Assembly (NCBI RefSeq): GCF_024521635.1 | Contig: NW_026250430.1 | Span: 1 to 64,000 of the forward strand | Direction: 5' to 3' | Origin: Tricharina praecox | Lineage: Eukaryota | Length of the DNA: 64,000 bases | In this document: in pieces, positions 1 through 64,000 of the stretch | Layout: every line of letters begins with the position of its first letter | How positions within the stretch are numbered: position 1 is the stretch's first letter | Position numbers and translations under genes: made by a program | Notes under the pieces: model-generated | Told to the model about the DNA's origin: nothing | What the model saw: only the letters and a program-made list of their open reading frames with translations | Databases searched by the model: none

Positions 1-634
1 TGCGCTGTCACCGCGCCGTAGTGATATCGATCATCCCTTAGACGCGAGACAAGCCTGCTTCTCGGGTGCCACCTGTGTTGTGCACGTCTTCAACTATAAA
101 GCGACTCCAGCCCATCTATTCTCCCTCACACATACATGGTATAACAGCATATTTACTGCCCGGAGGTGGCCGTCCACAGCGCCATGCCCACGCGGCAAAA
201 TATATGCATGCAATATTAAATGACGTCATGCAGTCTTGGGCTGGATATTCGGCGGATGCACGCCAATGACTTGTAGATAAGTCTTTGTACTAATACATAT
301 TGATGAACTTGGAATTGAACTTCATGATTCCGGACTGACGTGTGTCATTGCAGTGGGACACAGCGCTGGGTATATCCGAGTCACTCACGCCCCAGGTGAC
401 ATCGTCGTCGTTCTACAGCCCAGCATTACTCAACTAAAGCTTTGAACTTTGCAGGACACGATGTCGTAGTCCTATTGTAGACACTTCGTGGCAATTCTCG
501 AACCCCCTCCCACTCCCCGCTACCGACTACGGTAAGCCTTCTTTCCACTAGCGTGGCACTCGTTCCTCCCTAAGCGGCAAACAAAGCCAACTTTCTCACT
601 CCATCAACCAACACTCTGTTTTTAATCTCGTGAC

Positions 635-2179
635 ATGCCTCGCGCGCCGCCTCCATCTTCCCCGCCTCCATCTCCCCCGCCTCCCTTTCCGCCGCCCTCC
701 CCTCCACCCGCAATCACGATGAGCACCCCGCCGCCCCCGCCAACCGACCTACTGGGGCACCAGGATTCCCCCGCCGCATCATCATCCACCGACCCCGACC
801 CCGACCACGGCATTACCCCCCTCTTCTCCTACCGCGACGCCGAGCGACAATACTACCGCCGGTCGCAGCCGGAGATGCGGCTATACTACGACCCACCACC
901 GTACTCGAAGCCACGGACCGCACGGGACCTCAACCTCGACTACGGCCACCGGCTCACGGCGCTGCAGATGAGCACCATCGCGTACATCCTGCACATGCGT
1001 GCGCAGTGCCGCGCAGTGCAGGGCGAGGGCCGGTACCCTGAGATCGACGATCGCCTGAAGGCCCTTGGAGTCGTGTTGAGGGAGGAAAGGAGGCAGTTGC
1101 AGCTCGCGGTGGCGCTCGTTGAGAAGTATGGGTTTGGTTTTGAGGGGGCCGAGGATGAGGATGAGGACGAGGACGAGGATGAGGGAGAGGAGGGCGAGGA
1201 AGAGGAGGGCGGGAAAATTGATGGTGGGATGGATACGGAGCGGAGCGATGTTCAGTCCGTGGAGATGAGTGCGAAGTCAGACAGTGAAGCTTCCAGCTCG
1301 GAGTGGGGTGGTATCGGGGAAGCTTCCAATGCTGACAGCGATTTTTCCATGGCGGCGGATGCGGGGTCGGACGGCGAAGCTTCTACCTCAGAGTGGAGTG
1401 GCATCCACGATACTTCCAACGCGGAGCCGGGCAGTAACGGCGAGACTTCCAATGTCGACAGCGATGTTTGCATGGTCGAGGATGCAGAGTCGGGCGGCGA
1501 ACCTTCCAGCGCGGAGGGGAGTGGCCACGGTAAAGCCTCCACCGCGGATGGGAGTGACAACGGCAAAGCCTGCTCCGCGGATGGGAGTGGCGACGGCAAA
1601 GCCTGCTCCGCGGATGGGAGTGACAACGGCAAGACTTTCTGGGTCGAACGGGATCGTGAGTCCGTGGCGGCGAATGCGGGGTCTGACGACGAAATGTCCA
1701 CCTTGGCGCGGAGCGGTATCGACGCAACCTCCAATGCCGACAGCGATTTTTCCATGGCGGCGGAAGGGGATGCAGAGTCTGACGGCGAGAGTTCCACTTC
1801 CTCCAGGAATGGGTCGATGGCGGCGAACGCCGGCTCGGTCTGCGAACACCGTGTGTCCAGCGCGAGGTCGGACCCAGACGAGGATGAATACATCTACGCG
1901 CACTGGGTAGGAATAGACAGGAGCGTACTATACAAGCACTTCCCGCACTGGCGGGACGTCGACCTCTACCCGCGCGCTGTGCGTACCGCCGCACCAGACT
2001 TCCACCAGCAAGGAGTGCCGGTCGAGCAGGTTGTCCGCATGAACTTCGGAAACATTGCGAGACGCCAGTATGGTTTCGACTACTTCTCGAGGGGTGGCGC
2101 GGGATATGTCAGGCTGTTCCGTACGATGGAGGTGGTGGACGTAATGGAGGAGGAGTATGCTTCTGAGCTGTCGCAGTGA
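635..2179 (+). CDS. Hypothetical protein (Pro-rich N-terminus, acidic Ser/Gly-rich internal repeats)
   Basis: 514-codon open frame. Non-repetitive segments near residues 60-170 and at the C-terminus flank ~31-aa (EASxSEWxGI..SNADSDFSMAA) and 11-aa (GKACSADGSxx) repeats. No family recognised. Confidence 0.7.
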   Translation: MPRAPPPSSPPPSPPPPFPPPSPPPAITMSTPPPPPTDLLGHQDSPAASSSTDPDPDHGITPLFSYRDAERQYYRRSQPEMRLYYDPPPYSKPRTARDLNLDYGHRLTALQMSTIAYILHMRAQCRAVQGEGRYPEIDDRLKALGVVLREERRQLQLAVALVEKYGFGFEGAEDEDEDEDEDEGEEGEEEEGGKIDGGMDTERSDVQSVEMSAKSDSEASSSEWGGIGEASNADSDFSMAADAGSDGEASTSEWSGIHDTSNAEPGSNGETSNVDSDVCMVEDAESGGEPSSAEGSGHGKASTADGSDNGKACSADGSGDGKACSADGSDNGKTFWVERDRESVAANAGSDDEMSTLARSGIDATSNADSDFSMAAEGDAESDGESSTSSRNGSMAANAGSVCEHRVSSARSDPDEDEYIYAHWVGIDRSVLYKHFPHWRDVDLYPRAVRTAAPDFHQQGVPVEQVVRMNFGNIARRQYGFDYFSRGGAGYVRLFRTMEVVDVMEEEYASELSQ

Positions 2180-2773
2180 TGTGGTGTACTTCGTAGTGTT
2201 GCCGTGATGATCGGGGTGATACGTTTTTTTTCTCGCGGATGATGCATAGATGGATAGGGGAGTGTACTCTGTTTTCTACTGCGATTCGCTACGTTTGCGA
2301 GAGGTTTCGTTAGGAATACCATAGCAATGATATCTTGTAGTGAAACTGTCCTCGACGCCACGTGTGACGCCGAAGATAGAACTTCAATCACATGCCTTCC
2401 GTGACTTCCATATCAGCACGTGCGCGTGCGCAGCTCACCGTTTGCGGCCACTTTCGCCGCTACATATGGCAGCTGGCGTCTGGCACCGTTGATGATCTTC
2501 GATAGAGCGTTTCATGTTTGCAAGGGGGAACTTGGAAGGCTATCTATTAACTATCCGGAATCCGAGTATCAGGGAACAGGGATCCCCGGCAGCTGACGCT
2601 TTTGTTTTGTTTAGCCAGGCGGCTGCAGATAAAGTTATGTAAATTTAAAGCCGGACTGTAAAGATCATTATATAGGCGTCTCGAAATTATATATGAATTG
2701 AACACAGACCCGCATTCGCCCACCCCCATGCAAGGTCGTCCACCATTAAAGTCCCGCCACCCGCCCAATTCAT

Positions 2774-4112
2774 CTACTGATACGTATAGCAATTCACGCC
2801 CTCCGCATATCCCTCAGGCGTAGAGCCGCGCGTATCCAACACTTGCGCCGTCTTCACCGTCAGCCTTTCACCAGCCAACGGGCCGAGGTCGAGCTTAAAG
2901 TCGAGCGTGACGTTCCCGGCGGGGGCATCGGACCACATGGTGGCAAACAAGGGCAGCCTTGGGGAGATGGGGTTTCCAACGGCGAAAAGGTTTGCCGGGG
3001 GGTTCTGCTGCTGCCATTTCCACCAGATCCGGTCGATGTTGGCGTGGAAGACGTAGAATAAAGGGTCGCTGGGTGAGATCCAGGTATCGATCATCTGGGA
3101 GGGGTTAGTGACTGGCGGGATTCCTGATGAAGGATGGAAGCATGAGGGGAAAGAGAACTTACGTCGCCTTCAATCGTCAGATGCCCCGAGTTGTGGATGC
3201 CGAAATCGCCCGTCCAGTCGAGATTCCCCTCGAGCGAGACAGCAAACTCCTCGAAGTTAGGTTTCGCGAGGACGTCTGCCACGCGGCTCGGCTTCTGCCA
3301 CAGCTGCGCGGGCTCACGGATGATATTGCGCTTGATGCACCGCTCGTGGTACGAGCTGTCGTTGTTATTTCCGAGGTGGATGACTTCATCCTTGAACACG
3401 CCGTTCTTTATGCAGCCGCCACCGGTGTAGTTGAACACCGGCATGTCCGGTAGTCGCGATTGCGTCGCGTTGGCGTCGTACGCGCCGTTACCGCCGAAGG
3501 AGAGCTCGCCGTTGAGGACGGGAGAGGCGAGGATGTCTTGGTAGTCTTTCGATTGGTCCCAATACCTGTATCAGTCAGCATGGCCCAGCAGCGGATAGAA
3601 TTCGGGGGTTATACGGAACACCTCCGAAGTACAGGCACTCCTCTCGCAGAGCGCGCTCGTACTCGTAGAGGAAGAGCCGATGCCACGGCAGAAACTGTCC
3701 GACGTAGTGAATCTTGGGCATCACACGCTGGTGTGTCCAGATGAAGTCTGCAAGCCGTGTTAGCCACCGCGGTTTCACCCCGAGGACCTCTGGGGCTCCC
3801 ATCACTGACCTTCCCACCGCGTCGTGATCCCGGTAGCATAGATGCTCAGCGTCGGCTGCTTGTGCATCATGCATTTTACCGCCAGAAGGTAGTTCGCTTT
3901 CTCGAGGTTGTTCAAAGTCCGCCTGCGCGATCGTCAGTCGTGTCGGTCTAGGATCAGGAAACACTCGCTGCGTACCATTCTTTGCGGATAATCGGATCGC
4001 GGCATTGTCCTCCGCGCTTCTCGAGAGCAGGCTCCGTTCCTGTCGTCGGGAGTGCAGATGAAACGGCAAGAAAGCCGGTGACGAGCATGGAGATGACGGT
4101 GGTGAAGTGCAT
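2774..4112 (-). CDS. Secreted tyrosinase / di-copper-centre protein (5 exons)
   Basis: Signal peptide MHFTTVISMLVTGFLAVSSA and an RKEW motif. CuA histidines lie in WTHQ, KIHY and FLPWHR; CuB histidines in HNSGH and SPSDPLFYVFHANIDRIWWKWQ. The first three splice junctions restore the frame (KEW|RTL, RWE|DF, VP|YWD). Confidence 0.93.
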
Positions 4113-7100
4113 GGTGGTGATCGGTGCCTGGATAATTTGGAGCCACAAACCAGCGGGGTCACTTGGCTATAATATACGACGAGAGCGCGGGAGCGGAATG
4201 ACGCGCAGGATCATTTCCTCGCCCCAGCACCCGGGTCAATGCGGCCCTCCCCTGAAGGTATTTTCGTCGTAACCGGTGTTCCGGACCATGTCGATATAGA
4301 TCTTGCGTGGGGATCCTGCCTATTCCAGAGATGCAATTGCAAAAGATGAAGCGTATGTTCGTTCACGTCGCGTCGTGTCGTTATCGGGAAGGAGGATTGA
4401 CTACAATCCATGGGGAAGGATGCGGTACTGTGGCGTCGTTCTATCGCATAATCAGTAACACTCTAGTATGAACCCAGTCGTGACGAAAGGAACACCCACT
4501 CTTGCGACGGCGGTCATTCGTAGACACCGATCACACTTCTCGAATTTGCCATCGGTCAGGACCATGGAACTTCAAATGACACTCTTTGGAATACGGGTGA
4601 GCATGCCAGTAACAGGTATTCCGATGCTTGGATACGCTCACCGAATAGCGAATGGTATGCGGCTGGCGTGATCCGGACGGATGCCGTTGCTGGGGGCGGC
4701 CGAAGTTGTTGCTATGTAGTCGATGCTATGTAGAGTAATACGATCACGTAGCTTTGAGCCGTGTGGAGAAGCTCGCATCCCCCGCACACAAGGGACGAGA
4801 GTTAGTGCCATCGCTACGGCAACGTGTCTAGCCTAGAAGGGAAGGATGCTTGTGATCTCTCCGCGCCAACTGCAGTCAAGGGTCGGAATGTTCTTTTTTC
4901 TCGCTTAAAAGTTAAAAGCGGATCTCACCGTCGGGACTCGGCTTTATTGCAGTCTCAGAATAATCGGCTTGATGCTCGGTGTCCGGAGGGAACTGTGCGG
5001 ATGCTGGTAACCGACAATGGGGTAACTACGGTAACCCCGCGTTTTACGCGAACACATGCCCACAGTTGTCCGGGGCTTGGATGTCAACCGTGATGAGTGT
5101 CATGTCACGCATCACAACGTAACCGAGAAGCCAAAATCGTGACTGTACATTCAATTTCGTGCCATGTGCTGAGGCTGGCCCTCCGTTCGATTTCCTACCG
5201 CACCAAGTAACTACTAGGGTAGGAGAATACAATTGTCATTCCGCGATAGGGGCGCATGAACCATGATGCGATACTGACCCGGGGAGTGTCGGAGACCTCA
5301 GTCGGCATCCCTAGAACCCCACAACTCCCGCGTCTATTTTCTAGAAAGGCGCACCAACTAAAGCATACAATCTGCCGTGCATCTCGCGCCATGCAAACCG
5401 CAAGCGAGATTGGCCACTTGAGTAGCATTCTCTCTATGTGCAAAGTTGGTCGAGTCCTGCAAGGAGCGGCGACGTGGCTTGAGGCTACAACTCGGAACTC
5501 CTCGAAGCAACAATCGTACATTCATGGGAGGAAATTGCGTCGGGCGCGGTTCTGCAGGATATGCACGACGTACCCATGTGCATGTAGGTGGGCGCTTCGG
5601 GAGCGGCCTAGAGGTCCTAGTAGGAACATCGCTCCATCGGCATGTGCCTTTTTCAACGTGGTGGCTTGTGGGGGCGTCGCGTGGTGGCGTTTGATGCGTG
5701 CAGCGCCCTCACAAAGGTGATATTTATGCGCCGTGCGCCACGTTTATGCCGAGAAGTTTCGCGTGTGGACAGGGGGTATTTAGCCGCCTGGACCCGTCCA
5801 ACGTCAATCTGTGCTAAATATCGGATTTCCCCCTTCGCTCTGGCGTCCCGGATGACGGAAGAACATTCGCATCAACCCGCGATGTTCGCAGCACGGTCTA
5901 AGTTTAACTGTTAGTTCGCGGTCACGCGCATTCAGGAGAGACAACATTTGCTAACCATCGGCCATGCCGATTTCGAGTGAGAGTGTTTTATGTGTGGAAT
6001 GCTGCGAGGGGTAGTTGCACATTAGGCTTTGCCGGTATGAGCATCGGCATTCTTTGCTCATCCATCGGCAAAGCTTTGACTTCGTTACCTCCAACTCCGC
6101 GGCTTGGGAGCGCAGATCTATTCACCAACTTAGTCTCCCGCCCTTACCGATACTCATTGCTTCGTTTCCGACCGGACCGCTCCTCGTCGATCCATTCCAG
6201 CTTTAGTTGCGGGGTCGCCGGCAACGCATATGTGGAGACCAAGGAGCCCCAATAGACAGTACCAATGCGGGGAAATTTAATCCCGCGACGATGCGGATTG
6301 CATAATGCCCCTCGGGATGTTCAGAGCACAGGGGAGCCGGTGGGGGCGGTAGATATTAGAAGTAAAAATAAATCAACAACCATTTGGTGCTTGGAGAGTA
6401 GTATGGTTTGGGGTAAGTCAGATGGAGTAGTAGTAGTGTATGGCGCGCTGGTGGTACTTCTTCCGCCAGATTCGTCAAATTCATCATTCGCCAAAACATT
6501 CACCACACACGCATCCGCGGACTCGCCTGTACTAGGCTCTAGCTAGGCGAGTAATGGTGCAGACCTTTTTCTTTTCTTGTTAACCCAGACTGTGGACAGG
6601 AAATATGGGGGTGGTCATGTCAGAGAAAGTAAACCAAATCTACGAAGCGAGACGCCGCCATTTTTCTGACAAAGAAGCCTATCAATCTTTGCGCCTGTGA
6701 GCAGCGGCTGTTGGCGTTCCTAAGCAGCTTTTGCTGCGAGTTCATCAAATAATGCACGGTGGGAAATGTTTAGATACTATTATCCATGCACTTCAACAGC
6801 ATAGCTCAATTCAACTCCCGCCGCACAGACAGCCACTCTCTGCATCTTTGGCTCGTAATGGGGACCGCGCAGTATGCTGTGTTGATAGCTGGTAGCGCAA
6901 AATCAACGGCGTCTACACTACGCAGCTAAGTAGGCACCAGCCACATAACAGAATAATGGTATTTCCGAATGGAGAGGAGGCGGGCGTCAAGGTGTAAAAT
7001 AGAGTTGTGGATAGCTTCGGTGAACACATGTGATCTGTGACGTGTCTACCTATTCCCAATGTCCCAGAAAGGAGAATATACACTGGGACGCCGCACAGAC

Positions 7101-7179
7101 CAGCACTGGGTCGATAAGCCTGCTGCACGAGCACCGCAACATGATTATAACCAGAATCAACATTCTTCCTGTACGGAAA

Positions 7180-7315
7180 AAACCCCGCGTGGTCTGGTGG
7201 TTTAGACCATGCAATCGGCGAGGGGATTTTAGTAAAGCTCTGGGTTCTAACCCGGGTGAAAGCCCTGTCTGCTCTTGGGCTTTCCAAGCCACCCACCGTG
7301 GGTGGTGAAGGTTTT
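7180..7315 (+). ncRNA. Family A structured Pol III-like RNA / tRNA-derived repeat, copy A1
   Basis: A-box-like TGGTCTGGTGG, B-box-like GGTTCTAACCC, 3' hairpin CCACCC/GGGTGG and TTTT. Aligns with four other copies. Confidence 0.6.
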
Positions 7316-8551
7316 CGGTTCGAGCCACGGTTGGGTTTTATTTTTTATATCCTAAAGACGTATAACTTGGTTACTACCTGCAAGCTATGCCTGGAGGTTT
7401 GCTTCCTTTCCTGTGAGTTACGGGCAAATATTTTTCCTCCATCAGGGATTTGATCGATGGATTAGAGTGTCAAACCCGCGCTCATAAGCTGGTGAATAAC
7501 GAAGTAGATTAACAAGATATTATGCTTCAGTACAGCAATAGTATCGTGAGTAGCGAGCCCACTCCATATAAATGTTCCAGCGCACAAGGCAGATTGTCCC
7601 ATCTTTAGACGGGCCGGTCCACCATACAACAGACCAGCCGGCTGGAGCTAGCCCGGAAGCTGAGTGCTGGCTTGCAGGCAGGAGGCAGGAGGGACAGGAG
7701 ATGTGTTGTTGTTGCTGTTGCCTTTTCTGTTGCGGTGGCCCGGTACACGGCCCGAGGAGTAATGCTCACTACTCACCGTCCTTTCGCTCTCCGTACCATG
7801 GTGAACTCAATCCGTGTGATTGTGGTTGTGTTGCCAGATGATAGAGTCGCACGATCGCATCACTCGCGGTCCGAGTGCTGCTGAGAGCGGTTATGTATCA
7901 TACATACGCCATTGCTCGTCAAGCGCAAGACAGGAGAGAACAGAACAGCTGGAAATACGGAAATAAACACTAGGTTCGTAGCCGCACCTATGGGGTCCAT
8001 GATCCAATGGAAGAATTTGGTAGGTAGTAGGTGGCAAGCTTGAAGGGATCAACGCGAGAATCCACCAGTGGCATATGATTGCTTAGTTCGGGACCTGCTC
8101 AGTGCTGGTGGACCTGTGTGGACCTATGTAGACCACATCCTTCATCCAAGCAATTCGCGAAGACCGCTTCGATCAGGATAGGTATCGGATATCCCGCAAT
8201 TTCGGCTAGGCAGGTTGACTTACCTGCCGTCGAGAGGCCTATGCCGCCAGCCAGCCTTCGAGGTGATTGGACCACAGAGAACATGAAAGAGATAGGGCAG
8301 TGAATACTATGTTGGATTTGCCGCAGATGGCGTCTCCTCCGCTACTTCTATCCGCGGATACCATTCTGGTGTTGCTATGGATAGCTCGCAGGCGTCGCTG
8401 TGGATATTGCGCTTTCCTTGTGGTGGTTCTCGCGCTGTCTTTGTCGTTCGTCCAACGCAGACAGCGTTGTGGCGGGCCGCGGAGCGTGTCCGTTGCGAGT
8501 GCACCAAGAACTTACTTTATGAGGTTCGAATTCTTGTCTCTAGCACGGAAA

Positions 8552-8689
8552 AAACCCCGTGTAGTCTAGTGGTCTAAGACATGCAATCGGTGAGGGGATT
8601 TGAGGGAAAGTCCTCGGTTCAAAACCAGGTGAATGCCTTGTCAGCTCTTTGGGTTTCTAAGCCACCCACCGGGGGTGGTGATAGTTTTT
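8552..8689 (+). ncRNA. Family A structured Pol III-like RNA / tRNA-derived repeat, copy A2
   Basis: TAGTCTAGTGG, GGTTCAAAACC, 3' hairpin and T-run. Shared upstream flank from ~8511 and downstream flank to ~8755. Confidence 0.6.
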
Positions 8690-10172
8690 GTTTTTGTTTT
8701 CGGCGTTGAGCACTAGTGAGATATCACTCTGTGTCATCACGTGGCACGCCTTTAGCTACCGGCTGTGGAGGCGAGAATACAGCCATGAGAGAGAACACCA
8801 ATTTACCGTCGCATGCAGCCTGTTCTGGATGGGAGCTTCTTTCTGTCGCGCGATTACACTACACCGGCTGGCTGATAGCGGTATCCGATGCGATGGCCGG
8901 TCGATTCCTGAGACCGCCATGTAAAGGATTTTCGGGAACCTCCTCGAAAGCCAAGAACCGAGTGATTGGAGCATGACGTCAATAGGGTCTCCGAGTGATA
9001 ACACGCAGCGAGTCACGTTGCATGTACTTAGCGAGTGAGTGAGAATGACGTCCGTACAGAGGAGGAAACTGTAAAATCCCTTTGTTGCCCACTCTCTCTG
9101 TAGCGGAAGATCAACCAGCGATGCCTCGTCGATCTACCGGAGGTTCAATCTGATGTTGCACTGCGCCCAGTCGATCTACACGGACCAGGTAATCACGCGC
9201 GATGGCCAGTGGCTCCACGGCGTCATCGATCACGACGAGATGAAAGCGGTCGACAACCAGGCTCCAGATACAGCGGTGAAATCTCTGCTGGCTGCTATGT
9301 GAGGTAGTCGGCAGCTGACCACCGACGATGGGCAAACCGTCTACCGCCGAAGTAGCGGCGGGATTCGGGGGTGCGCGGATGACCAGTGCTGGTGGAGCTC
9401 TCGATGGCAGCTGTAGCAAGACGCTGTAGTTTCGGCGTATGGACGCATGGGAAATATCGTAGTCCGCTTCCGCCTAGCCGCAATGCTAGGAATTGCAGGT
9501 TCGCTCTGCACTGGAGTCACCAACTACCGGTGGCCACCGACCGCTGTGATCCGCTCTGGATTGCCGCAGTTGCGTCCGATCGGCAGCGTCCCAGCGCTAT
9601 TCTGTCTCGCCGTCGCTACTAAGCTCGACTGTGTCGGAGTATCTGAGCGGCGAGAGCGATCAGAATTCTCGGTTTTCGCCCATACATGCGTTGGAGACGT
9701 TGTCCGTGACCGGTATGCTTGGTACCGCACTGGGGAACTCACGGTAGAGTCGATTTTGATGGGCTAATGCGTAGCTGCCGGGTATGCGATGTGGCGTCCC
9801 ATTGTGATTATGCTATCAGCTGCCTGTGCTGCCAACACGGAGCGGCGTCAGCCCGGACCAGTGTTCGCACCCCAGGAGGGCTCGGTGGTGTCTGAGTCAG
9901 CACATTTGATCCGAAGAGGCCGTGAGAGGACGAGTGGAGATCTCACTGAGTCACTTGCTGCGGGAATGCTTTACGGGTCTAGATCATCGCTTGAGTGTAT
10001 TCACTCAGTAAACTCCTGGGGATGCCATTCGCATACCATATTATCGCCCTTACAGAGTGGATTGCTGGTGATCTTGGTAGAAGATGTAAACTCCTCCGTC
10101 GATTTGAATAGGTCGGCATATCGCCAAAAGTAGGGGTGCGTCGTCGTTGAGCCGCACCACAAACACCAGCGA

Positions 10173-10306
10173 CACACTCACACTCACACTCACACTCACA
10201 CTCACACTCACACTCACACTCACACTCACACTCACACTCACACTCACACTCACACTCACACTCACACTCACACTCACACTCACACCCACACTCACACCCA
10301 CACTCA
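10173..10306. repeat. (CACACT)n hexanucleotide microsatellite
   Basis: About 22 near-perfect units visible directly, ~140 bp upstream of the ATG at 10443. Confidence 0.97.
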
Positions 10307-10442
10307 CTTCAACCCGGGACTTCGGTCGCCAACACCTACAACTACAACTACACCGCTGTTCCCGTCTGTTCCTTCAGACACTTCTTAAAGCCCAGCGATC
10401 AACCGAAAATCAACCCTCAAGCTGTCCAAGGATACCGGAGCG

Positions 10443-12051
10443 ATGACTTCCCAAGCTGCTGATACCGAAATGACCTTTGTCGAGCCCCTACCATTCATCG
10501 ACTGGCCCGACCCAGCCGTAGCTTCGCGCGCGAGAGTACTGAAATTCTTCTCTGACCTGGATACGTACAAGGGAATGATGGCGCTACACCAAAACGTGCT
10601 GCAACAATACGAGTATGCGAAAGCGGCACTCGCTGTCGACCAGGAGACGGAGCGAAACCAGAAGGTGGTTCGCGAGTGCGCCACGAGGGATGTACGCAAG
10701 TTGATACAGGTGTATGAGTCCCAGGGCGCCGCCGAGAATAAAGATGTGGGTTGGCGGTGACGGTTCTTGAACGGCGCCCGGGCGTTCGCTGATCTGAATA
10801 GGGTTCTTCTTCGCGATCTCAATCCGATACGGCGGGAGCATTCGCTCTTCTTGCCCTGGCCGAGCCCACCTATGATAGTAGTTCTGGCGAGGATGAGTGG
10901 CATCCGCGAGACCTGAAGCTGCAGCAATGGCCCGATATCCAGACTTGGAGCAGGTTGTGGGACGGCTCAGTGGATACTCTACACGACACCTTTAGGTCGT
11001 GCTTTGAAAGCCATGAGGCTCTCGAGGAAGGCTTGAAGGAGCTGAACCAAGTGCGCAAGAAGATTCAGATTGAAATTCGGGCAGAGACGAGAGTCCTCGA
11101 GGTTCTTTCAACGGTTGAGACACTTGTCAACAAATTGATTGCGGAGAAAAATCAAGAAATCTCCCCGCCTGTATTGGAGATGGATGTCCCAACAGATGTC
11201 GAGGAGGTTAACAGCAACGGTGAAGGCGAGCAGGAGGAATCCGTCGAAGATAAGCTGATGGTTTGTATTTATTGCAGACAAGGATGTAGCTTGGATGACT
11301 AACGTCGATACACAGTACCACTTGGTCATCAGAGGGTTTAATCAACAAATCTCCTCCCTCCAAGTCGCAGAGATCGGGCGCGTCTTTGGTTCTGTCAAGC
11401 AGGCCCATGCGGACATAAAATCATTAAGCGCCACCATCTCCTTTTCCAATGATTCCGCGGCTCTCCGCTGTCAGCAATTCCTTACCGGTGATCTCGAGTA
11501 CGACACCGAGGTAGTCGCAGTTACGCAAGACCACGACCTCAAGGGTGATAACGCTCCAGATCCACCCAAGATCTGGAACCAGACCAACCTGGTGATCCAG
11601 CATTTCCCGCTAAACATTGTCACAGACATTCCGAGAACTTTCGAGGAATGTGGGGAGCTGCACTCATATGAGTTTCTCCCCAGCGTCCAGGAGTCGATGC
11701 GATACGGCGGCACTGTGGGGACACTCAAGCTGGTTTGGAAGACGCACAAGTCCGCGCTGATGTGTCAGACCGTGTGGAACCCGCATTGCGTGCTGAAGTG
11801 GGACAACGACCCGATGTCGGAAGCTAGGATAGCCGCGACTGACGCGAGCGCGATGAAGGCGTGGTATGAGTTCCCGGCTCCATTCGGAATAACAGATACT
11901 GATGCCGCGCAGGACTAGACAGCTGAAGACCGAACAGCAGCACCGGGCGGCAGCGGCGGGGATCGGCCCTTCAAAGAGGCGGACGAAAGGTCTTCCACCT
12001 GGCGCATCCCTACCACAACTCAAGCGGGGAAAGCACTACCGCCAGCAGTGA
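10443..12051 (+). CDS. Hypothetical protein with helical N-terminus and two divergent RRM-like domains (4 exons)
   Basis: Exons 10443-10745, 10802-11260, 11316-11863 and 11913-12051 splice in frame at GT..AG. RRM-like patterns: HLVIRGFNQQIS..FGSVKQ..ATISFSNDSAA and NLVIQHFPLNI..FEECGELHS. The last intron is less certain; the alternative stop is at 11918. Confidence 0.7.
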
Positions 12052-14163
12052 TGGACAGTGGGTTGACAACAGGGCTACTGTGAACTTTGTGTGCGGGCTA
12101 CAGAGTACTAGACGTCTATAGGAATACACTTTGTTTGCGGTGTCATTGAAATGCATTTAGCCAGGATGCTTGGATTTGTGAAGTGGAACAGGATCTCAAT
12201 GTTCATCATCTTCACTTACTGCGCAAACCTCCCGAGTGCAGATCCTCTATATATACAGAGTCTCGAGTCCCTCCCATGGGTTATGGCATAGCATACCGAT
12301 GACGATGCGTGCTGAGACTACACCGTCTGTCAGCATTGCCGTGGACTGCCTGTATTGCTGGGGTAGTCATCGACACATCCCGAACGCCCAAATCCGACAG
12401 GATTGCCGGTCGTGAAAGATAAATCGCTACGAGTGATGTCCAAAGCGAAATGTCAGACGAACGTTTGTTGGACGCGCGGTGAATATCTCTGAAAATCAGT
12501 ATTTACTCATCGGACATGTGATGAGCACCGCCATTACGATGGACATGAAATAGCCTGCTAGATCTCGACGTCCGGTAGCTCTAGGAAACAACTCTAGGCA
12601 CTAGAAATGGCTGCCAATAGCCCCGGAGCACATCACGCCGGGCCCGGTGACCGAAGTGGTGAAACTGCCTGGGCGGTGTCGACATACGTCACGCCTTCTG
12701 GGTATATTTAGAGGGCTAATTGCCCAGTTGGCGAGACGAATATGCAGCCACTTAACTTCCTTCGCAATACTCCTATTTCACATAGGTAGCCCAGCTGTAA
12801 TAAGACCCTTCCCGCGTTTCTGACTGCACCGCAGGAAACCACTAACTGCGAGCTAGATTGTTGTATCAAATGTTCCCCATTGTCGCCACGCGACACTACA
12901 TCAGCCTGTACGAAGGATTCCTCATTCGCGGGGTTCCTTCAAGACCACCAACGGTCACTCGCACGCGAATGCATGATGCATGTCAAGAAAAATGGTATCG
13001 CGAGATAGTGTATTGAGTATCAGACACGGCAGAAAGAAAAGTATATATACAGGAAGGCTCGGGGATACCTCGGATAGAGGCCCCACGCCGCCGCTCGGCA
13101 CCTCCGTGTGAGAACGGATAACGGAAGTGTCTCGACATAGCGAGTGATCGTTCATGACCCGGTCCGCGGAAGTGACGCGGTACACGGAAGTTCGTGAGAT
13201 TATGACAATGCATCTTGGTTGATCGCTCGCTCACTTCGGTCGGCGGCCAGTTGAGGTATGGTTATATTAACCCTTTTCAGAAGAGAACCGAGTGCTCCAG
13301 GCGCAAACGCCAGCGCTAGCTACACAGCCTCTCCAGCCTCCTCCATCGACACCACCTCCGCGGCCGAAACTGAAACGGACGGGACTTTAAACCCCGTATC
13401 AGCCGGCGAAGCAGCAGAGGGCTACCTCCCCCACGTTAGCCCTTGCAGATGTGGAGATCGATCCCGCGCAACCTGCGCCATCGACATCAGCCCGGCCTAC
13501 GAGGGCGGTACTTCCAAGTGGTGAGACGGACGAGGGATGGAAGAAGGTTGAGAGGAAGCGCAAAGGGAAAGGAAAAGAGAAGGAAGGGACAGTGGGGCGA
13601 AAAGATGTGGGGTGCGTTCCGGCCTAGACTAATAGAGCTCGGGGTAAGGGCTTCTACGTGACCGTCTTTTTTGGCAGGAACGGGGATGCTAGGCCGTACC
13701 GGACGCGTGAACCTCAGAAATGGCGGAAGTCGGGGGAGAGAGGTGAGGGGGCAGCAGGAGGAGCGGGCATGTAGGCCCATACCGGTCTTTACTGTCAATC
13801 TACTTTTTGCTTGTGTCGGCCCGAGGCGGCCGGGTAGGGGAAGTGGGGCGCCGCATCGGACTGGTTGGTGCCGGGGCTTTCACTTCGACTGGCCAGAGCG
13901 GGTAGGAAAAGGATTGCGTTGGTTCACCATAGTGTTGTAAGGCTGCATGCGAAATAAATTGATGTTCTCTCTCTCTATATATAAACCCTTCGTACAGTCA
14001 TATACACATGTGCAAGTATATTGAATCCGCCCGATGGCGTATAGTTGAGCAAGACTGCTGAACAATTATACGAGCGCCAACTGCTGCTTGCGATTGCTAC
14101 TGCAAATCATGTTAGCTGTACCTATTGCGTATATACGTCAAATTAAGGGTTTTGACATAAGTG

Positions 14164-14234
14164 GCTTCCATGGTCCAACGGTAGGATAATTGCCTTCCAA
14201 GCAATTGGCTCGGGTTCGACTCCCGATGGATGCA
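14164..14234 (+). tRNA. tRNA-Gly (TCC)
   Basis: 71-nt cloverleaf: GCTTCCA/TGGATGC acceptor (one T:T mismatch), ATTGC-CTTCCAA-GCAAT anticodon arm, GGTTCGACTCC T-arm, downstream T-runs. Confidence 0.93.
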
Positions 14235-15667
14235 CTTGTCTTTTGTTGATCTCATTTTTTTTCGCCTCGCTCCTTCGGCTTCTGTGCTGCAGGAGAACGC
14301 TATGAATACCCCCCTGGACCTGACCCAGCTCCGTTGAGCAATATCTACCCACGTCTGTCTTGGCTATGTAGGTACATATATGAGATATCTTTTAGCTGAA
14401 CAGTGACGCAACAGATCGAGTTCGAGTTCGATCGAGGAAATGGAGTTCGAAATTCGAATTCGGTCGGGGAACACACTGGTCTGCAAGAACTGCTGTCGAC
14501 AGAAGGTGGGAGGCACATCTGTCTGTCCCACTTTTTGGTGCTTTATTAGTCTACCGTACCCCATCGGCAGGTGCGGTAGGGTAGCCTTCCTCATAGAGTC
14601 TCAGGCATGGATTTTCATGATTGCATCTGATGCACTATGTTCTCACCGGCTTCTGAGTCGAGTTGTTCTAAGCAAGCAAGCAACGTAAGCAAGTAAGCAA
14701 GTACTTCCGGTGGGCCTCGGCCAGCGGCCAGCATTCATCCCTAGTGGAACCGGTAACTATGTAGGTGCAGTTGCATGGTACGTAGTGGGCGTGGTGGTGG
14801 TGGTGGATCCCAGCTCCAACTTCCGCGGGAAGAGCCCGCAGGCCGTAGCTCACCGTCATTATATATGCAGTAATTCGGAGTATATATCCGCCCCATATGA
14901 CGGGAAAGCGAGGAATACCCAATATGGGTAGTATGGATAGGATTGCTTTTTTTTGTGAGTGCGGATGAAAACGAGTGATAGGTTCTCTGTCACAATCATT
15001 TATACTCACCTGCCTGCGTACCGGGCCCCCAAGCAAACCGGACTTCCCCGTTTGACTCACTCGGCGGACTCTACCCTGGTACCGTGGCACGCAGAAAACA
15101 ACTGCCGTACTAGCTACGACACGAGCACGTTCAAGACATACTGGACTGAACGGGCTCACGTATTGCGGGCTCGACTGGCCACTACTTCTGCAAGTAAACT
15201 TGACCGGTGGCTCACGCAATGACAACCACCATTCGAGAGAACTACGTAGTGATACTACATCACGCCTACTTCACTCGGTTTGAAAACACACAAAAACATA
15301 TATTGCCCATCTGAACCGTAATTGTATTGCCAGTGAGAGGTATTAAGGCCAGCAGAAAGATTCGGCTGCCGCCAAATGTACAGAAGAACAAACAAAAAAG
15401 AAGAAAAAAAGAAAAAAACCCAGCATTTCCCAACCCAGAATTTCTCGACCCAGAACTTCCCGACTCAACAATGCCGCGTCCACGTCGTAGCGTAGGTTCC
15501 AACAGGTACCGCAAGCTAACACGAGGTGCGGATCGGAAAACTCGAAGAATGCTGAAACAAGCACGTCATGGGGAGTCGTCCGTTCGTCCGGCGGGAATCG
15601 AAGTATCGAGTAACGTTGAACTCGGGGGAAAAGAAAAATCGAGTAACGGTGAACTCGTATAAAAGAA

Positions 15668-17145
15668 TCAAAGGGCCATAATGCCCATAGGACCGCTCAG
15701 CACGAGATGTTGCTCGTAAAAGCAAAGTAGCTTTTGCGGCGCCTTCTCGTGAAGAACAGTCGCTAGGACATGACCCTTCTTGCCGTTCGACCAAATGAGG
15801 TATGCATGCAATGCATAATCCTCATCGGAGCAAGACACAGTCTCAATGCTCGCTATTTCGGTCTCCCAGTTGGCGCCGACGGGGGGCGTCCAGAGTAGGG
15901 CTTCTTCAGGCTGCTGCTCGGTGGGGCGTCCACCAAGGGCACCGAAGTAGCCCTCCAACAGCTTGCCGAAGTTTTCCCTGACACGGTTAGCTGTTGAAAG
16001 GTGGTAGGCGGAGGGTTGGGCTTACTCGGCTGTGGCCTCCTGCTCCCAGGTCCACTGATCCTTCTCGGGTTGATCCAACCACTCGACATGCACCCAGAGC
16101 CCGCCGCCGATGAAATCGTGGCCACGGATGACCCTGATCAACGAATAGTCGCGACTCCTCGACGACTTTCGGGCCACAGGGTACGTCTTGTTGACGAGCT
16201 CGACTTCCGCAGCAGCCTGAAGCTCGGGCTCCTTGAAGGAAGCACGCTGTACGTCGCGAACTTCCTCCGGCTGCATGAGCGTGGCGATCTGGGATCTCAG
16301 GCCCAGCGCTACGATCTTATGTCGACCTCCAATCGACTGCAAGAACGCATCGTAGACCTCCCCGAAATCGGCCCTATTGCCGTTAGTCGCTGGTACCTAT
16401 TACTGGTGATGGGAAGAGATGAACTTACACGATCCTTGCTTCCGTCTCCCACGTCATGTCGACGTGGTCCCTCCACTCGACCAGCAAGAACAACCCCTTG
16501 CCTTCGCCGTCCGGAATCAACCACGGAAACCGGATGGAAACCGCGGTTTTTCCGACGGTCAAGAAGCGATCCGCATCGCGCGGATGGCCCCAGTTGACCG
16601 CGACGTCGGCAAGGTTGGCGTAATCGCCGTTGTTCGCCAGGTAGGCGGCGAGAAGGTGGGCGCTCGTTGCGCTGCGGGTCGTGAGCGATTCGGAAAGCAA
16701 AACAAAAGGAAAAACAAAAGGAAAAACAAAAGGATAAAACAAAAAAAAAACGATGAGAGGGGGATGATGGTGAGGAGGTGGAAGAAGATGAGGAGGAAGA
16801 AGAAGATAAGGAGGGAAGAAAAGGGTAGGAATATATAGGGAGGTGCACTTACGCTAGCGTCTCTTCAGTTTCCCAAGTCCACGACGACCTCGCCGGGTAA
16901 CCGTGCCATTCCACAAGTAGCCAGAGAATGTGGCGCTGCTCTCCCTCGACGAAAAGATGACTATGGATTGCAACAGCATCTCCACGAGGACGCTGAAAAT
17001 GGTCGGGACGAGATGCGTTGCGTAGAGAGCGACCGACTGGTGCGCGCGCAACTGGAGGTTTTTCTGGAACCGGAGACTTTTCTGCCTGCGGATATTTCGC
17101 ACGGCGCACGGGAGGAGGACGTGGTACTTTTCCTTTCGGAGGCAT
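15668..17145 (-). CDS. HP1/Swi6-like protein with three chromodomains and a C-terminal chromo shadow domain (4 exons, 397 aa)
   Basis: Exons 17145-16853, 16671-16429, 16373-16026 and 15977-15668 sum to 1194 nt in frame. Three VEW...TWExE chromodomain motifs. The C-terminal WTPP..NWE..I..IET..AYLIWSNGKK..KAPQKLLCFYEQHL matches the fungal chromo shadow pattern. Confidence 0.88.
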
Positions 17146-18230
17146 CGTAGAGACTCTGATGCTTCTGTTTCTCGGTGCTGCGTGGCTGAGTCTTTTTTCG
17201 CTGGTGGGGTCGTTTTTGTTGCTGTTGCTGTTGCTGTGGCGTGTGAGGTGTGCGGAGATGGTCACGTGGGTGGCGCAACTCACAACTTTATGGTGGATTT
17301 AAGGTTTGCGGTAGTGGGCTTGGCACACTAGTTTTTCACATTTGTGGCTTCCGCAAGATTCCGCCGGCGTGATGCGACACAACCACAACGGACTAGATGT
17401 ATTGCGAAGCGCGGTTCTGTCCTAGAATTTTAATATTATTACATACTGTTCAAATATCCGATTTTCTATGTATAATTCCTTGTCATGAGTAGTATTTTTA
17501 CATGCAGTTGTCGGCCAAACCGCTACCACAGGACAGCGGGTGGTCGGCGACAACGAAGCTGTTTGATGAATTATTATCACTCGAAGTACATCGCGAAGCT
17601 GTTTCATGACTTATTATCACTCGCAGTATATCGCTATCCAGGCGTAGTGGCTTATATACATATTCAGCATCATGTTTACGAAACGACACTTGAAGCGGCC
17701 GACGAGCTGCCCGGTCGCCGATGTTTGTGGTGAAAATTTCTAACAATGGGTGCAGTTGCGAGTGCGGCTTATCGGACAGATGTTGACAGGCTCGTGCAGA
17801 CGCCAAAGGCAGGCGGAAGACGAAGTGCCAGCGACCGACGCCTGCAACAACGTAGCTGCTTATGACAGAGCGGCGGTAGCATAACAGTAGAATCAGAAGA
17901 CGTGCCGGTTGTATGAATCCTTCCAAGGATGACTCCTGAGTCGACGGCCCAAACTCTCCCCCATGCTTTTGCGAGGGCTCTTTCGCCATTACCTCTCCAG
18001 GCCGGAAAGCGGCGGGTTGAGAGAAGAAGAACACATAAGGAGATAGTAGTTGATAGTCTATTCTGAGATGATAATCTGGAGAGAAGAAGAAGAAGGAAAC
18101 CTAGCTCGACCCTGCTCAAGTCCAACAGCCTCGACAGGCGTTCCCAGCAAACGCCTCGTACCCACAATCGGACCACTCCTTGATCTCCCCCGGTACCAAC
18201 GCGTCATCCGATATCAAAGCAGGAACGGAT

Positions 18231-18824
18231 GCGATGAAATACCACTCATCGATGGGAAACAGGTCACCTACCGTGCACCCGACTGCTACCACGAAGGGCG
18301 AGGGGACAGCTCCCGTGCAGCCGACTGCTACCATGGAATCATTCCACGACTCCCAATCGGATGCTTCTCGTCTCGGCCCAACCCAGGCGAATGTCAACAT
18401 CACACCGGAAATCGGCAATACCAGACTGAGTATGGGCTGCATCGCATCGAGCATTAAAAGTATCGAATCAAAGATGGAGCACCAGCCTGGTTACGCCTCT
18501 CTGCCAACACCACAGATACCTGCCAATGCCATGCGAGTCCAGCAACCATCATTTGGGCACGGACATCCATTGCAGACACCTCCGGCGCCTCGTCTTCATC
18601 CTCATCAACCTGTGCAGCCTCTCTTCTCTCAGATGCAGCTGGGACAGTTCTCAGAGCCGCAGGTGCGCGCCGGTAGCATTGATACGCCGTCGTCTTGTAC
18701 CGGTTCTCCGGAGGACCCCGACGACCTTCCGGAGGGGTTCGGATTAGTAATCTCCGCCCGCTTGCCGACATTTTTAACCACGTGTATAGCTAACACGGAA
18801 TCAGGATGCGGAATTCTCGCTTGA
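18231..18824 (+). CDS. Possible hypothetical low-complexity protein or gene relic
   Basis: Open frame of ~200 codons rich in Ser/Pro/Gln with no recognisable domain. Upstream frames are interrupted by stops. Confidence 0.3.
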   Translation, partial: AMKYHSSMGNRSPTVHPTATTKGEGTAPVQPTATMESFHDSQSDASRLGPTQANVNITPEIGNTRLSMGCIASSIKSIESKMEHQPGYASLPTPQIPANAMRVQQPSFGHGHPLQTPPAPRLHPHQPVQPLFSQMQLGQFSEPQVRAGSIDTPSSCTGSPEDPDDLPEGFGLVISARLPTFLTTCIANTESGCGILA

Positions 18825-20720
18825 CCGTACGATTGCCGCCGAGATCGAAAAGATAGCATCCTGCATCGCGGAGTGCCAGCGAACGCTTCAGAAAACAGCC
18901 AACATGCGGTACGGACTTCGGGCGGCGGTCACCAACCACCTGCGCGGCCTGCAGACCGTCGGCCACCATGTACCATCAACAGCGTTGGGCTGACGAATCT
19001 TCAATGGTTCAATTGATCAATCTTCACGGCCACTGCAGGTGTTGTGAGTGGTGACGTCGGGGCGTTGGTGGCTAGCCGCATTAAGCCGCGTGGCGGTTCC
19101 TCTTACATGTATCACGTGTCAGCAGAATCGTTAAGGATGAACTAACGCTCTTTCGGGTGATTAGAGCGCCGATCTATGTAAATGTTCCAGTCACCAGTGT
19201 TCCACAGATGTTGAATAGAAATACATAGAGTAAGGTGAGGCCACTTCGGTGCAAGATGGACGGGCCGGATGACGTAGGGTTAAGTGATCGAAAAGTTCTT
19301 CACGAATCCAAAGAACTTCATGCATGGAGCGGGAATTGCTACAAACTCAAGGAAAGCAGTGCCAATTAAGTGTAAACATCATCGCTGCTGTTCTCGATAT
19401 TTCCCGATGACACGCAAAAATACATGTACCGTACTCTCACCCTCGCAACATACCCGTGCCCGCCGAAGCGGTAAGTCGGCCTCCGTTTTTTCTACGCGAG
19501 CCGTGCGCTACGCCTTCCAAGCCTTTCCTTGCGTCGGTCGGCAACTCCTGAAAAGGTTAGAGGCAGTATTTTCTCTCGAGCTAGCTCTAGCCTCGGCGAC
19601 AAAAAGACAGTCACCCCGCAGTTCTTCTCTCTCCCACACACCGCCCTCCACCTGTCTGTCTCCCGTCGCCACGAACTTTCTCAACACCGCTGCTACCTAT
19701 ATTCGCGGATCTAAAGAGCATGTCCGAACATCTCCATCTTATACCGACCGATCAAATGCCTCCCCACTCATCGCTTCCGCCCCTTCGCAGACAGCCATCT
19801 TCCATGAAACGACGCACCCCCCATGCCCCTCCCCTAACCCCCCGCCTCCAGCGACAATGCCTCACGTGAGTTTCCTCCGCGCAACCACCTTCCTTCCTTC
19901 CCAACTATTTTCATCCCCGGGCTTCCATATGATGCCTTTTTAATTAGACACGCATGTCAATCGACAGTGACGAGAAAAATAATTCCTGAAAAGCCAGCCC
20001 CATTTACCTTTCGTTTTATAGCTCTGCACACTTACTTGAGGAGAGAAAGCTGACGGAGAAAAGTTCTGGACAGATGGCATAGAACAAGATAGGTCGAGAC
20101 TCGTACCGAACACCACACCGTCCACCGTACCGTGCTACATGAGCGAAATCGAAGTGATGATTACGTGCCCTTGAGATAACCTTCGTCGACGAGAGAGGCA
20201 GTGCGGGGTTGCCGCCTGCTCATTGAACAATGCCACGTCTCACACGCTTGAGAGGCTGCGTCCCGGTATGCATCTCGGAAACAACTCCCGCCGTTGCATA
20301 CCGAAGCTACGGAGATGAATCCCGCGACTGATCACGATGATCGAGGATGTGAACAGAAAGGCAAATCGGATCTGATTGGAGTTGATCGTACTACAACTAT
20401 TCTACACAAACGCGATTCATTCCCTCCATGAATACTGGCGGTTAGCTTTAGATACCGCCGTGGTTAGGACTTTGACTGCTATTTTGTTTCCTCACGATGT
20501 GTCAACTTGTCAAGAACTACTGTTTGCGGGTTCGATCAGTCAAGCTGAATATCGCGTGATTAAATCTAGTCTAGATCTACCTGTATACATACAAATGAGC
20601 AGCGAAAGGAAACAGAATGATTGTGTCTAAAACATGCCGGGAATGAAGAAAAGTGAACCTAACCGTGTAAATATCTTGTGATCCCCGATCGTTTTCACCT
20701 CATCAACAGCCCTGCATTAA

Positions 20721-21407
20721 CTACAACTTGCTATCTCTCTTGACAAACAAACTTTCCGCCTCCGCCAAAAGATTTCCGTTCCCATCCCTCATCTCACCGA
20801 ACAAGAACCGTTTCCGTCGCTCACTCTTCACCACCCTCGCCGTACAACACACGACCCCAGGACTATTCACGGGCGCCTTATACGTAACCTTCAACCACGC
20901 AGTAAGACACGGCACCACCGCGGCCTCGGTGAACGCATCGTCGAACAGGGTGGCGACCGTTCCTCCGTGCAGTATCCCATGGTGTCCGTTCCCGCCATGT
21001 CCCAGGGCGACCAGCGTGATTGCCTCGAGGCTCTCCGTGTTCGGGATCGGCCGGCGAAGAGAGAGGTACCCGCGAACGGCGTCGCAGGCGCGGAGTGAGG
21101 AGGACCACAGAGTGTCTTCGTGAAGGATCGTGGGGAGTGGGCGGCCGCAAGTGAAGATTGTTGTGCCGGGGGTGTTGATTATGGCGGCGCACCAGGGGAT
21201 CGAGGTGAAGATGGGGAGCTCGTCGGGGATTGTGATGCCGGATGATGAGCCGCTGGTGCGAGGCGGGGGCACGGATGATGCTTGATGTTGGGACTGCAGC
21301 ATTCTGCCGGCAGTGGAAGTGGTGTTGGATGCGGTGACAGTTTCGATGCCAAAGATGTTGGTATTTATGATCCCATTCATTCCCACCACTTCCGTTGACG
21401 TGAGCAT
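20721..21407 (-). CDS. PaaI-like / hotdog-fold acyl-CoA thioesterase
   Basis: NGHHGILHGGTVATLFDD catalytic motif, TAWLKVTYKAPV strand, and C-terminal LLAEAESLFV. Start is uncertain (21407 or 21302). Confidence 0.9.
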   Translation of the reverse strand: MLTSTEVVGMNGIINTNIFGIETVTASNTTSTAGRMLQSQHQASSVPPPRTSGSSSGITIPDELPIFTSIPWCAAIINTPGTTIFTCGRPLPTILHEDTLWSSSLRACDAVRGYLSLRRPIPNTESLEAITLVALGHGGNGHHGILHGGTVATLFDDAFTEAAVVPCLTAWLKVTYKAPVNSPGVVCCTARVVKSERRKRFLFGEMRDGNGNLLAEAESLFVKRDSKL

Positions 21408-23457
21408 GTTTATCCGCTGAATACCTAGATTGAAAGTGGACAGCAACCCGATCGACACCCTACCACTGTTGCAGTGCGCGGTGCGCGGACCTCGGTGATT
21501 CGGTGGGGTGTAAATAGCCGAGTTCGCGGGTACGCGGGTACGCACAGCAAGGGTTCTGCGACGATCTTCACGCCGATGGACATGCATGTGACATGGTTCG
21601 GCCCGCAAAATGGGTTCCCTGGGTCCGGTTGTGGTAGACAGCCATCAAACCGAAAGGAAAATCAACGTGCGGGTCCCGCGGAAAGTGGGATGACCACCGG
21701 AGAGTCTCGGGGAGGAAATGTCGCTCGATGGAGTGGGCGGATGTGGAGGCATATTAAGCCTCGCCGCCGTTAAGCATGTGAAAAGAACATTCCCTGAGCA
21801 ACATTAATTACGTCCTTGCTCGTGGGATCGTGTAGAGACTGGTACGGGGAAACTAGGTATGGCTCACCTGGAATAGATCTCCCGGTCTGCAGGAAGAGGG
21901 TTCCCTGATAATCCGATACCGTGGATACAATTCATGACAGACACAGTAATTTCCCGGCGTAACCCTGGCACCCTGCAGACGTACGACATTACCCCGAAAT
22001 TCAGGACCGAAATATCTTCCTCGGCTGCTGAGTCAACTCGACATGCCTTCTACCAGGGTTGTTTTCGTGAATCGAATGACTCGGTCATTCAAACAACCTG
22101 TAAGTAACCTCGTTCCCCGTCGGTAGGTCCATCAGACATGTGCAGAGGACGTGATGCATGGCATCTACGTCGATGTGGTAGAACGACCATGTACTTGGAA
22201 AGTAGTACCTGGGGACTCACTCCTTGACGTGAGTCGTAGTTGAAATCCCTTCCGGTCGCCGGAGCTTCCAACGGCTTCAAACTCGCTGACTTCCCCGACT
22301 ACCAGTGAAGACCCGGAAAGGTGGGTACGATACTCGATTCGAGACGCAGGATTCCCCCGTCATGAAGATAAGGTGATGCTAGATGTCGAGTAACGCCGGA
22401 ACCATAGCTGAAGTTGTTGTGCCCGTCTCGATGGCTGTGGGCCGATTGCCGCGTTTGTCGGAAGTAAGGATGGTTCAGGTACGCCGATAGGAAAAACTGG
22501 GAATGGCCGAGCACTAATCATAAGTAAGTCGGGCGGACGTCGACGGAGTGACTGGAATATTCGAGTAATCCGGTCAGTCAAGCCGTCCCTGATGTCACTG
22601 CGAAGTAGGCTTACCTCTGGCAACCCTCAGAGATCGCGGGCGAGCCCAGCGGACCGATACTCAACGAAATCGTGGCCATATGATAACCGTATGTGATACC
22701 TGGCGGAATATAGCTTGCCCTTCCTCCGACATCAATGCAGTAGCCACCGACACGGGATCGTCGTATTTTCAGCTGTCCAGCACCGCCCTCAAAACCTAAG
22801 AAGTGTGACGAGATGTATCCGGGAGTCGATGACGGGCGGAAGCTCTGAACGTCTCGGAGGAAGGATCGACTGTTGAAGGACTCTCGTTTCGTGTGGCGGT
22901 ATGGCGGCGGTGGGTGAGGAAATGTGCGTGAGTAGAGATAGATAGGATGTGACGAGACAGTAGAGCTGTTGATCTGAGGAACATGGTCGTTCCATCATAG
23001 GGGTTCGATTGGCCGTGCCGATTCGCTTCGCTACTCAATAAGCGAGGTGACAACAATGGTCGTCATTGTTGCCACTCGCTCACTCGACGTTGTTGGAACG
23101 AACTAGCACCTCCGCTTCGTAGTAGGAGAATACTCTCCCAGCATTGACCCACACCACCGCAGCCAATACACCACCCTCCACACACGTCCCCCGCATCCCA
23201 TTTTGTGCCGCCCCACATCAATCATCATTTCTTTTTCATCGTTCAAGATACAATCCGTTCCCATTTCGCGCCACCCCCACATCGATCACCACTTCTTTCT
23301 CATCATTCAATACACAATCCGTTAACGTCATCGAATCGTTTCGATATCGAGGCTGCAACCCTTTCACGAATTTCCATACTACGCCGTCTCTTCGCCCGCT
23401 AGAACGCACCACACATCGCTCGAACCCGCTCCGGAACGAATACACCACGACCGGACA

Positions 23458-24339
23458 ATGGCCGACGCCGCGAGACTCCGCTTCTGTCTGAAGGAGACCG
23501 CCCTGATCGCCACGCTTTACGTCAGTCTATCGCTTATGGCATTCTTCATCAACCGCCTCAAATTCGTATCCAACCCCTCCAAGTCGTCCGCGACCATCGG
23601 CCGCGTTTTGATCGTCCTCGCTGCAGTAGCGTTTGGGGCCGTCGCCGTCCTCCTCCAGCTCCGCATCGTCTTCGTTGCGAGAAATCGCGCAAAGCAGCTG
23701 TGGATCGAGGAACAGCACGCCGCCGCTCGCATACGTGTCGCCCTCAGGGAAGCGGAAGGCTTCCGCACGCCAGAACCGGGAATCGATGGAGGAGCGGATG
23801 GGTCGGATGATGAGGCGGAAGGTGCAACTCAGGGACGCAATGAGGAGCGGCATGCAAGGGAGAGAGAGGAGGATTCGGGGACCCAGTTCGGTGAGGGGGC
23901 AGGCGATATAGAGCTACAGGATTGGGTGCGAATTGACCGGAGCGATTCTCAAGATCGCGATGGCACAAATAGCCTAGGGCGGGCGTCGTCGTCGGAGGAT
24001 ATGCCAAGCGAGGAGGAGCAGCGGGAGGCGGCCCGGATAGCAGTCTTGGAGGAACGAATCGGACGCATCTTGTTCGGAAACGATCATCACGCGGGGAGAT
24101 GGCATGGGTCCGCACGGAGAGTCGAGCAGCATCCGCATCGTTCCCCAGTGCGAGGAGAGTCCAGTAACACGGGAGCTGCACACGAAGGCCGACGTCGTTT
24201 TTTCGCTGGAAAGACCGACCATATCGCGATGGCTCCACCTGATATCGATTCCGTCCGTGATGTCGGCACCGGAGGTGGATGGTGTCGCCGAGGGGCAGAA
24301 CGGGAGATGGCCACGAGGCTTGCCCATTATCTCGGGTGA
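23458..24339 (+). CDS. Hypothetical protein with two N-terminal transmembrane segments and a disordered acidic tail
   Basis: 293-codon ORF with hydrophobic stretches ALIATLYVSLSLMAFFI and VLIVLAAVAFGAVAVLLQL. Confidence 0.7.
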   Translation: MADAARLRFCLKETALIATLYVSLSLMAFFINRLKFVSNPSKSSATIGRVLIVLAAVAFGAVAVLLQLRIVFVARNRAKQLWIEEQHAAARIRVALREAEGFRTPEPGIDGGADGSDDEAEGATQGRNEERHAREREEDSGTQFGEGAGDIELQDWVRIDRSDSQDRDGTNSLGRASSSEDMPSEEEQREAARIAVLEERIGRILFGNDHHAGRWHGSARRVEQHPHRSPVRGESSNTGAAHEGRRRFFAGKTDHIAMAPPDIDSVRDVGTGGGWCRRGAEREMATRLAHYLG

Positions 24340-25851
24340 CTGGGAGGAGGATTTACATTCTGCATGATGACTGCTTGACTACGTGACTGCGTGACGATAT
24401 CATGGAAGTGCTTACTGTCGTTGTATAAACACGGGGTCTTCGGGAGATTTGCTGCTGGTGTTAAGGCGAATCATGATGGCATGTTGGGATGTGTTACTCG
24501 GAGAATAGAACTGTGTGATGGTTTCAAGATAATTGACCGAGAATCCGTCCCCAATGTGATCGTGCCTTCATCAAAATCTGAGGGATCCAAGCCATACATA
24601 TTGGAATTCCAACACATGGTCTACCCTATTCTTTGGGTTCCTAATGGATATTTTTCAGCGAGCCCAGAATGACAATATTATGGAACTAAAATGCTCTCAC
24701 TCAACCTCTCGGAGCTTGTGCTGAGGTCTGCCTAGATACTTATGCAAGATGCTTTCTGTCGCTTGGCTACTGGAACTTGCGACTTGTACAATGTAGGTAG
24801 GATACTTCCTGGGCTGATAGGCTACCAAACTTACCTCCGAAAGACGTGACGAGACTCCCCTCAGCTTTACCGTGCCTCCTCCTGCTTGTCGTATGCCGAT
24901 AATTGGATTGAGCCCAAAAAGATGAATGAGTACGTGATGGGGGCTGAAGAAGCACGTGAGAGGCTGACCGGAGGTGTGGCTGAAGCCTATCCGAGGCGCT
25001 AGTCTGTTGCTGGTAAACGCCACTGGATGTACCGGTACATCACAACGATCCAAAGAAGGTGGATTCTGGGCAGTAGATATAGAGAGAGGGCCTTTTCACG
25101 TCACACTTCTTTGAGGCGGTCACTGCCGTAGATCACTTCTCCCAGGTATACCTCACCTCGTCTGTCAATGCTGCCAACTCTCTCAAACGTCATTCGGTGG
25201 CAGAAATAAGCTCAAGCCCAAGCTCAAGGTCCGAGATTCCCGAACACCCCACAGATAACGTATTTCCGCACCCCCATTTCGCTCTGCTAAAGACGTGTTT
25301 GACCCGTTCAAATTCAGCCTTATTCCTGCCACGCGTTGCACTCCGAGGACAGCCGATTACCCGCCGGCCATCACCCCCGAAGCTGCCAGCTTGGACATCA
25401 AGCCCTATCTCAGAGGTTCATACTTGACCGACGATATCGCCGACTTCATTCCAGGCTGGCTTAGCTTCCGGCCCTCATCACGGCCTCACCCTTTCCGAGT
25501 CGCTCCACATCAAGAGCACCAGATCGACGGAAGAAAGCATCTCCCCGCTACGGATCTCGCCCGAACAGACTTCCGACCACCCGAACGAGATTTACTGTGT
25601 GCATCGCCCCCAGACCGCCTACCTCAACGTTTTCGAGGCTAGTAATTGTCCATCTGGACTATGTAAAACACTGGCGCCTTGACCCAGGTTCGTCAGGCAG
25701 CTCGGTGCCGAGTCCGCCGAGCTGGTTCGTCAGCTTGGACTCTTCCGGGTACCTCACCACTTGATCTTCCTTTTTCTCGAGTCTAAAATAAGGTTTTGCG
25801 CAGAAATTCAGCCGATTCATAGGAATAGATGAATAGTGCTAGATATCCGAT

Positions 25852-25955
25852 GTTTCTGTGGTGTAATGGTTTGCACGCAGAGTATTCTTCACGATAGTAT
25901 CTGCTGGTACTGAAGTTTATCTGGAAAGGTCCTAGTTCGAATCTGGGCAGAACCG
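25852..25955 (+). ncRNA. Family B tRNA-like RNA with non-canonical anticodon arm, copy B1
   Basis: Acceptor GTTTCTG/CAGAACC, D-stem GTGT/GCAC, T-arm CCTAG-TTCGAAT-CTGGG. Shared flanks span ~25745-26006. Confidence 0.7.
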
Positions 25956-26232
25956 ATTTAATTTTCCCCTGCTGAGGGGATTTAAGCTTTCGCTTGGTGG
26001 GTTGGAGCGGTGCGGTGCTACCGCCCACTTCATTCAGGAATACCATAGCTCAGCTTCCGGCCCTCATCACGGTCTCATGTATTCCGACCCTCACCGCCAC
26101 AAGAGCACCAGATCGACGGAAGACAGCATCTCCCGCTACGCACAGTATCACTGGTATTTCAACGGGATTTACTACATCGCTCCCAGCCCGTTTGTCTCAA
26201 AGTTTTCGAGGGCAAGAATTGCCCGTCCGGAC

Positions 26233-26820
26233 CAGTGTTCTACATAGACCAGTCCCGACCAAATTTGGGTATGGTCGGGTCGGTCGGGATATATCCCTAC
26301 TAAAAAAAAGTCTGGTCTGGTCAGTCAGCTTATATCCCGACCAAAAAAAATCCAGGTCTGGTCGGTCGGGATATATCACGACCAAAAAAAAGTCTGGTCT
26401 GATCGGTCGGGATATATCCCGAACATAAATTTTCAAGTCGGGTCGGGATATATCCCGACCGACCAGACATAGGTCGGGTTTAGTCGGGTTAAGCAACAAC
26501 ATTTGACGTCGGAAATGCTCTAAGACCGCCAGAAATTAACGAAACTTTTTGCGGCTGGTAGAATTAAGAGTTAACCCGACGGCGGCCGACCTAGGCCGAC
26601 CGAGGCTGGCAAGGTCTGGTCGGTCGGGATATATCCCGACCAGAAAAAAATCAGGTCTGGTCCAGTGTTCTCCGTAGTCCAGTCCGTCCGTCCTGAGTCC
26701 CGGACTGGACTGGACTACATACATCCAGTCCGTCCGGAGGTGTCATTCGGACGGACTAGTCCACCAGTAAGGTCGCACGGGACGGACTGCAGTCTACTGC
26801 AGTCGACTGCCAAGACTGGT
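26233..26820. mobile_element. hAT/MITE-like DNA transposon end remnants with palindromic subterminal repeats
   Basis: CAGTGTTCT..TAG.CCAG starts at 26233 and 26663, with an inverted copy at 25654-25673. About six copies of the palindrome GGTCGGGATATATCCCGACC. No transposase or target-site duplication seen. Confidence 0.6.
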
Positions 26821-27444
26821 ACAAGGCGACAGAAATCACGATAGAAAGTCGGCGGCGTATTATCGGTGGTTGTGGTGGTTGAGGGGGGTATATGCGCACG
26901 GACTCAAGATGACACCGCGGCGTTGATGGCACTTAACAACTAATGTGGCGTAGGTTGTGGCGTAGTTTATTGCTCCTGGACGAAGATTGTGGCGCCGCAT
27001 ACTCGGTACTGGACGAAGATGGTGTCGCCGCTCACGGTTTTGCTGGCACTGGACGGAATTCAACACACGATAGTGGGAAATACAATCAAAGTTGGTGGGA
27101 TAAGTGCTGAAAATAGTGGCATTCTTGCAGACAGGATTTCTGCCATGGACACCACCGGATAGTCGCCGTCACAGACGGAAAGCGAAGGAACTGTTCACGG
27201 GCGATATCAGACGGTCTTGGTAAGCGGCGCGCAGGCATTGATTCCTCAATTGCTGCTACTAACTTCATGCTACATACTACCGTACATACTACTCCATCAC
27301 ATTTTTCTTAGGAGGGAACCTGTCCCTACGTTTCCAGCGGACTGATCAACCCCACTAGAAACAGTACAAACAGGAAGCACATATTCCGGTCCCCTTCTTC
27401 TCCTTCTCCTTCTCCTCCCCTCAGCCCCAGCGGCAGTGGGCCAC

Positions 27445-28704
27445 TTAAGCGATAGTAAGCTTATTTCCCGCACCGGCGATGACCTGCGCCTTCGTGTCCG
27501 CGGTCGCGGCGAGGGTGAAGCTGTAGGGCATAGCGGTAAGGGTACCTACGGGGGCCTCGTTGACACCGCCGCCAAAGTCGTTTCCGGTGGCAACGGCGAA
27601 GCCCTCGTCGGTGGCGTACAGCGGCGAGGTGACGTTCTGGAACACGTTGTTCTGAATGAGCATCTGCGCACCCTGGCGCGTGTTGATGCCCAGGCTGATG
27701 TTCTCGTAGTAGTTGTTGAAGACGTGGCCGGTTCCGAAGCGCAGCGAGGGCGCGCGCGAGTTGATGTTCTGGAAGTAGCTGATGGGAGGTTAGTAAGCGT
27801 GGCATTAGGGGCGCGGAAGCTGTATAAGAGACTTACTTGTGCTTGTAGGTGACCGTCAAGTGTCCCTTGTCTTCAGAACCGTTGTTGTCCGAGTGGCCGA
27901 CTAGCGAGGTCTTGTAGTGGTCGTGGAAGTGGCAGTAAGAGACGGTGACCCAGTCGGCTTTTGCGGAGTTAGCACACAATCCTTGTTCATTAGGGGAGGC
28001 AGAAGAGGTCTTACATCCGTGGGTGATGTCGAGGAGACCATCGTAGTAGTCCTTGTTGTGGGTCATGTCGGAGGAGAACTCAACGTGGTCGACCCAAACG
28101 TTCTTGGACGCCTGGATTCCGATCGCATCCACCGGCTTGAGGACCTTGGACGTCTTGATGTTGCGGATGATGACGTTGTTGTGCCTCCAGATTCTAAGAC
28201 CGATTCCAACCAGGCCTACCGGGAGATATTAGTAAACTCCCTCACGATACTCTTAGTTACAGAAGGTACGTACCGGAGGCGGAGTTCTTTCCAAGGACAC
28301 TGGTGTTGGAGCCGATGTCGACCATGGAGGTACCAGTGATGGTTCCGCTGATGTAGACGATCTTCTTCTCATCACCGGCGACGGCAGCAATCAAGCCGGC
28401 CTCCGTAGTGACGGTAGTGACTGTGCCACCAATTCCACCGGTAGTGCCTATCAAAGTTGGGCGAATCAGCTATCCACCTTTGCACCTCTCCTCGCCCAAG
28501 GAAGAAAGGTATGTACATACCTCCGTTCATGGTGGCGTATCCAACCGGGGCCGCCTCACTGGCCTGGCGCTTGACAATCGAGGGGGCAGCCTAAACAGTA
28601 TCCTGTCAATGTGCGTCCTCATTGCCCATGAAAGAGAGAAGAAGTCTTACGGAGGTGAGCTGCAGAAGACCCACGAGGGCCCATCCGATGATTTCAAACT
28701 TCAT
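27445..28704 (-). CDS. Pectate lyase, polysaccharide lyase family 1 (multi-exon, secreted)
   Basis: Signal peptide MKFEIIGWALVGLLQLTS. PL1 motifs GTTGG, IGSNTSVLG, NVIIRNI, DAIGI, NVWVDH, DGLLDI, HYKTSLVGHSD and SRAPSLRFG. Confidence 0.95.
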
Positions 28705-31700
28705 GCTGCTGGGAGTTGTCGTATGTAACGTGATGGGAGTGATATTCGATATAGTGAATGGAAGCTTGAAACCGTGAGTGGATGAAGAAATCCAACTATC
28801 ATTCAGCTTCGAAGCCCTCCCTATTATAGTATTGATGGGCCTTCGCGATCACTGTGTATCTCGGCCGCAATTGTCACGAATGGTTTCTGCAACGACATGA
28901 AGCTCGGTGAAAATCGTCAAGACGTCCAGTGCCCGAGGTCCTCCTTTCTTTGGTGCAACATGGAGTAATAAACACAGTGCGACAAATCATGATATACGGG
29001 ATAGTGTTCGTGCCCTTGCACCGGTGGCAGACGTATAGTATAGTATCATACGGCAGCTTTTCGAACTCTGGAACTCGCACATCTCTCCCTTCAACTGGCA
29101 ACTTTGGGATGCAAAGAATACTAGTTCCGGAAGGTCGCGGTCGACATGAAACGAAAAGTGTGGTGATGATGGTGATGGTGGTGGATGTCCGATGCCACGA
29201 GTAGAGTGCGTTCGCATGATATCGGATACCGGTAACCTGGGCAACCAAAAGTTTCTTCGGATACATAGCCACATAGGCACAACCGTTAATATAAACGGTT
29301 CCGGAATTGCCGGGGTGCTGGACCCCACGAGCACCACCACCACCCCCGCCGCCGCCTGCCGTCTATATCCAAGCCGGATATACTCTATGTACCACTCCAC
29401 CATACACCATCTCCACACCCAATATCCCCCCCGCTTAGAGAAATTAACGGGACCGGCGGGTTCTATGTAGATGACATGGACGGAATAATATATAGCTGCC
29501 CTGAGCTAGGTACAATTGCCAAGTTTCTCCATGAAATTGGAACACAACATATATAGACAGCCTGTAGGCCGTGCGCGCACCTACATGTGAAAGATGTAGA
29601 GTACCCAGCCAACTAGATATGTAAGCATTATCAACACTGCGGAGTTGTTGAATATATGTATAAGAAGTATGTATGGTATACCTATATCAGGCTGGAAGGG
29701 AGCTAGCAGAATCTCAGCCGTGGCGGTCTCAAAGGACGATAGATACCGCCACTGGAATATCGATCTGAGAAGAATCAACAAAACAGGTTCCTCAGCTCGA
29801 TAGAGGTTTCAGTACCCAGCTCTTCCCCCCGACCAAGTCGTTTTGCCGTAAGTTTATTGTTGCGTGTTTCGCTGATCATTCTTCAGCCTTTCCCTGGCGC
29901 CGCGCCGTGCCGCTAGTCGGCGAAACTGTCTGAATAGCCACTCTGTATTCATATAGTAGCCTGTAGGCCAAACGTCCTAAGACGGGCTGGCAGGCTACAA
30001 TTGCCGCTGAGCCTTACATCTCCCGCAATAGAGGTATATAAAGTTTTATAGTACGCTGCAGTAGGCAAGCTATTTGGGATATGTGGGGGGCGGGGGCGGG
30101 GGCAGGGGCGGGGGCGGGGGCTAGGACATGAAGATGAAGCCCCGCAGGCCGATACCGTAATTACCCTATACATTTCCTGTCTGCTCATGAGGACAAGGTA
30201 AGAATATAGTGGCAGTTACTGGTTTGAGTGTTCACCCGAATTCCTGGTCGTGCTCTTGGGTATGTAGAATATGTAGGCATTCTAGCGCCGTTTCACCAGA
30301 AACGAAGTGAACTCGGGGGCGACTCCTCCATTGCGACAGCTGACACTATGCGAGGCGCCATCCGACAGCGCTTGGCAATATTGCCCTCTGCGTCAGATGC
30401 GGACCGGTATTTATGCATGTATATACCTCCACCACAGTGCCTCGACCCGCTTCGTATTGGCTTTTTGGATTGCACCGTGCTTCGTCTGCGGGGTATCTGT
30501 TTTCCACTCGCCGACTCGGGGAAGTGGCAACGACATCCGCAAGTGGGGAACAAATACCGGGACAGTCCGCAGCTCCGTCTCATGCGACGGCGGATGGCAA
30601 GCGAGCTGATTCGGCACTATGTTTCGCCGGATTGAGGAGAAGACCGACATCGACATGGTGAACATGAGACGCGGAGAAGGGAATGACGGGAGTGCGGTCA
30701 GATCGCGTTCACGCTTTCCAAGGACCTGGACGTGACGTCGTCTCGGCTGCGTAGGGGCAACGACTATGGTTCCAGCACTGTTGGCCGTGGTGTGTTCGAG
30801 ATTGATGCCGCCGCACCGGCCGTGAGCATCGGACTCCGGAGCGGGGCCAGTTTCCTCCGCTAGCTATTGTTTCATGCACTCGTGGCGCCGGGGTGGTACA
30901 GCCTGATCGCCGGGCGCCGGGGTGGCTGTCATATAAAGATAAAGCCTGATCGCCAGGCACCGGCTATAACTACACCCATGATCCGTGTGCCGCCACCCCC
31001 GTCCATCGAACCCGAATACGAGGGAGATGCTACCTAGTCCCGTCAGAGCCTCTTGGCCCTACATGCCATCCTTCGAGAAATTATGGTTCGCAGACGCTTA
31101 TCGGAACGCCCCGCCGTGCAGGACCTACCGAGTATCATATTCCCCCACCCGTCGGCGCCGGTACAACCAGTAGCGAGGTGCCCTGCGGTCGGGTGTCATT
31201 GCTACCCATCTGATCTTCGTTTCCGCTTTCCAGCTAGGCGGGGGCAAATCAAGACCTCCGCGGCGCCGGCAAGGGAGCCGGCTATATCCGCGTCTTCTGC
31301 TTTTCTCGGCAAATACAACGTCGGATCCTCTCCGTGAGCAGCAAGATGGAACTCACTATATAGGCAGCTTGATGGCGAGATCCATCCAGAGCTACCCCAA
31401 AGGTTCGGTGTACATACCTACTCCAGTGGTGAAGATCGTCATATCCGCACGTCCAGTTTTCCCCGCTCGGAGTAGGTTACTTCGAGAGTCACTATGGACC
31501 TCGTTACCACCCACGATCTGGGTTCGGGGTTACGCTCTTAGTCCGGAGGCCTCGGATCAGACACGGTTGGGGACACTATCTTCGGCGATAACGACGAGAC
31601 GTGGAGTTACTAAGACTGAATAGAAATGGGAACCACACACACGACGGCCCTTGATGTTCTATACCATTTCTCAGAAAGATAGAATGCGGAGACAGGAGTA

Positions 31701-32109
31701 GATAGATAAACGACGGTACTGCTGTTGTTCAGATTCTCGTCGGGCTGCAGTGCCTCTGGACATGCATGCTCACTCGATCGAATGCACGACTCTGTGAACG
31801 TGATCTGCCAGTGTCTGAAGCGCGCGGTCCGTTGCGGGCTGTGGAGAGCTTCACCGATACGTAATATAGGAGGGCCATCGTGATCGCAAGTCATCTCCAG
31901 CCATCCGCACGTCCATTAATTATGCCATCACAGTATGTACCTATAGCCGGAATATTGAGGAGTACCTATCGCCATCTCGTGCACAAGCCCTTGGTATATA
32001 GCTTTGGGCCATGGTCACTACTTCGAAGTTCGTCGTTGGTACTTTCCATCGAGTGGTGGGGCACGCACTGTACTTTATGAGGTTTGAATTCATGTATCCA
32101 GCACGGAAA

Positions 32110-32229
32110 AAACCCCGTCTAGGGGTCTAGACCATGCATTAGTTGAGGAAAGCTGTGGGTTCAAGCCCGAGTGAAAACACTCAGCTCTTGGGGTTTCCAA
32201 GCCACCCACCGGGGCTAGTGAAGGTTTTT
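32110..32229 (+). ncRNA. Family A copy A3 (internally deleted)
   Basis: Same ends and flanks as the other copies, with short deletions in the 5' hairpin and linker. Confidence 0.55.
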
Positions 32230-33204
32230 ATTTTTGTTTTTGGCAAGACGGGTGGTGCACTCAATATCACTCATCAATATCAGAAGACAAGGGTTGGAAT
32301 GTAAAGAAGAACTTGGCTTGATTGATGTATTGATACGAGAAACATGAGAAAGAAGACTGCTTATAAAGGGAAACGAGCTCGTGTAGACGACGAGAAGGCC
32401 GGGCCTCAGACAGAAGATGCGACGAGAGTGGTCGCCGGACTGGGCTGGGGCTTGAAGGTTTCCAGCTGACGAGGCTGATTATGATGAGAAGCCACAGACA
32501 AATCCATAGATAATGTTAAGCAGCCACGAAGGAAATGAGGGCAGTATGCAAAGGGTAGTCGAAAGTAGACAGTGGAAAGTAGCAGTGACTCCGGAACAGA
32601 CAACAAGACGCATAATATCAACAACAAGCCTTGCGCTGTCGGCTTTTTTGGAGTTTAATCATCATTACGTTTGACCTTAGTAGATCGTGGCAGATTAAAT
32701 ATCTGCTTTTACTCAGCAGTTGGTACCGGCCGCTGGCCGCAATCTTTATACCAGTTCCCTAGTATTGTTCTCCGTCCAGCACCTCAGTCCAATGTCCACC
32801 GTCAGCGGGAACGTCACAGGTCAGGTATGTAGGAATGCTCACGATACTGAAGGGAGATTCTACTGGTTTGAGCGGTGGAGGGGACGGCTGGTGAAGTAGA
32901 GATTGAGATAGGATCAATGATGCTTCTTCTGTTCGAATTCGGAAGGGCGGGAAAAATTGTAAAGTGATGAAGATATCGATCGTGAGTCATGGCACCGGTC
33001 GACGCAAAGGTAGTGGAAGGCGTGAGTTAATGGCTGACTTGGGTTCTCCCTACAAGGTGATGTGGTGCCGCGGTGGCACAACGGTGGCAAGGCGACGACG
33101 ATTCGATCTGGCAGACGCCACTTCGTCGTTGAGTTGTTATTATCCATCGCGGGGTAGTACCCATCACTTTATGAGGTTCGAAATCATGCATCCAGCGCGG
33201 AAAA

Positions 33205-33341
33205 AAACCCCGCGTGGTCTAGTGGTTTAGACCATGCAATCGGCAAGGGGAGTTGAGGGAATGCCCCCGGTTCAAACCTGGGTGAAAGCCCTGTCAGCTC
33301 CTGGGGTTTCCAAGCCACCCGTCGGGGGTGGTGAAGGTTTT
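33205..33341 (+). ncRNA. Family A copy A4
   Basis: TGGTCTAGTGG A-box, GGTTCAAACC B-box, AAACCCC/GGGGTTT closing stem, 3' hairpin and TTTT. Confidence 0.65.
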
Positions 33342-34126
33342 CGTTTTTGTTTTTGGCAAGGCGGGTGGTGCAAGGAATATCACTCGCCAATGTGTATCAC
33401 GTGACACGCCTTGCCTTCCGCTGCCGGTTGTTTTTTTGGCTTTTCGGCCACGGCGGGTGCAGGGAAAGCAACATCGGGCCTCCTGATGAAATTTGGGATG
33501 GACACTGGCGGGAAACGGGGGTGAAAGAGTAGATATTGCCATGATCTAGATAGGCCGCATGCAATCAATGAAGGAACAAAAAAAGCTGCCGGCTATTTTT
33601 TGGGGTTTTAAGCATCATTACAATGTTCGACCTTGGTAGATAACGGCAGATCTTATTGTAGTACATATATTGAGTGTTGAATTTCGTGCAGTACCAGCAA
33701 CGCCGGCGCGCGTCATCTTCATCCAGTGCCCCTAGGTGCTACACTCGTACCGTACTACCCTCAATCACCGCATCCACTGATGTTACGCCACGGAGCTTTC
33801 TCTGTTGTGATTCATGTCGCCTTACGATGTTTTTTCGCTGTACTCGTACCAGTTTTGGCATTCGACTGCAGTCCGTCTAACACACACCTCGGGATGGACT
33901 GGATGTATCATGTAGGTAGTTTGATCCCGTCCATGGGCCCAAACAGACTGAACCGAAGTATATAGAACATTGATCTTATATCCGCGATGGATAAAAGTAA
34001 GCTTTTCCAAGCTGCCGCGACTCATGATGCCCCCAAAAATGGAGGGTTTCATCACTTCTTCCCACCCCCTGATTCGCCCCAACCCATCAAGCGAAACCTT
34101 AAATCCCCCAGCAGGGGAAAATAAAT

Positions 34127-34229
34127 CGGTTCTGCGCAGAGTCGAACTGGGACCTTTCCAGATAAACTTCAGTACCAGCAGATACTATCGTGAAGCAACT
34201 CTGCGTGCTAACCATTACACCACAGAACC
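34127..34229 (-). ncRNA. Family B tRNA-like RNA, copy B2
   Basis: GGTTCTG/CAGAACC acceptor, TGGTGTAATGGTTAGCAC D-arm, GTTCGACTC T-loop. Shared flanks ~34078-34340. Confidence 0.7.
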
Positions 34230-34850
34230 ATCGGATATCTAGCACTGTTCATTTATCACTATGAATCGGTCGAATTTCTGGGTAAAGCCTTATTTTAGAC
34301 TCGAGTAAAAAGGCAAATCAAGAGGTGAGGTACCCGGGAGAGTCCAATAGGCCTGCTCATCCGTCTCCGCTGATCCTTGCACTGCAAAAGTTGTCCATCC
34401 CGTCCACCGATTTGCTTGACGGGGCTGGACTGCAATCCACTGAGGCAGCGCGACCCGACAAGAGTAACCGCGTGGAGGCTTCTGCGCGCGGATCGCATGT
34501 ACCATCGGCTGCTGCCGTTAGTCCGTACGTAGCAGGTGGCGAAGTACCTGGCATGGAAGGCTACCCCCCCGTCGACGATTTATTGCGGGTTGGTAAGAGC
34601 GGATACTTCGGACGCCGCAGACGTACATACACGACCCATTCGGGGCACAGCACGGCTTACAATAATCCGACAAATCCTTCATGTTGGGTTCAAATGAATC
34701 ATGCACAGGATATCACTCGCGACCCTCGCTTATGTTTCAGAACGATGATTTGATAGTATTCAGGTGCCCAACCTCTGCTTCGCAGGCAGCGTATACCTCC
34801 AATTATCAAAACGGAACCCCATATGACGAGCCAATTCTCCCCACGACACG

Positions 34851-35078
34851 CTACAGGAAATCATCACCACCCACGACGACCCGGATGTTGGCTTTCACAA
34901 CCCACTCCACCTCTCTACCGCAGACCGGGCACAGTACCGTCTTCTCGGTGCCGTCGCGCGTGTTCTTGGCCCAGCAGACTTCGTGGATGCCCTTGTCACC
35001 GCAAGGCTGCAGCGTGGGAACTGTCGTGGACGGCATCGGGCTGAAGCAGATCTTGCAGTTGGCTGGATTTCCAGACAT
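34851..35078 (-). CDS. RING-finger-only small protein (75 aa)
   Basis: MSGNPANCKIC...LQPCGDKGIHEVCW...LCPVCGREV has RING-H2-like spacing with Asp at the usual fourth-ligand His. A TATA-like ATAAATAA lies ~170 bp upstream. Confidence 0.7.
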   Translation of the reverse strand: MSGNPANCKICFSPMPSTTVPTLQPCGDKGIHEVCWAKNTRDGTEKTVLCPVCGREVEWVVKANIRVVVGGDDFL

Positions 35079-35949
35079 CTTTGCTGTTGTTGCTAGCGGT
35101 GCTTCGATGGTTGCTGTGCGGGATCGATAATTGGTTGTCTTCGTTCGTTTGTGCATTCGTTTATGCGTTCGTGCGTATCTTCCTGGGCGTGTGTAGATGT
35201 GTGGTGAGGGCTAAGGTAGGATGGCAAGACAGAGTTGGGAGGGTTATTTATGAGGCGGCAGGAAGGGGGGCGGGGAGGATTCAAGGGGGATCAGTGAAGC
35301 TGAACGGTTGAATCATGAATGCCCGATACGTTGGTGGGTCCAATTGAAGATCAACAGTCAACCTCTTGAAGTTTCAGCCGGATCGCAAAAACAGCCGTGC
35401 TTCATGTCTCACTCGTGCTTTCTATCATGCAACCGTTTCGGATGCGCCGAGAGAAGCAAAAAAAAGAAGGAAGATGGAAAATAAAGTAACCACCGTAGGG
35501 CGATTCATATTAGTATTTTTTCCCCAAAACTCTAGTCGTAAAATATGGCTTAGTCAGGGTTTTCAAATTCCAGCTCTGATTGTCGAATATGGCTTCCTCA
35601 ATCCTGAGTGCAGTGAAAATCAGTCCCGACTCGTAAGCCTTCTGCAACGCCTACTGGCCGGCCCGCCTTAGAAGCCCATAAGGGTTTCATATGGGCTCTG
35701 TAGGGAATTTTGGAAAATAAGGATTAGTAAGGCTTATACGCTCAAAAGGTTTCCATAGTGGCTCTTCTGTGAGAAGCCCCATCTCAATGTCAAACTTATC
35801 ACGTATCAATGGTCTTCACTTGACGATGACTGACTTGTTCCGTACCCTTATATACCTAAACTACTCTTCTTCCCCGCTTCCCAGTCTCCTACTCACCATA
35901 CTGTGTCCCCCTACTGTCCCTGACCGTGGATACCGGTCTGGCAGCGACA

Positions 35950-36400
35950 GGATGAAGAGGAGAAAGTGATGGAGGAACTATCAGGGAAAGGAGGAGTTGC
36001 AGCGATGGTAACTGTAAGAGATAGTAGTATCAGCAAGAGAATCTATCCGGGAATGTAGGAGCTGCAGCAGGAGTAGTAGCTATATGAGAGGTGAGATATC
36101 AGCGAAAGTATCAGTAGTTGCGGTGGGAGTAGCAGTTGCGGCAAGAGTAGCAGTTGCGGAGGGAGTAGCAGTTGTGGAGGGAGTAGCAGTTGCGGCGGGT
36201 GGAGGAAGTGGAGGAAGTGATGCAGAAGCTGTCACCGAGAGGTGAAAGTGATGGGGGAGCTGCGGGCGAGAGAAGGAGCTGTCAGCGAGGCGATGAAGTG
36301 ATGGAGGACCTATCTGGGACTGGACGGAAGCTTACCAGGCCTGGTGATTGGGGAGCTGTGGCGAGAGGAGGAGCTGTTAGAAAGATGAAGAGGACGAGCC
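35950..36400. repeat. Degenerate purine-rich tandem repeats including an 18-bp GAGTAGCAGTTGCGG unit
   Basis: Four to five 18-bp units at ~36110-36198. AAGTGATGGAGGA(A/C)CTATC recurs at ~35964 and ~36296. Confidence 0.6.
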
Positions 36401-37274
36401 GTGGGCTCGAGAGTTTTAAACTGCAAAAATCATATCTGTCTTCAGCAAAGTCTGCGCGCGTCTAAAAATACGTGAGGACATTATCTGGCGGGTTTGATTG
36501 AAGCCGATGAATTCTTGTGGGAAAGAGGGGGAGCTGTCGGAGCTGTCTCTCTCTCTCTCTCTCTCTCTCTATCACATCATCATCTACGGAATAGACGAAC
36601 AACCCCCCCCCCCCCCATCTCCACTCTCTCCTCTGCAGTGAATGCTAGAGCTTTTGTCGGCCCCCGCACTCAGTGCAGCGTGCGTTGGGCACAACATCTC
36701 CTGCTCGGAGTGCCAGTGCCAGTGCCAGACAACACAAGGCGGATATAAGAATTTCCGTGTCACGCAGTCTGATTTTCGCATATGAGCTACTAACTCATAA
36801 GAGTGATAGAGCCCATAGTTCGAATAAGGGCTCATTGAAAACTTACATCATAATGGGTTTTCTGTCCTGGGCTGATACATCCCATCATGCTTCACAAAAC
36901 CTGCCAGGTTCACAGTCATTATTGTACGGCAGTGCTGTGCATTTCAACAATGACGATATGGGCCTGACGAAAGCTATGAGGCTTACAAAGTTACAAGGCC
37001 AATTTAGGTGATGGTGGTTATTGCTGCATATGCATTATGTAGGAGTTACGACAATTTTAGGGAAATGAGATCATCAGCCTTAGTTTAACACAGCCCTTAC
37101 GGAGGCCTCACGAGCTCAACGGGCTTATAGCTGGCTAATACGAGGACTGTTTGCCTATTCAAGCCCTACATAAGGCTAACGACATTAGTACACGGCTCAA
37201 TATGGTAGGTACTGTCTTTCGGAACTGTATCGCGGGGTCGAGGGGTCGGGAATGAGGGCGGTGTTTCATTGTTG

Positions 37275-49460: not shown

Positions 49461-50234
49461 ATCATTTAGACAGAGACAGACGGGCTTTGTTTTCTTTCGA
49501 ATATCCGGTCGAAACCACAGCTATGAGACGGTCATACTGGACCACTCGCCCCCGCTGAAAGAACCCGTACTGAAAGAACTGGAACGAGTGGTACGTAGTT
49601 GCTTATCCCATCGGAGCACCGGATATTAGTGACTTGGCACTGACTTGATTACATAGTATTCGCACAGTTGATGCTCTTTGAGCTTCAGAAGCACCAACAC
49701 CATACACACGCCTTCTCTGCTCAGCAGATTCAGATGGTCGTATAAAATGAAAGATAGTCCACAGGTATGTCTACTACACTCTCGGCTACGTCATTCGCCC
49801 GCCCCCTTCCTCGTTTCATCAAGCCTCCTACTCAATACCTATCCATCACACTTCCCCCCTCTACCTCCTTACTCTTCCTCCTCCTCAACACTTGGTGTAG
49901 CCTTGCCGGCTGTTTCCCTTTTGGTCTGACCGCTAATGCCGTGTGCGTGATTAGAGGACAGCGCTGTGCTAGTGCAGCTAGAAACATCCACCGCGATTCC
50001 GTCTCGAGAGTTCGATTTGTAAGTTTGTGGGATTCGGTTCACTTCACATATGCTAACAGTATGCTCGCAGACATGGCAATATGCTATGCCTCACAGGCAA
50101 CGATTTTGCCCCACGCGAGCAAGGCCACCATAGCGAGCGAATTGCGTGTAGCCGGTGCTGTTCGGCGATCGACGCCACTTTCCACAGTCGTATCCTCAAT
50201 CGCATGGTCAGCTCTATGCCTATCCTGCGGGACA

Positions 50235-51070
50235 GTTTTACGACCCATTTCTCGAACCATTCACTCCGGTTAAGGACGGTTTTACGACTCCATTTCTGGA
50301 GCCGTTCACTCCGGTTGAGGCCAATTTTACGACCCATTTCTCGAACAGTTCACTCCGGTTGCAGTACCGTTCTTTGTGTGTTGTTTTCCCGGGACACTGG
50401 CTTTAGACAATTGCCGAAAGCGATCGATGATGGACGAAAGTACGTTAGACTCATGTCCTTCTGCTCACCAGCGCTTCTTCAGTGCTCCGCTTTACCGGTT
50501 CGCCCTTTGGAATTTGACGTTGGAGACTCAATTCCCCTCGGTAACGCAGATACACTATCCACAGGCCTTGCCCCTACTATGAAAGCGTCGGTACCGCTAT
50601 CTAGCAACCGCCATCGCCACAGTACCTTCTGTAACACCATCGGAGCTCATCGACGATCCGGGGCTATTTCCTTCCAGGATGGAAAGAGCTCCGATTCAGA
50701 TGATCACAGGTGTGGGAGGGTCTGCCATCACGCGCAGCTCACAACGTCTGCCTCCAGTTACGCTTCACCGGCGGCAACACCAAGCCATCCCCGGATATAC
50801 GCATCATTGCCGGCAGTTGCTTTTCCCCTCCTACGAAAGCGTCGGTACCACTACGAATAACCGCCATTGCCACCGTGCCCTGAGTAACACCGGAGCTCAT
50901 TTGCGAACATAGGGCTCATCCCTTCCAAGATGGAAAGAACTCCGATTCAGATGATCACAGGTGTGGGAGGGTTCGCAATCACGCACAGCTTATAACGTCT
51001 GCCTCCGGGTACGCTTCACGACCAGCAATACCATCCGATCCCCGGGTATACGCATCATTGCCGGCAGTTT
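50235..51070. repeat. Three ~45-bp repeats followed by a ~255-bp tandem duplication
   Basis: TTTTACGACCCATTTCTCGAAC..TTCACTCCGGTT x3 (50236-50360). GAAAGCGTCGGTACC...GATTCAGATGATCACAGGTGTGGGAGGGT...CATTGCCGGCAGTT starts at 50581 and 50836. Confidence 0.88.
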
Positions 51071-51299
51071 TGAACGTTTTCTTCCGGAACCGGAACCAAC
51101 CGCCCAGCTCCGGACCATATGCCAGAATGCGGCGCGTCCAGGTGATTGAATTGCCGGAGAAACCGCCTCGAACCGCTTGACGGTCGCGTTCCAAAACCTC
51201 TCCACAGACTATTCGTCTGAGTGGAAATAGTACCAATAGGTACCTGGCGGTTATAGGATAAGGGTAAGAGGGAAGATGCTGGTGACGAGCTCAAGTGCT

Positions 51300-51771
51300 T
51301 TGTCTATTATAGATACACTAGAGATGTGCACAGCGAGGCCGTGCTGGTGGTGGAGTCGGAGGTGGTAGTGGAAAAGTAGGTGCCGGAGGACGTGTTGGTG
51401 GTGATGGATGTGGTAGAGGTGGAGGTGATGGAGAAATTGGAGGTGGTGATGGATGTAGTGGATGTAGTGGAGGTGGGGAGAATGTTGGTAGAGGCAGGGC
51501 AGCGCTCCTCTCCTCCTACCTTTGGAATTGGAGGTGGTGATGGCTGTAGTGGATGTAGTAGAGGTGGTGAGAATGTTAGTAGAGGCAAGGCGAGCGTTGC
51601 TCTCCTGCTACCTATGCAGTTGGAAGTGGTGATATTGGCAGTAAATAGAGATATATTTAGGAATTGAAAAATCGTTGATAATGATACTTCAAGTGCGGCC
51701 TCGGTGATGCGGTAGCCAATTTCTTCCACTTATCACAACTTTACAGACTCTCCTCTTCATAGATCTCCATG
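51300..51771 (-). pseudogene. Decayed Pro-rich reading frame with TAA/TAG stops (possible RIP-like mutation)
   Basis: The frame from the ATG near 51771 reads through several TAA/TAG stops into a Pro-rich tract and contains an internal ~90-bp duplication. Confidence 0.35.
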
Positions 51772-52094
51772 TAACCATAAGTTATGACCGTCTCGACGGG
51801 TCGTCCACTCCCACACCTGCCCACGAATACTTGACGTTGCTATCAGAGCGTAAGCATCGCTGCGATCCGCCAACCATTCTGTCCCGCCCTCCTTCACTCC
51901 ACTCCGCCATCGAGTCACCCCCCACACCCCGAAGGCTGTAGCCTGCAAAAGCAGAGCTCATCACGGGCAATCACTCGGCACTGCAATTACCACGAAACAC
52001 CGCACAGATGAAAAACAATAGAACACCCTTCCAAACCCCTCCGCCACCCACCGCCCTGCGAAACGCCTGCAAAAAAACCACCGCAAAAAGTTAC

Positions 52095-52166
52095 TAGCAA
52101 CACCTCGTTTCGATCGAGGGACCTCCGGGTTATGAGCCCGGCGCGCTTCCGCTGCGCCATGTTGCT
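52095..52166 (-). tRNA. Initiator tRNA-Met (CAT)
   Basis: A1:U72 pair, GGG/CCC anticodon stem with CTCATAA loop, and GATCGAAAC T-loop (A54/A60) typical of eukaryotic initiator tRNA. Confidence 0.97.
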
Positions 52167-52508
52167 TACTGATGTCCCTTGGCGGAACATTTCTTCGTGA
52201 CGTGACTCTTACTTCTCTAACATTCAATAGGGATGTCGTATATCGCCAAAATATAGTCATACATACAGCTTGTGGTACTACATTTATGAAGTCGGTGTAC
52301 AGCCTCCGGGTGCGCATGTGGGTGTTATTATCTTAGTACAGTAACTTCATACTTGGCCATTAATCCCTTCCCCCTCCGCTCCCAGCAAGTAATCAAGCAT
52401 CCCATCATCATCAATCATCAGTACTTCTTCTATCATAACTCATTATCCATGTGCACCCGCTCATCCTCGTCCTCCCCTCGCCCTCGTCTTCGGCAGTCGC
52501 TGTCTACT

Positions 52509-54656
52509 CTAGTAAAACCTTAACCTCACAATCGAAAATAGCATATTCTGCAGCACATGCAGGCTCACCGCGCTATTCTCCAATCAGTTCACCGCTGCAA
52601 CATACCATCTCGACTCTCGACTCAATAGGGAGAAGAAGAAGAAACTTACACGCAAGCGGGCAACAACTCGGGGAAAGCCCTAAAGTCCTTCACGGCCTCA
52701 CCGGTAACATCGAACCTAAACCTACGTTGCATGATACGTCTTACGGCATATCCAGCCGCAATCTCGCAGGCCCAAGTAGCGAGGGAGGCCCAGAAGGTGA
52801 GGCTAAACGTGTACGGATCGTTCTTGTCGCGGAAGCTGAAGTAGGGGTAGATCTTTGTGTTCCAGCCGTAGTGGAGGACGACGACCCAGCCCAGCCACGC
52901 AACCATCGACACGCTCTCGGCGATGCCGCGGATGTAGAACGCCCTGCCGACGTATTTCTTCCACGACGCGTAGTCCTGATCGTTGAGGTTTAGCCAGACC
53001 AGTGCGCGGTGGAACGTGCGCGTCATGGTGATGGGGGTCCAGAGGACAACGATCGAGCTGGAGAGGAGCTGCAGGTACGCGAATTGGCTGGGGCTGCGGA
53101 GGCGCGCATAGATGGCGCGCACGTACGTTTGGTACGTCAATGCCCAGAATGTCTTGAAGACAAAGCCGAGCGGGTAGCTGCCCACTTTGGCGCCGATGAT
53201 CCAGCCGCTGGTTATGTCCAGTGTGTGGATGGTGGCGACCCACGACCAGACGTAGAGGACAGTGTCGAGCGAGCTGTGCGGAAGGGTGCGTAGGTAGAGC
53301 TCGGCATAGGCCTCCCCAAGCACAAAACCGATCAATGTCAGGAGTAGAGCGCCACAAAACCAGAGGAACCGCCTATAGGACCGGGGGAGATGGAAAAACT
53401 CCCAACCCGTCCGTGGCTTCCAGCGGAACCGGTTCCGCTTGGCGTTCAGGTACCGCCCCCGGGCCGGTGACGACACGGAGAACAGAAGCTGCGTCTCCGA
53501 CAGTCCCTGCCGTACGCCGATATGATGGTTCCTATGTTGGAACAGCAGCACCATAACTGCGATGAACAGCGGCGTACACATGGTCGCAAAGGTTAGAAAT
53601 ATCCACGTGAGATTCTGCGTTATCACCGGCCCCGGAAGATAGTGGTAGAGGACGGCACCGCAAGCCAAAGGGAGACAGTTAAACAGGGTAAAGGTCGTCT
53701 AGATATCACCCATCAGTTTAACGGTTCACCGAGCAAGCACAACACGGAAACCTACCGGAAAGCCCAACCGTACGGGCCACCAATTCAGGCCGTACATATT
53801 GAACACTTTGGTTATCCATAACAACCCGACCAGATTATAGAAGCCGTAGTAAACGAATAGAAAGAACCAAAAGTCCATAGCGACCTTGGAGGAGCCATGG
53901 CCGGGCCCGGCATTCGGCGGGATCGGCGCGTCCTCGTCGCCAGGCCAGGACGGAACGGAATCGCTCAGACTCTTGAACCAAGTCTTGACCACGTCCCAAA
54001 GCAGCTCAAAGTTAAAGACGTTTCCGAGGGCATCGCCGAGGTCGGACCATGCGGAGGATTCGGTCGAGATCGTCGCTGCGCGCCGACGGACTGCAGGTAC
54101 GTACGCGGGCTTATCGGTAGCGGGGAGAGGAAAGGTAGGGAACGGAATCATGCACCAGACGATGCTCTGTTGTACATCCCAACCGTCAGCGCATAGTTAC
54201 ATCCTACATATGCCGCATGCACTGCAGCAGACAGGCAGGAAGAAAGTGAGAGAAAAAAGGCCGAAAGGCAAAAAAAAAAAGAGATTCACACACAAGCAGC
54301 GCCGGAAGCATGACGAGCACCGCCCACCTTCTCCACCACGTCCCCACCATCTTGTTGACCTCGGAGCGCCTCGGAGAGACGAGCTTCCGGTCGAGCCACC
54401 ACCTATCATCCGGAGTCTCGTCCACCTCGTCGTCGTCCCCACTCGCCACTTCGTGCCCCGTAGCAAAGTCTATACTGCCGTAGCTCGTCTGATACTGCTG
54501 CTCGCTGCCGGTAAATAACGTAAATAGGTTCCCGACACTACCCATGTGACGCGGCGAGAAGGCGCGGAAGCGGCCATACCGCAGCGATTCGGCGTCGGGA
54601 GGAGGCAGGGAGCGCGTGTCGGAGCCCTGTTGGAAGGCGAAGAAGGAGGAGGGCAT
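52509..54656 (-). CDS. Multi-pass integral membrane protein of unknown function (4 exons)
   Basis: Consecutive long, hydrophobic, codon-biased ORFs (54204-54656, 53726-54151, 52646-53668) separated by GT..AG introns. The last exon reads VSLHVLQNMLFSIVRLRFY* and ends at 52509. Confidence 0.85.
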
Positions 54657-55779
54657 CTAGCTGCAGGCAGGATATCGCGATGGCATTGGTTGGTCCGGGG
54701 GTGAGCGGGGTGGGGGGGTGGGAGACGATGGAGTAGGTAGTATAGATAGGCTGGGGGGGGGGGGTGGAGCTCGTTCGTTCGTTCGAGAAAAAGCGACGAG
54801 AGGTGGTGTGTTGTCCCCGACCGACCGACCGACGACGACCGACTGACCGCGACACGTCTTGCCTGTATGTAGCTGTGTTAGCTAGCCTGAAACAAGCGCT
54901 CCCTTCTTCTTCCTCTTTTGCTGCCGGGATGGATGGGGGGGGGGGGAGCGAACCGGAGAGATAGGACAGACAACCTTCGAGTGAACTGTCACTGGCAGAA
55001 GGTGTTCATGCCAGATAGATGATAGATGCGACGACGGCGGCACGAGAAATGACGATTTCGCCGTGGACCGCAGCAGGTACCGATCCCCTCCACTCCACCT
55101 CCCCCGCTCGACGAAAAACATCCACTGATGTCACGCGGTCTCGTGACACGCCCTGCATCGGCGTCGTTATTCCCAAACCGTCAGTCGCAACCGAACTAGT
55201 CCAGCAAACATGCGCATGCGGCGCTACGAACCATTAATGTCGAAAAGAAAAGAAAGAAAAAAGGAACAATAATGCATGAGTTGGATCTTTTTTCTTCTTT
55301 CTTTTTTAGCTCTGGTTTTGTGATTCTAGAACACGGGACTGACGTCAGACATCGTGATCACGATGCGAGCAGCTTGAAGCACCAGTTGTCACTCGATCCG
55401 GTCATGGATTGTCACGTCTGTAGGACTTGAGCCGTTGAGATGGAGTATTCCCAATTGGCCCAGCATTTGTGTTACTGTCCTATCATGAATTCTGTTCCTG
55501 GAACTCTTGAGCTGCTCGGTACCGGTATGTCCCGGCCCTCCACTGCCTCCCAATGTCATGCAATGTCATGCGGTCCTCGATCCCAAGCATACAGTGGTAT
55601 GATGTCTCATGACGAAAGAAGAGAACATCGACACCCACGTGCAAATCAGGGCCCATGGACATCCCTCGAGCGGGAGAGGCACGGCACAGATCGCTTGTCC
55701 GCCTTGCACTGCACCGCACCGCAACGCACGCGCGCCGAGTGATCTCGATATCTACTCACATACATGCAATGCATACTCT

Positions 55780-56828
55780 CATCCTCATCCTCATCCCCAC
55801 CGCCTCGGAGTCGCTCGGTCGACACCCAAACACCCAAACACCCAAGATGAACGGCATCTTCCCTCCCTCCCTCCCCCCACCATGGCGCACACCCCAACGC
55901 ACCTCCGTTTCCCCAAATCCCAAGCCTCAAGTTCCGCCCCCCTTCTCGCCCCCGCCGGCCGTTGGGCCCAGAGCCCAGACCAGACCGGGCAAGCAGTCCA
56001 GTCATGGACGGACGGCCGGTAGGTCGGGACGGTCGGGTGGATCTTGCAGTTTGCAGTTCGAATCTTACAGTTGGAATCTTACATATTGCATGCTCCCCGG
56101 GCCAGGGTCAGGGCGAGGGCGAGGGACAGGGCAAGGGAAAGGGCCGGGGAGAAACGAGACTCATGCATACGGTAGATATGGGAGGTATGGGAGGTATGGG
56201 AGGTACATAGCTGTAGATAGCTGTTCCATCATGTCACTGCACAGCACAGCACATCATATAACATCACCAAATCACATCATTGAGGTGGGTGGGTGTGAGG
56301 TAGGTAGGGTAGGTAGGTGGAGTATGTTGAGTATAGTAGGTAGGGTAGGTAATCGGCCACGCGGGATTTACTCTACATACTCTACACACATACACGATAC
56401 AGCTCGTCGCGGTGTTGGATGTTGACAGTTGGATATTGGGGATGTAGGTGGGTAGATGCCCGCGGACTCGGCCAGCTGGCCGCCTCACACCCCTCCATCC
56501 CCCTCCCCCCCACCACACCCCTTCCCTCGAGGTTGTCTCTCTTCTCTCTGTCTTCTATCGACGGATCCTTCCTCCCTCCCTCCATCACTAAGCCCCACCG
56601 GTTCGGTTCGATCGCGATTCCGTCATATGTACCCCTCCCCACTCCTCCCCACCCCTCCCGTCCCCTCCCCACCCCCCCATCCCCGCATCGTCTGCAACTG
56701 TCCAACTGTCCAACTGTCCAACACCGCGAGCACGAACGAACGGGCGAACGAACGAGCGAACGAACGTTCGATACCGTACATTTGCACTTCCCTGTCTGTC
56801 ATTCTATCTGTCCGTCATTCTGTCCGTC

Positions 56829-56884
<56 letters not shown>

Positions 56885-58949
56885 TGTCATTCAGCAGATT
56901 AGCTACCATACAGCTACGATATGTACGGCATGTACGGCATGTCTGTCTGTCTGTATGTCCATAGGTAGGAGCACTTGGGTATCATACCCATGAGACTCGG
57001 ATTTCGCCACGTCTAGATCTGCTCTGTTCACGTTCAGCACGTACATACCGTACATGGACATACATACATACACACATACATATCGTACATACGACATAAC
57101 TAGCTAGCGGGGGCACGGAGTTGACAGTTTTCCGCCTGAAATAGGACTTTGCTTCCCTTCCTTCCTTTCTTTCTTCCTAAGTTCCACATATGTTCCTATC
57201 GTATCGTATCGTGTTCGGCACTGGGTAGAGTAGACACCCCAAAGCTCAATGCTCAATTTCCAATGGATCGCGCATGCCCCAATGCTGCCCCAATGCTGCC
57301 CCAATGCTGCCCCAATAATGCCCCGATTACCCGTGGGCCATGGACAAATGTGTAGCTACAGTACAACTTGCGCGGGACTCGGTCCCCCCAGACACCCCAC
57401 CACCCACCGCGTGTTTACCCACCGATCACCACAGCGAGCACAGGGCACTGGAGATCGACGGTCGGTATGTATGTATCTAGGTAACCATGCAGCCACCTAC
57501 CTCCACCCTATGTAACCACACATCTGCTCGTATGTAGGGGTTCTAGGGGTTCCTAGGTAGGGGTTCTAGGTATCCGGGAGTTCTGTCCGCCCCCGGAACG
57601 TCGTCTAGAGTACTCCAGAGTCCAGAATGAGTAGAGGACGGCCCGTGTGAGATGCCGATACATACGGTGCTCAAGTCAACCACGTCAGTACAAGAGATGT
57701 CAGTAGATGTCATTTCCCCCCGCTACTCCCCCTATATACTCCCCACCACTCCCCCGCTCCCCCACTCCCCGCCGTCCCGCGACCCGTCCCGCGAGTCTGC
57801 GACCATACAATTCGCGCGGCGGCGTTTGAATATCTAGCGGCCGCTCTTTCGGTCAACCGAGTCGAGTCGAGTCGAGGCGAGTCGTTGACGAGTTGTCGAC
57901 GAGTTGTCCGGCTTATGTATGTAGAGTACCGGCCACGATTCGCGAATACATAGGCTGGCCGACTGCTGCCCCCCCCCCCCGCTCCCCGCCTCCCCACTCT
58001 ACCCTCTCCCCATGTAGAGTACTTTAGAGTACTCTACTCTACGTGGGTACTCGGGGATAGGTACATGGATAGGCGGAGTAGATAGACAGATAGACAGGCA
58101 CATAGATAACGGACTGTGTCGACTCTCGACTCTCGACTCTCGACTCTCGACTCTCGGGTGGCATCATACGTCCAGTCCACGAGACCGCACCGCACCGCGC
58201 CCAAAAAGAAAGAAGAGAAAGAGGAGGAGCCCCAGGAGTTGGGAGTTCAGTTCGCCACATGTCTACCGTTCGCACCAGTTCCCAGTACCCAACTAATGCT
58301 AGAGTAGATATCTACACTTTCACGTGTCTCACCCTCGTCGGTCCTCGCAAGTCGCAATCCTCGCAAACCGACGAAAAAGCAACACCGGGCCGGGGGGAGA
58401 GAAACCAAAAGTTTTCATCTCGGCTGCATAACGTACTAGTAGTGACGTCACCCCGTTCTACTCTTCCTATCTCGACTCTCGAGTGATTCGGAGTGAGAAA
58501 CCGTGGGGACACTTGTGACTGGGGAGGTGGATTGCGAATCAGGTGTAGGGATCGGGATAACCTCCTGTGCTAGTGGTATTGAATCACAAGCGGAGAGAGA
58601 GGCATGGGTAGCGAACGGCGGACGGCTCGTCGGCAGGGCGAGGCAAGGTGAGGTAAGGAAACGGAGTGGCGTATGTAGGTATAGGCGGATATGATATGTA
58701 TGATATGTATGATATGTATGATATGTATGCGGCTCGGATTCTGTGCATCGGTTTCGTCGTGAGCAGATTGACAGTTGCTCTATGCATCATAGTCGGAGTG
58801 GATGAGTGGATTGAACTGCGACAGGATGTTTTCTACGCGGCTCAGAGTATTCCTCGTCTCGTCGCGGCTGGCCGTACAAGTCATCACTGCTGTGGGGGTA
58901 GATAATCCTCTTGGTGGTGGAGGGGGAAGCAAGCAGGCAAGCAAGCAAG

Positions 58950-58989
<40 letters not shown>

Positions 58990-59250
58990 CAAAGCAGGCA
59001 GGCTGTATGTAGCAAATCTACAGACCTAATCATCTACCGAGCGGCGAGGAGCGAGGATGGAGGAGCAGGAGGGGTGTGGCTCGCTCGCCCACTCACACGC
59101 AGCCCAGCCAGCCCAGCCAACCCCATCCAACCCCAGGCGGAAACAAGAGAGAGAAAGAGAGAAGGGTGTGGTGGTCACTCTGCAGAAACTCGCAGCAGCA
59201 GCAGAAGCAGCAGCAACTTGCAAGCAGCAGCAATTCACCACAGCAAAAGC
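55780..59250. repeat. Cluster of diverse microsatellites in a long divergent intergenic region
   Basis: (TCATTCTG)n 56815-56891, (CCCCAATGCTG)n 57277-57315, (CGACTCT)n 58119-58156, (GATATGTAT)n 58688-58728, (GCAG)n 58929-59001. Confidence 0.9.
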
Positions 59251-60600
59251 AAAGAAGGCATAGTATTTACTAGGAAGGAAGGCAGACGGCGCGAACTGTT
59301 CTGTTCGAACAAGTCACACCCACCCGGCAACGGCAACACATGTCCACACCCACCCAGAAAACAGACAGACACACCAAAGTTCGTCCGCCCTCTTTCTGCT
59401 GGGTGGTGTTGCCGCGCTTTCGGAACAAGTCTTGGAATGGTGGGAAGGGAAGGGAAGAATGCACCTATCGCAAGGCGAGGGCGGTGGTTGTGGTGGTTGT
59501 GGTGGGTGGGGTGTGATGAAATGAACGCTACCAGTGGATGCTAGCTCTACTCTACTCCAGAGTCTAACAGGCTTTCTCACCCCTCCCCTGTCGATTGGGT
59601 GGCTGCCACCTCCACCCGAAAAACACGAGAGAAGACAGAGAGAAAGAGGGAAAATCCCACAGGCGGACAAGCACACCGAAAATACTCTCTCATTCACGCT
59701 GCCGGTAACTCCTACCTGCTCTACGACACATAACCTACAATTGCACACACACACACCTCCCAAATATACTACACATTACACACTGCACACTACGCAGCAA
59801 GATAGGTGTGGTGTATCTAGAGTAGATATTTCCTCCGACGAATCTGCGGTATCGCAACAGCTCGTTCCATGTCATGCTCTTGCCTCTTTCCCACACACCT
59901 CATCCATCGCCGCCGCGTGTGCGTAACCCCCCCTCCACACCAACACGCGGACGGGAGGGAGAAGCGGAGGGAACGGGGGGCCACACCCACCACCACCCAC
60001 CCACGCAGCACGCAAGTGAAAAAGGACAGTGTGCGCAAGCCCTTTCTCTGGCGCCTGTCTGTCTGTCTGTGGGGTGGTTGTGGGAACACACCTCTCTGAC
60101 AAAAGTCAATCTGCGCTGGATGTATCTCCACCCAGTACTGCTTGCCCACTACTCACCGCGCCTCGCCTCTTGTCTGACCTGACCGAGAGCGAGCGAGCAC
60201 ACCCTGCCCACACGCACAGGCACACACACACACAGAACCCTCCCCCCTCCCCCCTCTCAACCCCCCCCCCCCCCCCTTCCGTTCCTCCACTCTCCGTCTG
60301 GACCGGAACGGCGAGTGTGTGAGTTTTGCATGTTGGCTGCTTGCTGCTTGCGTGCAGGGTTGCGAGGGTTGGTCTTTCCTTTAATTCCCTCTTTCTCTCA
60401 AACGTCTCCAGGCAGTTAAAATCGATAACCCCCCCCTCGATCGCCGATTCTCGCCTTGATCGTAAAACACTAACCTGCCATCCCATTCATCACCGAACGT
60501 CCGAAGAAGGCTGCAGACGCTACATTACGACCCTTACATTTGGAGCACCTACTCGACCCTACCCACCCCCCCCGACCCCTGCGGCGGTTCTTTTTTTGCG

Positions 60601-63408
60601 ATGTCCCCCAGTTCCCAAGATCCGACTCAGCAAGAACCCTGGACCGGCGGCGGTGGTGGTGCTGTTGGTGGTGCTGGTGCTGTTGGTACTGCTGGAGCTG
60701 GTGTTGCTGTTGGGGCCGTTGGTGTCGTGGGCGGGGAAGCGTCAGCAACGCCCTCAGTGGCTTCGTCGAGCGGAGGAGGAGGAGGCTGTGGGGTTGTCGA
60801 CGCTCCCGTCGACGGTACAGCAGCTGCCAGAGAAGGAGGAGAGAGAGTGGAGAGAGTGGAGAGAGTGGAGAGAGGAGAGAGGGGAGAGAGGGGAGGGGGA
60901 GGAGGAGAGAGAGGAGGAGGATCCGAGAGGGCTGGCAGTGCTAGCAGCGCTGGAAGCGGAGGAGGTCCCGGAGGGGGAGGAGGAGGAAGTGTCGGCAGCG
61001 GAGGAGGAGGAAGTTTCAACGGCGGCGGTCGCAAAGCATCAGCAGCGGCGGTGGTAGCAGCTCAGGACCCACACAACAATGGTGCCCGAGCTGCTCTGAC
61101 GAACGAGATCCGGAGTGAATTCTTCAGACTTTATGGTGAGTGCACACGATCCTTCTCACCGATCCCGCCCATTCTCTCGATGCTCTCTCAAGTCTTCTTT
61201 CGCTGTTTCCTGTCTCCGTCCCCCCCTCATCTCCTTGCCGTCCTGCCTGTCTCCGTCCCTTCTCTGTGTACCGAGGGCCTCGCTACCTTCTTTGCTCCAC
61301 GAAAACTCTCGCACACATCTGCTCCCGTCTCGGTTGCTCCTTCCTGCTGTTTTTTCTACCGTGCGGCAAAGAAAGAAAGAAAGAAACCAAAAAAAAAAAT
61401 TCCATCCTTATTATCTTTTTATTATTGTCTTTGCCGCCGTGCGAGTTCGCTACGGCTGCTCGCTCGCTCCTGCTTGCTTGCTCGCTGGCCTCTGGCTGCC
61501 TGAAGAAAAATATCCCGAAACTCCCAGGCGAAGCTGACTCGCTCACCGCTCGCCGACCGCCGCCGACCGCCGCTGGCCGCTGAGTGGTGCTTTGTGGCCT
61601 TCATCCCTTCGTTACACACAAATATATCGCAGCACAATAGCCTCGTGAATATATGTCTTTAATCGGATTCCATCCATGATATCATCCTTCCTTCTACCCG
61701 TTCTTCTTCATCTTCTTCTGCTTCTTCTCCTGCTTCTTCCTTGCGCGTCCGAGAGCATCGGAATTCTCCGTTTCGTGTGTTTCCCTTGCGAGTAATCGAA
61801 GTTGACGCGCGCCCACGCGGAAAATGCAGAACTCTCCGGCTTCCAGATTCCCGGGCTGTCGGTGCAGAACATCCTCCGTCACAAGGACAAAGATCTCTAT
61901 TTCGAAGGCCACGACGGCCTCCGCGATTTTTGGAAGCAAACGGCTGCCAGCAGACGAGAGATATTGCAACTTGCGCGGGAGGGGAAGATAAGGGTTATTC
62001 GAGGACCTGTAAGTTTCACTGGCTGGCGTTCCTTCCTCCTTCCCCACGGGTGGCTTTCTCTTTGTCGCTCGCTCGCTCGCTCCGTACCCTGCGTACCGTT
62101 CGTTCGTTCCTGCCCTGTACTTTCGATTCCTGCCTGCCTGCAACTGCCAACTGCTATACCCACCGCCACCCTTACCCACTTCCACTACGTTGCCTCCGAT
62201 GTCATGGCACGCACGCATGCGGTGGTCCCTTCCTTGGCCAGCGCATGCTTGGTGCAATCGGAACGCCAGCAGCAGCAGAAGCAGCAGGCGCGCCAGCAGC
62301 TGTAGCAGCAGCAGCCATACCTTACCATATACACACGCCCCAATTCACCTTACCATACCCAAAAAAGTTTCGAAAAAAGAAGAGCCTTGACTGACATATG
62401 GCGGACTACTTGGTCCGACTGCAGCGCCCTCAGGCCAGCTCGCAATCAGCATCGCAAACTTCAACCGAAGATCGGTCGCAGAGCGTCAGCACGGACGAAG
62501 ACGCCCGCAACCTTGGAACAAGCGTCAGCAGCACCGGCACTGGTAGTGGTACCAGTAGCGTCGCCCCCATCGACTCCAGAAAACGAATCCATCGTGCCGA
62601 CGTCCTCACTGATCCTCCAACTTCAAAACGACAGCAGCACGACTCTCTACCGCTGATCACTAATGGATACGGCCCGCAACCGTCCATATTCAACCACAAT
62701 CCTCTTCCGACCCCTCCTGTGATTGCCGAATCGGCATTCTGGGGTGATCGGAATATGCCTCCTTCCCACCTCGAACAGCAACAGCGCCAGCAGCAGCAAC
62801 ATCAGCAGCAGCAACGCCAGGACCAACAGCAGCAGTTACACCAGCAGCAGAACCACCACCGCTCATCCGACACTCCGAGCAGCAGCAATGCCAGCCTACA
62901 TCAACACCAGTCCCCCGCCACCCCTCCGACAGCAACCCAAACCCCGCTGCAAACTATGGTCGTCGCCAGCAGCCCTACGGCGATCGCCACCCTCCTGGCC
63001 GACCTTCAGGCCGCCTTCCAGGAGTACGACATAAGCCTCCCGTCCAACCACACCATGCAACGCCTCAAAGAGGAGCGCGACCGCGCCCTCGAGCGAGCCC
63101 TGCGCATGGAACGTGAGCGCGACGACGCCCTCCGCTCCCGCGACGCAGCGCTCAAGCTCGCCGAGGAAAGCTACGGCGAGTTGCGCGCACTCATGGACTC
63201 CCGCGCCCGGCGAATCCAGGAGATTCGCGAGATCTCGCGCGGCTCCGTCGGCACCAATCACGGCTCGCACAACCACAGCATGTACGGCAGCGGCAGCATC
63301 GGCGGCGGCGGTGGCAGTGTCGACCGCGAGCGCGATAGGGACAGGGACCGTGAGCGCGGCGGCGTAATGGGGAACGGAGGCGGGAATGGAAACGGAGAGT
63401 GGGAATAA
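60601..63408 (+). CDS. Hypothetical regulatory-type protein (Gly-rich N-terminus, small globular core, poly-Q and coiled-coil C-terminus)
   Basis: Exon 1 ends at GTGAGT (61136). A middle exon ENAELSGFQIPGLSVQNIL..IRVIRGP ends at GTAAGT (62009). The last large exon has Q-runs and the heptad-like RLKEERDRALERALRMERERDDA. Internal splice sites are uncertain. Confidence 0.6.
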
Positions 63409-64000
63409 GGGGGATCCTGTGTGTTTTGTGCGTGTGCTTGTGTGTGTGGGTTTGTGTGTGGAGCGCGGGGGAGGACTTTTGATATTGGTTGGGGGCTTTG
63501 CGGTCGAAACACGTTTACGTTTACTCGGCCGTCTGTTCATCGTCATCTTGAAGCCCCTCGTTGCCCTGATCATACCTGGCCCGTCCGCTCGCCTGCTCGT
63601 TCGTCGCATCGCATCTTACATCGCATCCTTTTACATTTCGCCCATCCGTCCCGAAAGTTTCTTCTCTTCGCTTCGCTTACGATCCCCCCACCACCACCCC
63701 ACCTCACGATTCGCCCTAAAACTCTTGACCCCTCACCTCACCCCTCAGTGCTCACCGTTCTATTCTATTCTTCACTAGTTCGTTCTGTTTTACATCTCGT
63801 GTGTACGTGTGTGTTTTCTGCTCATTTTGAAGTCGGGAGGATTTACTCTATCTTCTGGGGGTCGGCGCGGCGGGGGGCGGGGGGCGGCAGGGGGAGTTAT
63901 GTTTTACTTTGGCGTTTTTATATCTGTTTTTGTATGTTTTTTCTGTCTGTCTGTTTCCGTTTTTCTGTGTGTTTTTTCTGTCTGTCTTCTGTCTGTTTTC

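What the first reader, a model, noticed from the sequence alone, without database searches (positions are those of the whole stretch)
15668..17145. HP1/Swi6-like protein with three chromodomains built by tandem exon duplication
Seen: three chromodomain cores (LLVEWHGYPARSSWTWETEETLA, LLVEWRDHVDMTWETEARIV, VHVEWLDQPEKDQWTWEQEATAE) precede one chromo shadow domain. Each core is cut by a phase-2 GTAAG intron at the same codon, seven residues after the W of TWE. Known: HP1/Swi6/Chp2 proteins normally have one chromodomain plus one shadow domain. Inference: symmetrical exon duplication produced a multivalent HP1 paralogue that could bridge several nucleosomes or act on the canonical HP1 through shadow-domain dimerisation.
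Basis: partly seen in the sequence, partly recalled or inferred. Interest (0 to 1): 0.78.

Follow-up and report, generated by a model that had tools for sequence, protein, structure and literature searches.

The report
Fungal HP1-like gene with three chromodomains
This fungal gene encodes a heterochromatin-protein-1 relative that carries three chromodomains instead of one before its dimerising shadow domain; the copies arose by internal duplication around an old intron, the public annotation misses two of them, and they have lost most of the residues that normally grip methylated histone.

Summary
A minus-strand, four-exon gene (17145..15668) gives a 397-aa protein with three HP1-type chromodomains (CD) and one chromo shadow domain (CSD). 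Each CD is cut by a phase-2 GTAAG intron at the 7th codon after the W of TWE. Spliced RNA contigs confirm introns 2 and 3 exactly. Exon 1 and intron 1 have no RNA cover and rest on inference.

A profile built from 36 canonical fungal HP1 CDs scores the three cores 34.1, 17.1 and 30.7 bits, against at most 7.1 in 2000 shuffles. hhalign gives 96-98%.

The same phase-2 intron sits at that place in 12 of 13 canonical fungal HP1 genes examined. It is therefore ancestral and was copied with each duplication.

None of 41 nearest CSD proteins and none of 26 metagenomic HP1 loci has more than one CD. The public Tricharina praecox model (186 aa) is exactly residues 212-397, so it misses CD1 and CD2.

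The aromatic cage is incomplete in all three CDs, so multivalent H3K9me reading is doubtful. The CSD is intact and is predicted to homodimerise.

Verdict: a new variant of a known kind, of moderate interest.

The parts
16853..17145 (-). Exon 1. It holds the start codon, a strongly basic Pro-rich N-terminal tail (aa 1-55, pI 11.9) and the beta-sheet part of CD1.
   Evidence: The exon-1 piece gives a partial Pfam Chromo match (18.4 bits). No RNA contig covers it. GC3 is only 0.43.
16672..16852 (-). Intron 1 (181 nt, GTAAGT..CAG, phase 2). This intron is predicted only.
   Evidence: Among 8 open GT..AG combinations it gives the best CD-profile score (39.3 bits). An acceptor 9 nt further in (16663) scores 36.5. 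The same method ranks the RNA-proven introns 2 and 3 first.
16429..16671 (-). Exon 2 (243 nt, phase 2 at both ends). It holds the CD1 helix, a linker and the CD2 beta-sheet.
   Evidence: RNA contigs cover it: X1 at 16434-16628, X2 at 16428-16507, X3 at 16441-16621. GC3 is 0.81.
16374..16428 (-). Intron 2 (55 nt, GTAAGT..TAG, CTAAC branch site, phase 2).
   Evidence: Skipped exactly by X2 contig record 6.
16026..16373 (-). Exon 3 (348 nt, phase 2 at both ends). It holds the CD2 helix, a 55-aa basic linker and the CD3 beta-sheet. It also contains Met212 (16274-16276), where the public 186-aa model starts.
15978..16025 (-). Intron 3 (48 nt, GTAAGC..CAG, CTAAC branch site, phase 2).
   Evidence: Skipped exactly by X1 record 2 and X2 record 6. 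It is also spliced out in the public protein P0152.
15668..15977 (-). Exon 4. It holds the CD3 helix, a 14-aa acidic linker, the chromo shadow domain and the stop codon.
   Evidence: Pfam Chromo_shadow at 44.7 bits. RNA contigs cover it.
16617..16980 (-). CD1 (aa ~56-116, spans intron 1).
   Evidence: 34.1 bits against the canonical CD profile. hhalign 97.5%. It keeps W80 and Y83 of the cage.
16316..16544 (-). CD2 (aa ~141-198, spans intron 2). This is the most divergent of the three.
   Evidence: 17.1 bits, matching profile positions 19-63 only. hhalign 96.2%. Only W164 of the cage is kept.
15920..16150 (-). CD3 (aa ~254-314, spans intron 3).
   Evidence: 30.7 bits. hhalign 97.7%. AlphaFold2 gives a beta-beta-beta-alpha fold at pLDDT about 94. 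Foldseek matches Rhino and MPP8 chromodomains at TM 0.81.
15692..15877 (-). Chromo shadow domain (aa ~329-390).
   Evidence: 70.8 bits against the fungal CSD profile. pLDDT about 95. Swi6 CSD 1e0b_B matches at TM 0.91, rmsd 0.8. A homodimer is predicted.

Best explanation
This is a real, transcribed, HP1-derived gene. Its protein carries three tandem HP1-type chromodomains followed, after a very short acidic linker, by an intact chromo shadow domain.

Origin. The extra chromodomains arose by two rounds of intragenic tandem duplication of a segment that included the ancestral phase-2 intron of fungal HP1 genes. That is why every copy is split at the same codon, and why the two internal exons are symmetrical.

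Divergence. The copies are old or fast-evolving: they are 37-38% identical to each other, share no DNA similarity, and sit on long tree branches.

Histone reading. None of the three keeps the full three-aromatic cage. They are therefore unlikely to be three equivalent H3K9me3 readers (inferred).

Most likely function (inferred, not shown). The protein dimerises through its CSD, with itself or with a canonical HP1. It then presents a strongly basic N-terminal tail plus cage-poor chromo folds as nucleic-acid or protein-binding modules. In this reading it is an adaptor or modulator of HP1 complexes rather than a simple multivalent methyl-histone clamp.

Annotation. The public 186-aa annotation of this gene is truncated at an internal Met and hides two of the three chromodomains.
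For: - Gene model, phases and junction codons.
- Introns 2 and 3 are spliced exactly as predicted in RNA contigs of two runs with 0 mismatches. Exon 2 is also present in a soil RNA library.
- Three CD matches to a profile of 36 canonical fungal HP1 CDs (34.1, 17.1 and 30.7 bits), against at most 7.1 bits in 2000 shuffles and no other CD match with E below 1 in the window.
- hhalign gives 97.5, 96.2 and 97.7%, colinear across all three junctions.
- A profile of the three beta-sheet cores hits nine PDB chains at E below 1. Eight are named chromodomain proteins and one is a 'Putative uncharacterized protein'. The best is 'Heterochromatin protein one' 9baq_B at E 0.0044.
- CSD: Pfam 44.7 bits and 70.8 bits against the fungal CSD profile.
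- An AlphaFold2 model of residues 212-397 gives CD3 and the CSD at pLDDT about 94-95. They match Swi6, Chp2 and HP1 shadow domains and Rhino and MPP8 chromodomains.
- The intron is ancestral. Of 13 canonical HP1 genes on metagenome contigs, 12 have a phase-2 intron there; in 11 of these the split codon is the 7th residue after the W.
- The three CDs form one group in a 39-row tree (support 94/83; 93% of bootstrap trees), with CD2 and CD3 together at 99/73.
- The same scoring method that ranks the RNA-proven introns 2 and 3 first also ranks the predicted intron 1 first.
- Exon 1 starts Met-Pro-Pro. Of 37 canonical HP1s, 19 start Met-Pro.
- There is no in-frame ATG upstream of exon 2 other than that of exon 1.
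- The public protein P0152 equals residues 212-397 exactly.
- Cage columns are aromatic in 34/36, 36/36 and 36/36 canonical CDs. CD1 has no aligned aromatic at the first position (ungapped reading: Gly55), then W, Y. CD2 has none, then W, then a gap. CD3 has S256 at the first position by ungapped alignment (Y255 is one position off), then W, Q.
- CSD homodimer model: ipSAE 0.55, best of 3 controls 0.00. Runs agree in at least 41% of contacts and the partner pLDDT is at least 78. The mark was reached by 21 of 30 proteins solved as pairs of one chain and by 0 of 23 solved as single chains. On eukaryotes it was reached by 17 of 29, but by only 1 of 7 with no older solved relative. CSD dimers are solved, so the pass may be from memory.
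Against: - No RNA contig covers exon 1 or intron 1.
- Exon 1 has an atypical GC3 of 0.43, against 0.63-0.81 in exons 2-4.
- Pfam's own Chromo model stays below its gathering score for the complete CD3 (17.7 vs 25.1) and for the exon-1 piece (18.4). It finds nothing in exons 2 or 3 alone.
- CD2 matches only profile positions 19-63, and its first strand is not aligned.
- The grouping of the three CDs could be helped by long-branch attraction (branches 1.2-1.5 against a median of 0.37). The support is not 'starred'.
- The structure model was guided by an alignment of canonical HP1s, which may impose the fold.
- No orthologue was found in any search, so conservation and selection could not be measured.
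- No function was tested. The adaptor/modulator reading is inference from lost cage residues and an intact CSD.
Confidence: 0.7

Rival explanations
1. The protein is a multivalent H3K9me reader. Its three functional chromodomains (six per CSD dimer) bind several methylated H3 tails at once and bridge or compact nucleosomes.
For: Three chromo-type domains and a dimerising CSD are present. CD1 keeps the W-x-G-Y part of the cage. CD3 has a Tyr one position off the first cage column, which a small shift could bring in.
Against: Canonical fungal HP1 CDs are aromatic at the three cage columns in 34/36, 36/36 and 36/36 rows. This protein keeps 2, 1 and 1 of them. That loss of any one cage residue abolishes methyl-lysine binding in HP1 is recalled knowledge, not tested here. 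All three CD branches are long.
Confidence: 0.2
2. The public 186-aa model is the true product (one CD plus the CSD, starting at Met212). The upstream chromo-like exons would then be an untranslated leader or decaying relics of an old duplication.
For: The public annotation P0152 has 186 aa. Exon 1 has no RNA cover and a low GC3 of 0.43.
Against: Exon 2 is spliced in frame to exon 3 in RNA. The frame stays open for all 211 codons upstream of Met212 across three exons. CD1 is the best-scoring of the three (34.1 bits), and exon 2 has the highest GC3 (0.81). After divergence deep enough to erase all DNA similarity, unselected copies would be expected to carry stops or frameshifts.
Confidence: 0.1
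3. The gene is not an extra paralogue. It is the species' only HP1 orthologue, remodelled by CD triplication.
For: None of the 20 named nearest CSD relatives comes from the same species or class. The window holds no second chromo or shadow sequence.
Against: The incomplete cage and long branches fit a relaxed duplicate better than the sole H3K9me reader. The CSD is only 40-50% identical to its best relatives. No genome was available to look for a canonical copy, so this is open rather than contradicted.
Confidence: 0.25

Closest known systems
Canonical fungal HP1 (Neurospora-type 'Heterochromatin protein one', PDB 9baq/9baz; S. pombe Swi6 and Chp2)
   Same: The CSD matches by sequence and fold: 9baq_B at E 3.4e-14 and Swi6 CSD at TM 0.91. 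The CDs match the HP1-type CD profile, including the Gly-Gly-Arg tail after the helix in CD2 and CD3. The same phase-2 intron lies in the CD. The predicted CSD dimer interface lies along the C-terminal helix.
   Different: There are three CDs instead of one. The aromatic cage is incomplete in all three. The N-terminal tail is basic rather than acidic. The linker from the last CD to the CSD is 14 aa with no Lys or Arg, in place of a long basic hinge. The intron at CD profile position ~17, seen in the canonical genes, is absent here.
Tetrahymena Pdd1p (and Hpl4)
   Same: These are HP1-like proteins with more than one chromodomain. Pdd1p has 2 chromodomains and a chromoshadow domain (passage seen in PMC4695338). 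Hpl4 has a second CD (passage seen in PMC5762428).
   Different: They are ciliate proteins with two CDs, not three. No relation by descent to this fungal gene was tested. Here the three CDs group with each other among fungal HP1 CDs, which points to an independent duplication.
Zymoseptoria tritici Cbx2
   Same: It is a fungal-specific protein with two chromodomains (passages seen in bioRxiv 10.1101/2022.09.21.508279).
   Different: In the passages seen, Cbx2's architecture is described by two CDs and it binds H3K9me3 in vitro. No shadow domain is mentioned for it. The present protein has a CSD and cage-poor CDs.
CHD remodellers and cpSRP43 (tandem or triple chromodomains)
   Same: They carry several chromo folds in one chain. 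CHD1, CHD4 and cpSRP43 chains appear among the weaker Foldseek hits. cpSRP43 was the only paper found for 'three chromodomains' plus 'chromo shadow' (search listing only).
   Different: They have no CSD and different partner domains (ATPase, ankyrin). They are not HP1-type by sequence.

Membership tests
HP1 family (CD - hinge - CSD) | C-terminal chromo shadow domain (Pfam PF01393) | tested here: met
   44.7 bits against a cut-off of 22.4. 70.8 bits against the fungal CSD profile. Fold matches the Swi6 CSD at TM 0.91.
HP1 family (CD - hinge - CSD) | Chromodomain passing Pfam PF00385's own gathering score | tested here: not met
   The complete CD3 scores 17.7 bits and the exon-1 part of CD1 scores 18.4 bits, against a cut-off of 25.1.
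HP1 family (CD - hinge - CSD) | Chromodomain homologous to HP1-type CDs (profile and fold) | tested here: met
   34.1, 17.1 and 30.7 bits against a profile of 36 fungal HP1 CDs, with shuffles at most 7.1. hhalign 96-98%. The CD3 model has a chromo fold.
HP1 family (CD - hinge - CSD) | Three-aromatic methyl-lysine cage in the CD | tested here: not met
   By alignment, CD1 keeps 2 of 3 positions, CD2 keeps 1 of 3 and CD3 keeps 1 of 3 (with a Tyr one position off). Canonical rows are aromatic in 34/36, 36/36 and 36/36.
HP1 family (CD - hinge - CSD) | Single CD separated from the CSD by a long basic hinge | tested here: not met
   There are three CDs. The last linker is 14 aa with 0 Lys/Arg. The basic stretches lie instead in the N-terminal tail (pI 11.9) and in linker 2 (pI 9.5).
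HP1 family (CD - hinge - CSD) | CSD homodimerisation through the C-terminal helix | tested here: met
   In silico only. ipSAE 0.55 against a best control of 0.00, with symmetric contacts at P0152 residues 164-175. The pass may be from memory of solved CSD dimers.
Fungal (Pezizomycotina-type) HP1 genes | Phase-2 intron in the CD, split codon the 7th residue after the W of T-W-E | tested here: met
   Present in all three CDs here. Of 13 canonical loci, 12 have a phase-2 intron there, and 11 of those at the identical codon.
Ciliate multi-CD HP1-like proteins (Pdd1p type) | Common descent of the extra chromodomain | not tested
   No ciliate sequence was fetched. The three CDs group with each other among fungal HP1 CDs, which suggests an independent origin.

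The most novel reading that the evidence does not exclude
A filamentous fungus has turned HP1 into a hexavalent scaffold: three chromo folds per chain and two chains per CSD dimer. It did so by iterating a duplication around one ancestral intron. The cage-poor chromodomains would have acquired a new ligand (unmodified or differently modified histone tails, RNA, or a partner protein). The result would be a previously unseen class of heterochromatin organiser or HP1 antagonist. Because the public gene model for this gene is truncated, the architecture may be under-reported in other fungal annotations too.
Probability: 0.15. Interest if true: 0.7.

Novelty: new variant of a known kind. Interest (0 to 1): 0.45.

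Why it matters
- HP1 proteins are defined by one reader domain plus one dimerising domain, and valency is central to current models of heterochromatin compaction. A natural 3-CD + CSD form is a ready-made test of what added chromo folds do.
- It is a clean textbook case of domain gain by duplication that carries a conserved phase-2 intron along. The ancestral intron is documented here in canonical genes.
- It corrects a public annotation from 186 aa to 397 aa. Homology-seeded gene models can hide repeated domains, so counts of architectures taken from annotated proteomes may be too low.

Tried and rejected
- Word-index protein searches with exon 3 ('longer'; 'near') and with exon 4 ('longer') found nothing except the window's own ORF (P0151).
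- The exhaustive phmmer search with exon 4 found only a 96-aa fragment of the same gene at 99% identity, then ordinary HP1s at 50% identity or less. No orthologue was found, so no conservation or dN/dS test was possible.
- A metagenome scan with exon 4 alone found nothing. Alignment A2 was too diverse for a scan, so a smaller alignment, A3, was used instead.
- No whole genome is held. The search for a separate canonical HP1 in the same organism, and for copies in sister genomes, could not be run.
- RNA contigs give no cover of exon 1, intron 1 or the 5' leader. This is no evidence either way.
- blastn between the four exons found no meaningful DNA similarity (best E 0.010, out of register). 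The duplication breakpoints, and the choice between intron-to-intron and exon-breakpoint duplication, could not be resolved.
- The ESM Atlas gave only generic Chromo/Chromo_shadow clusters, all below the 0.9 level.
- Pfam on 15 long ORFs of the window found one family, a 4HBT thioesterase. This gives no useful context.
- Literature searches: 'three chromodomains' + 'chromo shadow'; 'two chromodomains' + 'chromoshadow domain' + HP1; HP1 + 'exon duplication' + chromodomain (0 papers); four phrases for multiple or triple chromodomains; and the species name. The listings showed no natural fungal HP1 with several CDs plus a CSD.
- The full 397-aa spliced protein could not be given to Pfam, to structure prediction or to the large protein searches. 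CD1 and CD2 therefore have no structure model.
Full report
WHAT IS THERE

The finding lies on the minus strand. Reading the sequence and splicing by coordinates gives four exons: 17145-16853, 16671-16429, 16373-16026 and 15977-15668. Together they make 1194 nt, which translates to 397 aa with one terminal stop.

The three introns are 181, 55 and 48 nt. All begin GTAAG, end AG and are phase 2. Introns 2 and 3 have CTAAC branch sites. The motif T-W-E starts at residues 90, 171 and 287, and the split codons are residues 98, 179 and 295.

IS IT SPLICED THAT WAY?

Contigs of two runs (labelled 'RNA?', a guess by the tool) carry the spliced form with no mismatch. X2 record 6 runs 15759-15976 | 16025-16372 | 16428-16507. 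X1 record 2 runs 15864-15976 | 16025-16259. With the stated one-base ambiguity, these remove exactly 15978-16025 and 16374-16428.

Exon 2 is further covered by X1 (16434-16628) and by a soil RNA-library contig, X3 (16441-16621). Exon 1, intron 1 and the 5' leader are not covered by any contig. That is no evidence either way.

The exon 1 - exon 2 join rests on five points:
- A scoring test in which every open GT..AG pair is spliced and scored with a chromodomain profile. It ranks the RNA-proven introns 2 and 3 first, and it also ranks 16852..16672 first for intron 1 (39.3 bits). The only close alternative is an acceptor 9 nt further in, at 36.5 bits.
- The join gives exact colinearity with the canonical domain.
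- There is no in-frame ATG upstream of exon 2 other than that of exon 1.
- Exon 1 starts Met-Pro-Pro, and 19 of 37 canonical fungal HP1s start Met-Pro.
- The frame is unbroken across 211 codons upstream of Met212.

Against this, exon 1 has GC3 of 0.43, while exons 2-4 have 0.81, 0.75 and 0.63.

ARE THESE CHROMODOMAINS?

Pfam on single exons finds Chromo_shadow in exon 4 (44.7 bits, cut-off 22.4). It finds a partial Chromo match in exon 1 (18.4 bits, cut-off 25.1) and nothing in exons 2 or 3 alone.

The spliced protein could not be handed to Pfam. I therefore built profiles in the script box from the nearest relatives found by an exhaustive phmmer search with exon 4: 36 CDs and 26 CSDs, with coordinates taken. 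The CD profile finds three domains in the spliced model:
- aa 60-113, 34.1 bits
- aa 157-198, 17.1 bits (profile positions 19-63 only)
- aa 260-314, 30.7 bits

The CSD profile finds aa 330-388 at 70.8 bits, and the three cores score below 0 against it.

Controls: 2000 shuffles of the protein reach at most 7.1 bits. Among 1980 six-frame segments of the whole window, the only CD matches with E below 1 are three ORFs of this gene. hhalign gives 97.5, 96.2 and 97.7%.

A profile of only the three beta-sheet cores (alignment A1) finds nine PDB chains at E below 1. Eight are named chromodomain proteins and one is a 'Putative uncharacterized protein'. The best is 'Heterochromatin protein one' 9baq_B at E 0.0044.

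CD2 and CD3 also keep the Gly-Gly-Arg tail that follows the helix in fungal HP1 CDs.

THE PUBLIC ANNOTATION

The 90%-identity cluster of the top hit holds P0152. This is a 186-aa 'hypothetical protein' of Tricharina praecox (XP_051336145.1). It is letter for letter residues 212-397 of my model. The public model therefore starts at an internal Met in exon 3. It contains CD3 and the CSD and misses CD1 and CD2.

Pfam on P0152 gives Chromo_shadow at 43.7 bits. Chromo reaches only 17.7 bits, below its gathering score.

AlphaFold2 on P0152, run with an alignment of 37 canonical HP1s (A2), gives a mean pLDDT of 81.3. It shows a beta-beta-beta-alpha domain at pLDDT about 94 and a shadow domain at about 95.

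Foldseek against the PDB returns, among others:
- Swi6 CSD (1e0b_B, TM 0.91, rmsd 0.8)
- Chp2 CSD
- the HP1 chains of 9baq
- Rhino (4quf_D, TM 0.81) and MPP8 (3r93_A, TM 0.81) chromodomains

The alignment may have helped to impose these folds. CD1 and CD2 have no structure model.

ORIGIN

A scan of metagenome contigs with a 10-row HP1 alignment (A3) returned 26 HP1 loci, about 18 distinct by score pattern. Six-frame scans show one CD and one CSD in every locus, so 0 of 26 has more than one CD. L017 and L018 have an isolated 11.4-bit partial hit 3 kb downstream.

In the genomic loci the CD is in three pieces, with breaks near profile positions 17 and 44. I spliced 13 of these loci with the same scoring method. 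Twelve have a phase-2 intron after the T-W-E strand. In 11 of the 12 the split codon is the 7th residue after the W. In L026 it is the 6th, and L005 gave no candidate.

The intron that cuts all three cores here is therefore the ancestral intron of fungal HP1 genes. Each duplication carried a copy of it. The other canonical intron, near position 17, is absent from all three copies here.

In a tree of 39 CDs the three copies form one group (94/83; 93% of bootstrap trees), with CD2 and CD3 together at 99/73. Their branches are long (1.2-1.5 against a median of 0.37), so long-branch attraction cannot be excluded.

The copies are 37-38% identical to each other, and no DNA similarity remains between the exons. 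It cannot be decided whether the duplications broke in introns (true exon duplication) or in exons.

HOW UNUSUAL IS IT?

I scanned 43 of the 150 listed hits with Pfam (those of about 195 aa or more, plus P0008). Of these, 41 carry Chromo_shadow and none has more than one Chromo stretch: 38 have one and 3 have none. The other two, P0095 and P0109, are false positives.

A crude motif count over all 150 hits found one protein with two matches (P0039). Pfam shows one Chromo in it.

Known multi-CD HP1-like proteins exist in ciliates. Pdd1p has 2 CDs and a CSD (passage in PMC4695338). Hpl4 has a second CD (passage in PMC5762428). Z. tritici Cbx2 has two CDs (passages in 10.1101/2022.09.21.508279).

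The searches listed no natural fungal HP1 with several CDs plus a CSD. The public model of this very gene hides two CDs, so annotated proteomes may under-report such forms.

WHAT IT MAY DO

In 36 canonical CDs the three cage columns are aromatic in 34, 36 and 36 rows. In this protein:
- CD1 has no aligned aromatic at the first position, then W80 and Y83.
- CD2 keeps only W164.
- CD3 keeps W277, has Gln at the third position, and has a Tyr one residue off the first position.

That all three aromatics are needed for methyl-lysine binding is recalled knowledge of HP1 and was not tested here.

Other features differ from canonical HP1 as well. The N-terminal 55 residues are very basic (pI 11.9), where canonical HP1s are acidic. 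The CD3-CSD linker is 14 aa with no Lys or Arg, where canonical HP1s have a long basic hinge.

The CSD is well kept. Two copies of it (P0152 residues 108-186) are predicted to pair. The ipSAE is 0.55 against a best control of 0.00. Runs agree in at least 41% of contacts, and the partner pLDDT is at least 78. The mark was reached by 21 of 30 proteins solved as pairs of one chain and by 0 of 23 solved as single chains. On eukaryotes it was reached by 17 of 29, but by only 1 of 7 without an older solved relative. The symmetric contacts lie along residues 164-175. CSD dimers are solved, so this pass may be from memory.

My reading is that this is an HP1-derived, CSD-dimerising protein whose three chromo folds are no longer standard H3K9me readers. 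It more likely acts as an adaptor or modulator of HP1 assemblies than as a six-fold methyl-histone clamp. This functional part is inference.

Whether a canonical HP1 exists beside it could not be tested, because no genome is held.

VERDICT

The duplication origin is supported and is explained by an ancestral intron. The functional interpretation is only partly supported. This is a new variant of a known kind and of moderate interest. Its immediate practical result is a corrected gene model.

Noticed in passing
window 16690-16760 (inside intron 1) and 17206-17247 (5' leader): Intron 1 holds about three copies of a 12-nt pyrimidine-rich unit. The leader holds a CAG/CAA-type run. The read-laying tool skipped 17206-17247 as a repeat, and a high-depth contig (X1 record 4, depth 188) matched only 21-24 nt inside intron 1. 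These are low-complexity matches, not expression.
   Followed up: no
P0015 (296 aa, Mariannaea sp.): This HP1 relative has one Chromo and two Chromo_shadow stretches. It looks like a duplicated shadow domain rather than a duplicated chromodomain. Internal domain duplication in fungal HP1s may therefore not be unique to this gene.
   Followed up: no
loci L005, L006, L010-L026: Canonical fungal HP1 genes on metagenome contigs have a second conserved break in the CD near profile position 17, and often one or two introns in the CSD. None of these is present in the gene studied here.
   Followed up: partly
window 626-63408, 15 long ORFs: Only 1 of the 15 long ORFs tested (eight of 250+ aa window-wide, seven shorter ones near the gene) has a Pfam match: a 4HBT thioesterase at 20721-21644 on the minus strand. 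The region seems poor in recognisable conserved genes, or its genes are intron-rich.
   Followed up: no
L017 and L018, 8245-8286: An isolated partial chromo-like match (11.4 bits, profile positions 29-43) lies about 3 kb downstream of a canonical HP1 gene. It probably belongs to another gene or to a retroelement.
   Followed up: no
window 15500-15667: The RNA contig X1 record 1 continues past the stop codon to at least 15500 and runs off the laid stretch. The 3' UTR is therefore at least about 170 nt long.
   Followed up: no
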